A stretch of 64,000 nucleotides of DNA from an uncultured bacterium (GTDB lineage: Bacteria; Chloroflexota; UBA5177; JANWHV01). The notes beneath the pieces are model-generated. The model had not been told where the DNA came from, ran no database searches, and saw only the letters and a list, made by a program, of their open reading frames with translations. The stretch is taken from NCBI GenBank assembly GCA_963827235.1, contig CAWHAE010000017.1, forward strand, positions 1 to 64,000, given 5' to 3'. The translations under genes were made by a program, and so were the position numbers. This document shows, in pieces, positions 1 through 64,000 of the stretch. Each line of letters begins with the position of its first letter. Within the stretch, counting starts at the first letter, position 1.

Positions 1-124
1 TTGAGCGTAGAAAGACCACTCCCGAGGTGACGGCCAGTCACGTCAGGAAGTCTTGATGGCTCTGCTGCTGGTGATGCACCGGGACCTCCAATCCACAGCA
101 TCACTAGACATTTCTACTGCTCGG
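1..124 (+). ncRNA. Candidate structured non-coding RNA of unassigned family
   Basis: GAGCGTAGAAA (3-13) pairs with TTTCTACTGCTC (111-122) with one bulge. Inside lie an imperfect hairpin at ~31-66 and CTGGTGATGC/GCATCACTAG at ~68-108. An intrinsic terminator follows immediately, and no credible ORF covers it. Confidence 0.35.
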
Positions 125-127
125 TTG

Positions 128-163
128 AAAACCTCTGCGTATGTCAGTACGCAGGGGTTTTTT
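128..163. terminator. Intrinsic terminator, probably bidirectional
   Basis: AAAACCTCTGCGTA-tgtcag-TACGCAGGGGTTTTTT: long stem with a T6 tail on + and A4 on the other side; it lies downstream of the convergent MerR gene. Confidence 0.8.
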
Positions 164-238
164 GTTGGCACTTGCCTGGCTGGCAAGGTGACCACGAGCA
201 GGCGGTCCTGTGACCGCTCGGCACGCAGCCGCCGCGCA

Positions 239-738
239 TTACGGTGGCAGGTCGTCGCGTCGTCTACTCATCACTGTCCTCCCACCCGGAGTCTCGCCAT
301 CACGCCACTTGATGACCGGTCTGCGGCCTGGCCCTTGCGTTTGCATCGAGCAGAGCTCATCCATCTCACGTGCCACCACACCGATATCCATGAAGAGAAA
401 GGCGGACTGGCCGTCCAGGACTGGACCGCCTCCGCTCTGTTGCGGAAGATGAAGACTTCACCGTTGAGCCCGACAAGGCTCAATTCACGCAGAGGATCAG
501 TCGAGTGTTCCCGCAGCTTGTCCACTGCCCTGCGGATCATCTGTAGAGTGATGCCCTGGTCCTTCAGCCGCATCACGACGCGTATGCGTATGAGGTCATC
601 GAAGCTGTAACGACGCTTCACCGCGCCGCCGCCACTGGGCTGCAAGAAGCCTGTCCAGGCCCAGTAGTCGAGCTGTCGGGTGGTTGCACCGGCGAGACGA
701 CAGGCCTGCCCGGTCGTAAAAAGCTCCTGTTGCTCCAA
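239..738 (-). CDS. MerR-family regulator, Rv1830/McdR/FtsR-like, with a 1-bp frameshift at ~420
   Basis: TTG start after GGAGGT; FTTGQACRLAGATTRQLDYWAWTG...RRYSFDDL...LKDQGITLQMIR. Adding one base at ~420 restores EAVQVLDGQSAFLFMDIGVVAREMDEL, which matches the family C-terminus, with a stop at 239-241. Confidence 0.8.
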
Positions 739-767
739 GGTTCTACCTCCGGCACCCAGACGCATCG

Positions 768-816
768 CAACATACATGTTGTAATGGATTATAGGGGGGC
801 AGAGGCGAGTGGTCAA
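768..816 (-). promoter_or_regulatory. Sigma70-type promoter of the MerR gene with a palindromic operator
   Basis: TTGACC (816-811), 17-bp spacer, TATAAT (793-788). The perfect inverted repeat CAACAT-AC-ATGTTG at 768-781 overlaps the expected transcription start. Confidence 0.75.
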
Positions 817-1248
817 AGCGCGGAATGCGAGCGCAGCACGGCCGGCAGCCAGGCGGTGAGCCGAGCGGCGCACCCGGATTACCAAACTTTGGTAACTCCT
901 GGCCGCGACGCCAAGTACTGCTGCAGGCAATCGTGCAGCGCGGTCGTGGCCGCGCTACCGGCGACGCCACGAAGTCCCGCGCCGCTGGAGGTACGCGTGG
1001 TCGTTCGCAGAGGGCGCCGGAAGGCCGGCGCCGCATCGAACAAGCGTGACCTGCGGGATCGCCGATGCTCCTGCGCATGCTGTTGGCGCGGCGACAGCCG
1101 GACACACCGCCTCCCTCCCCGTACGGGTCGCCATCGACTAGGGTGCCGGCTTGTCAATAGCCATCGCGCCGGCCGGCACCTGGACCGAATCCTGAGCAGA
1201 AGCGCGGGCGTTTGCGCCGCCGGCGCTTCCGCTCTGTAGCGATCGGGT

Positions 1249-2381
1249 CTACATAACCATCTCCAGCGGCCATGGCGCGGTGCACGCCGACCACGTAATG
1301 GTGATCGGGGCATCTGGATCCGTCGGCAGTGTCTTGGGCTCATACTGGCCGATCATGCCTTCGGCACGCAGGCGATCGAGCGCCTTTGCCAGTGTGCGAT
1401 TGCTGCCGCCCGTGCGCGTGTTCTGAATGCCGGCTATAGCGATCAGGCGCTCGCGCGCGATCACCAATGGCTTGCCGTGCAAGTCCATCTGACAGCGGGC
1501 CAGGTACTCACGCAGCACCGCCTGCGGCAAGGAGCGCGCGGTTGCGAGGGAACGCCCTCGATGGGACGGAACGCGGGGAATGAGTGTGTAATCAACACCC
1601 GGGCGACCCTCCCTGCTGCGCAGGCCGTCATACCACAGTTGATGAATGCGCACGCCGACGCGGTCTGGGAGGCCCTGCGCGAACACCTCGAGGATGTTCA
1701 GGTGCTGCGTCTCTTCACCGGCTTGATAGCCAACACTCTCCAGTAGCGGTGCAACCACGGCCTGCTGCTGGCGGCCGGCATTCTCGTGCCGGATGCCCAC
1801 GTGCGTGAGGTGCAGCGCCAGAAGGGTGGACGAGATCTGCCGGCGGTCACAGAGTAGTGCCGGCCTTGTGCATCTCGGGCATACCCCATGCGGTCGAGCA
1901 GATCGTTGAGACTGACCGTGAACGCGGGGTTGCGCCAGTTGGGCGGATCGTTCGCGATGGCATACAGGCACAGCATCAGCTCGCCCGCGAACGGGCCCAA
2001 AGCAGCTTTGGCGATCTCCACTGCAGCTTCACGCACGGACTGGGGATCGTCCACGTCGGGAATGGGCACCACGACCATGGTACGTGCGCGATGCAATTCC
2101 CACCGCTCAGGGGCACTGCGACCCTGCTCGTCGAGCAACGGTTGGTGGATGTCCGCTTGCGCCAGGAGGTAGCGATTGTCCACGCCGAACGCGCCATCGG
2201 TGCCTGCCTCCGCGGCAATTCGTCGTCGATAGACAAGCTCCGCCTTGCCCAGCCTGCCGCCGCTGACCTGGTCGACCTCGTGCACCGACCAATCAATGGG
2301 CATCGACGGCAACTGAATGTCGCACTCGGCGGGTCGCTCGGGCAGCCGTCGCGTAGGTTTGAACGTACGAGCGCCCGCCAT
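1249..2381 (-). CDS. Putative replication initiator (Rep, two winged-helix domains), ~377 aa, with a 1-bp frameshift at ~1850
   Basis: ORFs 1698-2510 and 1249-1971 join at HYS/DRRQISSTLLAL. WH-like segments AFTVSLNDLLDRMGY and PLVIARERLIAIAGI..NRTLAKALDRLRAEGMIGQYE recall TrfA/Rep_3-type initiators. Iteron-like repeats lie upstream and a TA pair is adjacent. Confidence 0.6.
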
Positions 2382-2456
2382 GGCACTTCCCTTCAGGCAG
2401 CGGTCCACCAGGCACGTGAGCCTGTATTGCACCGATTGAGGACTTCCTCCAAGCGT

Positions 2457-2486
2457 AGTATGTGCCGCCCAACCGCAGGCGATCAA
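2457..2486 (-). promoter_or_regulatory. Possible rep promoter abutting the repeat array
   Basis: TTGATC (2486-2481), 18-bp spacer, CATACT (2462-2457); the -35 lies ~10 bp from the first repeat core. Confidence 0.4.
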
Positions 2487-2490
2487 GAGC

Positions 2491-2650
2491 TTTCCCGCGC
2501 CTTCACGCAAGTCGCATCCGCGCCTTCACGCGCCCGGTGCTCGCGCCTTCACGCATCTGGTGCCAGGAAATAAAGCATTCGGTGCTCGCGCCTTCACGCA
2601 TCTGGTGCCTGCACCTTCACGCAACACGTGCTCGCTCGTTCACGCGCGGG
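2491..2650. repeat. Iteron-like array: six 23-bp direct repeats plus one AT-rich degenerate slot (putative oriV)
   Basis: Core CGCGCCTTCACGC or variants at 2496, 2519, 2542, 2587, 2610 and 2633; consensus GTGCTCGCGCCTTCACGCATCTG. The 2560-2581 slot is GTGCCAGGAAATAAAGCATTCG. Confidence 0.85.
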
Positions 2651-2786
2651 GTGCCTGCTGTTCGACCCCCCGCCATAGCTGTCGTAGGACCATGGACTGG
2701 ATGGAAGGACACTGTACTTGATGCCAAGGCTCCCTACGCGGCTATCCGGCACGGCGGCGGCTGTGCGCCGGAAAGACTGAGCACGG

Positions 2787-3146
2787 CTAGGTCTGCGGCT
2801 GGCCACCGACCGCAATGATGATCGCGTTGACTGTTTCGTCCAGGATCGATGCTGGCACCGCTGTGCCAAGCGGCCCGTCGTGCAGAAAGTCGCGGTCGAG
2901 CGTTGCGATCTCTTCGCAGAAGAGTACGCTAGCGTGCAGCACACCACCCGTCCCCGCCTCCAGCGGCACGTGCGTCGGGCTCGCACGGCCAGTCGAGAAG
3001 TTGGGCACCACAATGACGTCGTCAGACCGGCGGTTGCGCGTGTTTTCCGAGATCACGAGAGCTGGGCGCGGCTGATGCGGATCATTCGGCTGGCATGGCG
3101 TGTAGACGTACCACACGTCGCCGCGGCGAGGAAACGTTTCCGCCAT
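2787..3146 (-). CDS. mazF: Type II toxin, MazF/PemK family endoribonuclease
   Basis: PRRGDVWYV...PHQPRPALVISENTRNRRSDDVIVVP...SVLFCEEIATLDR; 119 aa. Confidence 0.92.
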   Translation of the reverse strand: MAETFPRRGDVWYVYTPCQPNDPHQPRPALVISENTRNRRSDDVIVVPNFSTGRASPTHVPLEAGTGGVLHASVLFCEEIATLDRDFLHDGPLGTAVPASILDETVNAIIIAVGGQPQT

Positions 3147-3147
3147 C

Positions 3148-3426
3148 TTAGCGGCGTGTCGCTGCGTACGTAGCAGCCGCGCGCCGAATGGCGCGCCATT
3201 CCTGCAGTTCTTGCTGCACGGTTGCGGATTCCGGCTCCTCGTACTGCCGCTCCAGCTCGGCTTGAACCTGCCGGCGCCGGAAGTCGCGCAGGGCCTCTTC
3301 CACCACGCGGCTGCGATTCGTCGTCGGATGCGCGGCCACGTAGGCGTCCAGGTACTTGATCGTCGCTCCGTCCAGAGAAAGACTGATCTTTTGCCGACGG
3401 TCGTCGGGCGATCGCTGCGCTACCAT
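3148..3426 (-). CDS. Ribbon-helix-helix antitoxin (MazE/CopG-like)
   Basis: RQKISLSLDGATIKYLDAYV...NRSRVVEEALR, acidic C-terminus, translationally coupled upstream of mazF; TACC-tct-GGTA palindrome at its RBS. Confidence 0.85.
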   Translation of the reverse strand: MVAQRSPDDRRQKISLSLDGATIKYLDAYVAAHPTTNRSRVVEEALRDFRRRQVQAELERQYEEPESATVQQELQEWRAIRRAAATYAATRR

Positions 3427-3559
3427 TGTTCGTACCTCTGGTAAGACGTTTCCTGCTCCGGATCAAAGAGTACCGTGCACGCCTGTGCGGCGTCCAGCTC
3501 GCGCCGTGGCTCGTCACACCGGATCTGGGCTGGCCCAACTGGCGCGCCAGCGATTTCGA

Positions 3560-3830
3560 TCGTGGAGCCCAGATCTGCAAGGCGTGACCTGCACCGCAGC
3601 AGGCGCTGCATTGCCGTGGGCGGGGCGTTCGATGTAGACACGGATACCTCTAGGGGCACAATCGCCACCAACGCGGATGGGGGCGCCACCTGGAATGACG
3701 TCGCCACTGGCATCGGTACGAGCCTTTGGGGAGTCTCCTGCAGCCAGATGCCGATTTGTGTCGCGGTAGGTGACGGTGGCACCATTCTCACCAGCACGGA
3801 CGTGGGCGCAACCCGGAACATCAACTTCTC
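3560..3830 (+). pseudogene. Fragment of a Cys-rich BNR/YCF48-like beta-propeller gene
   Basis: DLQGVTCTAAG|RCIAVGG...DGGATW...SLWGVSCSQMPICVAVGDGGTILTSTDVGAT is split over two frames and has the same repeat unit as 37003-37974. Confidence 0.7.
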
Positions 3831-4074
3831 TGGCAACTGCCACCCGCTTTGGGGCCACGTCTGCCCAGACCTCCGCGCAGTAGCCTGCGTAACCGGCGGC
3901 ACGTGTCTGAAGCTGGTCCGCCAAGCGCCTGGCCCTTGCCGAAGGCGGCCCGGTACATTTTCTGGCGAGAGCATGCGTGCCAACCTCCGCTAGGGTGTGA
4001 GGCGGGTAGCGCTGCGCCAAGACTTCGACAGGCGCCGTGGATACCGCGAAGGTGAATGCCGTGGGAGGTACCGG

Positions 4075-4830
4075 ATGAGTCAAGGGTCTGAGCCCCGGCG
4101 CGGTGACAAGTCTGTTGGCCCCGGCAAGGCGCAGCCGCACCGCTCCGATGCGGCGCGGCCTGAAGCGAAATGCCGAAACGTGCTCGGCGAGATCGACAGT
4201 ATGCGAGCTGACCTGCTCCATGACGTGGACGCACGGTTCGCGCCTATGGTTCTCGAGCTGGAAACCGCTCTTCACACGTCGTCCGCAACCACGGCTCCGC
4301 TCGCGCGCCTATATCGGCAACAACTCGCGGCCCTCACGGAGGCGCAGAGGGACACGCGGCAACTGGTAGCCAAGCGCTTGGCCTTGACACGCCGAACATG
4401 CGAGGACCTCCAGAATCACGCGGGGTCAATCACGGCATCGCCGCGGGCATCAGTTGGCGGCGCGGCGGCTTCGGGTGGCCGCGCCGCATCCACGCAAAAC
4501 AAGCTCGACCTCCACGGACTGGGAGCCGAAGAGGCGAAGAGGGTGGTCGACAGGTTCCTGCGTGAAGCCCATGACGGCAACGAGCTCCGCGTAATCGTCA
4601 TCCACGGGCAGGGTAATCACAGCAAGGGCGGACCGGTTCTGCGCGCTGGTATTCGGGCCTATCTCTCACACCATCGGCTGGTCGAGCGGACGGAGACCGC
4701 TGGCCCCGCGGACGGCGGCGACGGCGCCACGATAGCATACCTTCGTCGCGATATCCTGCCGGCACGAGGTACTACTGCAACTCCATCACGAAGCTCGACG
4801 TTCCGCTCGCGCCGGACGTCGACGCCCTGA
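4075..4830 (+). CDS. Smr/MutS2 C-terminal domain protein with an N-terminal coiled coil
   Basis: KLDLHGLGAEEA...VIVIHGQGNHSKGGPVLRAGI...GGDGATIAYL; GGAGGT RBS before ATG 4075. Confidence 0.88.
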   Translation: MSQGSEPRRGDKSVGPGKAQPHRSDAARPEAKCRNVLGEIDSMRADLLHDVDARFAPMVLELETALHTSSATTAPLARLYRQQLAALTEAQRDTRQLVAKRLALTRRTCEDLQNHAGSITASPRASVGGAAASGGRAASTQNKLDLHGLGAEEAKRVVDRFLREAHDGNELRVIVIHGQGNHSKGGPVLRAGIRAYLSHHRLVERTETAGPADGGDGATIAYLRRDILPARGTTATPSRSSTFRSRRTSTP

Positions 4831-6269
4831 CGGCAGTGTGTGCAAGTGCGGGTGACGTGTCGGGCACTACGACTGTCTCATGCACCCCGGCATGGACGGA
4901 AGCATCACCATACTTCCCTGAAGAACACTGCCAATGTGACGTCCGGCCTCGGCCACCGGGGACTGCCGCTCGGCGGGGGTCGGTGCCTCAGGCAAGGAGC
5001 ATGCGATGACCGTCACGAGGCGAGCTCGGCGTTTCCAGTGGCTTCTGGCGGGACCCCGCTTGAGCCTTCGCCTGACGGGCGCCGGGGTGGGCCTCCTGAG
5101 CATTCGAGGCGCGGGCTCCTACTCTGGAGCAGCAGCTGCACGCTCGGCGCCCGTTGATTGGCGCCTGGTCTTGCACCGGCAAACCGTGCCCTTCTCAGGG
5201 ACCGTTGCCGGCAGTCGAGGCGACTGCCTCCACAGGGCACATTGTGGTTCTGCTTCGCCGTGTCAGCAGGCTCGGCATGATTGATAGGCGTTCCACGCCG
5301 TGGTAATGGTTCTCGGCAGATATCGTGGCCGCCGGCATGCCGCTACCCTACGTGTACGTCGGCTTCGACCACGGGGTCGCGGTAGTGACGGCGACTGCGC
5401 CCGTGATGATCGTAAGGCTTGCAGCGAGTGCAAGAGCGACACGTGGTCTCACCAACCCATGCAACGTGGGTGTCGGGAAATCGGCTCCTGAACGCCAGAG
5501 TTCAGGGAGAAGAGGCGCGGCCAGCACGCCGAGTGCTGCTGCGGACAGAGATCGTTGTCAGGGAACCGAGCGGTGTCCAGCCGGTGGCCAAACGAGTTCG
5601 CCAATGACGCTGAAGGCATTTGCCTGGAGGCGATAGTGCTCGCCGCCCATTTCCGACAAAGGCGTGAGATGCGCAGGTCTGACTGCGACGAGGAGCACGG
5701 CCGTCGGACCGGCGTCGAATCGCGCTCCGTACGGAACCCGGGGATTACCGGAATGGCAGGTCGATGGCAACCCAGGTGACGCTCACAAGGCTTCAAGAGT
5801 GGACTAGAGCGGTCTGCTTCTGGTTTCGTCCGTTTGGCTGAGGGCACAGTCCGTTCCAAGACTGACATTGGAGGGGCTGGGGGCAGGCCTGGCAGTGCTG
5901 ACATCGTGTTCGCGCATGTGCTCGCTCTGGAACATGTCTCATTCGGCGGCCTCACACGTCTTTGCGTGTTCTCCAGATACATGGTCGGCAAGCGCGCCAC
6001 GCGGGATATGCGTGCGCGGTGTACGCCCCCTTCAATGCCAACTCGGGCGACGGTACCGCATAGCTCTGCCTTGCAGCGGCACAGCGTTGCGGGCGAATGC
6101 GACCCGAACTGGCTGTCGCTCATCGCGCCGGGCAAACGAGCGGCTCCTCCGCTCCGAGCGGTCGGAAACACAATCTGCAGTGTGCGGTGCGACTCATCAC
6201 AGGTCTACGCGTTCGAGCCGTGCCGTTGGGGAACCGGACCCGAAGACATCTTCTGGAGAGAGGTGGATA

Positions 6270-7463
6270 ATGGAGTGCTCGATCGTTCAAGTCAGATGGA
6301 GCACGCGATTGGCTTTGCGGCTGGTCGCGTGTTTGGTACCGCTAACGTTCTTACTGCTAGGCGTGCCGGCACAAGCTGCTGCTATTGCCACGGCGCCGGC
6401 GTCGATTTCAAGACTTCTGATCACCCCGTCGACCGTCGTGCCGGCGGGGCGCGTTCTCCTCACAGGCTCAGGTTTCTTTCCGGGTGAGCAAGTACTGTTG
6501 CGGCTGGACAACGTCCTTGTAGGAAGCTGCTTCACCAATGGGCACGGCACTTTCAGCACTGCACGCACCCTCAATACATCTCAGGGCACCCACACTGTGA
6601 CGGTCGTTGGCAGCGTCAGCCACCGGGCGGCCTCCACAACGCTGCGGGTAGTTCAACCGGTTATCACGAGCACAGAGGTCGCTCCAAATACCGTTCATCG
6701 TGACGGCATCGTGCGTGTGAGTAGCACCAACTTCGTTCCCGGTGAGCTGGTCCTGATCCGCATCGGCAGCACACTCGTACAGGCAGCGACGGCAGACCAC
6801 CGTGGGCGCATCGTTGATGTTGCTTGTACTGTGCCGAGCACGGCCGCCCACGGGGTAACCTACGTTACCAGCACTGGTTCGCGCAGCGAGCGTAGCTCGA
6901 GGGCTGCGTTGCGAATCACTCTGGTGCCATCAGCCAGCACGCAGCTCGCCCTTTCGTCGACGAGCCTTCATCGCGGAAGCACGGTCAGCGTCTCTGGTGG
7001 CGGCTTTCGGGGTGGGGAGATCGTGTTGATTCGCCTGGGCGGAGGACTCGTGCAAGCGGCAGTAGCCGATGCGCGCGGCAACTTTAGCAAGGCCAGATTC
7101 GGAGTGCCGGCGAATACCCCATATGGGAGCTTCCCCGTCACGGCCACCGGCGCGCGTAGCGGGCGTTCTGCGCTCGTGGAAGTGCGCATAACCATGGCGG
7201 TCAGCGCCGGGATCTCGGGCTCACCTACAGTGGTGGGGCGTCAGGGTATCGTCACGCTGTCTGGCTATGGCTTCCAGTCAGGCGAGATTGTGATTATCCG
7301 CCTCAACGGACAGGTGGTTCAGGCGGTCACCGCGGATGGCCATGGGAGCTTTGTGCACACGAGCTTCCAGATTCCGGAGCGATTCCACAAGATCAAGGCG
7401 ACGTTGCTGGCGAGCGGAGCGCGCAGCAGTCGTCACGCCCAGATACGCATCGTGATCTTCTAG
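6270..7463 (+). CDS. Secreted protein with four tandem Ig-like (IPT/TIG-like) repeats
   Basis: Signal peptide ending PAQA. Four ~88-aa repeats with a GxGFxxGExVxIRL...VQAxxADxxGxF motif. Confidence 0.75.
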   Translation: MECSIVQVRWSTRLALRLVACLVPLTFLLLGVPAQAAAIATAPASISRLLITPSTVVPAGRVLLTGSGFFPGEQVLLRLDNVLVGSCFTNGHGTFSTARTLNTSQGTHTVTVVGSVSHRAASTTLRVVQPVITSTEVAPNTVHRDGIVRVSSTNFVPGELVLIRIGSTLVQAATADHRGRIVDVACTVPSTAAHGVTYVTSTGSRSERSSRAALRITLVPSASTQLALSSTSLHRGSTVSVSGGGFRGGEIVLIRLGGGLVQAAVADARGNFSKARFGVPANTPYGSFPVTATGARSGRSALVEVRITMAVSAGISGSPTVVGRQGIVTLSGYGFQSGEIVIIRLNGQVVQAVTADGHGSFVHTSFQIPERFHKIKATLLASGARSSRHAQIRIVIF

Positions 7464-7634
7464 AAGGCGCGGTGAGCGATCGACGACGTAGCCAGAGCGT
7501 GACTGAGTTGAAAGCACAAGCGCACGGTCAGCACTACCGGGAGTGCATCGATGCCTGCGGCGCAGCTATTCTGATCTTTGTTCCTCACACGCGACCCATC
7601 CCCAGCCTAGCACGCTGCAGAAAGGACTCTCGCC

Positions 7635-8897
7635 ATGCACGTTGCCGCGTTCCCTCGTATGGCCCTCCGAGTTTGCTCGCACGCAGCGTGGCCGCCCGTA
7701 CGACAGCGGGATCACTGGCCTCGACCGCACAAGTCCCTGATCGCCGTCGCGGCCGTGACCATGCTTTGCGCCATGGCTTCCGCCGGCGGGAGAGGTACTG
7801 CAGGCTCAGCGAGCGTGCTGGCCGCAGCCCGGGTCGACAGAACCGATGCCGCCGGCATCACCTGGCTGTGCCGCCCTGGCCTGCCTGATGACCCTTGCGC
7901 GGCGAATTCGGCTGCCACTGCTATCCAGGCCGATGGCGCGAGAACCCTGGTGCCCGCTGCACCGGCCGCCACTCCCGCCGTCGACTGCTTCTATGTCTAT
8001 CCCACCGCAAGCACCGAGCATACGCTCAACGCCGACCTGACTGTGCAGCCGGCTGAGGTTGCCGCCGCCGTCGCGCAGGCCTCGCGCTTCTCGCAGGTGT
8101 GCGAGGTGTGGGCACCAATGTACCGCCAGCATACGCTCTATGCGCTGGCGACCGGCAAGCTCACCGCTGCGGTCCTGGCGACGGCCTACCAGAGCCTGCT
8201 AAAGGGCTGGAAAGACTATCTCACGCACTACAACCATGGTCGGCCGCTTGTCCTTATCGGCCATTCGCAGGGCGACTTGATGCTGATCGCCCTCCTCGAG
8301 CAGGAGTTTGACCGCAATTCCGCCCTGCGCCGCCGGCTGGTGTCGGCGATTGTACCGGGAGGCAATGTCACGGTACCCACCACGGCCGGCGCCACAGGTA
8401 GCTTCCAGCATATCCCCGCCTGCCGCAGCGCCGGGCAAGTCGGCTGCGTCATCGCCTACTCGACGTATCCCACCCAGCCGCCGCCCGACAGCCTCTTCGG
8501 ACGTCCGGGCCAGGGTGCGGTGCTGCCCGGGGTGCAATCGACCGTGGCTGGACTGCAGGTCCTCTGCACGAATCCGGCTGCACTGGGCGGCGGCCGCGGC
8601 GCACTAGATTCCTTCTATCCGACCTCAGACCTGCCGCCGCGTGGGGTGCAGGTGACCACGCCGTGGGTAGAGTATCCCAACCGCTACACGGCACAGTGCG
8701 AGCACGCTGGTGGGGCGACCTGGCTGGAGGTGACGTCGACGCACCTCCCGGGCGACCAGCGTCCGCGGCTTCGAGAGGGGCGCACTGGGCTCACCGGGCC
8801 GCGCTGGGGCTTCCATATCGCCGACATCAACTTGGGGCTCGGCAACCTCATCCGTGATGTCCAGGCTGAGGAGCGGGCGTACCGCTCGACGCCGTGA
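7635..8897 (+). CDS. DUF3089-family secreted alpha/beta hydrolase
   Basis: WLCRPG..DDPC, VDCFYVYPT, WAPMYRQ, GHSQG nucleophile elbow, GFHIAD; start codon uncertain. Confidence 0.85.
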   Translation: MHVAAFPRMALRVCSHAAWPPVRQRDHWPRPHKSLIAVAAVTMLCAMASAGGRGTAGSASVLAAARVDRTDAAGITWLCRPGLPDDPCAANSAATAIQADGARTLVPAAPAATPAVDCFYVYPTASTEHTLNADLTVQPAEVAAAVAQASRFSQVCEVWAPMYRQHTLYALATGKLTAAVLATAYQSLLKGWKDYLTHYNHGRPLVLIGHSQGDLMLIALLEQEFDRNSALRRRLVSAIVPGGNVTVPTTAGATGSFQHIPACRSAGQVGCVIAYSTYPTQPPPDSLFGRPGQGAVLPGVQSTVAGLQVLCTNPAALGGGRGALDSFYPTSDLPPRGVQVTTPWVEYPNRYTAQCEHAGGATWLEVTSTHLPGDQRPRLREGRTGLTGPRWGFHIADINLGLGNLIRDVQAEERAYRSTP

Positions 8898-9236
8898 CAG
8901 GGGTGCATCACGTTTTGGGGGCGGATTGCCTCGGGCCGTCCTGGCTCGCGGCGCAGTGGACTGGCGCCGCGGGGAGCCGCGCGCTACTACCGCGCAAAGC
9001 CCTTCCGATGGAAACCACTACACTTTAGTGTCCACCATGATGACGAACATCGCCAACATCGGCGACAGCGGCACCTACGACAAGGTCACCGACACTTGTT
9101 AGGTTGTCGCCCAAGCGAGGGATTTAACCGGGCGCACAATCCGTAGTCTCCTGGAGAGGGGCCGCGCGGGGTTCACCGAACAGAATGCTTCCGCTTGCCG
9201 CCCGCCGGTGCTCCAGGCGCGAGAGGAGAGAGCCCA

Positions 9237-11012
9237 ATGCTGGTCCTGCTGCTGTATGCCGTACTGGCCGGCGCGGCCACGGTATGCTCCCCGTGTATTC
9301 TGCCCGTGCTCCCCATCGTGCTCTCGTCCTCGGTGGGCGCCGACCGTCGCCGGCCGTTTGGCGTGATTGCCGGGCTCATCTTGAGCTTCGTCGTCGCCAC
9401 TCTTGCCGTCACCACCCTCGTCGCTCGGCTCCACATACCGGCCGATGCGCTGCGGGACATCGGCATCGCCATCGTGGCCCTGGCCGGGCTCAGCCTGCTG
9501 CTGCCGGAAGTGCTCCTCACGCTGGAGCTGGCGTTGGGCCGGGTAGCACGCCTGGGCGCGCGGTTGCGGGAGGAGCCACGCCGCGGTTTTGGCGGCGGGT
9601 TCATGCTGGGCATCGGACTGGGTCTGGTCTGGACCCCGTGCGCCGGGCCGATCCTTGCCACCGTGGTGGCCCTGGCCGCGACCAACCGCGTCTCTGCCGG
9701 GGCAACCACCGTGGTGATCGCCTATGCGGCCGGGGCAGGTATCCCCATGCTGTGCATCGCCTACGGAGGACGATGGATCGTGGCCAGCTTGCGGCGTGTC
9801 TCTCGCTACGGCGGGATCGTGCAGCGGGCTTTCGGCGTCGTCGTGCTGCTCGTCGCCCTGGCGCTGGCAACGGGAGGCGATCGCCGCTTCCAGGTCTGGG
9901 CCAGTGGCGCCTTCCCCGGCGGCTGGAATACGCCATTCACGCCCGTCGAGACGAGCGCTCCCGTGCACCAGGCTCTCAATACCCTGCGCGGCGCGCCCAC
10001 TCGCACGGCGGCGGCTTCCGGCGCTGCCAGCACATCCCAGGCGGATGCTGCCCTGGGCTTGCAAGACCTGGGACCTGCACCCGCTTTCACTGGTATTACA
10101 CACTGGTTCAACACGCCGCACCCGCTAACCATTGCGGGATTGCGCGGCAAGGTCGTGCTGGTAGACTTCTGGACGTATTCCTGCATCAACTGCCTGCGCA
10201 CCCTGCCCCATGTAAAGGACTGGTATACCCGCTACCGGGGCGATGGGCTCGAGGTGATCGGCGTGCACAGCCCCGAGTTTCCCTTCGAGGCCGTCCCTGC
10301 CAACGTGGCATCGGCTATCCACCAGTGGGATATCAGCTACCCGGTGGCGCTCGACCCAGCCTACGGCACCTGGAACGCCTACAACAACCAGTACTGGCCG
10401 GCCGAGTACCTCATCGATGCCCAGGGCGCCATCCGATACACGAGCTTTGGCGAGGGCGATTACGGTCGAACCGAACAGGTCATCCGGCAACTGCTGGCCG
10501 ACGCGCGTCACGCCGTGCAGGTGGCCGCGGGGGACGTACCCGATATGACGCCGGCGTACGCGATGACGCCCGAGACCTACGTGGGCAGCGATCGGATAGG
10601 CAACTTCGCCTCGCCCGAGAGCCTGAAGCCGGGGACGGCAGAGGACTTCACGGTACCACCCAGCCTGTTGCCCGACCAGTTTGCCTTTTCCGGACGCTGG
10701 CGCGTGGATGCACAGTCCGCCACCGCCCTGCGCGCCGGCGACAGTCTGGAGTTCACGGTCACCGCCGCGAAGGTCTTCGTGATTTTCGCGCCACGCGGCA
10801 ACGGCACCGGCGACCGGGTGCAGGTCTTCCTGGATGGCAAGCCGGCAGCAGCGGGGCGGAATGCCGGCGGCGACGTACACGGCGGCGCGGTGACGGTGAG
10901 CATGGACAACCTCTACAACGTGGTGGATCTCCACGGCATGGTGGGAACGCATCGCCTGCGGTTGGTGTTCCAGACTGCCGGCACGCAGGTGTATTCGTTT
11001 ACCTTTGGCTAA
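9237..11012 (+). CDS. dipZ: DipZ-like cytochrome c biogenesis protein (CcdA/DsbD membrane domain + thioredoxin + C-terminal beta domain)
   Basis: SPCILPVLP, WTPCAGPIL, VVLVDFWTYSCINC, GVHSPEF, NQYWPAEYLID, TPETYVG. Confidence 0.92.
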   Translation: MLVLLLYAVLAGAATVCSPCILPVLPIVLSSSVGADRRRPFGVIAGLILSFVVATLAVTTLVARLHIPADALRDIGIAIVALAGLSLLLPEVLLTLELALGRVARLGARLREEPRRGFGGGFMLGIGLGLVWTPCAGPILATVVALAATNRVSAGATTVVIAYAAGAGIPMLCIAYGGRWIVASLRRVSRYGGIVQRAFGVVVLLVALALATGGDRRFQVWASGAFPGGWNTPFTPVETSAPVHQALNTLRGAPTRTAAASGAASTSQADAALGLQDLGPAPAFTGITHWFNTPHPLTIAGLRGKVVLVDFWTYSCINCLRTLPHVKDWYTRYRGDGLEVIGVHSPEFPFEAVPANVASAIHQWDISYPVALDPAYGTWNAYNNQYWPAEYLIDAQGAIRYTSFGEGDYGRTEQVIRQLLADARHAVQVAAGDVPDMTPAYAMTPETYVGSDRIGNFASPESLKPGTAEDFTVPPSLLPDQFAFSGRWRVDAQSATALRAGDSLEFTVTAAKVFVIFAPRGNGTGDRVQVFLDGKPAAAGRNAGGDVHGGAVTVSMDNLYNVVDLHGMVGTHRLRLVFQTAGTQVYSFTFG

Positions 11013-11016
11013 GCGC

Positions 11017-11661
11017 CTACCAGTTGTCCCAGTGCACCATCGTGTCCAGCGGCGTGCGTGGGCCCGGTCTGAAGGCCGTCCCAATGGCGTAGGCCACTGG
11101 GATCAGAGCCACCTGCATGACTTCAGCGAAGGGGATGCCGAGCACGCCGGCCGCCGCCTTCTCGCCGTGAAGATGCAGCGTGGTCCAGGCGGTGCCGAGT
11201 CCGCGCGCCCGGGCCGCCAGCATGAAGCTCCAGGCAGCGGGAATAATCGACGCATAGGTGCTGGCCTGAGCTTCTGCCGGCTCGCCTTCCGTGCGTCCGC
11301 GGATGCAGGGAAGGACAAGGACCGGCACTTGGTGCATGTGATCGGCGAGGTACTGGGCCGAGCTTCGAACCCTGTGCCACGCGGCCAGCCGGGATGGATC
11401 GACGCCGGTGGGCGGCAGCGACTCGGCCGCATACCGTGCAAAGCCTACCCGGTAGATCTCGGCGAGCGCGGCCCGCTTCGCCGCATTGGTCACGACCATG
11501 AAGTGCCACGGCTGGCTGTTTGAGCCCGAAGGCGCCTGTTGGGCCAGCGCGAGGCACTCTTCCAGCAGCTCACGTGGCACCGGCCGCGTCAGGTCGAGGC
11601 GCTTGCGCACGGCACGAGTGGTCGACAGCAATTCATCCGGGGTCAAGGGCAGCGTGCTCAC
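11017..11661 (-). CDS. Nitroreductase family protein
   Basis: TTRAVRKRLDL, QAPSGSNSQPWHF, FMLAARARGLGTAWTT. Confidence 0.9.
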   Translation of the reverse strand: MSTLPLTPDELLSTTRAVRKRLDLTRPVPRELLEECLALAQQAPSGSNSQPWHFMVVTNAAKRAALAEIYRVGFARYAAESLPPTGVDPSRLAAWHRVRSSAQYLADHMHQVPVLVLPCIRGRTEGEPAEAQASTYASIIPAAWSFMLAARARGLGTAWTTLHLHGEKAAAGVLGIPFAEVMQVALIPVAYAIGTAFRPGPRTPLDTMVHWDNW

Positions 11662-11689
11662 TGTTCCACCTTCCTGCGTTCTCCCGTAC

Positions 11690-12790
11690 TTATTGTGAAC
11701 AACCACGACCGGCGACCGGCCACACGCCTACCACGATGCCACCCCGCGTCACATAGTAGGAATCGTGGAGATTGACCGTCGGGTCGCAGTGGCTGGGAAT
11801 GAGCGATACGCGTGCTCCGATGCTCAATGTGCCTCCCTGCTCGAACGTCAGCAAGCCAAATTCGTCGCCGAATGGGGTGTAGCTGGTTCCCGCGTCGATT
11901 GGGCGGGCCGGCCCCGAATCGGTGGTGAGCGACTTCAGCCCCGCGTCGACCACCACGCCGTTGTCTCGCACGCTGATCACGGACGCCAGAACGGTGAGCG
12001 CGTACTCGAACTGCAGACCTTGCACGCGACCGTAGTCCGTATCCATGAAGAGATAGGAACCCGGCTGCACCTCGGTCACGCGATCCCATTGCGCGGCAGG
12101 CTCGCAGGTGCCGGTTCCAGCTGTGCTCACAATCTCGATGTTCAAGCCGTTCGCGCGCAGCAGATCGACGGTGTCGGAAAGGAGGCGCATCGCCGCTCCA
12201 TTCGAGGCCCTGCGCTCCGCGACATCGACGACGTGCTGGGCGTGCCCCTCGTAGCCCTGCACGCCGATCAGGTTGAGTCCGGGCATGCGAGCAACCTGCA
12301 GGCCCAGCGCCAGGGCAGGCTCACCCGACGCGACCCCGGTACGATTTGTGCCCACGTCGATGTCGAGAAGGCAATCCACCCGCAGGCCCGCGGCGGCCGC
12401 GGCATCTGAAATCTGTCCGGCAGGGTCCGCATTGTCGACTACCGTGGTCACCCGCGCGTACTTCGCCAGGCCAAGCAGCCGCCGGATCTTCGATTGCCCG
12501 ACGACCTCGGTGGTGATCAGAATGTCAGCGATGCCCGCGGCGGCCATCACTTCTGCCTCGCCGAGCTTCGCACAGCAGATACCCACGGCGCCGCGCTGCA
12601 TCTGCATCTTGGCCAGGGCAGGCGATTTGTGCGTCTTGGCATGGGGACGCAGTCGCACCGAGCCACCGGCAAAGGCGCGCGCCATGGCGTCGAGATTGCG
12701 CTCCACTTTGTCCAGGTCAACGAGAAGACACGGGGTGTCCAGCGCCTCCACCGGCGCGCCAATAGCGTGCGAATCGGGCACCATGCTCAT
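11690..12790 (-). CDS. DSD1/D-threonine aldolase-like PLP enzyme (alanine racemase fold)
   Basis: LDTPCLLVD, RPHAKTHK, QGYEGH, QPGSYLFMD, IPSHCDPTVNLHD. Confidence 0.92.
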   Translation of the reverse strand: MSMVPDSHAIGAPVEALDTPCLLVDLDKVERNLDAMARAFAGGSVRLRPHAKTHKSPALAKMQMQRGAVGICCAKLGEAEVMAAAGIADILITTEVVGQSKIRRLLGLAKYARVTTVVDNADPAGQISDAAAAAGLRVDCLLDIDVGTNRTGVASGEPALALGLQVARMPGLNLIGVQGYEGHAQHVVDVAERRASNGAAMRLLSDTVDLLRANGLNIEIVSTAGTGTCEPAAQWDRVTEVQPGSYLFMDTDYGRVQGLQFEYALTVLASVISVRDNGVVVDAGLKSLTTDSGPARPIDAGTSYTPFGDEFGLLTFEQGGTLSIGARVSLIPSHCDPTVNLHDSYYVTRGGIVVGVWPVAGRGCSQ

Positions 12791-13079
12791 CCCTGCTCCC
12801 TCTTTGTTGCCGTGTATGCGCTTTCACGCCATGGCCTGGAAACGTACAGAGCTCGCCAAGGCTCTCAATCATAGGATAGACGAGCGACGCGGTGTATCCA
12901 ACACATGTTGCCGCAGTTGGCCTGGCGGCGAAGGCGGTCTGAAGACCGGGGCTCGGCGGTGACATGAGGCTCTCCGAGCTAACGCGCTGAATATCAGGGG
13001 TGTCGCGAGCTTATCGGATGCACCAGAAAGTGCGTGGTCCGTGGCTTGTCACAGGGCAAGAGCACCGAATGCAGTTTGC

Positions 13080-13136
13080 TTGACCGGCTAAGATCGCGGT
13101 GCTAGTGTAGAAGTAGACCGTAGGAAAAGGCTTACA
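13080..13136 (+). promoter_or_regulatory. Promoter of the creatininase/ABC operon with a LacI-type operator candidate
   Basis: TTGACC (13080), 17-bp spacer ending TGc, TAGTGT (13103). GGAAAAGGCTTACA at 13123-13136 resembles LacI-family operators. Confidence 0.5.
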
Positions 13137-13141
13137 CGAGG

Positions 13142-13981
13142 GTGCTGAATGTGGAGACGAAGGTCCGCTACGAACTGATGACTCCAGGCGAGATCGTGGC
13201 CGCCCGGGAGCGCTGCCCCGTGGTCTATCTGCCGCTGGGCCCGATGGAATGGCACGGTCCCCATCTGCCCATTGGCACCGACGCCCTCGTCGCACACCAC
13301 CTGGCGGTCCGCGTGGCCGGCATCGTAGGCGGCCTGGTGATGCCCGCGCTCTTCGCGGGCACCGATTCACTGAGGCCGCCGGGCAGTGAAGCCGGCGGAG
13401 TGCAGGCGCTCGGCTTTACGGGCAGCGAGCGCATTGTCGGCATGGATTTCCCTGGGTTTCCTGTGAAGAGCCTGTACTTTGAGGAGTCGGTGCTGGGAAT
13501 CACCGTGCGCGAGTTCGTCCGGCGATTGAAGGCCGAGCCGTACAGGCTGATCGTGCTGGCCAATTTCCACGGGGCGGGCAATCACAAGCACACGCTCGAG
13601 CGCATCGCGCTGGAGGAGACCGACGAGCCCCGCGTTCGCGTGATCCTGCCGACTTTGGGAGACCGCCCACGCTCACCGGACATGGACCCCGGCCATGCCG
13701 AAAAGTGGGAAACGGAGATGGTCATGGCGCTGGAGGAACCCAATGTGCGCCTCAACGCCTTACCCCCGGCGGAGCAGCCGCTCCCATATGCGCAATTCGG
13801 CATCGTCGAGGGTCGTACCTTCGCCGGCAATCCACCACCGGATTTCGTCCTGTCCAGGAACGCCGATCCCCGGCTCGCGGACCGCGCGGAGGGGATCAGC
13901 CTGGTAGCGGGGGTGGTCGAGTTCATCGCCAAGGTGGTCTCCGACAACCTGAACGAGGTACTGGCGCAACGTCCAAGCTGA
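13142..13981 (+). CDS. Creatininase/amidohydrolase family protein
   Basis: LPLGPMEWHGPHLPIGTD, NFHGAGN, GHAEKWET. Confidence 0.9.
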   Translation: MLNVETKVRYELMTPGEIVAARERCPVVYLPLGPMEWHGPHLPIGTDALVAHHLAVRVAGIVGGLVMPALFAGTDSLRPPGSEAGGVQALGFTGSERIVGMDFPGFPVKSLYFEESVLGITVREFVRRLKAEPYRLIVLANFHGAGNHKHTLERIALEETDEPRVRVILPTLGDRPRSPDMDPGHAEKWETEMVMALEEPNVRLNALPPAEQPLPYAQFGIVEGRTFAGNPPPDFVLSRNADPRLADRAEGISLVAGVVEFIAKVVSDNLNEVLAQRPS

Positions 13982-14190
13982 ACCCCTGACTTGACGACCT
14001 GATACTCAGCCACGTTAGTCGTTGACCGGGAACCGCGGTTTTCTGGCGAGATGCCATCGCAACTGGATACGGCTTTGCCCCGCGTGCAAAGCAAGCCGTC
14101 CTATGACTGTGGGCTTGGGGCGGGGTGTGGCCCGCCTTTCCGCTGCGTAGTGTGCACCGTTCGGCGTGCACCAATAGTGGAGGTGTAGGC

Positions 14191-15795
14191 ATGTTCGTTC
14201 GACGCGCGCGACTGATTCCCGATGGTGGGATGACCCGCCAGCAGTTCCTGCGCCTGACCGGCGCGGGCGCGGCGGCCATCGCCGCGGCAGGGTCGCCAGC
14301 CCTTGCCCGCGCTGCCGGCCGCGCGAGTGCAACGCCCGTGCGCGGCGGCTCCATCCGGCTCGGCGACACGTTCGACGTGACGACCTTCAAGCCCTACCTG
14401 GTCGGCGACAACGTGACGATCTGGCTGCTGCCGCTGATTTACGATACCTTGACCCGAGCCACGCCCGATGGGCTGAGCGTCGAGGGAAGCTTGGCCCAAT
14501 CGTGGGAAACCTCGCCGGACGGCAAGACCTACACCTTCCGTCTGCGGCGCGGCATCACGTTCCATGACGGCAGCCCGCTGACCGCGGAGGACGTGAAGTT
14601 TGCCATCGACCAGGTGGTATTTGCCAAGGACTCGCAGTGGAACTTCCTGTTCGGGGCGTTCAAGAGCATGGACGTGGTGGATCCCTACACGGTGCGGGCG
14701 CATCTCTCCATGCCCCACGCGGCATTCCTCGCCGACATGGCGCTGTTCGCCACGGCCATTTACCCCAAGAAGCTCTATGGGAGCCAGTTGTGGTCCCATC
14801 CCATCGGCACCGGCCCCTTCAAGTTCGTCTCCTGGAGCAAGGGCAGCGAGGTGGTGCTGGCACGCAACCCCTACTTCTGGCGGAAGAATGGGCAGCCATA
14901 TATCGATACCTATCACCACCTTTCGGTGCCGGATTCGAATACCCGTGCCCTGCAGGTGCAAAGCGGCGAGACGGACATTGCCCTCTACGTCAGCCCGGCC
15001 ATCGCCAAGTCGCTGCAAGGGAACCCCAGCGTAAACGTGCACGTGAGTCCGTTCATGGAAACGATCTTCGTCTCCATGAACATCTCGCTGAGCAACCCAC
15101 CGCTCAACAACAAACTGGTGCGGCAGGCGCTGAACTATGCCGTGAACAAGGATGTGATCGTGCAGAAGATCTTGTTCGGTTACGGCCGGGCATGGGGCCA
15201 GGGCCTGCAGCCGATGTTCGGCGCAGATCCGTCGATCAAGCCCTACGCCTACGATCCAACCCGGGCGAAGGCGCTGCTCAAGCAGGCAGGCTTTGCCCAG
15301 GGCTTCTCGTGCGAATGTCTGGTCGACAACTCCAGGCCGACCGATGCGCAGGTGATCACGCTGATCCAGCAACAGCTGGCCCAGATCGGCGTCAAGGTGA
15401 GCATCCGGCTTATCTCGCCATCGGCGATGGGCAACATCCTGCAAGGCAACCCGCCTTTCAAGTATCAGATGCGGGTCAACGTCTCGTCCTCGGACATCAT
15501 CGACCCGGACGAGCAGGTTAATTACATGCTGAATGGCGAAGGTGGCCAGTTCGCCATCTTCACGACCTACAACAACAAGCAGGTCAACGCGCTTCTGCAG
15601 CAGGCCGGGGAGTCGCAGGACAGGGCAACGCGCCAGAAGCTCTACTATCACGCGAACGGCATCTTCCACGACGATGCGCCGTTCATCTTCCTGTACTCGG
15701 ACGACAACGTGACCCTGACCAGCCCCAAGGTGCAGGGCTTCAATCCGCAGCCGATCGGCAGCTTCAGGATGGAAGAGGTGTGGCTGCAGCCGTAG
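14191..15795 (+). CDS. ABC transporter substrate-binding protein, family 5 (Dpp/Opp-like), with a Tat-like leader
   Basis: MTRQQFLRLTGAG leader; LAQSWETSPDGKTYTFRLRRGITFHDG, PIGTGPFKF, VRQALNYAVN. Confidence 0.92.
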   Translation: MFVRRARLIPDGGMTRQQFLRLTGAGAAAIAAAGSPALARAAGRASATPVRGGSIRLGDTFDVTTFKPYLVGDNVTIWLLPLIYDTLTRATPDGLSVEGSLAQSWETSPDGKTYTFRLRRGITFHDGSPLTAEDVKFAIDQVVFAKDSQWNFLFGAFKSMDVVDPYTVRAHLSMPHAAFLADMALFATAIYPKKLYGSQLWSHPIGTGPFKFVSWSKGSEVVLARNPYFWRKNGQPYIDTYHHLSVPDSNTRALQVQSGETDIALYVSPAIAKSLQGNPSVNVHVSPFMETIFVSMNISLSNPPLNNKLVRQALNYAVNKDVIVQKILFGYGRAWGQGLQPMFGADPSIKPYAYDPTRAKALLKQAGFAQGFSCECLVDNSRPTDAQVITLIQQQLAQIGVKVSIRLISPSAMGNILQGNPPFKYQMRVNVSSSDIIDPDEQVNYMLNGEGGQFAIFTTYNNKQVNALLQQAGESQDRATRQKLYYHANGIFHDDAPFIFLYSDDNVTLTSPKVQGFNPQPIGSFRMEEVWLQP

Positions 15796-15838
15796 GTAGG
15801 CAAGCGAACCCCAACGGTACGGGAGAGATAGTGGCGAC

Positions 15839-16774
15839 ATGACGCCGTATCTGCTGCGTCGCCTGCTCCAGATGATCCCGATCACTCTGGGGCTGGCGAC
15901 GCTGATCTTCGTCCTGATCCACCTGTCTCCGGGCGACCCGGCACGCTTGATGCTGGGACCGCGGGCGACACCCGAGCAGTTGGCCAGGCTGCGCCAATAC
16001 ATGCACGAGAACGATCCGCTCTGGACCCAGTTCGTCGCCTACATCGCCCACCTGGCACAGGGTGATCTCGGCACTTCCATCTATTTTCAGTCGCCGGTGA
16101 CTGATCTGCTGGGCAGCCGGCTGCCGACGACGCTGCTGCTGGCGCTCTGCAGCATCGTGCTGAGCGTGGTCGTGGCGCTACCCCTGGCGGTGCTGTCGGC
16201 GACCCATCGCGGCGGCCCAATCGATCAGGGCATCCGAGTGCTTACGCTGATCGGGTTCGCTATGCCGTCCTATTGGCTGGCTCTGCTGCTGATGCTGCTC
16301 TTCGGTCTGAAGCTGCGCCTGCTGCCGATAGCCGGTTACGGGACCGGGCTCGGCGATCACCTGTTCCACCTGATCATGCCGTCCGCGGTGATCGCCTTCT
16401 CCGTCTTTCCGCTCCTGGTACGCACCCTGCGCATCGGCGTGCTGGAGGTGCAACGGCAGGACTACGTGCGCACGGCCCGGGCCAAGGGGCTGCCCGGCAG
16501 GATTGTGCTGTACAAACACGTGCTGCGCAACGCCCTGCTGCCCACGATCACCGTGGTGGGACTCAACCTGGGCGCATTGCTGGGCGGCACGGTGATTATC
16601 GAATCGGTGTTTGCCCTGCCGGGCGTGGGCTACTTGCTGACCAGCTCCGTCAACAACCGCGACTATCCGGCCGTGCAGGGCGCGGCGCTGGTCCTGGCCC
16701 TTCTGTTCGTGCTGGTCAATCTGCTGGCGGATGTGACCTACTCGCTCGTCGACCCGCGAATCAGGCGGGGCTGA
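15839..16774 (+). CDS. ABC transporter permease (DppB-like)
   Basis: PGDPARLMLG, QGDLGTS, DYVRTARAKGL, HVLRNALLP, RDYPAVQG. Confidence 0.93.
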   Translation: MTPYLLRRLLQMIPITLGLATLIFVLIHLSPGDPARLMLGPRATPEQLARLRQYMHENDPLWTQFVAYIAHLAQGDLGTSIYFQSPVTDLLGSRLPTTLLLALCSIVLSVVVALPLAVLSATHRGGPIDQGIRVLTLIGFAMPSYWLALLLMLLFGLKLRLLPIAGYGTGLGDHLFHLIMPSAVIAFSVFPLLVRTLRIGVLEVQRQDYVRTARAKGLPGRIVLYKHVLRNALLPTITVVGLNLGALLGGTVIIESVFALPGVGYLLTSSVNNRDYPAVQGAALVLALLFVLVNLLADVTYSLVDPRIRRG

Positions 16775-16776
16775 TC

Positions 16777-17649
16777 ATGGCGAGCGCGCCGCTGCCGGAC
16801 CTGGAAAGGGAACCGCTTGACTCCATGGCCGCGCCGCGGCGACGGCGGCGCCTTCCGCCGTCGCTGGTGGTGGGCGCCACCGTCGTGCTGGCGCTGGCGG
16901 CCGTAGCCGCGTTCGGTCCGCTGTTGGCGCCGTATGACCCCAACAACGGCGACATCATGGCAAACCTGGCGCCGCCGTCGGGCGCACACTTGCTGGGTAC
17001 CGATCTGTATGGCCGCGATGTGCTCACACGCATCATCTACGGCACGCGAATCGCCATTGGGCTGTCCATGGCGGTGGTGCTTGTGGCGCTCGTGGTGGGC
17101 GCTCTCTGCGGGCTGGCGGCAGGCTACTTCGGCGGCGTGGTTGAGACGGTGCTGATGCGCACGGTAGACGTGGTGATCGCCTTCCCCTCCATCGTGCTGG
17201 TGATTGCCGTGCTGGCCGTACTCAACCCCGGCCTGTTCACCATCTTCGTGGCGATCGCCGTCGTCGACTGGACGGCATACGCCCGCCTGATCCACGGGCA
17301 GGTCCTGAGCGCCCGCGAGCGGGAATACGTGGAGGCATGCAGGGCAGTGGGGATGTCCCCGGCGCGGATTATCCTGCGGCACATACTGCCGAACGTGGCC
17401 AGCGCGGCACTCGTCTATGCCACGCTCGACGTCACGCAGGTTATCCTGGCGATCTCCGGCCTCAGCTTCTTGGGACTGGGGGTGCAGCCGCCGACGCCGG
17501 AATGGGGATACATGATCAACGAGGGCCGGCCGCTGATCTATTCGAGCTGGTGGATCAGCACGTTCCCCGGCATCGCGGTGATGATCACCACTCTGGCCTT
17601 TAGTGTGCTGGGAGATGGCCTGGCTAGCGCGCTGGAGGTTCCTGTCTAG
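16777..17649 (+). CDS. ABC transporter permease (DppC-like)
   Basis: HLLGTDLYGRDVLTRIIYG, EYVEACRAVG, HILPN, LSFLGLGVQPPTPEWG. Confidence 0.93.
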   Translation: MASAPLPDLEREPLDSMAAPRRRRRLPPSLVVGATVVLALAAVAAFGPLLAPYDPNNGDIMANLAPPSGAHLLGTDLYGRDVLTRIIYGTRIAIGLSMAVVLVALVVGALCGLAAGYFGGVVETVLMRTVDVVIAFPSIVLVIAVLAVLNPGLFTIFVAIAVVDWTAYARLIHGQVLSAREREYVEACRAVGMSPARIILRHILPNVASAALVYATLDVTQVILAISGLSFLGLGVQPPTPEWGYMINEGRPLIYSSWWISTFPGIAVMITTLAFSVLGDGLASALEVPV

Positions 17650-17820
17650 TGATCTGTGACGAAATGGGCACAAGGCCTGATTCGGCGGAATCATGGCAGC
17701 GCGGCCCACGTCGTGGGTACACCGGCACTGCTGTGCTGATAGATCGAGCGACCGGCGTCGGAGGCCGTGTACCAACCGATCGTCATACCCGTCCCATACT
17801 ACCAGTCTGACGAGAGGTAT

Positions 17821-18873
17821 TCAGGAAGTGCCGGAGCGAGCGGGTCCGCTGGAATCTCGCACGATCAACTCACCCTGCACGGTGATCGTGCGAGGCGGCA
17901 GCCTTCTCTGCAAGATATCCAGCAGGATGCGCACCGCCTGCGTGCCCAGCTCATTGGTGGGCTGGCGCACGGTGGTCAGTTGAGGCTCGAGGTAGGCGGC
18001 GAGTGGAAGATCATCGAATCCGACCACGGAGATATCCGCGGGCACGCGGAGCCGCAGCGCCCGCAGCGCCCGCAAAGCTCCTACCGCGGTCATGTCGTCG
18101 TAACAAAACAGCGCGGTCAGCATGGGGTTGCTCGCGAGCAGACGAAAGGTTGCCAATTCTCCCGGGTTGGGACCCTCACCGAGCTTCTCCACGAGCGCGC
18201 TTTCGAAAGGTATCCCGGCCTGTTTCAGGGCATCACTGTACCCGTCGAGCCGGTTCATGGAGCTGGCGCGGTCGGAGGGACCGATGTACGCGATGTGCCG
18301 GTGGCCCAGGTGCAGGAGGTGTTCCACTGCCAGCTTCCCACCGCGCCAATCGTCGGTGGCGACGAGGTTCGCGCGCGGATGCGCGGGCTCCTCTGCGTCA
18401 TGGCCGTTGGGCAAGAAATGCTCGTTGTTTACGAAAACCAGGGGCACGCGTGTGAAGTGCTGATCATGCAGGACGCCAATGCCGCCGCTGGAGGCGCCGA
18501 CAACAATGCCATCGACACGCTTGTGCCTGAATAGCTCGAGAGCTTGGCGCTCGATCTCGCTGTTCTCGTCGGACGCGGCGATCAGCACGCTGTACTGCTC
18601 CTGCCGAGCGAAGCTCTGAATCGTCTGCACCACCTCGCCCCAGAAAGGATCGGATATCGAGCTTACGAGAACCCCAATCGTGTGCGTGGTGCTCATCGCC
18701 AACCCGCGGGCGAGGGCATTCGGCGTGTAGTCCAGATGGTCGACCGCGGCAAGAACCCGAGCGCGCGCTTCGGGGCTGACGCGCGGACTCTGATGCAGCA
18801 CCCGGGACACAGTAGCCATGGAGAAACCGGCCAGCCGCGCCACGTCCTCGATGGTTGCGTTCTCGCTCTTCAT
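17821..18873 (-). CDS. LacI-family transcriptional regulator
   Basis: ATIEDVARLAGFSMATVSRVL, YTPNALARGL, VPADISVVGFDD. Confidence 0.95.
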   Translation of the reverse strand: MKSENATIEDVARLAGFSMATVSRVLHQSPRVSPEARARVLAAVDHLDYTPNALARGLAMSTTHTIGVLVSSISDPFWGEVVQTIQSFARQEQYSVLIAASDENSEIERQALELFRHKRVDGIVVGASSGGIGVLHDQHFTRVPLVFVNNEHFLPNGHDAEEPAHPRANLVATDDWRGGKLAVEHLLHLGHRHIAYIGPSDRASSMNRLDGYSDALKQAGIPFESALVEKLGEGPNPGELATFRLLASNPMLTALFCYDDMTAVGALRALRALRLRVPADISVVGFDDLPLAAYLEPQLTTVRQPTNELGTQAVRILLDILQRRLPPRTITVQGELIVRDSSGPARSGTS

Positions 18874-19085
18874 CGTGTGTCTGGAAGACATCCCCTTTGA
18901 TGAGCGAATAGCGCCCACGAGTCGACGACGGCAGAAGGCGTAGAGAGTCAGCTTCGAGCCTAGCATACATCAGGAAATCGGTACACGTGCGCATAGTGCG
19001 CCGCGTGTGGGGGGGATGGCACCGATGCACGTGAGGTTGGCGTTGCCGTGGTGCCGGCAGGCGGATCGACTAGAAGGGAATCGTC

Positions 19086-20297
19086 ATGAGCGATGAGGCA
19101 CACTCTGAGGGCGCCCTGGCGGATGTGCTTGTGCTCGATCTGTCGCGCGATCTGGCCGCGCCGCTCGTTGGGCAGATCATGGGAGACCTGGGAGCCCAGG
19201 TGATCAAAGTCGAGCACCCGGTCACGGGAGACGAGACGCGCGATTGGGGACCTCCGTTCGTAGGGGAGCAGTCCGTTTACTTCCTGGCCTTCAACCGCAA
19301 CAAGCGCGCCATGACACTGGACCTCAAGCATCGGGAAGGCCGGGCAATCGCACGTGACCTGGTGCGGCGTGCCGACGTGGTGGTAGAGAACTTTCGGGGC
19401 GAGACGGCCGAACGGCTCGGCGTCTCGCCCGAGGCCGTGCGGGAGCTCAATCCACGCGCCGTCCACCTGACAGTCAGTGGATTCGGGCGCCAAGGGCTCG
19501 GGGCGTCGCGTCCTGGGTATGATCTTATGATCCAGGGTCTCGCGGGTCTGATGAGCATCACCGGCTCGCCCGATGGACCTCCCACGCGCGTCGGGCTGCC
19601 TATCGTCGATATTCTCACCGGCCTCTACGGTGCAACCGCGGTGCTGGCCGCGTTGCATGACCGAGAGCGGACGGGACAGGGACAGTGGATCGATCTGTCG
19701 CTCTACGATGTGGCGACCACGAGTCTCTTCAACGTCGCCGCTTCCTATCTGAACACGGGACGTGAGCCGAAGCGGCATGGCAATGCGCATCCCAACCTCG
19801 TGCCATACCAGGCCTTTGCTACAAGCGATGGCGCGATCGTCGTGGCCGTGGCTAACGACGCCCAGTGGCGGCGATTCTGCGGCGCCGTCGGGCTTCACGA
19901 GCTGGCGGAGGATGCTCGCTTTGCCACGAACAGCGATCGCGTGCACCGTCGCGAGGAGCTGCTGGCTCCCGTCGAGGCCCGATTGCTCAGCAAGAGCACG
20001 GCCCATTGGGAGGATCTCTTGCGACGTGCCGACGTGCCGGTCGGTCCAATTCGCAGCGTATCCGCGGCATTGGCCGATCCCGCCGTCGCCAGGCGCGGCT
20101 TGGTGTGGGAGGGTCAGGATGCGGCCGGGCGGCCGCTCCGGCAGCTTGGGAGCCCGCTGGGGCATTTCTCGCGCACGCCGGCGCGCATCGACCTGGTACC
20201 GCCCGCTCCCGGCGCCGACACCGCCTGGGTGCTCAGCGCGGTCCTGCACTACGATGAGGAGCGCATCGCGAGTCTTATGGCGGACGGGGTGATATGA
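19086..20297 (+). CDS. CaiB/BaiF family CoA transferase
   Basis: VLDLSR, GDLGAQVIKVE, NRNKRAMTLDLK, ADVVVENFR, PGYDLMIQG. Confidence 0.93.
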   Translation: MSDEAHSEGALADVLVLDLSRDLAAPLVGQIMGDLGAQVIKVEHPVTGDETRDWGPPFVGEQSVYFLAFNRNKRAMTLDLKHREGRAIARDLVRRADVVVENFRGETAERLGVSPEAVRELNPRAVHLTVSGFGRQGLGASRPGYDLMIQGLAGLMSITGSPDGPPTRVGLPIVDILTGLYGATAVLAALHDRERTGQGQWIDLSLYDVATTSLFNVAASYLNTGREPKRHGNAHPNLVPYQAFATSDGAIVVAVANDAQWRRFCGAVGLHELAEDARFATNSDRVHRREELLAPVEARLLSKSTAHWEDLLRRADVPVGPIRSVSAALADPAVARRGLVWEGQDAAGRPLRQLGSPLGHFSRTPARIDLVPPAPGADTAWVLSAVLHYDEERIASLMADGVI

Positions 20298-20319
20298 GTC
20301 GGGGAGGAGCAGAGAACCA

Positions 20320-20781
20320 ATGCCGCTTTATTACGAGGACCTGGAGGTTGGACAGGTCTATACCAGCCAGGCGCGCACGGTTACGGAGGCAGATCTGGTT
20401 GGCTTCGCCATGCTGTCCGGAGACTGGAATCCTCTACACACTGATGCGCAGTTCGCGGCCTCCACGCGCTATGGCCAGAGGATCGTGCATGGGATCTTCG
20501 GCATGGCGCTGCTCACCGGCTTGCTCGATCGCGCCGGATGGTTCAGCGGCTCGGCCATCGCCTTGCTCGAGATCTCCAACTGGCGATTCGTCGCCCCCAT
20601 CTTTATCGGCGACACCCTGCATTGCACGATGGAGGTGGCCGCGAAGCGCCTGACCAGCAGCGGCGACCGCGGCATTATCGATCGCCGGCTGGCATTACTC
20701 AACGACCGCGATGAAACCGTGCAGCAGGGACATATCGGGCTGATGGTGAGGCGACGTGAGCGGCCCGAGGGAGGCGCATGA
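20320..20781 (+). CDS. MaoC-family dehydratase
   Basis: [37 protein letters not shown]. Confidence 0.92.
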
Positions 20782-21527
20782 GCATGAAGCTACTCGAGCA
20801 TCGCGTGGCAGCCGTGACTGGCGCGGCGCAGGGAATCGGCTTCGCGATCGCCCATGCCTTTGCCATACATGGTGCGAGCGTAGTCCTCGCCGACTCGAAC
20901 GGCGAGGCAGTCGAGGAGGCGCGGTCCCGACTGGCAGCACTCGGCGTGCCCGCGTTAGCCGTGGAAGTAGACGTACGGGATCCCGCCGGCGTCGATCGCA
21001 TGGTGCAGATGGCGGTCACCACGCTGGGCGGCTTGGACGTGTTGGTCAACAACGCCGGCGTCACGCGAGACGCCACGCTGCGCACGATGAGCATAGAGCA
21101 GTGGCAGACCGTGATCGACGTGCATCTGACCGGTACCTTTCTCGGCATGCGTGCCGCCTCGCTCGTGATGCGAGAACGCAAACGCGGCTCGATTATCAAT
21201 GTCTCGTCGATTTCCGGCAAGGTGGGCCTCGTGGGCCAGACCAACTACAGCGCGGCCAAGGCCGGGATCGTGGGGCTGACCAAAGCGGCCGCCAAGGAGC
21301 TGGCGCATCACGGCGTGCGGGTCAACGCCATCCAACCGGGCCTGATCCGGACCTCCATGACCGCCTCGCTGCGCGACGACATTTGGCAGCAGAAGCTGGC
21401 CGAGATTCCGATGGGTCGCGCCGGCCAGCCCGAAGAGGTTGCCTCCGTGGCCCTGTTCCTGGCCAGCGATTGGTCGAGCTACATGACCGGAGCCGTGCTC
21501 GAAGTGACCGGGGGCAGGTACATGTGA
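20778..21527 (+). CDS. SDR oxidoreductase, FabG-like
   Basis: [30 protein letters not shown]. Confidence 0.92.
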
Positions 21528-22940
21528 TCAGCGATCGAGCGGTGCGGGCCGGCGCAGAGCATCCACCTTGCCGGCAAATGGCGGATACCGCTGAGCCATC
21601 GTGTCATTCGGCGTCTGGTAGAACACGGCGCGCTCGTGAGAGAATGCCCTGAATCCGAAAACGCCGTGGTAGCTCCCCAGTCCACTTGCGTTGACGCCGC
21701 CGAACGGCAGGCGCCGCTCGCTGAGATGCACCATCACGTCGTTGACGCAGGCACCGCCCGACGTGGAGCGCCGCAGAACATCCTCGACGAAGGCGTCGTC
21801 GGCGCTGAACACATACAGGGCGAGCGGCTTGCTCCCCGCGTCCACGTGGGCCAGCGCTTCGTCGACGCGCCTGTAAGTGAGCACCGGCAGGATGGGACCG
21901 AACACCTCCTCCTGCATGATCAGCATGTCGTCGGTCACGTCGGCCAACACCGCGGGATGCACGGTTCGCGTCGCGCGATCGAACACGCCGCCGAGCACCA
22001 CCGTGGCACCCTTCCGCACTGCGTCGTCGAAGAGACGCTGCAGGCGATCGAAATGTCGCTCGCTGACGATCTGGGAGATGTCGCGCTCATTGAGCGTGCC
22101 GTCCTCCGTGTAGTAGGCGCGCCGCACAAACGCCTGTACCTTCTCGAGGAAGGCGTCGCGCTTGGTCTCCTCGACAAAGACGTGGTCCGGCGCCACACAG
22201 GTCTGCCCCGCGTTCGCGAACTTCCCCCACGCTATCTTCGCGGCCGCCCGGTCGAGGTCGGCAGTAGCATCGACGATCGCGGGCGATTTCCCCCCGAGCT
22301 CGAGTGTCACCGACGCCAGGTGCTTCGCCGCGGCCTGCATCACGATCCTGCCGACTGCAGAGTTGCCGGTATAGAAGATGTGGTCGAACGGCAAGCCGAG
22401 AAGCGCCGTGGCAACGTCGGCCGCGCCCTCAAACAGAGCGACCTCACTCTCGTCGAAGGCCTCGCGCGCGATCTTTGCCGAAAGCCGGCTGGTAGCCGGC
22501 GTCAGCTCCGACGGCTTGAGCATGCAGCAATTGCCCGCGGCAATGGCCGCCACGAGCGGATTGAAGAGCAACTGAAAGGGATAGTTCCACGGTGAGATGA
22601 TCAAGCATACGCCCCGTGGCTCATAGCGCAGCATGGCGCGCGCGCCATGGTTGTGCGGCGAGGGCTCTATCTCCACGTCGCGCATCCAGGTATCCAGTCC
22701 GGCGACTGCCATGTCGATTTCAGCGTAGACGGCGCCGATCTCGCTGAGGGCCACCTCGAGCGCGGGCTTCCGGAAGTCTTCGTCGAGCGCCGCGTAGATC
22801 CCATCTTCGTTGGCACGAATCGTATGTTTCAGGTGAGTCAGCTTATCGCGTCGCTCCTCCGCCGTGGACGCTTTCACCGTGTGCCTGTATCCTCGCTGCA
22901 CCGCGAATACACGGCCTATCGCGCGCTCACTCTCGATCAT
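21528..22940 (-). CDS. Aldehyde dehydrogenase (ALDH3-like)
   Basis: ISPWNYPF, LKPSE, LELGGKSP, NAGQTCVAPD, EEVFGPILP, PFGG. Confidence 0.95.
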   Translation of the reverse strand: MIESERAIGRVFAVQRGYRHTVKASTAEERRDKLTHLKHTIRANEDGIYAALDEDFRKPALEVALSEIGAVYAEIDMAVAGLDTWMRDVEIEPSPHNHGARAMLRYEPRGVCLIISPWNYPFQLLFNPLVAAIAAGNCCMLKPSELTPATSRLSAKIAREAFDESEVALFEGAADVATALLGLPFDHIFYTGNSAVGRIVMQAAAKHLASVTLELGGKSPAIVDATADLDRAAAKIAWGKFANAGQTCVAPDHVFVEETKRDAFLEKVQAFVRRAYYTEDGTLNERDISQIVSERHFDRLQRLFDDAVRKGATVVLGGVFDRATRTVHPAVLADVTDDMLIMQEEVFGPILPVLTYRRVDEALAHVDAGSKPLALYVFSADDAFVEDVLRRSTSGGACVNDVMVHLSERRLPFGGVNASGLGSYHGVFGFRAFSHERAVFYQTPNDTMAQRYPPFAGKVDALRRPAPLDR

Positions 22941-23139
22941 CTCTTCTTCCCGGCTAGTACTTCACACCCTGATTCCAGATTCTGCCGTGGCTCGTGGTAT
23001 GTCAAGCGTGCAGGGCACGGCCAGGTCGCAGGCACTTGGACTCGGCGCGGCGACAGCCAGGTATCTTGGAGGGGGGCAGCCCAGGCAACTGCCGGGCGCT
23101 GAACTGTGCGGTAGGCGTCAGTGTGGTAAGGAGTACAGG

Positions 23140-24105
23140 ATGTCCGTTCGATTTGGCGTGTTCGTGCCCCAGGGCTGGCGCATGGATTTGGTGGAGATCG
23201 AGGACCCGATCGAGCAGTACGAGACGATGACGCGCGTCGCGCAAGCCGCCGATCGGGAGGAGGGCTGGGACTCCATCTGGGTATTCGACCACTTTCATAC
23301 CGTACCCACGCCCGAGATCGAGACCACGTTTGAGTGCTGGACGATCACGGCGACGCTCGCTCGCGACACCAAGCGAGTGAAGATCGGCCAGATGGTCACC
23401 TGCAACGGCTACCGAAACCCAGCCCTCTATGCCAAGCTGGCTTCGACGGTCGACGTGGCGAGCCACGGGCGACTCTACGCCGGCATCGGCGCGGGTTGGT
23501 ACGAGCACGAGTGGCGCGCCTACGGATATGGCTTCCCGGAGACACGCGAGCGTCTGGCCAGACTGCGTGAGGCGTGCGAAATCATTCACCGCATGTGGAC
23601 CGAACAGTACCCGGTGTTCCAGGGAAAGTATTATTCGATCGACCGCCCAATCAACGAGCCCAGAGGGGTGCAGAAACCGCATCCGCCGTTGTGGATCGGT
23701 GGCGGCGGTGAGAAAGTCACGCTCAAGCTCGTCGCACGATGGGGCGATGCCTGCAATGTGGGTCCCGACCCGGAGAGCGTGCGCCACAAGCTGGCGGTGC
23801 TCAAGCAGCACTGCGAGACGCTCGGGCGAGACTACGGCACGATCATCAAGTCGACCGGAGTCACCGTGCATCTGGTGGAGAGCATGGCGACGGCCGAGCA
23901 AGAAACGGCACGGGCGCGCGGCAGCCAGTCATACGACGACTATGCGCGGCAGGCGATCGTCGGCACCCCCGACCGCGTACGGGAGCGACTGCAGGAATAC
24001 GTGGACGTGGGCGTCGAGTACTTCGTCGTGTCCATTCCGCGCAATGCCTACGACCAGGAGCCGCAGACCCGCTTCGCCCGCGAAGTGATACCGCACTTCG
24101 CATAG
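23140..24105 (+). CDS. LLM-class, probably F420-dependent, oxidoreductase
   Basis: FGVFVPQGW, WVFDHFH, QMVTCNGYRNPA, GIGAGWYEHE, PPLWIGGGGEK. Confidence 0.9.
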   Translation: MSVRFGVFVPQGWRMDLVEIEDPIEQYETMTRVAQAADREEGWDSIWVFDHFHTVPTPEIETTFECWTITATLARDTKRVKIGQMVTCNGYRNPALYAKLASTVDVASHGRLYAGIGAGWYEHEWRAYGYGFPETRERLARLREACEIIHRMWTEQYPVFQGKYYSIDRPINEPRGVQKPHPPLWIGGGGEKVTLKLVARWGDACNVGPDPESVRHKLAVLKQHCETLGRDYGTIIKSTGVTVHLVESMATAEQETARARGSQSYDDYARQAIVGTPDRVRERLQEYVDVGVEYFVVSIPRNAYDQEPQTRFAREVIPHFA

Positions 24106-24173
24106 CCGGGCTTGCCGTACGGCCGGCGAGCGCTGCTGCCACGAGTGCTTGGCGGCGAGTGTATCCTGCCAGC

Positions 24174-24749
24174 ATGAACTTGGTTGTGCTCTACGGGCCG
24201 CCTGCCGCAGGCAAGCTCACCGTTGCCCGGTCTCTCTCGGCCGTGACCGGCTACGGTGTTCTTCACAATCACCTGACGTTCGAGCTGGTCCGGACGATCT
24301 ATGCTCCCCACGATGAGCGATTCTTTCCCCTTAATGCGGAGCTGCGCTTGCGGATGGTGACAGAGGGCGCGGAGCACGGGTGCCCAGGACTCATCCTCAC
24401 CTGCGTGATCGCCGCCAACTCCCGCAGCGATACCCGCTTCGTCCACGATGTGCTGCAGACTATCTCGTCCCATGGCGGCCGCGCCTGCTTCGTCCAGCTG
24501 CGGTGCGAGGCCGGCGAGTTGGAACGCCGTGTCACAGGGCCGGATCGGCTGGCCGCCGGGAAGCAGTCCAGCGTCAAGATGCTGCGCGCCTACCTGCAGC
24601 GCTGGGATGTCCTGGCCGCCATTCCGGACGTACCGAGCCTCCTGCTGGACACCACCCACCTGCAGCCGGGGGAAGCCGCATGGCGGATCGCACGCCACCT
24701 CGGGCTAGCCGATCGAGGACCTCGCCGGCCGTTGCCGGACAGATCGTAG
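24174..24749 (+). CDS. Small P-loop kinase-like protein (AAA/shikimate kinase-like)
   Basis: MNLVVLYGPPAAGKLT, HNH, ELERRV, LLDTTHLQP. Confidence 0.8.
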   Translation: MNLVVLYGPPAAGKLTVARSLSAVTGYGVLHNHLTFELVRTIYAPHDERFFPLNAELRLRMVTEGAEHGCPGLILTCVIAANSRSDTRFVHDVLQTISSHGGRACFVQLRCEAGELERRVTGPDRLAAGKQSSVKMLRAYLQRWDVLAAIPDVPSLLLDTTHLQPGEAAWRIARHLGLADRGPRRPLPDRS

Positions 24750-24776
24750 ATCCGTCGTCGGGATCATCCGCGTGCT

Positions 24777-25718
24777 TCAGGTGGCCACGCGCAGCACCGC
24801 CTTGCCGGCATAGTGCCTGTTGGTCAATTGCTGCGCCACCTCCGCAATCTTCTCCCAGGGCGCTTCCACGCTGATCAGCGGGCGCAGCCGGCCTTCCTTC
24901 ACCAGCCTTGCCAGTCGCGCCAGGCCGGCGGGTATCGGTTTGACTTGCGCCTCGTGGAACAGGATGAAGCCGTACAGCGTCACCCCACCTGTGGCATAGA
25001 AGCGCGACACGTTGAACGTGACCTCAGATCCTTCCGAGGCGCCGAACGCCACGCAGGTGCTGCCCGGCGCCGCCATGGCCAGCACGTTGGCCAGCGTGCG
25101 GCCGCCGACCGAATCCAGAATGTGGTCGAACGGTCCGTAGGCAGCGGCCCCCGAGGCATCGTCGGTTACTACCACGTGGTCGACGCCGGCGCTCCGCACC
25201 ATCTCGACCTGGTCCCCGCGTCGTACCACGGCGGTGACGCGCGCGCCCGCTTCGTGGGCGAGCTGGCAGGCGAAATACCCTACACCACCCGTGGCTCCGG
25301 TAACCAACACCGCTCGGTCCAGCAAGGGGCCACCGTGTTCCAGGGCGTACAGGGCGGTCAATCCGGCTACCGGCAGCGTCGCCGCCTGCGAAAAGGTCAC
25401 CTCATCCGGCAGTGCGGCGAGGGCGCGCGTGGGTACCGCCACGACCTCTGCCCAGGCCGCGGATGGCAAGAAGCCGACCACGCGTGTGTCGACCGGCGGG
25501 CCGGAGCCGTCGGGCGCTGCGCGCTCCACGGTGCCGGCAAGGTCCCACCCCGGCCGCCATCCTGCCTCGGCGCTCAGCGTGCGGCGTACCTCGCCCCGAT
25601 TCAGCGAAATGGCGGCCACGCGCACGACTGCCTCCGACGGAGCAGGATCGGGATCACCTACATCAGCCAACGCCAGCCTTCCGTCTACATGCGGATCGAC
25701 GATCACCGCGCGGATCAT
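24777..25718 (-). CDS. Zn-independent MDR / quinone oxidoreductase-like dehydrogenase
   Basis: [41 protein letters not shown]. Confidence 0.9.
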
Positions 25719-25844
25719 ATGTCTACCCTTCCGAGTACTCAGTTCGCGCATGATGCGCTATTCCCGTTATAGCAAGATGCGCCGGACGTGTGGCAAACAG
25801 ACGGAATGCGCGCCCGCGAATCGCGGCTGGTTTGTACTGCTACC

Positions 25845-26172
25845 GACAGTACTGTCCCATGGACCGGAGTCATAGACCGTGATCGCTTTGGCATCGTTCC
25901 ACTGATCTTGGGTAGGCAGCGTGCCGGATGGGAGGAGCTGGGTATCCCGCTCCAGTTGCCGGCGAAGATAGGGCTGCTTGGTTTCGGGAGGTGCCATGAA
26001 GTTGTCGCCCCAGATCCTGCCCCAAAACAAGAACTTCTTCCGCGAACGGTAGTTGATCCGGTCCCAGTAGGGCAACGTCAAGTCGCTCGGTGCGCCCGTC
26101 AGAGCCGCGTCAGCAGTCCGCAGTTCGTTCTCGAAATCCAGGATGAAGTGTCGATGCCACGGCGGGATTGAC
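25845..26172 (-). pseudogene. Tyrosinase internal fragment (CuA region)
   Basis: Extending ORF 25767-26081 upstream gives IPPWHRHFILDFENELR...LTLPYWDR...LRRQL...LPT...YDSGPWDS. An in-frame stop lies just upstream and there is no CuB motif. Confidence 0.75.
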
Positions 26173-26672
26173 GTCCTCGACCGCTATGCACCCTCGCCGC
26201 CCGCCCTGCAGCGGGCCAACCTTGAAGTAGCCGTTCAGGTTACCGGCGCGTTCCTGCACCTGGAGAGGGACTGTGCCCGCCTGCCACGCCCGATCCCACG
26301 GTGACCAATGCGACGCCGGAGGCCACGGAGGACGGCAAGCTGGAGATGGCTACGGCAGCACTCGAGGCAGTCCCGGCGAGTCTGATCACCGCGTTGCCCG
26401 TCCCCCGACCCTTTCTGCGGTGGTTGCTCGACCGGCGCTCCCAATCGCGACCTGTGCGTCGTCGGCAACCACTGCCGGAGGCCGAGTCTGCCCGCGCCTC
26501 ATGCGGCGACAACGCGCGGCATTCCCAATGGATCACTCTTGCAGCCCCCACGTGATCAGGCTGCGCCGTCAGGTACATGCCCTGTCGCCGGTAGGCGAAC
26601 GCCTGCGCCGAGGGCAGAGTCCCGGCTAGACAACGCCTCGGAGGTGTGCCGGCATGTTGCCGGATGCGGTTC

Positions 26673-27023
26673 ATGCACATAAAGAGAGTAAAGGCGACAC
26701 CCAAGGAGGTCCGCATCGACCGCGCGACAAACCAGTTCTACTTCACGGGCGTCTGGACCAACAGTTACGAAGCGGATCAGCATCTGTCCTACAACGAGAC
26801 GGCCGACATGCCAGTGTGCTGGTCGTTCATGGGCTATGCGTCGGGTTGGAGCTCCGCATTTTGGGGCGGCCCGCTGTTAGCGATCGAGCCGGTGTGTGTC
26901 GGTAAGGGTGATAGTCACTGTGAGTGGCTCATCAAGCCCCTGGGCGAGTGGGGCCCTGAGGCCACCCCGTACATCGCGGCGTTGCAGGACCAGTTCAAGA
27001 GCGACTTCAATGTGAGCCTGTAG
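26673..27023 (+). pseudogene. XylR-N/V4R small-molecule-binding domain, 5' truncated
   Basis: WTNSYEADQHL...PVCWSFMGYASGWSSAFWG..LLAIEPVCVGKGDSHC; the N-terminal part of the domain and an RBS are missing. Confidence 0.75.
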
Positions 27024-27040
27024 TTGGGAGGCGAAACGAA

Positions 27041-27232
27041 ATGGCCGAGCGACTGCTGCAATATTACAAGTACGTGTCCGAGACGGTCGGCTTCGAAGGC
27101 AAGATGCAACTAGCAAAGATCACCAAGATCCCATCTATAGAAGCGGCACGCGTTCCCGACACAGCTGAGAACCTCGCTGTGTTCAAGAAGGCGGTTGAGC
27201 AGCTGACCGGCAAGAAGCCGCCGGTCTTCTAG
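27041..27232 (+). CDS. Small 63-aa hypothetical protein
   Basis: GGAGG RBS; natural-looking MAERLLQYYKYV...KMQLAKITKIPSIEAARVPDTAENL; directly follows the V4R gene. Confidence 0.75.
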   Translation: MAERLLQYYKYVSETVGFEGKMQLAKITKIPSIEAARVPDTAENLAVFKKAVEQLTGKKPPVF

Positions 27233-27414
27233 CTGGTCTGGTAGGCGTTTTCCGGTAACGTATCGGGACTCGGAGCGCACGTGCGTCGTGCAGCGCGGTG
27301 TGATCCTCATGCTGCGGCGTCGGCGCAAAGCGGGCGTGATGGGCAAGTTGGACCCCATCGCCTGCACAGTTGTGCGCCCCGCTGACCCCCACAGTTTATC
27401 CGTGGCTCGGACGG

Positions 27415-28410
27415 TCAGGATGAACCCTGACCCTGCTGTGCGTGCCAGGCTGCCAAGACTGCGCGTTCGCGTTCCGAAGACAGCCCCGCTCCGCGTGCCG
27501 CATCCGCTGGACGCGTCCAGTCCCACGCGAGAGTATCCCGGATGGTGTCGTCCAGCGGCCGGACGACGAGACCGGCGTCCCAGGCTTTGGCGCAGTTGAT
27601 CGTCATCTCCTGGCCCGGGATCCACAGGGGGACTTCAGACCAGGGTGCAAGACCCTGCGCCAAAAGGAATGGGTCCGGAATCCAGGTGAACCACGCGTCA
27701 TTGCTCGCAGCGGCCTGACAGGCGGCAAGCAGGGTCTCCATACGTAGCTCGCTCTTGGGGCCGGTGATGTTGAAAGTGCCCGTCCGGTTCTCCTCGACCA
27801 TTCGCACGGTCCAGGACGCCAGGTCACGCACATCGATGCACTGCACCCGCGCTTCTGGTCGCCCCGGAGCCAGCACCTCACCTCCCAGGGCGAGTCGACG
27901 CGGCCAGTAGGTAAAGCGATCGGTGGGGTCGTAGGGGCCCACGATCAAGCCTGGCCGGATGACCAGCGCTCGACCGGGGAGCGCGGCTGCGACTTCCTGC
28001 TCGCAGAGGGCCTTGAGCGGGCCGTAGTACTCTGAGGTGACGGCTTCGCACATTGGATCCGGCAGGCTCGCCACCTGTGCCTGCTCATCGAGATCCGGGA
28101 GCGTTAGGTCGGCGTAGACGGAGATGCTGGAAGCGAAGACATAGCAGCCCACCGCCCTCGCCAGCACGTCGGCCGAGGCACGGACGATCCGCGGCACAAA
28201 GCCGCACGTGTCAATCACCGCATCCCAGCTCCGGCCACGCAGGGTGGATAGGTCTCCGTCCCGGTCGCCGACCAATCGCTCCACGTCGGGAAACAACGTG
28301 GGGTTGTGCCGGCCTCGATTGAAGATCGTTACCGCATGTCCTCTACCGAGAGCAGCCTCCACGATATGGCGTCCGAGGAAGACGGTACCGCCCAGGACCA
28401 GCATTCGCAC
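27415..28410 (-). CDS. NAD-dependent epimerase/isoflavone reductase-like protein
   Basis: LVLGGTVFLG, FNRG, SSISVY, YGPLKALCE, IRPGLIVGPYDPTDRFTYW. Confidence 0.9.
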   Translation of the reverse strand: MRMLVLGGTVFLGRHIVEAALGRGHAVTIFNRGRHNPTLFPDVERLVGDRDGDLSTLRGRSWDAVIDTCGFVPRIVRASADVLARAVGCYVFASSISVYADLTLPDLDEQAQVASLPDPMCEAVTSEYYGPLKALCEQEVAAALPGRALVIRPGLIVGPYDPTDRFTYWPRRLALGGEVLAPGRPEARVQCIDVRDLASWTVRMVEENRTGTFNITGPKSELRMETLLAACQAAASNDAWFTWIPDPFLLAQGLAPWSEVPLWIPGQEMTINCAKAWDAGLVVRPLDDTIRDTLAWDWTRPADAARGAGLSSERERAVLAAWHAQQGQGSS

Positions 28411-28700
28411 GCACGCACTCCCTGAACGCCAGTGGTGAGTACCAGGCATCGTACTGGCATACCCGCAGCGTAGCGCTTTTCTCCACAACGTACAGCCGTC
28501 GGATGTTCGAACATGGGTCGCGCTCGATTGCCCCACGCCGCCCCAGGGCCCGAAACCTGCCAGTGCTCGCGGCGTGGATCACCTGGGCGGACTACCGTCA
28601 TTTGCGTGGGCTCCCTGGTGTCGCCCGGCTCGGCACTGTCGCTCGAACCGCCATGGCAGCTCCTGGCCGTGTGCGCAGCTAGAGCAGCTCGATCCGTGAC

Positions 28701-30173
28701 GTAAGAGTTCAGAGTCGAGGTCAAAGAGTCTGCAAGGCGTGGAGGCAGGCAGCGAAGGGGTTGAGGTCGCGCGCAGCCCAGGTGGAGAAGACGCTGGCCA
28801 GGTCGCAACGGATGGCCGAGCCGGCATCGCCGCGCGAGCCACCGCTGATCTTGCGGGCGATCACCTGGGGACGCACGGTGCGTTCGGCCAGGTTGTTCGT
28901 GGGGCTGACGCCGGGCGTGCGGATGAACTCGAACAGTTCGCTCTCATAGCGGTGCAGGCGGGTGGCCAAGACCTGAGCCGGATGCCCGGGCGTCGTGCGA
29001 TAGCAGCGGGCCAGCAGCCGCAGCCGCCGTTCCAGGTTGCGGGCCACGCGGGCACGCTCCCGCAGGGTGCAGGCGGACAGGTCCAAGGCACGCGCACCGG
29101 CAAAGAGGTCCTTGAGCGCACGGACCCAGTCCTGCACGTCTGGCCGCGCAGGGCAGTCCGCACCGAGCTTGTGGGCGTCGCGCAAGAGATGGGCCCAACA
29201 GCGCTGGTGTGGTCCGGGGTACTGGTCGTAGGCCGCGTAGAAGTCGGTGCTCAGCACGCCGCCAAAGTCGCCCACCAGCTCCCGTGCCACCTGGCCCGAT
29301 CGGCTCGGGTGGAAGGTATACAGCCGCGTGGCCGCCGGCCCGTCCGTGGCTTGCACCCACAAATAGCCGTTCTGCCCGTCTTGGCGCCAGCCCGTTTCGT
29401 CCATGTACTGCACCGGACTGGCCCGTGTCTGGGCTCGAATCGTCGCCACCACCGGTGCCAACTGCTGCCGCAGGCGGGCCAGGATGTCTTGCAGGCCGCC
29501 GATCGAGAACCGGAGCCCGTAGACCTGGTCCAGCAAGGCTTGCACCTGTGCCAAGGGTAGCCGAGCGCTGGTGCGCAAGACACCAATCAGGCTGGCCAGC
29601 CGCACGCCTATCCGCCCCTGCCCCAACACCTGCCCCGCAAAAGAGACCCGCGGCGTCTTGTATGCGCGACAGACCGGACAGTACCGCTTGAGGGTCTGGT
29701 GCTCCACCACGCTCACCGGCGTGGCCGGCACCTCCAGCACTTCCCGCCGCCGCTGCACCGCTCCGTCGCGTAACGTATAGCCGCAATCCGGACAGCGGTC
29801 ATAGGCGTGTCGGACGTATTGGCTCGGCGTGCTCCGCGGCCGACCATGGTTCTGCTCCGCCGCCCGCTGTCGCCGCGTTTCCCCTTCCGCCTTCTCCCGC
29901 TTGACCCGGTTGGCCTTGGCCCAGGGCGGCGGCGGCCGCTTCTCCGCCTCCAGTTCAGCTATCCGCTGTTCCAGTGCCGCCACTTTCACGCGTAAAGCCG
30001 CGTTTTCGACCTGGAGTTGCGCCACCTGCTCCCGCAGCAGCGCATTCTGGATCTGCAGTTCGGCAATCAGGGCGAGGGCGTCTTCGAGCGTCATCCCTTG
30101 ACGCTACCCGCTTCATCCGTAGCGGGCCAGCAACCTCAACCGATTGCACCTGCATCTACTTCTGAGCTCTTAC
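28701..30173 (-). mobile_element. IS66-family insertion sequence (single-ORF, ISBst12-like group), intact
   Basis: Terminal IRs GTAAGAGTTCAG (28701) and CTGAGCTCTTAC (ending 30173); perfect 8-bp TSD TCCGTGAC at 28693-28700 and 30174-30181. Confidence 0.95.
28721..30094 (-). CDS. IS66-family DDE transposase
   Basis: N-terminal coiled coil, CPDCG and CPVC zinc finger, MDETGW, STDFYAAY, QRCWAHLLRD, PTNNLAERTVR. Confidence 0.95.
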   Translation of the reverse strand: MTLEDALALIAELQIQNALLREQVAQLQVENAALRVKVAALEQRIAELEAEKRPPPPWAKANRVKREKAEGETRRQRAAEQNHGRPRSTPSQYVRHAYDRCPDCGYTLRDGAVQRRREVLEVPATPVSVVEHQTLKRYCPVCRAYKTPRVSFAGQVLGQGRIGVRLASLIGVLRTSARLPLAQVQALLDQVYGLRFSIGGLQDILARLRQQLAPVVATIRAQTRASPVQYMDETGWRQDGQNGYLWVQATDGPAATRLYTFHPSRSGQVARELVGDFGGVLSTDFYAAYDQYPGPHQRCWAHLLRDAHKLGADCPARPDVQDWVRALKDLFAGARALDLSACTLRERARVARNLERRLRLLARCYRTTPGHPAQVLATRLHRYESELFEFIRTPGVSPTNNLAERTVRPQVIARKISGGSRGDAGSAIRCDLASVFSTWAARDLNPFAACLHALQTL

Positions 30174-30314
30174 TCCGTGACTTGCTCCTCACCACCAGCA
30201 CGTATACAAATACAGTGGTGCCCTCCACCTGGGGTGCTCTCGCCAGACACAGCTCGGATCGCGGGAGCGGATTCCATCGGCCGAAAACCATCTAGCCAGC
30301 CGGCGGGAGCGGAC

Positions 30315-31217
30315 ATGAGCGCGCTGATCTGGCAGGAACATTACGTGCTTGCGCCGGACCTGCGCCTTGCATGGTATGAGACAGGGTCGGGCCCGACCGT
30401 GATATGTGTCCACGGCGGTCTCGGTGATACACACAGGTATCTGCGCCCTGTAGTCGAGCCCCAGGCACGGCAGCTGCGCTGCGTCCTGTATGACCAGCGT
30501 GGCTGCGGGCAGTCACGCCTGGTCCGGGCCGACGACCGTGCGCTGCATGTCGAACGCTTTGTGGCCGACCTCGAGACACTCCGCCTGCACCTGGGTGTGG
30601 AGCGAATCACGCTGGTCGGGCATTCCTGGGGTGCCACGCTGGCGCTCCTGTACGCGGTTGCCTACCCTGGGCAGGTGGACCGTCTGGCGTTGGTCGGCAT
30701 GGGGCCGATCAGCGACGAGATGGATGCGGTGGCCGCGGCCAACTTGCTCAAGCCATTGTCGGCGGCAGAACGAGAGGCCCGCGCGAGCCTGCGCCTGCAA
30801 GTGGAGCGCGCGGTAACGGCGGGCGACGCCGCACGCCTGCGCGAACTGCGCGCGCAGGAAGCACCACTGCATTTCCGCGCGTGGTTCGCCTCGCCCGGGG
30901 TCCTGCAGGGCTTCCTCGCCGAGTACAATACGGAGTACCCACCGGATCGCCACATCAATCAGATGGTATGGGCACGCTACAGGCAGGTCCGTGACGGGCT
31001 CCAATACGAGCGGGTCACAGCACCCGTCCTCATCGTGTACGGCTATCAGGATTTGGAGCCCATCACACAGGCCCATGTGCTGCGGGAGCGCATGCCCCAG
31101 GCAGTGATCTGTCTGTTGAATGACTGCGGTCACCTGCCCTGGCTGGAACGCTCTGAGGCGTTCTACACTGCACTGCGGACGTTTCTCGTTGGTGAGGGAG
31201 GTGCAGTGAGCGCGTAG
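30315..31217 (+). CDS. Alpha/beta hydrolase (proline iminopeptidase-like)
   Basis: VHGGLG, YDQRGCGQS, GHSWG, YGYQD, CGHLPWLE. Confidence 0.9.
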   Translation: MSALIWQEHYVLAPDLRLAWYETGSGPTVICVHGGLGDTHRYLRPVVEPQARQLRCVLYDQRGCGQSRLVRADDRALHVERFVADLETLRLHLGVERITLVGHSWGATLALLYAVAYPGQVDRLALVGMGPISDEMDAVAAANLLKPLSAAEREARASLRLQVERAVTAGDAARLRELRAQEAPLHFRAWFASPGVLQGFLAEYNTEYPPDRHINQMVWARYRQVRDGLQYERVTAPVLIVYGYQDLEPITQAHVLRERMPQAVICLLNDCGHLPWLERSEAFYTALRTFLVGEGGAVSA

Positions 31218-31259
31218 CAGGTGGCTAGCTGCTCACATGGCCGCCGCAAGCGAGTGCAG

Positions 31260-31530
31260 CCAAACCTGCCTCTGCTGTCGCCTTGGCGCTGGCGGACCAT
31301 GCTCAGGAACTCCTGTGCCAGTGTGTCCGCCATGGCGATAGCGACGTCGATGTAGCGGAGATGATCGAGATAGACATCCGCTTCCGCCATTCGCAACTCG
31401 GGACGCTGCAGGATGAGGGATGCCACACGCCGGGCCGACGGACCGCGGATACTGGTGAACGGCGACTGCGCCGGCCGGAGCTTGCAGGGTGGCGGGCCCT
31501 GCAGCCGAAGCAGATTGCCAGAGGCGCAGC
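31260..31530 (-). mobile_element. ISL3-family transposase remnant
   Basis: PSARRVASLILQRPE...YLDHL...IAMADTLAQEFLSMVRQRQG resembles the C-terminal region of large ISL3 transposases; no intact gene. Confidence 0.55.
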
Positions 31531-31766
31531 ATCGTCGAGTAGGCCTACGGCGCCCTTCCATACGTCTGCACAAACAGGCGGGAGAGCCCGCTCGTCCGGA
31601 GACGAGACTGGTGGCTCCGCCCGACCGGTCAGTCGTCGGTCTTTCTATTTTCGGTGTCTCTTGCGGGTCTGGCACCCATTGAGATGGCGTGGACGACCAA
31701 CGTGGCGTCTAGGAGCAGTCCTGGTCGGTGGCTCCAGCGATCAGAGGCGGCCAGCGTCCGGATATT

Positions 31767-32528
31767 TCAGGCTATTTTGCGCCGGTAGGCCACCATGGCG
31801 AGTGCAGAGGCGACGACGAGGATGCCGACGCACCATGCGAGAGCGACCCAGATGTCATTGCCGATCGGCTGCTGCTCGAACAGGACCCTGATCGTGTTGA
31901 CGATCGAGGTGACCGGCTGGTTTTCCGCGAAGGCACGTACGGGACCCGGCATCGAGGCAGTGGGCACGAATGCCGAGCTGACGAACGGCAGGAAAATGAG
32001 CGGGTACGAGAAGGCGACCGCCCCGTCCGTGGATTTCGCCGACAGTCCGGCGATCACTGCGATCCAGGTCAGCGCGAGCGTGAACAGTACGAGGATGCCG
32101 GCCACGGCGATCCATGCCAGCACTCCTGCCGAGGAGCGAAAGCCCATAGGGAGTGCCACCAGGACGATGACGACCACGGAGATCGCGTTGGACACCAGTG
32201 AAGTCAGAACATGCCCCCACAGCACGGACGAGCGGGCGATCGGCATCGAGTGGAACCTCTCGAAGATGCCGCTCTGCAGGTCGTTGAACAGGCGGAAGGC
32301 GGTATAGGAGATGCCGCTGGCGATCGCGATGAGCAGGATGCCGGGCATCAAGTAGTTCACATAGTTGTCGGTGCCTGCTTGGATGGCGCCGCCGAACACG
32401 TAGACGAACAGCAGCATGAAGGCGATCGGCATGACCGTCACCGTGATGATGGTGTCCATGCTGCGCGTGACGTGTCGCAGGGAACGCCCGAGCATCACGC
32501 TGGTGTCGCTGAAGTACTGTGTGTTCAT
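31767..32528 (-). CDS. ABC-2 type exporter permease (DrrB-like)
   Basis: MLGRSLRH, YVNYLMPG, GIFERFHSMPI, SSAFVPT, AENQPVT. Confidence 0.92.
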   Translation of the reverse strand: MNTQYFSDTSVMLGRSLRHVTRSMDTIITVTVMPIAFMLLFVYVFGGAIQAGTDNYVNYLMPGILLIAIASGISYTAFRLFNDLQSGIFERFHSMPIARSSVLWGHVLTSLVSNAISVVVIVLVALPMGFRSSAGVLAWIAVAGILVLFTLALTWIAVIAGLSAKSTDGAVAFSYPLIFLPFVSSAFVPTASMPGPVRAFAENQPVTSIVNTIRVLFEQQPIGNDIWVALAWCVGILVVASALAMVAYRRKIA

Positions 32529-33298
32529 CGTTGCTCCTTCTTGTCGCTTCCGACGATCGCCAGGAAGATCTCCTCCAGGGTGGGCTGTCGTTCCACGTAT
32601 TCGACTTTCGCGGGCGGGAGCAGCTTCCTCAGCTCCGCCAGCGTGCCGGACACGACAATCGTGCCGTCGTGCAGGATCGCGATCCGGTCGGCGAGCTTCT
32701 CGGCCTCGTCGAGGTACTGGGTCGTCAGGAACACGGTCGTGCCGCTGTCGGCGAGGTTCTGGATCACCTGCCACACCTCAATGCGGCCCTCCGGGTCGAG
32801 GCCGGTAGTCGGCTCGTCGAGGAAGATGATCCGCGGGTTGCCGATGAGGCTCATGGCGATGTCGAGGCGACGGCGCATGCCGCCTGAGTAGGTCGACACC
32901 CGGCGCCCGGCCGCGTCGGCGAGGCCGAACCGTGCGAGCAGATCGTCTGCCACCTTGCCCGCGCTCTGCACGTGCCGTAGTGCGGCGATCATGGTCAGGT
33001 TCTCCCTGCCGGTGAGGATCTCGTCCACCGCTGCGAATTGACCTGTCAGGCTGATCGACTCCCGCACCCGCGCCGGCTGCGACAGGACGTCGAATCCGTT
33101 GACGCGCGTCGTGCCGTCATCCGGCTTGAGCAGGGTGGTGAGGATTCTCACAATCGTGGTCTTGCCCGCGCCGTTGGAGCCGAGCAGCGCGAAGATGCTT
33201 CCGCGCGCCACGTCGAAGTCCACACCCTTGAGCACCTGCAATTGCTTATAGGACTTCTGCAATCCATGGACCTGGATCGCCACGTTCTTCTCTTCCAT
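32525..33298 (-). CDS. ABC exporter ATP-binding protein (DrrA-like)
   Basis: GSNGAGKT, YSGGMRRRLD, FLDEPTTGLD, TTQYLDEA. Confidence 0.95.
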   Translation of the reverse strand: MEEKNVAIQVHGLQKSYKQLQVLKGVDFDVARGSIFALLGSNGAGKTTIVRILTTLLKPDDGTTRVNGFDVLSQPARVRESISLTGQFAAVDEILTGRENLTMIAALRHVQSAGKVADDLLARFGLADAAGRRVSTYSGGMRRRLDIAMSLIGNPRIIFLDEPTTGLDPEGRIEVWQVIQNLADSGTTVFLTTQYLDEAEKLADRIAILHDGTIVVSGTLAELRKLLPPAKVEYVERQPTLEEIFLAIVGSDKKEQR

Positions 33299-33311
33299 GC
33301 TTCTTGTCTCC

Positions 33312-33665
33312 CTATGCCACGGTCACGTTCGACAGGTCCCCACCCATGCCCTTGAGCCCGGCGTAGGTCAGCTTGTCCATTCGCGCTCCATCAAATGCCG
33401 CCGCGCGGATGGCAGTGCGGTACTTCCTGTTCCAGGCGCAGAAGCACACATTCCGCAGCGTCGCGTCCCAGAACGTAACTGTATGTGCGCCGGCCGCCTT
33501 GCGATTCATCGCCCCAGTACCACGTGCTGTCGCCGTCCGCTTCCAAGCGCCTGAGACCGGAGTACATTGTGGCTTCCCTCCCTCCGCCACGTCCGAGTCG
33601 ATGCCCTCGAGCACCCGGTGCTCGCCGAACGACTTCCGCAGGCCCCCGGATCTCAATCATCATGC
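33312..33665 (-). pseudogene. Fused remnants: ABC ATPase N-terminus + PadR fragment + pentapeptide-repeat protein C-terminus
   Basis: IEIRG/LRKSFGEHRVLEGID (ABC start); EATMYSGLRRLEADGDSTWYWGDESQGGRR (PadR wing); FDGARMDKLTYAGLKGMGGDLSNVTV (pentapeptide-repeat protein tail). Confidence 0.6.
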
Positions 33666-33726
33666 CATTCATCTTTGCCGCGCATGCTTTCTGTGCTATA
33701 TTTACTGCCATCAGGTAAGCAACACA

Positions 33727-33755
33727 TCAGTAATTATCTTACTTACTGAGATAAT
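33727..33755. promoter_or_regulatory. AT-rich overlapping inverted repeats, probable MarR operator
   Basis: TCAGTAA-N9-TTACTGA (33727-33749) and ATTATCTT-N7-GAGATAAT (33733-33755) lie between the divergent exporter region and the MarR gene. Confidence 0.6.
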
Positions 33756-33775
33756 CCTACGCGGGAGTGCGGTCT

Positions 33776-34882
33776 ATGTCAAGCGGTACCGACGGATCAG
33801 GCGCCGGCGTGCGCGACGAGCTGGCGCGAGAGATCCGGCAGTTCCATGGGCTGAGCGCGTCGTTCTACCGGGCGGCCGCGGCGCGGGCCGGCATGACGAT
33901 CACCGATCTGCAGGTGCTGCACCTCCTCGAGAGTGCCGGTCCCTCGACGGCCGGCCAGCTCGCCGACCTCACCGGGCTCACCACCGGGGCGATCACCGGC
34001 ATGCTCAACCGGCTAGAGGAGGCAGGGCACGTGCGCCGCGAGCGCGACCCCGCCGACGGCCGCAGGGTCATCGTCCGGCTGGCACCGGGCGGGACCGGCG
34101 GGCACGCGGCCGGCGCTCGCCTGGCCGCGCTGGGCACGGCGTGGGACGACCTGGCGTCCGGGTTCGACGCGGAAGAGACGGCTGTGATTTTGGCGTTCCT
34201 CAAGCGCTGCAACACGCTGGCGCAGGCGGAGATCCTCCGGCTGCGCGACGGCGAGTCCGCCGAGCCTGGCGTCTTCTCTGCGCCGCTTGGGAGCCTGACG
34301 AGCGGCCGGCTCACGATCCACGCCGGAACCTCCATGCTGACCGTGCGTGCGGACGACGAGCTTGCTGCGCTTTATCGGGCTCGCTTCGAAGGACCGGCGC
34401 CTCAGGTAGTGGCCAAAGAGGGGGAGGTTTCCATTCGCTATCCACGCCGCCTCGTGGTGCTGGGCAGTCCGCAACGGGTGGCGGACGTCGCGCTCAGCGT
34501 CGCCGTCCCGTGGCGCATCGTGATCCAGGGCAACGCGGCCCAGATGACCGCCGCGCTCAGCGGCCTCAATCTTGCCGAGCTGGCAGTCGTCAGCGGATAC
34601 AGCCAAATTCGCGTAGAGCTCCCCGCGCCGAGCAGTGTCGTGCCTATCCGCATCAGTGGTGCGGCGTCCGAGGTGACCGTGCGGCGTCCAGCCGGTGTGG
34701 CCGCGCGCGTCCACCTGCACGGCCGGTTGTCCATGCTGGTCTTCGACGGTCAAGAGAGTTACGGCGGCGCGGGCGGCGACGTGCGGCTGCAAAGCTCCGG
34801 GTTCGACGTGACCGGCCCGTACTACGACATCGACGTCAAGGGCGCCATGAGCGCAGTCACGATCACCGTAATGGCCGGTTGA
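33776..34882 (+). CDS. MarR-family regulator fused to a C-terminal beta-repeat (DUF2154/DUF4097-like) domain
   Basis: GMTITDLQVL...TAGQLADLTGLTTGAITGMLNRLEEAGHVRRERDPADGRRV, followed by a ~190-aa beta-rich domain. Confidence 0.85.
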   Translation: MSSGTDGSGAGVRDELAREIRQFHGLSASFYRAAAARAGMTITDLQVLHLLESAGPSTAGQLADLTGLTTGAITGMLNRLEEAGHVRRERDPADGRRVIVRLAPGGTGGHAAGARLAALGTAWDDLASGFDAEETAVILAFLKRCNTLAQAEILRLRDGESAEPGVFSAPLGSLTSGRLTIHAGTSMLTVRADDELAALYRARFEGPAPQVVAKEGEVSIRYPRRLVVLGSPQRVADVALSVAVPWRIVIQGNAAQMTAALSGLNLAELAVVSGYSQIRVELPAPSSVVPIRISGAASEVTVRRPAGVAARVHLHGRLSMLVFDGQESYGGAGGDVRLQSSGFDVTGPYYDIDVKGAMSAVTITVMAG

Positions 34883-35269
34883 CGGCTGCTGCTGGAAGGC
34901 TCCGACCAACGAGGGTGCGCACGACGGAGCACGCGGTGAGCACCACCGACCCCGGCGCTACCCGGCTGCCCTTCCGGGACGAGGCGCGGCTCGGCTACCA
35001 GGTAGCGACGTTTGGCGTAAGCGAACGCATGCATGGGATCGGCGTCGGTGTCTCACGTCTGCGCTCGAGTAGCACGGTTCGACTTGCAGCCGAGATGCAC
35101 CGTGGATGATTGGCGGTCACGAATGTCGACGGTTCGGCTGCACCGCCTCACCGCGATGGCGACAGCCATCGGCCGGATGTCTGCGCACCAGCCGTGCAGG
35201 CACTGGGTCGCCTCGATATTGCCCGCAACAGGCGGCGATGGTGAGACCGAAGCCGCCACCACCGTGCTG

Positions 35270-36122
35270 TCAACTCGCTGCGGGATGTCGGGCTAGCTCC
35301 AGTCCAGATGCTTCACTCTGCCGTAGGAAGCACGCCCACATCAACAGCGCGAGAGCCATGCCGCCTACGATATTGCCTAACGTGACCGGCACCAGGTTTC
35401 GAAACAGGAAGTTTCCCCAACCCAGCGAGCCGGTATGGACGCCCATCGCGGCAGCCTTGGCTGCGTAAGCCGGATTGGTCTTGGCAAACAGTCCTGCCGA
35501 TATGTAGTACATGTTCGCTACGCAGTGCTCGAAGCCGCAAATCACGAAGAACGCAACCGGTATGTAGGCTCCTAGCGATCTTCCCTCCAGTATCCTTGGC
35601 TGAAATCGCGCACAACACGCCCATACAGACTAGCAGATTGCAGAGAATGCCAAGAACAAACGCGTTGTCAAATGGAAGAGCGCATTTTGTCGCAGCGACC
35701 TTTATTGTATAGGCAGCTAGACCATCGTCTGAGTAGTCGAGCTGCCCGAAGAACGCGCATCCAGCGGCGAGCGCACTCGCACCGATAAAGTTACCGATAT
35801 ATACAACCATCCAATTCTTAAGAAGGCGTACAATCGAAGTTCGCTTTTCAAGAACGGAAATCACAATCATACAATCTCCGGTGAACAGCTCCGCACCCAG
35901 CAGCATCACTATCGCCAGTCCAAAGGGAAAGAGCAGGCCGCTGATGATGCGCGCGGCAGATACATTTGTAATACTGTGTGACGCGGTATTAGCCACGGCC
36001 GCGCCCATTCCGATCAAGAATCCTGCAGAAATGCCGAGCAGTAACATCTTCCAGGCTGGCTGTGACGCCTTTTCCGCGCCGATTTGCGAGTATCTTCCTG
36101 TGATTTCAGACGGGGACAACAT
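35270..36122 (-). CDS. Formate/nitrite transporter (FNT), with a 1-bp frameshift at ~35576
   Basis: LFPFGL..GAELFTGD, GNFIGA, GILCNLLVC. Removing one G gives KILGAYIPVAFFVICGFEHCVANMY...VTLGNIVGG. Visibly lower GC than the flanks. Confidence 0.88.
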
Positions 36123-36472
36123 AGTTAACCTGATACCTCCATAATGTGTCTTGCCGCTTCGACCGAATGACCCGCCAACACTGAAGTCGCTACAGTGCCT
36201 ACGCCAGCAGGCGCCTGCTGGCGTCGACAAGTTCCCGCGCCTCGCCGGACCTCACGTCGCCACAGAGAGCCATTCTCACACACAGTACTACCGGCGACGG
36301 TGACAGCCTGGCCGACGGAGACGATAGTAACTGCCCGCATTACCCGTTCTACGCCCGCTCCTTCAAGCATCCGTAACACATCAGCTTGTACATTATAGGG
36401 CTATTGGCAGGCACGCTCTCTCTGGTTCCGTTGGGGAGTGACCGCCGCTCTTGCGCAGGCTGCGCCGTCCGC

Positions 36473-36870
36473 CTACTTGCTCAATGCCCTAGAATCGCCG
36501 GTGTGAATCACGTCATTGTGCGCCACAACGGCACCTGACTGCCGTGACACGCTCCGCTTTTCGTTAGCTAAGCGCGGGCCAGCGTCGCTCCGTACGCTCA
36601 AGGTCCTGGCGCGCGCCCGGTCGAAGCGAGATGGCGAGCGCGGCCTCGAACCGCTCGCGGGCCGCGCTTCCTCCAGGGCAAGTTGTGCCGCGGCCCGCTG
36701 CTTCGGCGCCAACTGCAGCTGTGCTTGCACCCGAAGGGCATTAGGCAGCCCGAGCTGGCATGACCCGCGCCGTGCTTGCGGCACCCCGGCGGTGAGAGTC
36801 GCGGCGGCCTGCTCCGTATCGTCGGACTCCGCCTGCGCGCAGGCCAGGACACAGGCAGCACGTATTCGAC
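36473..36870 (-). pseudogene. Possible degraded C-terminal TPR-like region of a large ATPase/regulator
   Basis: QAAATLTAGVPQARR..QLGLPNALRVQAQL..QRAAAQLALEEA helical pattern, broken by frameshifts. Confidence 0.3.
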
Positions 36871-37002
36871 GTCGGCAGCATCGAAGGGGTGCGGGCTGAG
36901 ACGCGGCGCTCTATACGCCGGATAGTCCTTTTCGACGCGCAGTAGTCGGATATAGGTGCCCTTCGTCACCGCGCTGGGCTGTATGGCTGCGTCCGCCTGG
37001 AA

Positions 37003-37974
37003 TCAGCGCAACCCTTTCAGGATCGTGCCGTCGGAGCCTACCACGAGGCAGAATGCAGGGCCGGGGCAGCTAATGCTGCGCAGGGCGCTGTCGACGTTGG
37101 AAACGCTCCGCGGACTCCACGTTGCTCCGCCGTCCACGCTGACCACGATCGCGCCTGCATTGCCGACCGCCAGACAGGTGGCATTCGCGAGGCAGCCGAC
37201 ACCTTCCAGATACTGGCTCACGCCCGATCGGACGCTCTTCCAGGTCGTGCCGCCGTTCCTGCTCAGCAGGATCGTGCCGGCATCGCCAACCGCCAGACAC
37301 CGACTGCTCGTCGAGCAGGTGACCCCGTACAAGGTACTGTTCGTACCCGATGCGCGGCTCTTCCAGGTAGTGCCCGCGTTCGCGCTGGACAGAATGGTGC
37401 CATCATCACCGACAGCCACGCACGTCGAGCTTGTTGGGCACGAGATTCCCTCAAGTGAGTTGGTGGTGCCGGAGGCGCGGCTGTTCCAGGCCTGGCTGGA
37501 ATTGGCATTGGCGAGGATCGCGCCGGCGACCCCGACGGCCACGCAGCTGTTGATGGTCGGGCAGGCAATGCCTGAGAGTCCGGTTGGAGTATCGTGGCGC
37601 GTCCATGTCGCGCCGCGATCGATGCTGGCAAGAATCGTGTTGCCCACGGCGTCGCACCTGGTGCTGCCCGCGCAGGCGATCGCGAGAAGCATGTCGCTCT
37701 TGCCGGTCGTGCGACTCTGCCAATGGACTCCGCCGTCCGTGCTTCTCAGGACGGTGCTCGAAGCCACAAGGCAGAGACTGCCGGAAGGGCAGGCGATGCC
37801 GCGGAGATCGTCCTGCGTGCCTGATGCCTCCCTGGTCCAGTTGGAAAACGCAGGAGTAGCCGCGGCCACGGCGTGACCGGCCAAGCCGAGCGTGTTCCCG
37901 GCCCCGAGCGCGGGACTGCTGCCAAGCAACAGTGCCGAGAGGATCGCAATACCGACAACCTGTGCTCGCTTCAC
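37003..37974 (-). CDS. Secreted Cys-rich BNR/YCF48-like beta-propeller protein
   Basis: Signal peptide; about seven repeats of LxGIxCP/x-xxxCxAVGxxGTILxSxDGGxTW. Confidence 0.85.
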   Translation of the reverse strand: MKRAQVVGIAILSALLLGSSPALGAGNTLGLAGHAVAAATPAFSNWTREASGTQDDLRGIACPSGSLCLVASSTVLRSTDGGVHWQSRTTGKSDMLLAIACAGSTRCDAVGNTILASIDRGATWTRHDTPTGLSGIACPTINSCVAVGVAGAILANANSSQAWNSRASGTTNSLEGISCPTSSTCVAVGDDGTILSSANAGTTWKSRASGTNSTLYGVTCSTSSRCLAVGDAGTILLSRNGGTTWKSVRSGVSQYLEGVGCLANATCLAVGNAGAIVVSVDGGATWSPRSVSNVDSALRSISCPGPAFCLVVGSDGTILKGLR

Positions 37975-38326
37975 TTCGCACCTCCCCTTCAAGACGACTC
38001 ATCAAACAAGTGGACGAATAGATTGTTGCGCATGACCGCCTGTCAAGACGGCCTCGTCGAGCTTCTGCCGGTGCGCACAGCCCGCCGATCCTCGCTCGAG
38101 CGCTCTCTCGAGCCGGCGCGCTCCCGACCGACTCTACTCTACACTGCTCGTCCTGCGGCCGTCTTGCACGCCGTCGGCGTAGCTTCCTCTGGTGGCCCGA
38201 CGTGTCTTGTGCAACGGCAGCACCGTCTTGGGAAACGCGAGCCAGAGGGGGGTCGCGGCGACGCGAGGTAGCCAGCCACCGGGGGCAGAAAGAGTAGGCC
38301 ATACGCCGACACATTAGCCCAGCAAC

Positions 38327-38535
38327 TTACACAAACCGGAGACCGTCCTGGAAGTTCGCCTGCGCCTGGTCGAGGCCGTTCGCTTGGCCTAGCGGCCTCA
38401 CGGAGATCGCATAACCGGCGGCATCGTCGGCCGCCCAGTTGATTCTCTTGCCAGTGGAGAGTCGCTGCATCGACCGCGCGATGGAGCTCTGGGCGATGCT
38501 CAGGTACCGCACGGACTCCCAGGCGTTCAGGCACG
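38327..38535 (-). pseudogene. Flagellin N-terminal fragment
   Basis: SIARSMQRLSTGKRINWAADDAAGYAIS...NGLDQAQANFQDGLRFV matches the flagellin N-terminal consensus RLSSGLRINSAADDAAGLAIS; truncated. Confidence 0.85.
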
Positions 38536-38800
38536 ATTGAGCCGTGCCCTGGAACAGAGCAGATCCATGGGTCTCGCGAGACGAGCGAACGACTCGCCGC
38601 CGGTATGCCATGTCTGATCACGGTGCGCGCGAACAAACGCTTGCTCCAGCGGCAGTTGCGCGCATCTGCTACCTCATCGCGCCGCTTGCACTTTCCACAC
38701 GATCAGCAGGGCGTCGCTCTCCGCACTGTACGATGATCCTGGCGACATAGCGTGGCGCGCACGTCGAGACCGGCCTGCTACACTGGTGCTGGATGCGACC

Positions 38801-38828
38801 ACTTATCCTAATCACCATTAGGTTGATC
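38801..38828. other. dif-like tyrosine recombinase core site (11-6-11)
   Basis: ACTTATCCTAA-TCACCA-TTAGGTTGATC; inner CCTAAT/ATTAGG palindrome with TAA-N6-TTA geometry; ~215 bp upstream of a tyrosine recombinase. Confidence 0.6.
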
Positions 38829-39043
38829 GGTTCGGCTGAGGCGTCATGGGGTAATCGGGAAGGGAGCCGACGAGACGTGAGAGGGAGCTATTGCTGCAAA
38901 CATTTCTTCGCCGGCAGGTGCCGGGGCATCGCGGATGACTGTCCGAGGTGGGCACGTGCCCTGGCAGTGACCATGCGCCGTGTGCAGCCGATCCTCGTTG
39001 TGGTCCGGCAGGCGCCACTTGGCCGGCTGGTCGCGGTGCAGCC

Positions 39044-40039
39044 ATGACTGCAAAACACGCGCGCGCGGATTCGGAGCGGCAACCTGCTAGTGTCACGCCG
39101 CTGCGATCGCCGCTGGCTCCGGCCACGCTCATGCCGCGCGTGGGCATCGATCCGGTGGCGGCATACCTGGCGACGCTGGCACCCAAGAGCCGCGCGGTCG
39201 TTCGGGAGCGCCTGCAAGCGGTGGCGCGGGAGATCGGCGCGGATCCGGCGAGCATGCCGTGGCACGAGCTTCGCGCGCCCCACGTCGACTTCATCCGCGG
39301 TCGCCTGCTCGAGCTGGGCCGGGCGCCCGCCACGGTCAATCTGACGCTGGCCGCGCTGCGCGGCGTGCTCAAACAGGCGCGCAATCAAAACCTGATTGCC
39401 GACGAGGAGTACCGACGGATTGCAGAGGTGAAGCCGGCGCGAGGATCGCGTCTGCCGGCCGGCCGTGATATCTCGGGCGGCGAGCTGCGCGCCATGGTGG
39501 AAGTCTGCGTACATGATCAGGGCGCAGCCGGCCCGCGCGACCTGGCGATCCTTGCCGTGCTCTACATCGGCGGCTTGCGGCGCAGCGAGCTGGTGGCACT
39601 CGACGTCACTGACTATGGCGCCGATCCTCCCTCATTGCGTGTGCGGCACGGCAAGGGCGATAAGGAGCGATTGGTGCCGCTCACCGGCAGCGCTGCGTCG
39701 GCACTCGAGTCCTGGCTGCGTAGGCGGGGAGAGCGCCCAGGCCGGCTCTTCCTGCCGGTGACGCAGTCCGGCGTCGTGACCGGCGAGTCGATAAGCTCCA
39801 TCGCCGTGTACAACATGCTGCAAAAGCGCGCCAAGCAAGCCGGTGTCGCCCACCTATCCCCTCACGACCTCCGGCGCACGTTTGTCAGCGACCTCTTGGA
39901 CGCCGGCGTCGATCTCTCTGCAGCCCAGCAGTTGGCCGGCCACGCCAGTGTGGTGACCACCGCCCGCTACGATCGTCGCGGTGAGGCAACCAAGCGCAGG
40001 AGCGTCGAAAAACTGCACTTCCCGCTGCCTGCTATGTAG
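39044..40039 (+). CDS. Tyrosine recombinase (XerC/D-like, resolvase-type)
   Basis: Catalytic set GLRRSE, HGKGDK, HDLRR, LAGH, TARY; N-terminal SAM-like region (APATVNLTLAALRGV); no arm-binding domain. Confidence 0.93.
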   Translation: MTAKHARADSERQPASVTPLRSPLAPATLMPRVGIDPVAAYLATLAPKSRAVVRERLQAVAREIGADPASMPWHELRAPHVDFIRGRLLELGRAPATVNLTLAALRGVLKQARNQNLIADEEYRRIAEVKPARGSRLPAGRDISGGELRAMVEVCVHDQGAAGPRDLAILAVLYIGGLRRSELVALDVTDYGADPPSLRVRHGKGDKERLVPLTGSAASALESWLRRRGERPGRLFLPVTQSGVVTGESISSIAVYNMLQKRAKQAGVAHLSPHDLRRTFVSDLLDAGVDLSAAQQLAGHASVVTTARYDRRGEATKRRSVEKLHFPLPAM

Positions 40040-40564
40040 AAGACAATTCGCCGCGCCGATGGCCCGTTCCATGGGGTCAACGGTGATCGAGCACCGGCGC
40101 AGGCTGCCGCCGGACACACGCCACTCGGCGAGCACGACGAGACCGCACGTACCGCCATTGCCCAGCGCATCACGGCGGCGCCGGCCGCGAGCGCACGATC
40201 CTATATATATGCATGGTATATGTGGCGGATGCTGGGGGTGCACATGTGCGCGGGCGAATCCCTGCCAAGCTCGGCAAATGGGCAGCCCGGAAGGGGGCCT
40301 CGGCCGTCAGTACCCTCCTCCGCGAACATGTGGCGCCGTCTCGCGGGCAGACAGAACTGCGGCGGCGGCCCGTCCACTGCTGCGACGGTCATGATAATGC
40401 GGCCATACGGTCCGCGGCCCGGGTCATCGTGAGGCCACGTGCACGGCGATCTCGCCTCGGAACCCTGTGCGCGGTAGTTGGTCGATCGCGATCCTCCACT
40501 TGGGAGCATGCCGCCGGCTATGACGACAACCGGCCGTGGCTCAAGATGGTGGAAGATTGAGGCA

Positions 40565-40760
40565 ATGACAGTACGGCACAATGGTGCGGCCTCCCAGTTC
40601 GAGGTGCAACACGACGATCTCCTTGCGGTGCTGCAATACGATCGCACCGACAAGCGCTTGATCCTGGTGCACACCGAAGCGCCTGAGCCATTGGCAGGCA
40701 GAGGCGTCGGTACCGCGCTGGCACGAGCGGCGCTGGCCTACGCCGGGGCGCATCGGCTCT
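40565..40760 (+). pseudogene. YjdJ-like small GNAT acetyltransferase, 3' truncated
   Basis: MTVRHNGAASQFE...LVHTEAPEPLAGRGVGTALARAAL; lacks the terminal P-x-C-x-F/Y segment and runs into IS sequence. Confidence 0.75.
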
Positions 40761-40764
40761 TCTT

Positions 40765-41085
40765 GCATCGACGAGGTGCGCACGGCCTACCGCGCCCCAA
40801 AGGAGAACTCCATCTGTGAGCGCCTGCTTGGCAGCGTACGCCGCGAGTGCCTGGATCACGCGTTTGTCCTCAACGAAGCGCACTTGCTCCGTGTCCTCCA
40901 GGAGTACGTAGTGTATTACAACACGGTCCGACCACATCAAGGCTTAGGCCAGCGTATCCCCGATCCACCGCATGCGGCTAGCCCGGTCACAGGCGCAGTC
41001 CAGGCCACGCCGGTGCTTGGCGGGCTTCACCATGCCTACGCTCGGGCAGCTTGAAGGCGTGTGGACGCACTTTTCAGCCAGCACA
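40765..41085 (+). mobile_element. Right-end remnant of an integrase-core (IS481/IS3-like) insertion sequence
   Basis: RAPKENSICERLLGSVRRECLDH...YYNTVRPHQGLGQ...LGGLHHAYARAA*, followed by a probable terminal IR ending ...TTTTCAGCCAGCACA at 41085. Confidence 0.8.
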
Positions 41086-41200
41086 GGGGCGACTTCGCCG
41101 GCGTGCATATGGTGCCGACAGAGAGCAGCGACGTGCCGGACGAGCAGGAAGCACGCCTCGTCGTGCTGGGGCCCGAGTATCCGCATAGCGGCAAAGACGC
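41086..41200 (+). pseudogene. Internal fragment resembling a DUF499-family ATPase
   Basis: GDFAGVHMVPTESSDVPDEQEARLVVLGPEYPH begins at the IS end; recalled similarity to DUF499 proteins. Confidence 0.5.
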
Positions 41201-41291
41201 CAGCGCGTACGGTCCTCCCGAGGTCGCGCATCAGTTCGGCCTCTCCGACGCGGAGCTGGACGAGATGGAGGACCGGCGGACCGGGCGATAG

Positions 41292-41925
41292 TCACGGCTC
41301 CGGCACCGCGCGCTGCGCCTCGCGCGGTTCCAGCAAGGTGACGGGCAGGCTGAGCCCAAACGTGCTTCCCGTATCGCCCGTCGCCTCCAGCTCGAGCCTG
41401 CCGCCCATCGATTCGGCGTAGGCACGCCCGAGGTAGAGCCCCAGCCCGGTGCCGACGTGACCGGCACGTATGCGGCTGCCCGGCACGCGGCCGAAGCGCG
41501 TGCACAAGGCGCCTCGACCTTCTTCCGGTATGCCGCAGCCGTGGTCGCGCACGCGGATTGCAGCCTGGTCGTCCTCCCGCACCCACCGCACTTCGACGGG
41601 GCTGCCTTCCGGGGAGTACTTGGCGGCATTATCGAGCAGGTTGGTCAGCACCTGTTCCAGCAGCGACGGATCCGCCAGAACCGCGACGTCCATAGGACCC
41701 GTAGCATCGACAAGCTGGTTCGCATAGCTGCCGTTAACAGCCGCGGCGGCACGCTCGACCACTTCAAGCAGGGCGACCGGTTCACAGGGCACGCGCAGTC
41801 TCTGGTCCTCGTACGTCCCGGCACGCAGAAGATCGTCGACGAGCCGCTTCTGGCGGTTTGCGGCCAGCAGGATGCGCTGCAAGTGCAGCATCCGCTGGGT
41901 GTCGGTCGGTCGATCCCAGTGCGCC
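41292..41925 (-). pseudogene. Sensor histidine kinase C-terminal part (HATPase_c), lacking the H-box
   Basis: LEQVLTNLLDNAAKYSP, VRDHGCGIP, GTGLGLY, GSTF; no HELRTP upstream. Confidence 0.85.
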
Positions 41926-41929
41926 CCGG

Positions 41930-42405
41930 CCGATGTCGCCGGCGCTCTGAACTGGTGGAATCCACGTGTAGGCGGTCCTGTTTTCACCGCCCGCGCGCTC
42001 CTCCGCTAGCCGCCAGTCCGGCTCGCGGTGGACGTGCGCCAGCTCGAAGCAGGGCGGGATCGTGTAGTCGTCGGCCATGCGCCGGCCGTAGAAGAGCTCC
42101 TGGCGCAGCCTCAGCTCCCACTCGCGCGCAATGCTATCGGTGCACTTGAGCGTGTCTGGCGGGAGGATCTCGCTCCAAGCGTTTCGTTGGAAGACCACGA
42201 TGAGGGGGCGTGCGGGCTCGAGGCGATTGTGGCGCCGCCACAGCTCCCGCTTCTCCAGCTCGGACGGCAGCGCCGCCAACCATGGCACATCCGCGGCCAA
42301 CGCCCGCAAGACCGCCCGATCCTGCACGCCGATATCCGGCTCCAGTGCAACCAGATCCGTCTCAACGATCAAGTCCGTTGCCGGCCTCTCAGCTATTCGC
42401 TCCAT
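41930..42405 (-). pseudogene. URO-D/methyltransferase-like protein, 3' truncated
   Basis: DRAVLRALAA...EKRELWRRHNRLEPARP...WSEILP..LKCTD..AREWELRLR; breaks off into kinase sequence at ~41930. Confidence 0.55.
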
Positions 42406-42487
42406 CCCCTACTCCTCACCTACCACGCACGGAAAGTGCTGGCCGGGTCGGCGGAAATCAATAGGGCTCGCAGTCGTCCGGCTCATA

Positions 42488-43537
42488 TTAGCGCTGGCAC
42501 GCGTCAGAAAGCAGCGCGACAACCCGGCGGGCCTCCTCCTCGTCGAGCACTGTGACTTCGAAGGCGATGTGGGCCGTCGGTGGCATGGCGGGTAGCCAAG
42601 ACGAGAGCGGCTCCTCCCAATTGTGCAACTGCGAAACGCACTCGGCAAAGTACGCTGCAGCTTCGTGCAGGATTCCTGGACGCTCCAGTCCGAAAAGATT
42701 GAGGAGACGTAGCCCGGGCAGGCGCCTGAAGTTAGCCCATTGGTGGTGGGCGTTGGCACAGCAGTGCACGCCAATGCCACCATAGCGGCCGGAGAGTCGC
42801 ACAAGTTCGGGCATGACGAGTGCTGCTCCCATCCGGGAACTTATCGCCCCGACTTCGTCGACGGATACGCTCACACCGCGCCGCAGGTAGTAGTGCGGAT
42901 AGTGCGCGACGCACTCCACACCATAGCGGCGAAACCACTCGTCGAGAAACGCCGTCACCAGTGCTTCCACCTTCGCCGTCAACTCCTGCACCGCGGCTGG
43001 GCAGTCAAGCAGCGCGGTGTAGAAGCTCTTCTTCTCCCACAGCAGAGCCGCGATGTCGAACGGCGACTGGATGTCAGGCAGGCGCATGACCGCCTGCGGA
43101 CCGGCTCGCCGGCGCAACTCGTCGGCGATGGCGAGGAGGCTGCCCAGTGGTTCGACGTCGATGGACGGCACTTGCACCGCCGCTACCTGCTCAGGGCTAT
43201 TGATCAGCGGCAGGGCAAACGGCATGTTGTCAGGCGGTCGAAACACATTGCAGCCGAATGCGGCGGCGAATATCTCCGTGCCCGAGTATGGGTCCAGGCA
43301 GGGAATTCTATCGTCGTCAAGCCAGGCCAGCCGATCCAACTCACGCAAGTAAGTGTTCCAGGCCCATTCGACCCGAGCTGGGATGTTGGAGGGCCATGGA
43401 TAAGGCCGGGCATTCAGCTCGCCGTCGAAGACAATAACCCACACCGGTGGGCATGGCGCGCGCATGTTCTGCAGTGTGTCCCAGCGCGCCTTCCGCTCCG
43501 AGATATGGTCGGAGCTGGTGATGCTGGCAGGACCCAT
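42488..43537 (-). CDS. Uroporphyrinogen decarboxylase-like / MtaA-CmuA superfamily protein
   Basis: GTEIFAAAFG, PDIQSPFDIAALLW, FYTALLDCP, SVDEVGAIS, GVHCCA. Confidence 0.75.
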   Translation of the reverse strand: MGPASITSSDHISERKARWDTLQNMRAPCPPVWVIVFDGELNARPYPWPSNIPARVEWAWNTYLRELDRLAWLDDDRIPCLDPYSGTEIFAAAFGCNVFRPPDNMPFALPLINSPEQVAAVQVPSIDVEPLGSLLAIADELRRRAGPQAVMRLPDIQSPFDIAALLWEKKSFYTALLDCPAAVQELTAKVEALVTAFLDEWFRRYGVECVAHYPHYYLRRGVSVSVDEVGAISSRMGAALVMPELVRLSGRYGGIGVHCCANAHHQWANFRRLPGLRLLNLFGLERPGILHEAAAYFAECVSQLHNWEEPLSSWLPAMPPTAHIAFEVTVLDEEEARRVVALLSDACQR

Positions 43538-43538
43538 G

Positions 43539-44417
43539 TTAGCCACCTGCGTGCAGACCGGTAGCCTCGGCGAACCGGCGGAGCGCCGCCAGGTGCATGG
43601 CCGGCGTAACAAAGCCGCATCCAGTGGTCTGCACTATGGCGTGGGAGGCGCCGACCGCCTGCCAGTCCTGCAAGAGCTTCTGCCACGCGGCAGGATCGCC
43701 TGTGCCATAGGGGATACGCGCCTCCAGTCCGACATCTGCCCGGCTGCGGCCCGCCTCCGCGAGGCAGCGGCCGAGCAGCGCGAGCCCGGGATCTGCTTCC
43801 TTGGCGCTGGTGTACAGAGGCATCCAGCCATCGCCCAGCCGTGCCACGCGACGTAGAGCCGCCTCGGACTGCCCGCCGAACCAGAGCGGGATAGGCCGCT
43901 GCACCGGGAGCGGACTGAACCCCGCATCGGGGATGGTGTGCCAATGGCCGTGGAAGCTCACCGACGCCTGGGTCCACAACTGGCGCAGGAGCTGCACTTG
44001 CTCCTCCACCCTGGTTGCTCTGGTGCGCATCTCCGAGCCCAGTGCGAGGTACTCATACTCGTTCCAGCCGAGGCCCACGCCAAGCCGCAGCCGGCCTCCG
44101 CTTAACACATCGAGGGTAGCGGCCTGCTTGGCTACCAGCACGGTCTGGCGCTCCGGCAACAGTAGCACCCAGGTGTTGAACCGCAGCGTCCGGGTCACCG
44201 CCGCCATGAAGCCGAAGAGCACGAGCGGCTCGTAGAACGGGGTCTTGTTGGTTACCCAGCCCGTCCAGCCGCCGGGCCGCTCCGGGTTGGGGCCGATGAC
44301 GTGGTCGTCGGCACCGACGTGGCTGAAGCCGAGCGCTTCGACGGTCTGAGCGTAGTCGCGTACGGCAACAGGATCGGTGCCGAACTCGACGTGGGGGAAC
44401 ACAACTCCGATCTGCAT
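43539..44417 (-). CDS. LLM-class, probably F420-dependent, oxidoreductase (Rv2161c-like)
   Basis: MQIGVVFP, DHVIG, EPLVLFG, VAKQAATLDVLSGGRLRLGVGLGWN, GDGWMP. Confidence 0.9.
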   Translation of the reverse strand: MQIGVVFPHVEFGTDPVAVRDYAQTVEALGFSHVGADDHVIGPNPERPGGWTGWVTNKTPFYEPLVLFGFMAAVTRTLRFNTWVLLLPERQTVLVAKQAATLDVLSGGRLRLGVGLGWNEYEYLALGSEMRTRATRVEEQVQLLRQLWTQASVSFHGHWHTIPDAGFSPLPVQRPIPLWFGGQSEAALRRVARLGDGWMPLYTSAKEADPGLALLGRCLAEAGRSRADVGLEARIPYGTGDPAAWQKLLQDWQAVGASHAIVQTTGCGFVTPAMHLAALRRFAEATGLHAGG

Positions 44418-44604
44418 GGCTGCTCCTCACGGTGTCTCGCGCGTGCCGCCTTGTTTCATACGGTACCCGGTGCATGGTAGCGCGGCAGGGCGGTGGCTGG
44501 TATCGCATGGTCATGGTTAGCACGCTCGAGGCATCAGGTAGTGATCGACGATTCAGCTGTCCAACTTAGCTGGAAATACGGCACATCCCTTTGATGGGCT
44601 CCGT

Positions 44605-45246
44605 TCACGCAAGTGGCAGGGTGAGCATCGTCAGCGAGCGCGCAGGAACGGTCGGGTCTACCTCGCGGACCCGCCGCGCAGTCTCCAGGGCCAGCTCCGC
44701 ATAGGCCACAGGACTTTTCTGCCCGATTTCCCAGCGCCCGTACATCTCGTTCCCGAGGTCCCAGATGGGAAAGCCGAACGGCTCGGGTACCCCATTGGTT
44801 GCACGGAGCCGGGTCAGCGTAGAGTCCTGTCGCGAATTGCAGTACTCCACCCAGTCGGCAGCCTCCTCCGGCGTGCCGTTGCCCAGGTTCAGACAGAAGG
44901 CAGGAACGGCACCTACGCGCCGACAGTAGTCCACAAACTCGTGCGTGCCGACCGCGTTGGTCTCGATCACGCGCCAGGCGCGATTGAACCGGACGGGGCG
45001 CGCCTCGCGAGGGCCGACGCCGTCGCGCCAGTGGTAGCCCGAGTCGAAGTTCCCGCCTGGGTAGCGCAACTGCGTGGGTGCCAACCCTCGTACCGCCTCG
45101 ATGGCATCGTGACGGAAGCCATCTTCAGCCGCGAGCAGTGATTCCGGATCATAACTACCGTCGCATACGCAGCGCGGCAGGTACCCGACAAAGCCCCCGA
45201 ACAGCAATGGGTCAATGCGGCCGATCGCGTGTACATGGTCAGCCAT
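44605..45246 (-). pseudogene. GH51 alpha-L-arabinofuranosidase, truncated and degenerate
   Basis: RYPGGNF, YHWRDGVGP, GTHEF, NLGNG, WVEYCN, LGNEMYG. It ends after VDPT, so the nucleophile half is missing, and EHLGR has become GYLPR. Confidence 0.85.
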
Positions 45247-45382
45247 GATGCTGGCCGTCCTGAAGGATGCCCTCCCAGGGTGGGTGGTCTGACATGTCCC
45301 AATTCTCTCTCTAGGGCAGATTCGATGCGGCGCTCTTGCAAGCGCACGGCGAATCTCCGGGCGTGCAGCAGGCACATGCCAC

Positions 45383-47809
45383 TCACGAGCCACGACTTGC
45401 CTCGACCGTGACTGCAGCTCCGGCCGGGAGGCACAGTAGCTGAGAGGAAGCCATGCTTTCGCCCATTGTCTGGCCAACTGGGCTGCGAACGACCATAGTG
45501 CGCAACTCGGCAGGGAATGTCACCATCAGGGTCTGGGCCTTGGCCGAACGGATCACGGCACGGGCAGAACCGCGATCCCATGCCAGGCTATCTACGACAA
45601 CCTGGCCACGACAGGCAATGCCCTCGATGGCACCGCGCTCCCACTGCTCCGGCAGCGCAGGCAGCAGGTCGAGCGAGCCGCGACTCGACTGGACCAGCAT
45701 CTCCGCGATCACTGCCGGGAGACCGCCGGCAAGATCGACGTTGAATATGGCATCCGGATCGTGCCTGGGCACCAGCGACGGGCGCCAATAGCGCGTGGCC
45801 AGCAGCTCGACGACTTCGTATGCGATGCTGGCCATGTGCAGGTGCGCCGCCGCGAGGCCGAGCTGCACGAGCCCGAAGGCCATTTCTCCGCCGTCCTGCT
45901 CGCGCCGCCACGCCATGCGCGCGAGCACGGCGCGGCGGCAGGCTCCGAGCAGATCCGGACACCTGGCGATCTCCGGGTCCACCTCGTACATCACCGGGTA
46001 GAGGTGAGAGGCGTGCCGGTGCGCCTGGTTCGGCTGCACACCCGGCCAGGCCCATTCCGCCAGCGTGCCGTCCTGGCTGATCGCATAGGCCGGCATCATG
46101 GTTAGCATCTCCAACCACCGTGGCACCTTGTCGGCATTGACATGCATCGTCTCGCTGGCCGCGATCAGACTGCGAAGCAGGTCCTTGGCCACCGCGATAT
46201 CCATCGTCGCGTTCACGCACGCCTGCGACGACGAGTTACCGGGGTTGTTCTCCGGCGAGTAGGACGGCGCGAAGATGTACCTGCGGTCGGGGCCCTCGAC
46301 GAGGAAATCCTCGTAGAACGCGGCGACTTCTTCCATGAAGGGCAGGGCATGTGCTGCCAGGAAGTCGTCATCGCCCGTGTACTGCCAGTAGTCGTAGAAG
46401 AATCGTGCAGCCCAACCCGCCCCGGCCGTCCAGAACTCGTGGCACCAAATCTGGTTGAAGTGGTTCTGCAGGCCGCGAGTGCTCGTGTGCGCCGGCAGGT
46501 GGATTCCACGACAGGCATACAGGCACCGCGCGTTCTCGCGCATGTCGTCAAGCAAGGATTCGAGATAGGAGAAGTACCCCTGCAACAGCTCCGGCGTACT
46601 TGTGCTCAACAGGCTGGCCAGCGCAGACTGGGTGTTGCCGTTGTGGACGAAGTGGCCAGACCACCCCAGGTCCCAGGTGGCCGTCCACACTCCCCGCAGT
46701 GTGGGCGGAAGGTCGCCGCAGCTGGAGATGATGCCGTAGCGGCCGGCATCGAATTCCTTCTCGAGCAGTGCCGGTCTCAGCCCGGCGTGCCGTGATAGCG
46801 CCAACAGCTCCTCCGAGGGCAGCCCGCGCTCGCGCTCACCGCCCAGATCCAGGCGCGATCGCGTGACCAGATCGGCGTGCACCGCTGTGTGCCTGGCGAG
46901 CAACCGCTCGAAGTCCGGCTCGACCCCGCGGAGCCTCTGCTGCAGATCGGAGAGCGGCAGCGCCGGTGTGCTGCTAACGTCGAGCGCGGCCAGGACGACG
47001 ACCTCGTCGGCACCTGTGACGACCACGCCCCGGCCATCGCTCTTCATCGCGCCGCCTGCGGCTATCACCCGCACGACCCCTGCATAGCCGCGGAGGCTGC
47101 CCGGCCACTCTCTGCGGAAGCGGCTACAGTAGCTGAGCATGTCGCGCGACACACCATACGTGACATCAGCGACGCCCTCGCTGAAGACCTGGTCGTTGTG
47201 CGACCCACTCGCGTCTGGTGGTGTGGCGGCCACCTGGATCGCCACATCGACCTGCCCGTGGCCGGGACCGTTGATGGCAAGCACGACCATGTCGTCGGGC
47301 CGGGAGGCGAACAGCCGCCGGGTGAACGGGCCTCTATCGTCGGCCCAGCGCACGGTGACGACGCCGGTGGTAAAGCATACCCCGCGACTACAGTGGCGGA
47401 TTGCGCCCGCTGCCGGCATTCGCAGACGCAGGTCGAAGCCCGGCACAAGCGGGTCGCTCCAGCGTAGAGCGAAGCCAGGCACGAGCGGGTCGCTCCCGGC
47501 CAGATCTTCGCCGTACCCCTCGCGCTCGGCTTCGGCCGCGATTTCGTCGGCGGCCGCCTGGTACTGTCCTGCCAGCAACCGGTCACGGATGTGTGCCAGG
47601 TGCTGCGCCATGTATACGGGAGGCAACGGCCGTTCCAGAGGCAGGAATAGCCGTTCGTGGCTGAGTGTGACGACTTCGTCCGCCGGGTCACAAGCAACCA
47701 ATGCACCTAGACGGCCGCTGCCGCTGATCAGTCGGTCTTCCCAGGATGATGCCGCTGTCTGGCTCCAGAAGCCGCGGTCGTCGGAGCACACGTCCCCATC
47801 CCTATTCAA
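45383..47809 (-). CDS. GH95-family glycoside hydrolase (alpha-L-fucosidase/galactosidase-like)
   Basis: GSGRLGA, GRYGIISS, HNGN, PSYSPEN, HRHASHL, FNVD, EMLVQS, LLPALP. Confidence 0.85.
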   Translation of the reverse strand: MNRDGDVCSDDRGFWSQTAASSWEDRLISGSGRLGALVACDPADEVVTLSHERLFLPLERPLPPVYMAQHLAHIRDRLLAGQYQAAADEIAAEAEREGYGEDLAGSDPLVPGFALRWSDPLVPGFDLRLRMPAAGAIRHCSRGVCFTTGVVTVRWADDRGPFTRRLFASRPDDMVVLAINGPGHGQVDVAIQVAATPPDASGSHNDQVFSEGVADVTYGVSRDMLSYCSRFRREWPGSLRGYAGVVRVIAAGGAMKSDGRGVVVTGADEVVVLAALDVSSTPALPLSDLQQRLRGVEPDFERLLARHTAVHADLVTRSRLDLGGERERGLPSEELLALSRHAGLRPALLEKEFDAGRYGIISSCGDLPPTLRGVWTATWDLGWSGHFVHNGNTQSALASLLSTSTPELLQGYFSYLESLLDDMRENARCLYACRGIHLPAHTSTRGLQNHFNQIWCHEFWTAGAGWAARFFYDYWQYTGDDDFLAAHALPFMEEVAAFYEDFLVEGPDRRYIFAPSYSPENNPGNSSSQACVNATMDIAVAKDLLRSLIAASETMHVNADKVPRWLEMLTMMPAYAISQDGTLAEWAWPGVQPNQAHRHASHLYPVMYEVDPEIARCPDLLGACRRAVLARMAWRREQDGGEMAFGLVQLGLAAAHLHMASIAYEVVELLATRYWRPSLVPRHDPDAIFNVDLAGGLPAVIAEMLVQSSRGSLDLLPALPEQWERGAIEGIACRGQVVVDSLAWDRGSARAVIRSAKAQTLMVTFPAELRTMVVRSPVGQTMGESMASSQLLCLPAGAAVTVEASRGS

Positions 47810-48788
47810 GAAACGGCCCCGTGATAGCGATCCCAGCCGGTTGCGCCGGGCGGGCGCCAGTTACCGCCTTCTTGCGCCACGAGTACTGCGGCTCATAGCC
47901 CAGCCGTTGGCGCGCGTGCTCAATGCTGATCAGGAAGTCGTCGGGTCCCATGTTCGCCGTCATCGGAGCCAGCCCGGGATACAGTCGCCGCACTGCATCG
48001 CGTGGCGACTCGGCCGTTGTGCGATCGCTGGCCAGGAAGTATCGCTCATGCAGGTCCAAGCTGGGGGTTTCAATGGCAAGGCGGAATGCCTGCGCCGCGT
48101 CTCGACCGTCTACGTAAAGCCATCCGTCGAACGGAACGTCCGAGGCTCCGTTGGGCGTTTCCACCCGCTCGTGGAACCGCCGCGCGCTGTCGTCGCGATG
48201 CGCATAGTAGACGCCCATCAGGCGGAACGCCACCGTGCGCAGCCCATAGGCTCGGCTATAGGCGGCGAGCATCTCCTCGTTCAGAGCCTTTGAGACGCTG
48301 TATGAGTCCTCGGGCGCCAATGGATGATCCTCATCGATCGGGAGATAGCTGGGGTTCCAGGCGGCATCGCTGAGGCGAAACCCCAGGCCAAGCACGAAGA
48401 ACGTGCTGGCAAAGGCCACCACCTTCACTCCGGCGCTCCGCGCTGCCTCGAGGATGTAGTAAGTGCCGAGCGTGTTGACTCGGAATGTCTCGTCTTCCGG
48501 CAGTTTGGGCAAACCCGGGGGCGGGGATTTGAACATGGGATGGTCGGTCGGGAAGGGGATTGCGCCGACATGGCAAATCGCCTCGGCCGGCGCCGCGGCG
48601 ACCGCGGCGCGGCAGTCTTCCGCGCTGGTCAGCTCGCCCTGCACGAACGGCAGATCGGTGTGCCAGGGAACGGGCGCCTGCGAGGGTGCCAGGCGATCGA
48701 AAAGCGTGACATGGTGCCCGTGCTCAACCAGCTCCGAAGCGATACAGCGGCCGAGGTTGCCGGCGCCGCCTGTAACCAGCACCTTCAT
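47802..48788 (-). CDS. NAD-dependent epimerase/dehydrogenase (extended SDR)
   Basis: VLVTGGAGNLG, YLPIDEDHP, YSVSK. Confidence 0.9.
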   Translation of the reverse strand: MKVLVTGGAGNLGRCIASELVEHGHHVTLFDRLAPSQAPVPWHTDLPFVQGELTSAEDCRAAVAAAPAEAICHVGAIPFPTDHPMFKSPPPGLPKLPEDETFRVNTLGTYYILEAARSAGVKVVAFASTFFVLGLGFRLSDAAWNPSYLPIDEDHPLAPEDSYSVSKALNEEMLAAYSRAYGLRTVAFRLMGVYYAHRDDSARRFHERVETPNGASDVPFDGWLYVDGRDAAQAFRLAIETPSLDLHERYFLASDRTTAESPRDAVRRLYPGLAPMTANMGPDDFLISIEHARQRLGYEPQYSWRKKAVTGARPAQPAGIAITGPFLE

Positions 48789-48840
48789 GCGTAACAGCTC
48801 TCCCTTCTCATCTCGACATTCGACTCGCGTCGACACATCA

Positions 48841-49689
48841 CTACCTGTTTGCTGAGGCCAGCCGGTCCAGATACCGCTTGCTAATTGCCGCTGCTTCCTT
48901 GGCCGCGCGCGGAGCTCGCGGCGTGCCGTCGAGCTCTACCATCCACCAGCCGCCGAAGCCGGCCGCTTCCAGCGTGTGCACGATGGCGGGCAGGTCGACG
49001 ACGCCGTCTCCGAGCGCTACGTAGTCCAAGTAGCCCGTGCGGTCGATCTCGTTGCCGTCGCTATCAAAGGTGATCTCGCCACCTACGTAGTCCTTGAGAT
49101 GGATGTGGCCAACCAGCTCCCGATACGTGCGCACGATCTCTACTGGGTCGCTCCCGCCTTTGGCGATCTGCCCGGTGTCGGGCGCCATAAGCACGACGCG
49201 TGGGTCAACGCCTGTCATCACCATATCGATCTGCTCACCGGTCTCGACGGGCGTGCCCGTGTGCGGGTGGAAGCAGACCTTCACACCCAGGTCGGCGCAG
49301 CGCAGGCCGATCAGGTCCAGGGTCTTGCACAGTCCGGCATACTCATCTCGGCTGTAGGCCGGCTTCGCGCTCGAATCGGCGCCGACCACGATCACGGTGC
49401 CGCCCAGGCTATGCACCTTCTCGGCCCAGGCGACCATCTTTGCCACGTCGCTCACTCTGGCGCCCGGCTCGATGAGACCGGCGGAACAGTAGGCGGCGGC
49501 CAGGTGCAGACTGTGCTCTGCCAGGTGCGCACGCAGGCCCTCGACACCACCAGGATAGGCGTCGATGACGAAGCCGAATAGCTCAATGCCTCGGTAGCCG
49601 AGGCTCGCGACGTCCTGCATCGCCTGGTGCGCCCCTTCGGGAGTGAAGGGCCAGGTGATCGCGGTATGGCCCACCTTGCTCATGTCCAC
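48841..49689 (-). CDS. Sugar phosphate isomerase/epimerase TIM barrel (IolE-like)
   Basis: HTAITW, GYRGIE, FHPHTGT, PDTGQ, HIHLKD, WMVELD. Confidence 0.88.
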   Translation of the reverse strand: MDMSKVGHTAITWPFTPEGAHQAMQDVASLGYRGIELFGFVIDAYPGGVEGLRAHLAEHSLHLAAAYCSAGLIEPGARVSDVAKMVAWAEKVHSLGGTVIVVGADSSAKPAYSRDEYAGLCKTLDLIGLRCADLGVKVCFHPHTGTPVETGEQIDMVMTGVDPRVVLMAPDTGQIAKGGSDPVEIVRTYRELVGHIHLKDYVGGEITFDSDGNEIDRTGYLDYVALGDGVVDLPAIVHTLEAAGFGGWWMVELDGTPRAPRAAKEAAAISKRYLDRLASANR

Positions 49690-49821
49690 GAGAGGTCCTC
49701 CCCCACTACTCGGCGGTCGCCGCTTGTCGCTGCCATGATCGCGTCTCCTCTGCCCGGTCCGCCTGCGTGACGAGTGCCAGCCGCATCCAGCGTCTGGAGG
49801 CAGGTGGCACGGCGGTCGACG

Positions 49822-50718
49822 CTAGGCTGAGACGTAGGCGGAAAGGTTGGCGCGCAGGTAGGCGAAGCTGGTGCGGAACGCTTCCATAATCGCCTCGGCC
49901 CTGGTGCCCCTTGTCGGGCGCGGCATCCAGCCGGTCTCGACGATCAACGGCAGATCCCGGCCGCGCGGGCTCTGCTTTACCAGGAGCTCCACGGTCGCGA
50001 CGATGTCGACGTTGCCCTCGCCCAAGGCGCAGCCAATGGGCAGGAACGGCACGCGATCGTCGTCGGGGGTGAGGGCGATCTCGTCACGGAACTCCACGAC
50101 CTTCATGTCTTTCAGATGGGTGGTTACCGTGAGCGGAGCAAGGGCAAGGGCATCCTCCATGGGGTCGCAGAGAACTGTATACGCGTTGCCGGTGTCCAGG
50201 GCCGCCCCGACTGCCGACGACTCCGTGGCCCGGAGCACAGAGGCCAGCTCCTTGCCGCTGAAGTCGCAGTGGTTCTCCACCGCGATGACCAGGCCGCGTT
50301 CCTGGGCAAGCTCGGCCGCCTGGCGCAGGCTGGCCGTCAGTCGATCCAGGTGCGCCTGGACAGGGATATCCTTGTTGAAGCGGCTGGTCACCTTTCGAAG
50401 CCGGCCGTAGCCCGTGTGCACAATGGAGCCGCCCAGGTCGAGCGCCGCATCGAGGCTGCGGATCAGATCGGCGCGTGCCTCGCTACTCTTGGGCTCCTCG
50501 TCGGACAGGCCAAACACGCCGGCGACCCAGCACTCTAGCTCAATACCCTTGCCGTCGGCGAACTCGCGCAAGCGCTTGCGCTCATCCTGGTCAAAGTGCC
50601 AGGCCATCACGCCAGTGATCTGGCCACCCAGATCGGCTACCTTCTGGATCTGGTAATACGCGGCCTCTGCCGGCTTGACGTATTCCGGTACGGGCACGCC
50701 CACGCATCCGATTTTCAT
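49822..50718 (-). CDS. Sugar phosphate isomerase/epimerase TIM barrel
   Basis: IAVENHCD, LDTGN, THLKD, LGEGNVD. Confidence 0.88.
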   Translation of the reverse strand: MKIGCVGVPVPEYVKPAEAAYYQIQKVADLGGQITGVMAWHFDQDERKRLREFADGKGIELECWVAGVFGLSDEEPKSSEARADLIRSLDAALDLGGSIVHTGYGRLRKVTSRFNKDIPVQAHLDRLTASLRQAAELAQERGLVIAVENHCDFSGKELASVLRATESSAVGAALDTGNAYTVLCDPMEDALALAPLTVTTHLKDMKVVEFRDEIALTPDDDRVPFLPIGCALGEGNVDIVATVELLVKQSPRGRDLPLIVETGWMPRPTRGTRAEAIMEAFRTSFAYLRANLSAYVSA

Positions 50719-50727
50719 CGTCACCCC

Positions 50728-52050
50728 CTACTGCCTGTTACCGACAAACGAGGTCACGCTCTCGCAGGCGAGCTCGGCGGCGAAAACGCCGCTTCGTACG
50801 GGTACGGCGGCAAGTTGCGCGAGGTCTTCCTCGCGCGACGTGCGAAACGGCACCACGTCGATCACGGCAGGGGACTCATCCAGGCGAAACTCGACGGCTG
50901 CCGGCAAGGATCCCTTGTTCACGGCAACGATGACGAAGGCATCGCCTGTCCCAGCTCTGTACGCCGTGACGAGAACGCCCTCGTCCGGCTCCGGAGTGGC
51001 CTCGATACGAGTCCACCCGGGCCGGACGAATCGACTGTAGTTGCCGATCACATACGTCGTCTTGAGCACCTTGTAGGTTTGCGCCTGCAGGTCGAGCTGG
51101 ATCAAGCCACCACCCTGCTTCGCCTTGCACGAGGCTAGCCACCAATAGTGCCAGGCGTTTACCCCGGTGATGGTTAGGTGCTCGTGGATCATCGTTGCGA
51201 TACGCAGCGCGTCCGTTATCGTCCAATCGCCCTCGCTTTCCGCGCAAACTTCTGTCTGCCAGATCCGCTTGCCGTGCGTCTTTGACCGTGGAAACGCGTT
51301 CTTGCCGTAGTCGTATGCGTGCGTCCCGACGATGTCGAAAGCCTCGCGGGCTCCCCGGTCCTCGAGGGCTTCGATTGCGTACTCCTCGCTTAGCTTGGTC
51401 ATCTCGGGCAGGATCACCTTCGCGGTGACTCGATCCCTGGCCAGCGCTGGCGCGAGATGATCCTTGACGAAGTCCCGGAGCTGCGCGCCGGTCCACCGGC
51501 ACGAGGAATAGCCAATCGTCAGATCGGGCTCGTTGGTTGGCGAGATCGCGTAGATGTCCAGCCCGTGGTGCTCCTTGTAGCCTGTCACGTAGCGGGACAG
51601 GTAGTCTGCGAATGCTTGGTACTTGTCCTCTCGCAGCTCACCGCCGTCGATGACGCAGTTATTGGTCTTCATCCATGCTGGAGGGCTCCAGGCGGTGCTC
51701 ATGAAGCGGGTGCATCCGCGCAGCGCCGCTTCGCGCATGAGCGTTATCTGCTCCTCGTCGCCCGTCCAGCTCCAGACCCCTTCGCTTGGCTCGATGCTGG
51801 CAGTGGGGCCATCGATCGCGTCTCCCCAGACGCCGCCGTCGCCCACGATATTTCGCACGATGCTCAGCCCGATGCCGCGCTCCCGCGAGAACAGCAGGTC
51901 CAGCATGGAAGAGCGCGCCGGTTCCGGATAGTGCAATATGTGTCCGCCCTGGTGGAATGCGCCGCTGGCGCCGAACCCGTCTATCTCCTGACGCTTCTCG
52001 TGCCACCGCACGCTGCAGCACGCCCCATCGACTCGCCTGTCCTCGGCCAT
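50728..52050 (-). CDS. GH30 glycoside hydrolase (xylanase-like), no signal peptide
   Basis: QEIDGFG, GLSIVR, WSPPAWMK, PTNEPD, WQTEV, AWHYWW, NYSRFVRPG. Confidence 0.9.
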   Translation of the reverse strand: MAEDRRVDGACCSVRWHEKRQEIDGFGASGAFHQGGHILHYPEPARSSMLDLLFSRERGIGLSIVRNIVGDGGVWGDAIDGPTASIEPSEGVWSWTGDEEQITLMREAALRGCTRFMSTAWSPPAWMKTNNCVIDGGELREDKYQAFADYLSRYVTGYKEHHGLDIYAISPTNEPDLTIGYSSCRWTGAQLRDFVKDHLAPALARDRVTAKVILPEMTKLSEEYAIEALEDRGAREAFDIVGTHAYDYGKNAFPRSKTHGKRIWQTEVCAESEGDWTITDALRIATMIHEHLTITGVNAWHYWWLASCKAKQGGGLIQLDLQAQTYKVLKTTYVIGNYSRFVRPGWTRIEATPEPDEGVLVTAYRAGTGDAFVIVAVNKGSLPAAVEFRLDESPAVIDVVPFRTSREEDLAQLAAVPVRSGVFAAELACESVTSFVGNRQ

Positions 52051-52088
52051 TCCGTCATCCCCTCAGCTGGACGAGCCATTCGTCTACA

Positions 52089-53129
52089 CTAGACGTCGTT
52101 GATCTGCGCGCAGGATTCTCTGCGAATCAGCGTCGTGGGCAGGACCACGCCCGTGCTGTCGAGCGCCTCGCCATTGAGCAGGCGGACAAGCATGCTGGTC
52201 GCTGTTCGCCCCATGTCGGCCAGCGGCTGCCGCACGGTCGTGAGTGGAGGGTTGGCGATCGCGCTCATCGGCACGTCATCGAAACCTACCACGCTGAGGT
52301 CGCGCGGCACCGTGAGTCCGCGCGACCTCGCCGCGGCATAGACGCCCATGGCCTGCAGGTCACTGCCGGCGAAGATTGCCGTAGGCGGATCTGGCAGGTC
52401 CAGCAGCGCTGCTCCCTCGACAGATCCCGACTCGTAGACGAACCCGCCCGGACGGGCATATTGCGGGACGACGTCAACCCCTGCTGCCTGCAGCGCTGCC
52501 TTGTACCCCTCCTCACGCTCGCGACTGCACTGGTAGGACGGAGGTCCGCTGATCATCGCGATCCGCCGGTGGCCCAGCCCAAGAAGATGTTCGGTCGCAG
52601 CCCGCGCCCCAGTCCAGTTCGTGGCCCCGACCGACGGCACAGTGGCGCCCAGTCCGCCGCGATGGTCGATGACCACGAAAGGAACACCACGTCGCGCTAG
52701 AGAGTCCAGACGACTGGACTCCCCGTGGGCGAGGACAAGGATGGCGCCGTCTGTGGCGCGGTCGACCACCGTTTCCAACCAGCGCCGCTCCCGCTGCAGC
52801 TTGTCGTGCGTCACGGTGAGTGCCATGCGAAGACCGGCACGCGCCAGACCGTCCTCCACGCCATCGATGATCTCGAAGATGTACGGGCTGTCTAGGCGCA
52901 GCACTACCAGATCCACGACACCGGTCTGACCGCTGCGGAGACTGCGCGCCGCTCTGCTGCTCACATAGCCCAACTCCACAATCGCACGCTGCACGCGTTC
53001 TCGCGTCGCCTTCGCGACACCGTTCTGATTGTTGAGCACCTTCGAAACCGTCGGTATGGAGACCCGTGCAGCCGTAGCCACGTCTACAATGGTGTATCGG
53101 CGCTCGGCAGCCACTGCTTTCTCATCCAT
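52089..53129 (-). CDS. LacI-family transcriptional regulator
   Basis: TIVDVATAARVSIPTVSKVLN, VPRDLSVVGFDD, PPLTTVRQP. Confidence 0.95.
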   Translation of the reverse strand: MDEKAVAAERRYTIVDVATAARVSIPTVSKVLNNQNGVAKATRERVQRAIVELGYVSSRAARSLRSGQTGVVDLVVLRLDSPYIFEIIDGVEDGLARAGLRMALTVTHDKLQRERRWLETVVDRATDGAILVLAHGESSRLDSLARRGVPFVVIDHRGGLGATVPSVGATNWTGARAATEHLLGLGHRRIAMISGPPSYQCSREREEGYKAALQAAGVDVVPQYARPGGFVYESGSVEGAALLDLPDPPTAIFAGSDLQAMGVYAAARSRGLTVPRDLSVVGFDDVPMSAIANPPLTTVRQPLADMGRTATSMLVRLLNGEALDSTGVVLPTTLIRRESCAQINDV

Positions 53130-53511
53130 CAGCAGCACCTACCTCCTGTGCTGGATGTCGAAGAATACGATGCCGCGTTCGTCTACCGCAGCCGGACTCT
53201 GCGCCCGCACCCAGTGACATCGGCAAATCCTGCCAGCGTGCCGAGGCGTTTACATAGTCTCGATAACGATCCCACGACTTTCGGCCCTTAGGCTACACTT
53301 GGGCCGGTGACGATGTCAAGGTGTTCTACGTACCCTGGACACAAGGCTGTACGTCTTGTGATAAGCACGAATGGATACCGGCCTACCTGGGGGCCATTCG
53401 TGCTTCCTGAGGTGCTGGACACGTCCCGTGAGTGGATAGTCCGACTTGCCGGTACTGCCCACCAGGAGCTTGACACCGCTGGTGGCTACTGGGCAAGAAG
53501 GACGCTAGAGC

Positions 53512-53569
53512 TTGACAAGGGGATGTCTCAATGCTAGAGTCGTGCCGAACAGTGTCGATACCGATATGA
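53512..53569 (+). promoter_or_regulatory. Promoter of the GH3 gene with a downstream LacI-type operator candidate
   Basis: TTGACA (53512), 17-bp spacer ending TGc, TAGAGT (53535). TCGATACCGATATGA at 53555 has a similar copy, TCGATAACGATCCCA, at 53260. Confidence 0.6.
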
Positions 53570-53578
53570 GGGCTGGCC

Positions 53579-55930
53579 ATGAGACAACCGGCATACATGG
53601 ACGCGACGGCAGCGATCGAGGATCGCGTTGCGGATTTGCTCGGGATCATGTTGCTGGACGAGAAACTCGCACAGTTGGGCTGCCTCTGGAGTTCTTCCTT
53701 CGTCGCCGACGGCGTGTTCGATCCGACCGAGGCGCTCAAGCTCATGCCTCACGGCATCGGTCAGGTGACGCGAATCGGCGGTGCCACCGCGCTCCGTCCC
53801 CACGAGAGCGCCGAGTTCATGAACGCCATCCAGCGGGCTGTGATCGAGCACACCAGGCTGGGCATCCCGGTCTTCGTCCATGAGGAAGCACTGGCAGGAC
53901 TGTCCCAGAGAGACGCCACCGTCTTCCCGCAAGCACTTGGGCTCGCAGCGACGTGGGATACGTCGCTTCTCGAACAGGTAGCAGGCGTGATCCGCACCCA
54001 AATGCTCGCGGTGGGCGCGCGGCTGGCATTGGCGCCGGTGATGGACGTAGCGCGCGATCCTCGCTGGGGACGGGTCGAGGAGACGTACGGCGAGGACCCG
54101 GTGCTCGCCGGTACCTTGGCCGCGGCGTTCGTACGCGGGCTGCAGACCAACGACCTGCAACGCGGGGTGGTCGCTACAGGCAAGCATTTCCTCGGCTATG
54201 GCGCATCGACGGGCGGGCGCAACTGCGGCCCTGTACACGTGGGCCAGCGTGAGCTGCGCGAGGTGTACGCTGAACCCTTCGGAGCAGCGATTCGGCATGC
54301 CGGTCTGGCGGCCGTCATGCCGTCCTATTCCTCGGTCGACGGAGTGCCCAGCACGGCCGACCGGCGCGTGCTCGCCGATCTGCTGCGCAGTGACCTGGGA
54401 TTCGATGGCCTGGTCGTGTCCGACTACTGGGCCGTCAACCTGCTGTGCACGTTTCATCGGATCGCTGCCTCGCCCGGCGAGGCAGCGCGCTTGGCGCTGC
54501 TGGCCGGCGTGGACGCCGAGTTGCCGGCGCTCGACTACTTTGCCGGCCCACTCAAGGCAGAGGTCGAGGCTGGACGCGTGCCGCAGTCGGCGGTCGACGA
54601 CGCAGTGCGTCGCGTCTTGCGCCTGAAGTTTCGCCTCGGTCTGTTCGACCGGCCCTACGTGGATGCGGCAGCCGCTGCAGCCCAGTTCGACACACACGAG
54701 CAGCGCGCTCTCGCGCGCAGATCGGCCGCGGCGTGCGCGGTGCTTCTCAAGAACGACGGTGTTCTGCCACTGTCCCGGACGGCTCGCCGGATCGCGGTGA
54801 TCGGCCCTGCAGCCGATGACCAGCGCCTGCTGCAAGGCGACTATCACTATCCGGCCCATCAGGAGGTCATCTTCCTCAGGTCGGACAAGACGGCATCGTT
54901 CGACGAAGCGCCGGCGGCGAAGGGTGCCTACGCGCCGGGACCGCACTTCACACCGCACGTGACACCGCTGGCGGCGCTACGGCGCGCGCTAGGCGATGCC
55001 GTCGTCGAGTATGCACGCGGCTGCGGCATACTCGACGGTCGATCGGAGATTGCCGCGGCGGTCGATGCCGCTCGCAGGGCGGATGTCGCGGTGGCGGTGG
55101 TCGGCGGCAAGAGCGGCCTCATGCGACCTGTGACCGTCGGCGAAGGTAACGACGCTACATCTCTCGATCTCACCGGTGTGCAGGAGGAGCTGGTAGAGGC
55201 CCTGGCATCTACCGGCACGCCGCTGGTGGTCGTCGTGATGAGCGGGCGAGTGCACACCCTCGAGCGCATAGCGGAGCGTGCAAACGCACTCGTGTGGACA
55301 GCCCCGTCGGGTGAGGAAGGTGGCGCCGGACTGGCAGACATACTGACCGGCCGCGAAGATCCTAGCGGCCGTCTCCCGGTGAGTCTGCCTCGAAGCGTGG
55401 GTCAGGTTCCTGTTCACGTGGGGAAACGGGCGGCATCGTACTGCGCCGTGCTCAGCGAGGGCTACGTGGATTGCCCATCGACCCCGTTGTTCGCCTTCGG
55501 TCACGGGCTGAGCTACACGACGTTTGCCTATTCAGACCTGCGCATCCGCGCCGGAACGACGCGTGAGGCTGTTGAGGTCACATGTGTACTCGCCAACACC
55601 GGTCGCGCGTCAGGCCACGAAGTTGTGCAGCTCTATGTCTCTGACGACGTTGCGGCAGTGGCCCGCCCGGATCAGATGCTGGTCGGCTTCGCACGGGTGT
55701 CGCTCGATGCCGGTAGCTCGCGGCGCATCACCTTTAGCGTCCATCCGTCTCGCCTGGCGTACTACGACATCGACATGCGGTTCGTGACGGAGCCGGGCTC
55801 TTTCACAGTGCAGGTGGGCGCCTCATCGTCCGACATCCGCCTGCGAGGAAGCTTCGAGCTTCAGGGCGAAACCGTGGAGTATCGGCAGCGAGAAATCGTC
55901 ATGACGGCGGTCTCGCATGATGCAGTGTGA
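53579..55930 (+). CDS. GH3 beta-glucosidase/beta-xylosidase
   Basis: TRLGIP, RDPRWGRVEETYGED, KHF, VVSDY, VLLKNDG, VGEG.D, FAFGHGLSYT, C-terminal Fn3-like domain. Confidence 0.95.
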   Translation: MRQPAYMDATAAIEDRVADLLGIMLLDEKLAQLGCLWSSSFVADGVFDPTEALKLMPHGIGQVTRIGGATALRPHESAEFMNAIQRAVIEHTRLGIPVFVHEEALAGLSQRDATVFPQALGLAATWDTSLLEQVAGVIRTQMLAVGARLALAPVMDVARDPRWGRVEETYGEDPVLAGTLAAAFVRGLQTNDLQRGVVATGKHFLGYGASTGGRNCGPVHVGQRELREVYAEPFGAAIRHAGLAAVMPSYSSVDGVPSTADRRVLADLLRSDLGFDGLVVSDYWAVNLLCTFHRIAASPGEAARLALLAGVDAELPALDYFAGPLKAEVEAGRVPQSAVDDAVRRVLRLKFRLGLFDRPYVDAAAAAAQFDTHEQRALARRSAAACAVLLKNDGVLPLSRTARRIAVIGPAADDQRLLQGDYHYPAHQEVIFLRSDKTASFDEAPAAKGAYAPGPHFTPHVTPLAALRRALGDAVVEYARGCGILDGRSEIAAAVDAARRADVAVAVVGGKSGLMRPVTVGEGNDATSLDLTGVQEELVEALASTGTPLVVVVMSGRVHTLERIAERANALVWTAPSGEEGGAGLADILTGREDPSGRLPVSLPRSVGQVPVHVGKRAASYCAVLSEGYVDCPSTPLFAFGHGLSYTTFAYSDLRIRAGTTREAVEVTCVLANTGRASGHEVVQLYVSDDVAAVARPDQMLVGFARVSLDAGSSRRITFSVHPSRLAYYDIDMRFVTEPGSFTVQVGASSSDIRLRGSFELQGETVEYRQREIVMTAVSHDAV

Positions 55931-56263
55931 CGTCAGCGCATTCGGCTGACGACGTGGCAAGAAAGGAGGTGACAGGGGCTGAGCGGCGCTGTATCGCGCT
56001 CGTGTCGCGTCAGCGCTGTCGCTGATCCTCTGCGTTGCACGCCTAGCACGGCGATCTGCTTTACCGGGCTCAGGCGGCGCCGGATGATTGGAGATGCCCA
56101 GACTGGACACACGACAACCGCGAAGTCGCGGCGTGGCGCTGCATGCCCACCGGCGCGAGAAGGCATCGCATCCGGCTCACGCTGACCATCGTCCCACCCA
56201 CGCGTTGCCCTGCAAATGAGGATCGATCGCCGATCAACTCTGCTGACAGAGAAGGGTTTACCA

Positions 56264-57580
56264 ATGAGGACCCACTTCAAGCTTGCAATCGCGCTAGCTG
56301 CCATGCTCCTGATTTCTCTTGTCACCCCGGCCACTCACGCCGTGCCTACGCGGGCAGCGGCGACCTCGACCATTACCATCATGGACATTCAAACCGGTTG
56401 GCAGCAGAAGGCTCTGCTGGACATGGCCAGCACGTTCATGAAGGCCAATCCCGGGGTTACCATCAAGTACGACTGGATCACTAACAACACCTACGACACC
56501 GCACTCAGCGTCGCCATGGGCGCGCATCATGGACCGGACATCTTCATGGGCTGGGGCGGTGGCGGCCTGAAGACGTACGTCGACGCCGGCGATGTGCTCG
56601 ACCTTACCAGCGCGCTCAACGCCGACCCGGCCTGGAAGGCGCTCTATTCGCCTGCAGTCATGAACGTCGCCGCGTTCAACGGCCATTTCTACGGTATTCC
56701 CATGAACGAGTCGCAGCCCGAGGTCATCGTCTACAACAAGGCGATCTTCGCCAAGTATGGTCTGTCGGTGCCGACGACCTGGCCGCAGCTGCTGCAGGTG
56801 ATCAGCACGCTGAAGAGCCACAACGTCATCCCCTTCGCTCTCGGTGCGCAGTCGGGGTGGACCGAGATGCAGATCGTTCAGTACCTCGCCGACCGCATCG
56901 GCGGCCCGAGCGCGTTCAACGACATCTCGGCGCACAAGCCGGGCGCCTCGTTCAACTCACCCGCCTGGCTTCAGGCCGCGACACTGGCACAGGGTCTCGT
57001 GAAGGCGGGTGCCTTCGAGCCGGGCTTTGCCGGGTATAACTGGGGCTCCGGGGCGGACGCCAACAAGTTCATGTGGTCGGGCCGCGCGGCCATGATGTTC
57101 ATGGGCGTCTGGGAGCTCGGCATGGCACACGACAGCGCGCCCCAGCTCGCTCCCAGTTTCTCCATCTTCTCCATTCCGGCCGTGCCCGGCGGAAAGGGCA
57201 AGAGCACCGATCTCGTCGGCAACCCGGCGAACTACTACTCGATCAACAAGGATTCCAAGAACGCGGCCGTGGCGATCGCGTACCTCAAGACTGCTCTGAA
57301 CCCGACCTTCGCCGCACAACTTCTCGCCAACGGCGAGGTGCCCCCGCTTGCGAAGCTCGACACCTCCACCGTCAAGGATCCGCAGGAAGTCGATCAAATC
57401 AAGTTGCTACAGAGCGCCACGAGCTTCCAGCTTTCCGGCGACCGGCTCCTGCCGCTCGGGCCTGGCAACGACCTCAATACGTTCACACAGTCGTTGTTCA
57501 GCCAGTCGATCACGCCGCAGCAGTTCTGCAGCAAGATGCAGGCCAGCATTGAGGCGTACTGGGCCAAGAATCCCTCCTGA
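56264..57580 (+). CDS. Sugar ABC transporter substrate-binding protein
   Basis: Signal peptide; GPDIFMGWGGG, YGIP, YNKAIF, VPTTW, GRAAM. Confidence 0.92.
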   Translation: MRTHFKLAIALAAMLLISLVTPATHAVPTRAAATSTITIMDIQTGWQQKALLDMASTFMKANPGVTIKYDWITNNTYDTALSVAMGAHHGPDIFMGWGGGGLKTYVDAGDVLDLTSALNADPAWKALYSPAVMNVAAFNGHFYGIPMNESQPEVIVYNKAIFAKYGLSVPTTWPQLLQVISTLKSHNVIPFALGAQSGWTEMQIVQYLADRIGGPSAFNDISAHKPGASFNSPAWLQAATLAQGLVKAGAFEPGFAGYNWGSGADANKFMWSGRAAMMFMGVWELGMAHDSAPQLAPSFSIFSIPAVPGGKGKSTDLVGNPANYYSINKDSKNAAVAIAYLKTALNPTFAAQLLANGEVPPLAKLDTSTVKDPQEVDQIKLLQSATSFQLSGDRLLPLGPGNDLNTFTQSLFSQSITPQQFCSKMQASIEAYWAKNPS

Positions 57581-57608
57581 TAGATAGAACCCGCTAGACG
57601 GGCAGGAA

Positions 57609-57644
57609 AGAGGAGAGTGCTCGGGCCTACGGGCACTCTCCTCT
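57609..57644 (+). terminator. Intercistronic stem-loop after the SBP gene
   Basis: AGAGGAGAGTGCTCG-ggccta-CGGGCACTCTCCTCT, a 15-bp stem without a U-tract. Confidence 0.65.
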
Positions 57645-57778
57645 CCATGGCAACTACGCATCCGCGATGCTGGCATAGCATTTGCAACACTCTAGCCAGG
57701 ACGCAGGAGCACCGAGCGTACACGCCACGACAGTGTTAGGCGTTGAGGGGATTGAGCGAGCGGGGAGGGATATGTACG

Positions 57779-58672
57779 ATGATCGAGCAGGACACCGCAG
57801 GTCAGCGGCGACGCGCTCTACGCCGGGACATTGCCATCATGCTCTTTGTCCTTCCTGCTCTGGTGCTCTACGGCATCTACCTCCTGTACCCCCTGGTCGC
57901 TTCAATTTGGTATTCCTTCCTGGACTGGAACGGCATTGCCGCGCCGACTTTTGGCGGCCTGGACAACTGGCGTCAGCTCTTCCAGGACAGCGTGGTGTTG
58001 ACGTCACTCCGCAACACGGGAATCATTTTCCTTGGCTCCCTGTTCGAGATACCCTTCGGGCTCGGGATCGCGTTGATCATCCAGCGACTCGGGCGACTGG
58101 GAACGGTGCTCTCCACCATCTACGTCATTCCCATTCTGATCTCTTCCATCGCCATCGGCGTCTCGTGGGCTCAGCTCTACGATCCGCAGTTTGGCCCGCT
58201 CTACTACATCTTCAACGCGTTCGGAGGGTCGGCGCCAGCACTGATGGGCGAGAGCTCGACCGTCGTCTGGGCCATCTCCGCTGTGGTGCTCTGGGAGTTC
58301 ATCCCCAGCTACGTGCTGATCTTCAACGCCGGGTTGGTCGGCATCCCGCACGATCTCTATGAATCGGCCGCCATCGACGGCGCCGGGAGCTGGGCCGGCT
58401 TCCGCTACCTCACTATCCCGTTGCTCAAGAAGACCTTTGTCACCGCACTCGTGCTGATCACTGTCGGCTCATTCGGCTACTTCGACCTCATCTTCATCAT
58501 GTCCGGAGGCGGGCCCGGGCAATCCTCCTACACGCTCGCCTACTACGTCTATCGTGACGCGTTCCTGACTCAGGACGTCGGGTACGGCTCGGCGCTCGCC
58601 GTGCTGCTCTTCGTCATCTCTATTGCCGTCTCCGCGGTTGTCATCCGGTTCTCGCGGCTGATCCAGGAATAG
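57779..58672 (+). CDS. Sugar ABC transporter permease
   Basis: FLDWNG, GLDNW, LYESAAIDGA (EAA motif), GGGPG. Confidence 0.93.
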   Translation: MIEQDTAGQRRRALRRDIAIMLFVLPALVLYGIYLLYPLVASIWYSFLDWNGIAAPTFGGLDNWRQLFQDSVVLTSLRNTGIIFLGSLFEIPFGLGIALIIQRLGRLGTVLSTIYVIPILISSIAIGVSWAQLYDPQFGPLYYIFNAFGGSAPALMGESSTVVWAISAVVLWEFIPSYVLIFNAGLVGIPHDLYESAAIDGAGSWAGFRYLTIPLLKKTFVTALVLITVGSFGYFDLIFIMSGGGPGQSSYTLAYYVYRDAFLTQDVGYGSALAVLLFVISIAVSAVVIRFSRLIQE

Positions 58673-58687
58673 TAAAGGAGCGGACCC

Positions 58688-59569
58688 ATGGCTACCGCGC
58701 ACGCGCAACAGCGTTCCAGTCGTTCTCGCTGGCAGCGCGTCAATCCTCAGAAGGCATCGACGTTCAGCCTTGCGCTCGTAGGTGGCATCGCATGGCTGGC
58801 CGTGGTGGCCCTCCCGCTCCTCTTTGCCGTGTCTGAGACCTTCAAGTCCCAGGCAGACGCCAATAACACCCCCGCCTGGACGCTCACCAATGCCACGCTC
58901 GACAATTACAAAACGGCGCTTACGGGGCAGTTCATGCACTACTTCCTCAACAGCGTAATCACCTCGGTCAGTGCCGTCCTGCTCTCGCTGTTCGTCGGCT
59001 CACTTGCCGCCTATGCGCTGGCGCGCATCCCGGGCCGCCTGAATGGGATGCTCTATCTTCTGTTCGTGGCCGGTCTTGCCGTGCCGGTCTACGCCGTGAT
59101 CGTCGCGACCTACCGCATCTCCATCGACGTGGGCCTGTACGATACGCTGCTCGGTCTGATCCTGCCCCTGGCAGGGACGAGCCTTCCCATCACCGTGTTC
59201 ATTCTGGCGGCGTTCATGCGCTCGATCCCCGAGGAGCTGGAGCTGTCGATGAGCATCGACGGCGCCGGGTATTTCCGCCGCTACTTCCAGCTTGCTCTCC
59301 CGCTCGCGCGGCCGGCGCTGGGAACGGTAGCGATCTTCACGTTCATCGGCGACTGGAACAACTTCATCTTTCCATTGATACTCGAGACCACGGATACCAA
59401 CCGGACGCTGCCCCTGGCGGTGTCCCTGTATCAGGGCGAATACAGCAGCAACATGCCCATGATATTGACGGTGGTCGTGCTGTCCGCCCTGCCGTTGGTG
59501 GTCTTCTACCTGCTGCAGCGCCGCAACTTCATCCAGGGCCTGACCATGGGCGCGCTCAGCGCTGTATGA
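58688..59569 (+). CDS. Sugar ABC transporter permease
   Basis: TLDNY, YFLNS, AAYALAR, IPEELELSMSIDGA, WNNFIFP. Confidence 0.93.
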   Translation: MATAHAQQRSSRSRWQRVNPQKASTFSLALVGGIAWLAVVALPLLFAVSETFKSQADANNTPAWTLTNATLDNYKTALTGQFMHYFLNSVITSVSAVLLSLFVGSLAAYALARIPGRLNGMLYLLFVAGLAVPVYAVIVATYRISIDVGLYDTLLGLILPLAGTSLPITVFILAAFMRSIPEELELSMSIDGAGYFRRYFQLALPLARPALGTVAIFTFIGDWNNFIFPLILETTDTNRTLPLAVSLYQGEYSSNMPMILTVVVLSALPLVVFYLLQRRNFIQGLTMGALSAV

Positions 59570-59774
59570 TGGCCACTACTCCAGGATGCGCTGTCGGGAC
59601 TGATGCATGCTGTAGGGTCGGGAAAGTGCTGCTGTGCCGGGGCACCCTGATGTCGCGGTATCAGGGACGCGCTCGGGCACGTGTCTCTTGAAGAGCGATC
59701 ATATTGGCGGGTGGCATGCTGCAAGGGCGGGGACGCTCACTGAACTGCGTGGGGAGTGGGAGACCAGCGTGGAT

Positions 59775-61076
59775 ATGAATGCTCATGTTGTTGACCAGCT
59801 GTCGGTCGATTTGTCCGCGCCCGGCGGTCCTCCCACGTATCAGGCGTCGGGATTCATTTACGGGCTCTCCCCGGACGCCACCACGCCCTTCCAGGAGATG
59901 TTGACGGACATCAAGGTGCGGTTTCTGCGCGCGGGGGGGTCCCAAATTGGCGCGCCCCTTGGCGGGTGGATCAATGGCCGATATGAAGACCGGCTGAGCG
60001 TAGTGAGAGCCTATCATGCCAAGGCCATGGCGATCGGGGCGTCGTTCATCCTGCTGCTGCCCGGATTGTGGGGAGCGGACGGGGTGTGCGACGTGTTGCG
60101 TTACCCCGGCGACGATGACGAGTGGTCCGAGTTCTCGACGTTCCTAGGCACGGTGATCCGCAACGCGATCGCCTACGGTCTGGTAGGGCCGTCGGTGCAG
60201 TGGGAGATCTGGAACGAGCCGGATCTCGAGGTGTTTTGGCCCCGCGGTCAGCAGCAGTATCTGGAGCTGTGGCGGCGCGCGTTCAAGCAGATCCGTGCTG
60301 CCCTTCCCCACGCAATCATTACCGGGCCCTCGTTGTCCCGCTATCCGCACGAGGGGAATAACTGGTGGACCTCCTATCTGGACTTCGTGCGGGACAACGC
60401 GGTCGCGCCAGACATCGTCAGCCTGCACGAAGAGGAGGGCAAAGGCGGCGATCCGGTCGCCGATAGGCGTCTCGTGGATGCGATGCTGGCCGCGCGGGGG
60501 ATTACGGTCGGGCGGCGGAACGTCAACGAGTACGGCACTGCCGGCGCGGAGCAGCAACCCGGTCCATCGGCCTGGTACATCGCGCGCCTCGAGCGTGCCG
60601 ATATGGACGGGCTACGCGGCAACTGGGGCATGGTGGGCCAGAGGCTCTCTTTGTATGCCACTATGGGCGGGCTGGTCACGGCGGAGAACCGGCCGATGGG
60701 CGCCTGGTGGGTGTACAAGCGCTACGCCGACCAAACGGGCCGGCGGGTCGGCGTGACGCCGGGCTCCCGCGTGGACGCCGTGGCTTGCGCTGATGAAGGG
60801 AAGGGCCAGGCCCGGGTGCTGCTAGGGAACAAGGCGGGCGCTACCGGAGGAGCGGTGATGGTGCACTTCGAGAACCTTCCTGCTTATCTGCAGGCGCAAG
60901 GTGCAGTGAGGGTCGCAGTGGAGCGCATACCCGCGAGCAGCGAGGAAGTAGGCGGGCCGGCAGTCGTGTCACAGGCGGTGGCACCGGCACCGGGCGGGTC
61001 ACTCGTGGTCACGCTTGACTGGGCCAGTCCGCTAGATGCCTTCGCAGTGACACTGTCGCGTTCGTCAGCCGGGTGA
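59775..61076 (+). CDS. GH39-like (clan GH-A) glycoside hydrolase
   Basis: ASGFIYG, WEIWNEPD, TGPS, SLH, NVNEYG. Confidence 0.75.
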   Translation: MNAHVVDQLSVDLSAPGGPPTYQASGFIYGLSPDATTPFQEMLTDIKVRFLRAGGSQIGAPLGGWINGRYEDRLSVVRAYHAKAMAIGASFILLLPGLWGADGVCDVLRYPGDDDEWSEFSTFLGTVIRNAIAYGLVGPSVQWEIWNEPDLEVFWPRGQQQYLELWRRAFKQIRAALPHAIITGPSLSRYPHEGNNWWTSYLDFVRDNAVAPDIVSLHEEEGKGGDPVADRRLVDAMLAARGITVGRRNVNEYGTAGAEQQPGPSAWYIARLERADMDGLRGNWGMVGQRLSLYATMGGLVTAENRPMGAWWVYKRYADQTGRRVGVTPGSRVDAVACADEGKGQARVLLGNKAGATGGAVMVHFENLPAYLQAQGAVRVAVERIPASSEEVGGPAVVSQAVAPAPGGSLVVTLDWASPLDAFAVTLSRSSAG

Positions 61077-61123
61077 CGGCTGAGGGTCATGGCGATGGAG
61101 AAGCAACAAGAGGAGAGGTAAGT

Positions 61124-62650
61124 GTGACCGACTCCATCGACGTGGCAGCTGACGCGGGCGCGGCGGGCAAGCCGTTCGCTCATCACTGGCGTACCTGCGT
61201 CGGGGCAGGGCGCGTGGCGGAAGGATTGCGTGCCGACTTCCAACACCACCTCGAAATGGTGCAGCGCGATATACCGTTCCTTTATCTGCGCGCACACGGC
61301 CTGTTTCACGAGGACATGATGGTGTATCGCGAGGAAGGCGGGCAGCCAGTCTTCAACTGGCAGTACGTTGACCTCGTCTACGACCACTGGCTCTCTTGCG
61401 CGATCCGGCCGTTTGTCGAGCTGAGCTTCATGCCGTATGACCTGGCGAGCGGTACGGATACCGTCTTCTGGTGGAAGGCCAATATCACGCCGCCACGAGA
61501 CTATGCCCACTGGGAGCTACTCGTCGAGCAGTTCCTGCGCCACGTGATCGATCGCTACGGCATCGCTGAGGTGCGCCGCTGGTACTTCGAGGTCTGGAAC
61601 GAGCCGAATCTCACCGTGTTCTGGCGCGATGCCGACTTCGAAGCCTACATGCAGCTCTACGAGCGGACGGCTCGTGTCCTCAAGCGCATCGACGCCGGCC
61701 TGCGTGTGGGAGGGCCAGCCTCGGCCGGCTCCGGGCCGCATCCTGGCGTGCCGCCCTGGGGTATCGAGTTTCTTGCCGCGTGCCGCGACCGGTCTCTGCC
61801 GCTGGACTTCTTCTCCACACATCCTTACCCCACCGAACATCCTGTCGATCTAGAGAGCAAGGGTTACATGATCTGGGCAGGTTCCGAGCGGCTGCTCGTT
61901 GACCTCGAGGGGGCGCGTGCCGTGCTGGACGGAGCCGGCTACCGCGCCTTGGAGCGTCATTGCACCGAGTGGAGCAGCAGCCCGAGTCCGCGCGACATCA
62001 GCCACGATACCGCCTACATGGCTGCCTTCGTTGTGCGCAACAACTGGCTGGCCCGCGGATTGGCCGATTCGCTGTCTTACTGGACGCTGAGCGACATCTT
62101 CGAAGAAGGCCGCCTGGGCGACACGCCGTTTCACGGCGGCTTCGGCCTCGTGAACGTACAAGGGCTCAGGAAGCCCTCGTTCCACGGCTACCGGTTCCTG
62201 TCGCGCCTCGGCGAAGAGGAGCTGGCCGATGGTGACTCATACGCCGTAACGCGGCGTGCTGATGGCTCGCTCGCCATTCTGCTCTGGAACTACTGTCACT
62301 ACGACAGCGCGCATAACGATAGCCGGGCCATTGACCGCGCCCAAGGCGCGCGGGTCTACGATCTCTTCGAGCAGAAACCGGCCCGGCCGTTCCTGCTGCG
62401 CTGTTCTGGGCTCGACGGAACTCTGCGCATGCAGACCACGCGCTTCGACCGCCACCACGGGAGCGTCTACGACGCCTGGCTGGACATGGGCGCTCCCTCC
62501 CACATCCGGCCGGCCGATCTCGCGGCGCTCAAAGCCGCAATGGAGCCCGAGATCAGCGTTCAGCGGACGCGTCCTCACGACGGTATCCTGGTCCTGCCGT
62601 GTATGGTCGAGCCGCATGGCGTCACGCTACTGGAGATCAGCAAGGAATGA
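61124..62650 (+). CDS. GH39 beta-xylosidase
   Basis: YLRAHGLF, PFVELSFMP, FEVWNEPNL, VGGPA, STHPY, TEWSS, SDIFEE, FHGGFGL. Confidence 0.93.
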   Translation: MTDSIDVAADAGAAGKPFAHHWRTCVGAGRVAEGLRADFQHHLEMVQRDIPFLYLRAHGLFHEDMMVYREEGGQPVFNWQYVDLVYDHWLSCAIRPFVELSFMPYDLASGTDTVFWWKANITPPRDYAHWELLVEQFLRHVIDRYGIAEVRRWYFEVWNEPNLTVFWRDADFEAYMQLYERTARVLKRIDAGLRVGGPASAGSGPHPGVPPWGIEFLAACRDRSLPLDFFSTHPYPTEHPVDLESKGYMIWAGSERLLVDLEGARAVLDGAGYRALERHCTEWSSSPSPRDISHDTAYMAAFVVRNNWLARGLADSLSYWTLSDIFEEGRLGDTPFHGGFGLVNVQGLRKPSFHGYRFLSRLGEEELADGDSYAVTRRADGSLAILLWNYCHYDSAHNDSRAIDRAQGARVYDLFEQKPARPFLLRCSGLDGTLRMQTTRFDRHHGSVYDAWLDMGAPSHIRPADLAALKAAMEPEISVQRTRPHDGILVLPCMVEPHGVTLLEISKE

Positions 62651-63321
62651 CTCGGACAGCGTGCAAGTCGGCAATGGCCAGCCAGCGCCTGAGTCTGGTA
62701 GCCTGACAACCGCGTGTCGTTCGCGTGGCCGGCGGGAGCCCGATGGTGCCTGAGCGCCAGCAAGCCCACTGCCGGGAATACGCCCCCGGCATCCCGGTCG
62801 CGTTGATTCCGGCTCGCCGGTGTTCGGCTCTGTTGCTGATCGTCGTGGTGGCTCTTCAGCCTGCCGCGATCGGCTATGGGGCGGCTTCCGACGCGACCCT
62901 CATCCGGGTGTGGCTCACGATGAAGTCGGCGTACGGCAGGGCATCGCTGCTGGGAACATAGCTATTCGGAACACAGCTATTCATTGTAGTACCGATTCAG
63001 TGGCGGCGCCTTGGGCGCCTCGGTGGCCGGCACGGGAGCCGAGCCTATGCGGGTTCCATGCGGCACATAGTCCACCCAGCTGGCGAGCGGTATCGAGCCA
63101 GCCTGACAAAGAATAACAGCGTGTCCTTGGCCGTACGGTCGTGGTACGCAAGTCCTTGAGGGAAGGCATAGGACCTTCCCAGCATCAGCAAGGTGAGCTC
63201 TGCCCCTCCGGCCAGTCGTCCGGCAAGCACTACAGCTTGGCAGACGGCGTGCACCAGCCATACACTGGAGTCGTCATGAGCTGCCTTGCGGTCAGAGCAA
63301 GCAGCTTGGAGGAAAGCGCGC

Positions 63322-64000
63322 ATGGCTGCTGAGCAGAGAGTGGAGTTTGGCTGGCGTGTGCCAGAGTTCCCAACCGACACGACGCGGGGCCACGCCTTCA
63401 TGGTCCAGGTCGGGGAGCATCTTGCCGCCGCCGAGGACGGTGGCTTTGCCAGCGCGTGGGTGGCCGATCATTTCGTGCCCTTTCCGGCATGGCAAGACGT
63501 GGAGACGGACAACGTGGAGTGCTGGACCACGCTCACTTATCTGGCCGCGCGTTTCCAGCGCCTGACCTGGGGCAGTATCGTGCTTAGCCAGTCCTTTCGC
63601 AATCCTGCATTGCTGGCCAAGATGGCAGCGACCCTCTGCGCGCTGGCACCGGGCCGCTTGGTGCTGGGCCTCGGTGCCGGCTGGAAAGAGGAAGAGTATC
63701 ATGCCTACGGCTACCCGTTTCCGCCCATTCGGACGCGTATCATCCAGCTTGCAGAGACGGTGGAGATCGTGCGGAGGCTGTGGACGACGGCAGGAGCGGT
63801 GACGTATGAGGGTCAGCGCTATGCGATCCGTGACGCGCATTTGCAGCCGAAGCCCGATCCGCTACCGCCAATCATGATTGGCGGTAGCGGCGAACGACTG
63901 ATGCTCCGCCTGATTGCCGAGCACGCAGACTGGTACAATCTGCCGGGCGGGTCGTTGGAGATATACAAACACAAGCTCGAAGTACTGGCCCAGCACTGTG
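63322..64000 (+). CDS. LLM-class flavin-dependent oxidoreductase, runs off the window end
   Basis: GGAGG RBS; WVADHF, ECWTTL, FRNPALLAKMAATL, LGLGAGW, IMIGGSGE; absent from the ORF track because it has no stop in the window. Confidence 0.9.
   Translation, partial: MAAEQRVEFGWRVPEFPTDTTRGHAFMVQVGEHLAAAEDGGFASAWVADHFVPFPAWQDVETDNVECWTTLTYLAARFQRLTWGSIVLSQSFRNPALLAKMAATLCALAPGRLVLGLGAGWKEEEYHAYGYPFPPIRTRIIQLAETVEIVRRLWTTAGAVTYEGQRYAIRDAHLQPKPDPLPPIMIGGSGERLMLRLIAEHADWYNLPGGSLEIYKHKLEVLAQHC

Follow-up and report, generated by a model that had tools for sequence, protein, structure and literature searches.

Gene X, the repeat array and their neighbours

The locus lies at the left edge of the window, as the whole analysed stretch of 64 kb is called here. 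It comprises four genes, all of them encoded on the minus strand as the earlier note had stated, and an array of direct repeats (Table 1).

Table 1. Features identified at the locus, with positions counted in the window.
Feature	Position	Strand	Details
MerR-family HTH gene	300..777	minus	MerR_1 1.4e-12; two single-base frame breaks
Sigma-70-like promoter	788..816	minus	TTGACC-17-TATAAT, 11/12; immediately before the start codon of the MerR gene
Inverted repeat, 17 nt	1194..1234	minus	88% complementary, with a loop of 7 nt; 15 nt past the X stop codon
Gene X, Rep-like, unnamed family	1249..2381	minus	377 aa when repaired; one base missing
Iteron-like array	2490..2672	none	Six good 23-bp units and two degenerate units; core CGCGCCTTCACGCA
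Degenerate 22-nt unit, mid-array	2559..2580	none	Sole locally A/T-richer stretch of the array
mazF/pemK-like toxin gene	2787..3146	minus	119 aa, intact; PF02452 PemK_toxin 3.7e-15, profile positions 1-107 of 109
MazE-like ribbon-helix-helix antitoxin gene	3148..3426	minus	92 aa, intact; NCBIfam MazE NF050104 7.9e-8

Gene X starts with an ATG at 2381 and stops at 1249, and its unrepaired open reading frame ends at 1698. It had been proposed that a protein of about 377 aa is concealed here by a frameshift, and a tblastn search with P0012, a relative of 92% identity, agrees with this: the match runs in frame -3 (2312-1836), continues in frame -2 (1851-1252) and yields a repaired protein of 377 aa. 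The break is therefore located within 1836-1851, where the two reading frames overlap. Since the relatives are continuous at this place (...HYSVNRRQISS...), X is one base short. A programmed frameshift, which would have to be a -1 shift, was rejected, because no heptamer of the type X XXY YYZ is found on the coding strand at the break and all relatives have a single ORF. No promoter-like sequence was assigned to X. The inverted repeat behind its stop codon may form a transcript-end hairpin, though no run of T follows it.

The array is located upstream of X, at a distance of 109 bp from the start codon. Read in register, its good units start at 2490, 2513, 2536, 2581, 2604 and 2627, those at 2536 and 2581 being identical, and the two degenerate units lie at 2559 (22 nt, A/T-richer) and 2650. 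The exact core CCTTCACGC occurs five times in the 64-kb window, at 2500, 2523, 2546, 2591 and 2614, and nowhere else; at 2637 a sixth copy follows, which differs by one mismatch. With up to one mismatch allowed, 37 matches were counted against 23.4 ± 4.5 expected, a number reached by 0 of 100 shuffles. TRF reported an array at 2519-2645 with a period of 23, 5.6 copies and a score of 107, which was the best of 23 rows, the runner-up scoring 53 and all other rows having at most 3.6 copies. Both the shuffles and TRF thus bear out the six 23-bp-phased direct repeats which had been noticed directly upstream of the split gene. As the period is not a multiple of three, the array is non-coding. A DnaA box (TTATCCACA, up to two mismatches) was not found between 2185 and 3075, the consensus used being that of E. 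coli, which may not fit this lineage. Likewise, no long AT-rich tract is present at the array: with about 14 nt, its A/T-richer run is not long enough to be called a DNA-unwinding element, and the most AT-rich 24-nt windows of positions 1-6000 lie elsewhere.

The toxin-antitoxin (TA) pair on one side of X and the MerR regulator on the other were both recovered; the likeness of the latter to McdR (Rv1830), which the earlier note had proposed, is putative, and its two frame breaks had escaped that note. Only 1 nt separates the antitoxin gene from the toxin gene behind it. This arrangement, in which a small antitoxin is encoded ahead of a toxin of the PemK/MazF fold within the same operon, is that of type II systems of the MazEF/PemIK kind. 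The score of the antitoxin against the MazE model NF050104 (32.6 bits) is below the cut-off of 65. The product of the MerR gene scored far under the cut-offs of all NCBIfam equivalogs compared (HspR, SoxR, FtsR and others). The promoter assigned to this gene is so near its start codon that the transcript would be leaderless or would have a very short leader. Relative to the 98%-identical P0063, which spans all three frames of the gene, the breaks lie at about 397-421 and at about 341.

Together with the break in X, three single-base frame breaks are thus found within about 2.1 kb, none of them in a run of more than two bases. Elsewhere in the window, about 20 ORFs of at least 300 aa show end-to-end Pfam matches in one frame. 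We infer that the three breaks are real mutations, i.e., that the locus has decayed. No homologue of ParA, of ParB or of the gene found downstream of X in relatives (see below) was detected in the 64-kb window by tblastn (E ≤ 1). The GC-skew inversion suggested as a check was not seen: the window gave no skew signal, although the site lies at its edge.

Sequence family and predicted fold of X

The two halves of X matched no family in Pfam, NCBIfam or PHROG. Furthermore, 0 of 21 members of the X family matched the Rep families of Pfam (Rep_3/Rep3_N, RP-C, TrfA, RepA_C and others), even at E ≤ 1, and a profile search of the PDB gave no match. Searches by tblastn with three members against the 72,556 plasmids of PLSDB and with one member against phage records returned nothing, and megablast of positions 1-25000 against plasmids returned two matches only, of 56-101 bp. 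The X sequence family is, judged by these searches, undescribed and new to the databases; the suspicion that the initiator belongs to a family without a name proved justified, as no existing family name in Pfam, NCBIfam or PHROG fits.

Roughly 50 representatives were obtained by database search. X is a protein of 350-410 aa, and there are long forms of 540-580 aa, the latter having an additional N-terminal part of about 230 aa which opens, as seen by eye, with an HTH-like stretch. The MerR gene of the window was considered as a detached version of this extension and was rejected (BLASTP E 0.2 and 7.5, hhalign probability 1.3%). Of the two named relatives, one is from a MAG of Chloroflexota and the other from a MAG of Chthonomonadales, and the family seems to be confined to poorly cultured lineages.

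Because the X gene of the window is broken, the fold was modelled on two relatives, namely P0012 (92% identical to the N-terminal half of X) and the protein of locus L001 (46% identical). The AlphaFold models reached a pLDDT of 88.7 and 89.9, respectively. The top structural neighbour of both is RctB, the initiator of chromosome 2 of V. cholerae, with its domains 2-3 (PDB 5tbf, 5ubf), at E-values of 1.9e-4 to 8.6e-4 for P0012 and 1e-5 to 2.5e-5 for the L001 protein, a probability of 1.00 and about 320 aligned columns. In the Foldseek search of the PDB with the P0012 model, three matches had E ≤ 1e-3, all of them RctB domains 2-3; RepE ranks next, and chains of RepE or RepE54 make up about half of the listed rows. 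With the L001 model, 13 PDB matches reached E ≤ 1e-3, every one of them an iteron initiator from the set of RctB (1e-5), RepE (1.2e-4), Pi (3.1e-4) and RepE54, and chains of iteron initiators occupy all listed rows to rank 45. In addition, named replication-initiation proteins were found at ranks 2, 3, 6 and 7 in BFVD, and the nearest named ESM-Atlas clusters (Rep3_N, RepC, RPA or RepA_C) serve as leads only.

In the models, X is predicted to open with an alpha/beta domain at the N-terminus, behind which two winged-helix domains are placed, a fold like that of RepE, of Pi and of domains 2-3 of RctB. This supports the winged-helix initiator fold that the earlier note had expected for the product of the split gene. 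Both models have the tandem winged-helix fold of the class of RepE, Pi, TrfA and RctB domains 2-3, at a TM score of only 0.22-0.48; as global superposition is this poor (rmsd 8-12 Å), the fold call depends on the 3Di alignment of Foldseek.

Loci of relatives

Genome loci were searched with an alignment of seq­uences from seven members, which gave 42 pattern matches and returned three loci. One of these, L003 from Saccharibacteria, was dropped as a false positive, since it is a 71-aa match on a strand without an ORF, and so two of the three loci, L001 and L002, are true genome relatives.

In both loci a partition operon ends with X. In L002, parA, parB and X overlap in that order, and in L001, where the operon lies at the contig edge, X overlaps parB. 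The initiator as third gene of a parA-parB-rep operon, which characterises the repABC type, is thus present in full in L002 and as parB-X in L001, but not in the window. An array of phased repeats adjoins X in three of three loci. That of L001 has a period of 23 and six units and begins 9-32 bp past the stop codon of X, and that of L002 consists of units of about 17 bp which occur in either orientation, with three units spaced at 22 bp, and begins 58 bp past the stop codon. Homologues were expected to have upstream arrays of their own; the arrays are there, but they lie downstream of X in both relatives. A comparison of position weight matrices between the window and L001 gave no likeness above shuffles, 56% of which reach the observed score, and a common iteron sequence was rejected. 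What the two arrays have in common is period, copy number and position beside X only.

The arrays of the relatives are located between X and a second replication-type gene, 200-250 bp upstream of the latter. In L001 this gene has matches to DnaD_N (7e-10), HTH_36 (9e-8) and DnaA_N (3.7e-6), and in L002 it shows a weak match to Phage_rep_O (4e-4) and contains an internal array of 21-bp repeats. The wHTH part of the downstream DnaD_N-type protein was found on 146 PLSDB plasmids; on the plasmid pRm1132f the match is a 104-aa HTH protein, and the annotation lists no rep gene. Furthermore, five copies of a 20-bp palindrome flank parAB in L002 and form a candidate centromere, so that the array beside X is not the obvious ParB site. 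X is the sole protein common to the window, L001 and L002.

A putative replication initiator and its counterparts

On account of the fold matches, the par-operon context and the arrays which the relatives possess, the best reading of X is that of a putative iteron-binding Rep whose sequence family is undescribed. For the locus as a whole we favour, at about even chances, a plasmid-type replication and copy-control cassette with an undescribed initiator family, which in the window is probably an inactivated relic within a larger replicon. We infer that X bound the array and that the array was an origin or an operator. Monomers of X would occupy the six head-to-tail units of 23 bp, one per unit and roughly on one helix face, and the bound protein would distort the adjoining DNA and recruit the host helicase. 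Since the array lies upstream of the X start codon at a short distance, X bound to it would also repress its own promoter. The mazEF pair would act as a post-segregational stabiliser and the MerR-type protein as an accessory regulator.

RctB is described as a multi-winged-helix protein which binds a head-to-tail array of sites and whose central domains resemble plasmid initiators (PMC5397143). The N-terminal extension of the long forms of X is reminiscent of its extra domain. However, X and RctB share only 10-13% sequence identity and no sequence search connects them; RctB is a four-domain protein, X has 350-410 aa, and the host lineages differ. The sites of RctB are given as 12-mers and 39-mers (PMC5395669), in contrast to the 23-bp period of the window units.

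With the Rep_3 class (RepE of F, Pi of R6K, TrfA of RK2) the modelled X proteins have the tandem winged-helix fold in common, and both have direct repeats of about 20 bp beside the rep gene. By analogy with this class, the position of the window array upstream of X suggests autoregulation. TrfA is described as binding DNA with a third domain in addition to its pair of winged helices (PMC8034659), and the X model likewise has a third, N-terminal domain. X differs from the class in that it is 100-150 aa longer than RepE, that none of the 21 members matches the Rep_3 models and that the window array has neither DnaA boxes nor an AT-rich unwinding element.

The order parA-parB-initiator with overlapping genes, as in L002 and in part in L001, is that of repABC in Alphaproteobacteria. 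The repABC origin lies inside repC, whereas that of an X cassette would be an external iteron array; furthermore, X has no RP-C match in Pfam and the copy in the window is not accompanied by parAB. Finally, the type II TA pair directly beside the iterons resembles plasmid TA modules next to origins such as PrpT/PrpA, whose antitoxin is reported to control plasmid copy number directly (PMC7848731). The pair in the window differs in being MazEF-like (PemK fold and ribbon-helix-helix antitoxin), and the likeness is an analogy only.

The earlier note had taken the locus for the origin of a megaplasmid, chromid or integrated plasmid. An active origin, in which Rep and iterons serve a megaplasmid or chromid including the window, the breaks are sequencing or assembly errors and the partition genes lie elsewhere, e.g., left of position 1, is considered unlikely. 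All evidence from fold and context for X as a Rep applies to it equally, mazEF is intact, the left-hand neighbours lie beyond the window edge, and three breaks which are all single missing bases are an error signature as well. In addition, genes of accessory metabolism and of transporters, an integrase and an IS66 transposase are all that the 64 kb contain; there is no tRNA, Rfam gave no match (hence no rRNA either) and housekeeping genes are not evident, a content that suits a secondary replicon. The aldehyde dehydrogenase of the window has its best non-self match at 72% identity, which is uninformative as to taxonomy. Against an active origin, however, speak the position of the breaks outside homopolymer runs and the intact long ORFs elsewhere, and also a truncated product of 244 aa in the database; the searches returned no intact copy of more than 92% identity in the N-terminal half or 89% in the C-terminal half. 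To the right of the site neither GC-skew polarity nor a gene-strand bias was seen. With parAB and the partner gene absent within 60 kb, no DnaA box or AT-rich tract at the array and three breaks, the proposal was left unsupported. Because it is broken, the copy in the window is a weak candidate for a working origin; it looks damaged and may be non-functional.

It is quite improbable that X is not an initiator at all but a regulator with a Rep fold or a partition accessory co-expressed with parAB (e.g., for copy control by operator binding or handcuffing), the real initiator being the DnaD_N- or phage-O-like protein and the window containing only a regulatory remnant which could never have replicated by itself. 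The second replication-type protein of the relatives could indeed be the true binder of the array, as the arrays of L001 and L002 are in the classic position upstream of its gene, and its wHTH part was found on PLSDB plasmids, whereas the searches with three X-family members found none. The lambda O gene contains internal repeats, which the second gene of L002 resembles in this respect. On the other hand, this internal array is a separate one and leaves the intergenic array free for X, and the array in the window accompanies X without the second gene. Furthermore, the significant structural neighbours of X are all initiators, with no simple repressor among them, and the order parA-parB-X mirrors repA-repB-repC, the third gene of which is the initiator.

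There is also a bolder reading, to which we assign a low probability. X would then define an initiator family, so far unrecognised, which serves secondary replicons in Chloroflexota, Armatimonadota and uncultured lineages related to them, a counterpart of RctB with a parA-parB-rep operon, a partner of the DnaD_N/DnaA_N or phage-O type and a two-array origin. The copy in the window would be an origin still in use by a chromid or megaplasmid, and its breaks would be assembly errors. If the parallel to RctB is true, X would provide an initiator in phyla without known replicon biology. Within the literature searched, a single paper mentions both Chloroflexota and iterons, and its subject is PromA plasmids.

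Annotation pipelines detect initiators via a fixed list of domains; OriV-Finder, according to its description, recognises them by 35 domains from 470 published initiators. As Pfam, NCBIfam and PHROGs do not detect the X family and tblastn with three of its members found nothing in PLSDB, replicons using X would be scored wrongly, either as parts of a chromosome or as devoid of a rep gene. If an intact member together with its array replicates autonomously, it would offer a basis from which to develop vectors for these phyla, and it would also be one more independent case of the RepE/RctB fold being recruited for large replicons.

Layout of the module and its repeat array

The minus-strand set described in the earlier note, consisting of a toxin-antitoxin pair, direct repeats, a split Rep-like gene without a family name (X) and a MerR-type gene, was recovered as described, in a region with a G+C content of 63-64%. 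The two ORFs of the toxin-antitoxin pair are separated by 1 nt, and the toxin ORF also matches the PHROG 'MazF-like growth inhibitor' (1.3e-9). Beyond the hairpin 3′ of X, about 420 bp contain no convincing ORF.

Features of the X module and of the remaining window
Feature	Position	Strand	Evidence
Antitoxin ORF, 92 aa, ribbon-helix-helix	3426->3148	minus	NCBIfam MazE 7.9e-8, under curated cut-off; Pfam RHH_1 0.076
Toxin ORF, 119 aa, PemK/MazF-fold	3146->2787	minus	PF02452 3.7e-15, whole profile
Spacer, toxin ORF to repeat array, 115 bp
Repeat array	2672->2490	minus-strand order	register layout, TRF
Spacer, repeat array to X, 109 bp
Gene X	2381->1249	minus	split ORF
Hairpin 3′ of X	1234->1194	minus
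Strong sigma-70-like promoter	816->788	minus	TTGACC-17-TATAAT, 11/12
MerR_1-type gene	~777->300	minus	PF13411 1.4e-12
Smr-domain gene	3997-4830		PF01713 1.9e-21
Tyrosinase fragment	25767-26183		37/214 profile positions
IS66-family transposase	28721-30103
Tyrosine integrase	38939-40039
rve_3-only fragment	40662-41054

The six direct repeats upstream of X are genuine, as confirmed by exact-copy counts, shuffling and TRF. The 9-mer CCTTCACGC occurs in five exact copies in the 64 kb, all within 2500-2622, and a sixth copy at 2637 carries one mismatch; the one-mismatch count was reached by none of 100 shuffles. The TRF array (period 23, 5.6 copies, score 107) ranks first among 23 rows, the remaining rows having at most 3.6 copies each. 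The six good units in register start at 2490, 2513, 2536, 2581, 2604, and 2627, those at 2536 and 2581 being identical to each other. A degenerate, A/T-richer unit of 22 nt separates the third from the fourth, and the eighth register position at 2650 is also degenerate. A coding origin of the array is excluded because of the period of 23.

At 879-895, a 17-bp palindrome has perfect 8-bp arms (TTACCAAA-C-TTTGGTAA). It sits 63 bp ahead of the -35 hexamer of the MerR promoter, in one of the AT-richest places of the first 6 kb, and may be an operator. Between mazE and the Smr-domain gene, an ORF-like stretch without a family match (3475-3993) may be a gene fragment, one more hint of decay next to the module.

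Frame breaks in X and in the MerR gene

The splitting of X by a frameshift, also proposed earlier, is borne out by relatives of 350-414 aa, which span both halves as one ORF with a junction reading ...GRHYSVNRRQISSTLLALH..., whereas the N-terminal 174 and C-terminal 202 codons of X lie in different frames. The switch was placed at 1836-1851 by tblastn, and judged from the relatives, one base is missing. A programmed frameshift was rejected because the site lacks a slippery heptamer. The database holds a truncated 244-aa product of X (P0011), and among the intact copies returned by the searches, identity did not exceed 92% for the N-terminal half or 89% for the C-terminal half. The 195-aa protein P0063, which is 98% identical over the N-terminal query of the MerR gene, aligns with the window in three consecutive frames (885-397, 421-341, and 341-303), and by this alignment the MerR gene is broken twice. 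The frame switches in both genes therefore amount to three single-base losses within about 2.1 kb.

Elsewhere in the window, about 20 ORFs of at least 300 aa match Pfam profiles from end to end without a change of frame, e.g., an 825-aa GH95, a 786-aa GH3, and a 621-aa DsbD-like protein. Because of these intact ORFs, and because the frame breaks lack a homopolymer context, local decay is favoured over a generally error-ridden assembly. The copy of the X module in the window is probably defective.

Predicted fold and relatives of X

X matches nothing in Pfam, NCBIfam, or PHROG, none of 21 relatives matched a Rep family even at E<=1, and a profile search of PDB sequences found nothing. The family is small, with 52 of 1.84 billion representatives at E<=1e-3 (including one that is the window's own fragment) and 22 at 1e-10. 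No member was found in 72,556 PLSDB plasmids (tblastn, three diverse members) or in 50,697 phage records (one member as query).

AlphaFold2 models of the relative P0012 (pLDDT 88.7, pTM 0.70, 21-sequence alignment) and of the X protein of locus L001 (pLDDT 89.9, pTM 0.73, 22 sequences) both consist of an N-terminal alpha/beta part followed by two winged helices, one central and one C-terminal. The comparison with known initiators suggested in the earlier note retrieved RctB, RepE, and Pi from the PDB with Foldseek. For the P0012 model, the three hits at E<=1e-3 are all RctB domains 2-3, the RepE dimer comes next (2.3e-2), and RepE/RepE54 chains make up about half of the matches listed. The L001 model gave 13 hits at E<=1e-3, namely RctB (1e-5), RepE (1.2e-4), Pi (3.1e-4), and RepE54, and iteron-initiator chains only among the matches listed to rank 45. 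BFVD matches include phage proteins named as plasmid-replication initiators (1e-2 to 7e-2), and the nearest named ESM-Atlas clusters (Rep3_N, RepC, RPA or RepA_C) are leads only. The global fit is poor (TM 0.22-0.48, rmsd 8-12 A), which is expected if domain orientations differ, so that the predicted iteron-initiator fold depends on local structural-alphabet matches.

Long forms of X (540-580 aa; P0033, P0042, and L002 4765-6408) carry about 230 additional N-terminal residues, which by eye start with an HTH-like stretch. This extension has no Pfam match and is unrelated to the MerR protein of the window.

In a scan of GTDB representative genomes, 42 stretches matched and three passed tblastn, of which L003 was dropped as a false positive because its matched strand lacks an ORF. 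L001, a 4.6-kb contig of a Chloroflexota MAG, has the order ParB, X, array, and 522-aa protein. Its ParB (ParB_N 1.7e-23) overlaps the beginning of X, which is 351 aa long and 46% identical, and six GGTGCGGTTACTCATAA-type units spaced by exactly 23 bp begin 9-32 bp past the X stop codon. About 200 bp past the array, the 522-aa protein (2359-3927) combines DnaD_N, HTH_36, and a C-terminal DnaA_N (DnaA domain I), an unusual fusion that might couple binding of the origin to recruitment of the helicase.

L002, a 10.6-kb contig of a Chthonomonadales MAG, has the order ParA, ParB, long-form X (547 aa), array, and 373-aa protein, the first three with overlapping coding regions. The array begins 58 bp past the X stop codon and consists of TTTCCCGATGATCACAC-type units, each about 17 bp long and found in either orientation; three units are spaced 22 bp apart. 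The 373-aa protein (6951-8072) weakly matches Phage_rep_O, and its reading frame contains five partly palindromic 21-bp units (7418-7582). This resembles the arrangement in lambda, where the origin lies inside the O gene. In addition, the perfect 20-bp palindrome GTGTCTGGACGTCCAGACAC occurs in five copies at 2374-2549 and 4412-4509 (0.01 expected by chance); three copies precede parA and two lie within the 3′ end of parB, with 78-bp spacing in each set. With their usual plasmid-centromere look, these palindromes are probably the centromere of that element, and therefore argue against the X-adjacent array as the ParB site. By proximity, we infer that ParB pairs with the palindromes, X with the intergenic array, and the O-like protein with the internal one.

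The expectation that relatives carry repeat arrays of their own thus holds for both loci, but the arrays lie downstream of X and not upstream. The array sequences of the window and of L001 are no more alike than chance allows, which would be expected if each protein had diverged together with its cognate array.

Proposed replication model and origin status

The chief alternative for the family would make X a regulator with a Rep fold and leave initiation to the downstream protein, whose wHTH part was found on 146 PLSDB plasmids at a query coverage of at most 37%. Since no homologue of ParA, ParB, or the L001 or L002 downstream protein was found in the window, X is the sole protein common to the three arrays. 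With X as the initiator, its monomers would bind head-to-tail 23-bp units via two winged helices, by analogy with RepE, Pi, TrfA, and RctB. The loaded array would distort the adjoining DNA and recruit a helicase, in relatives possibly assisted by the DnaD_N/DnaA_N protein, and, with the array 109 bp ahead of the start codon, its occupancy would also silence the promoter of X. The initiator analogy is drawn from passages of PMC5397143 and PMC8034659. The mazEF pair would stabilise the element; as a precedent only, a passage of PMC7848731 describes PrpT/PrpA, in which the antitoxin directly controls plasmid copy number.

Nothing found supports a working origin at the window locus. No DnaA-box-like site with up to two mismatches occurs within 2185-3075, the A/T-richer stretch within the array is only about 14 nt long, and the highest AT content among 24-nt windows of the first 6 kb is at the MerR promoter and elsewhere. 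The GC-skew inversion sought for the proposed origin did not appear: neither skew nor gene orientation shows polarity right of the site. The site is at the left edge of the window, though, and signals of this sort can be faint. The rest of the window encodes sugar/peptide transporters, glycoside hydrolases, oxidoreductases, an IS66 transposase, an integrase, and gene fragments, with no tRNA or Rfam match. Such content would fit a chromid, a megaplasmid, or a plastic part of a chromosome. Mobile DNA is abundant in the middle of the window, which is partly decayed. A 531-aa ORF (5868-7463) without a Pfam match seems by eye to be internally repetitive and to contain several segments of about 90 aa that resemble one another.

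In kind, the system is a textbook iteron replicon: it combines a winged-helix Rep with a TA module and, in the relatives, with parAB. New are the sequence family of X, which is foreign to the family libraries and was not found in catalogued plasmids, and its predicted three-part architecture, which is closest to that of RctB D2-D3. Also new are the third place of X in a parAB operon, ahead of an array and a further replication-type gene, and the occurrence of the family in Chloroflexota and Armatimonadota MAGs. Full-text searching for iterons together with Chloroflexota gave a single, unrelated paper, and none of the matches listed in broader searches mentioned the phylum. Although the window copy is probably defective, the X family merits following.
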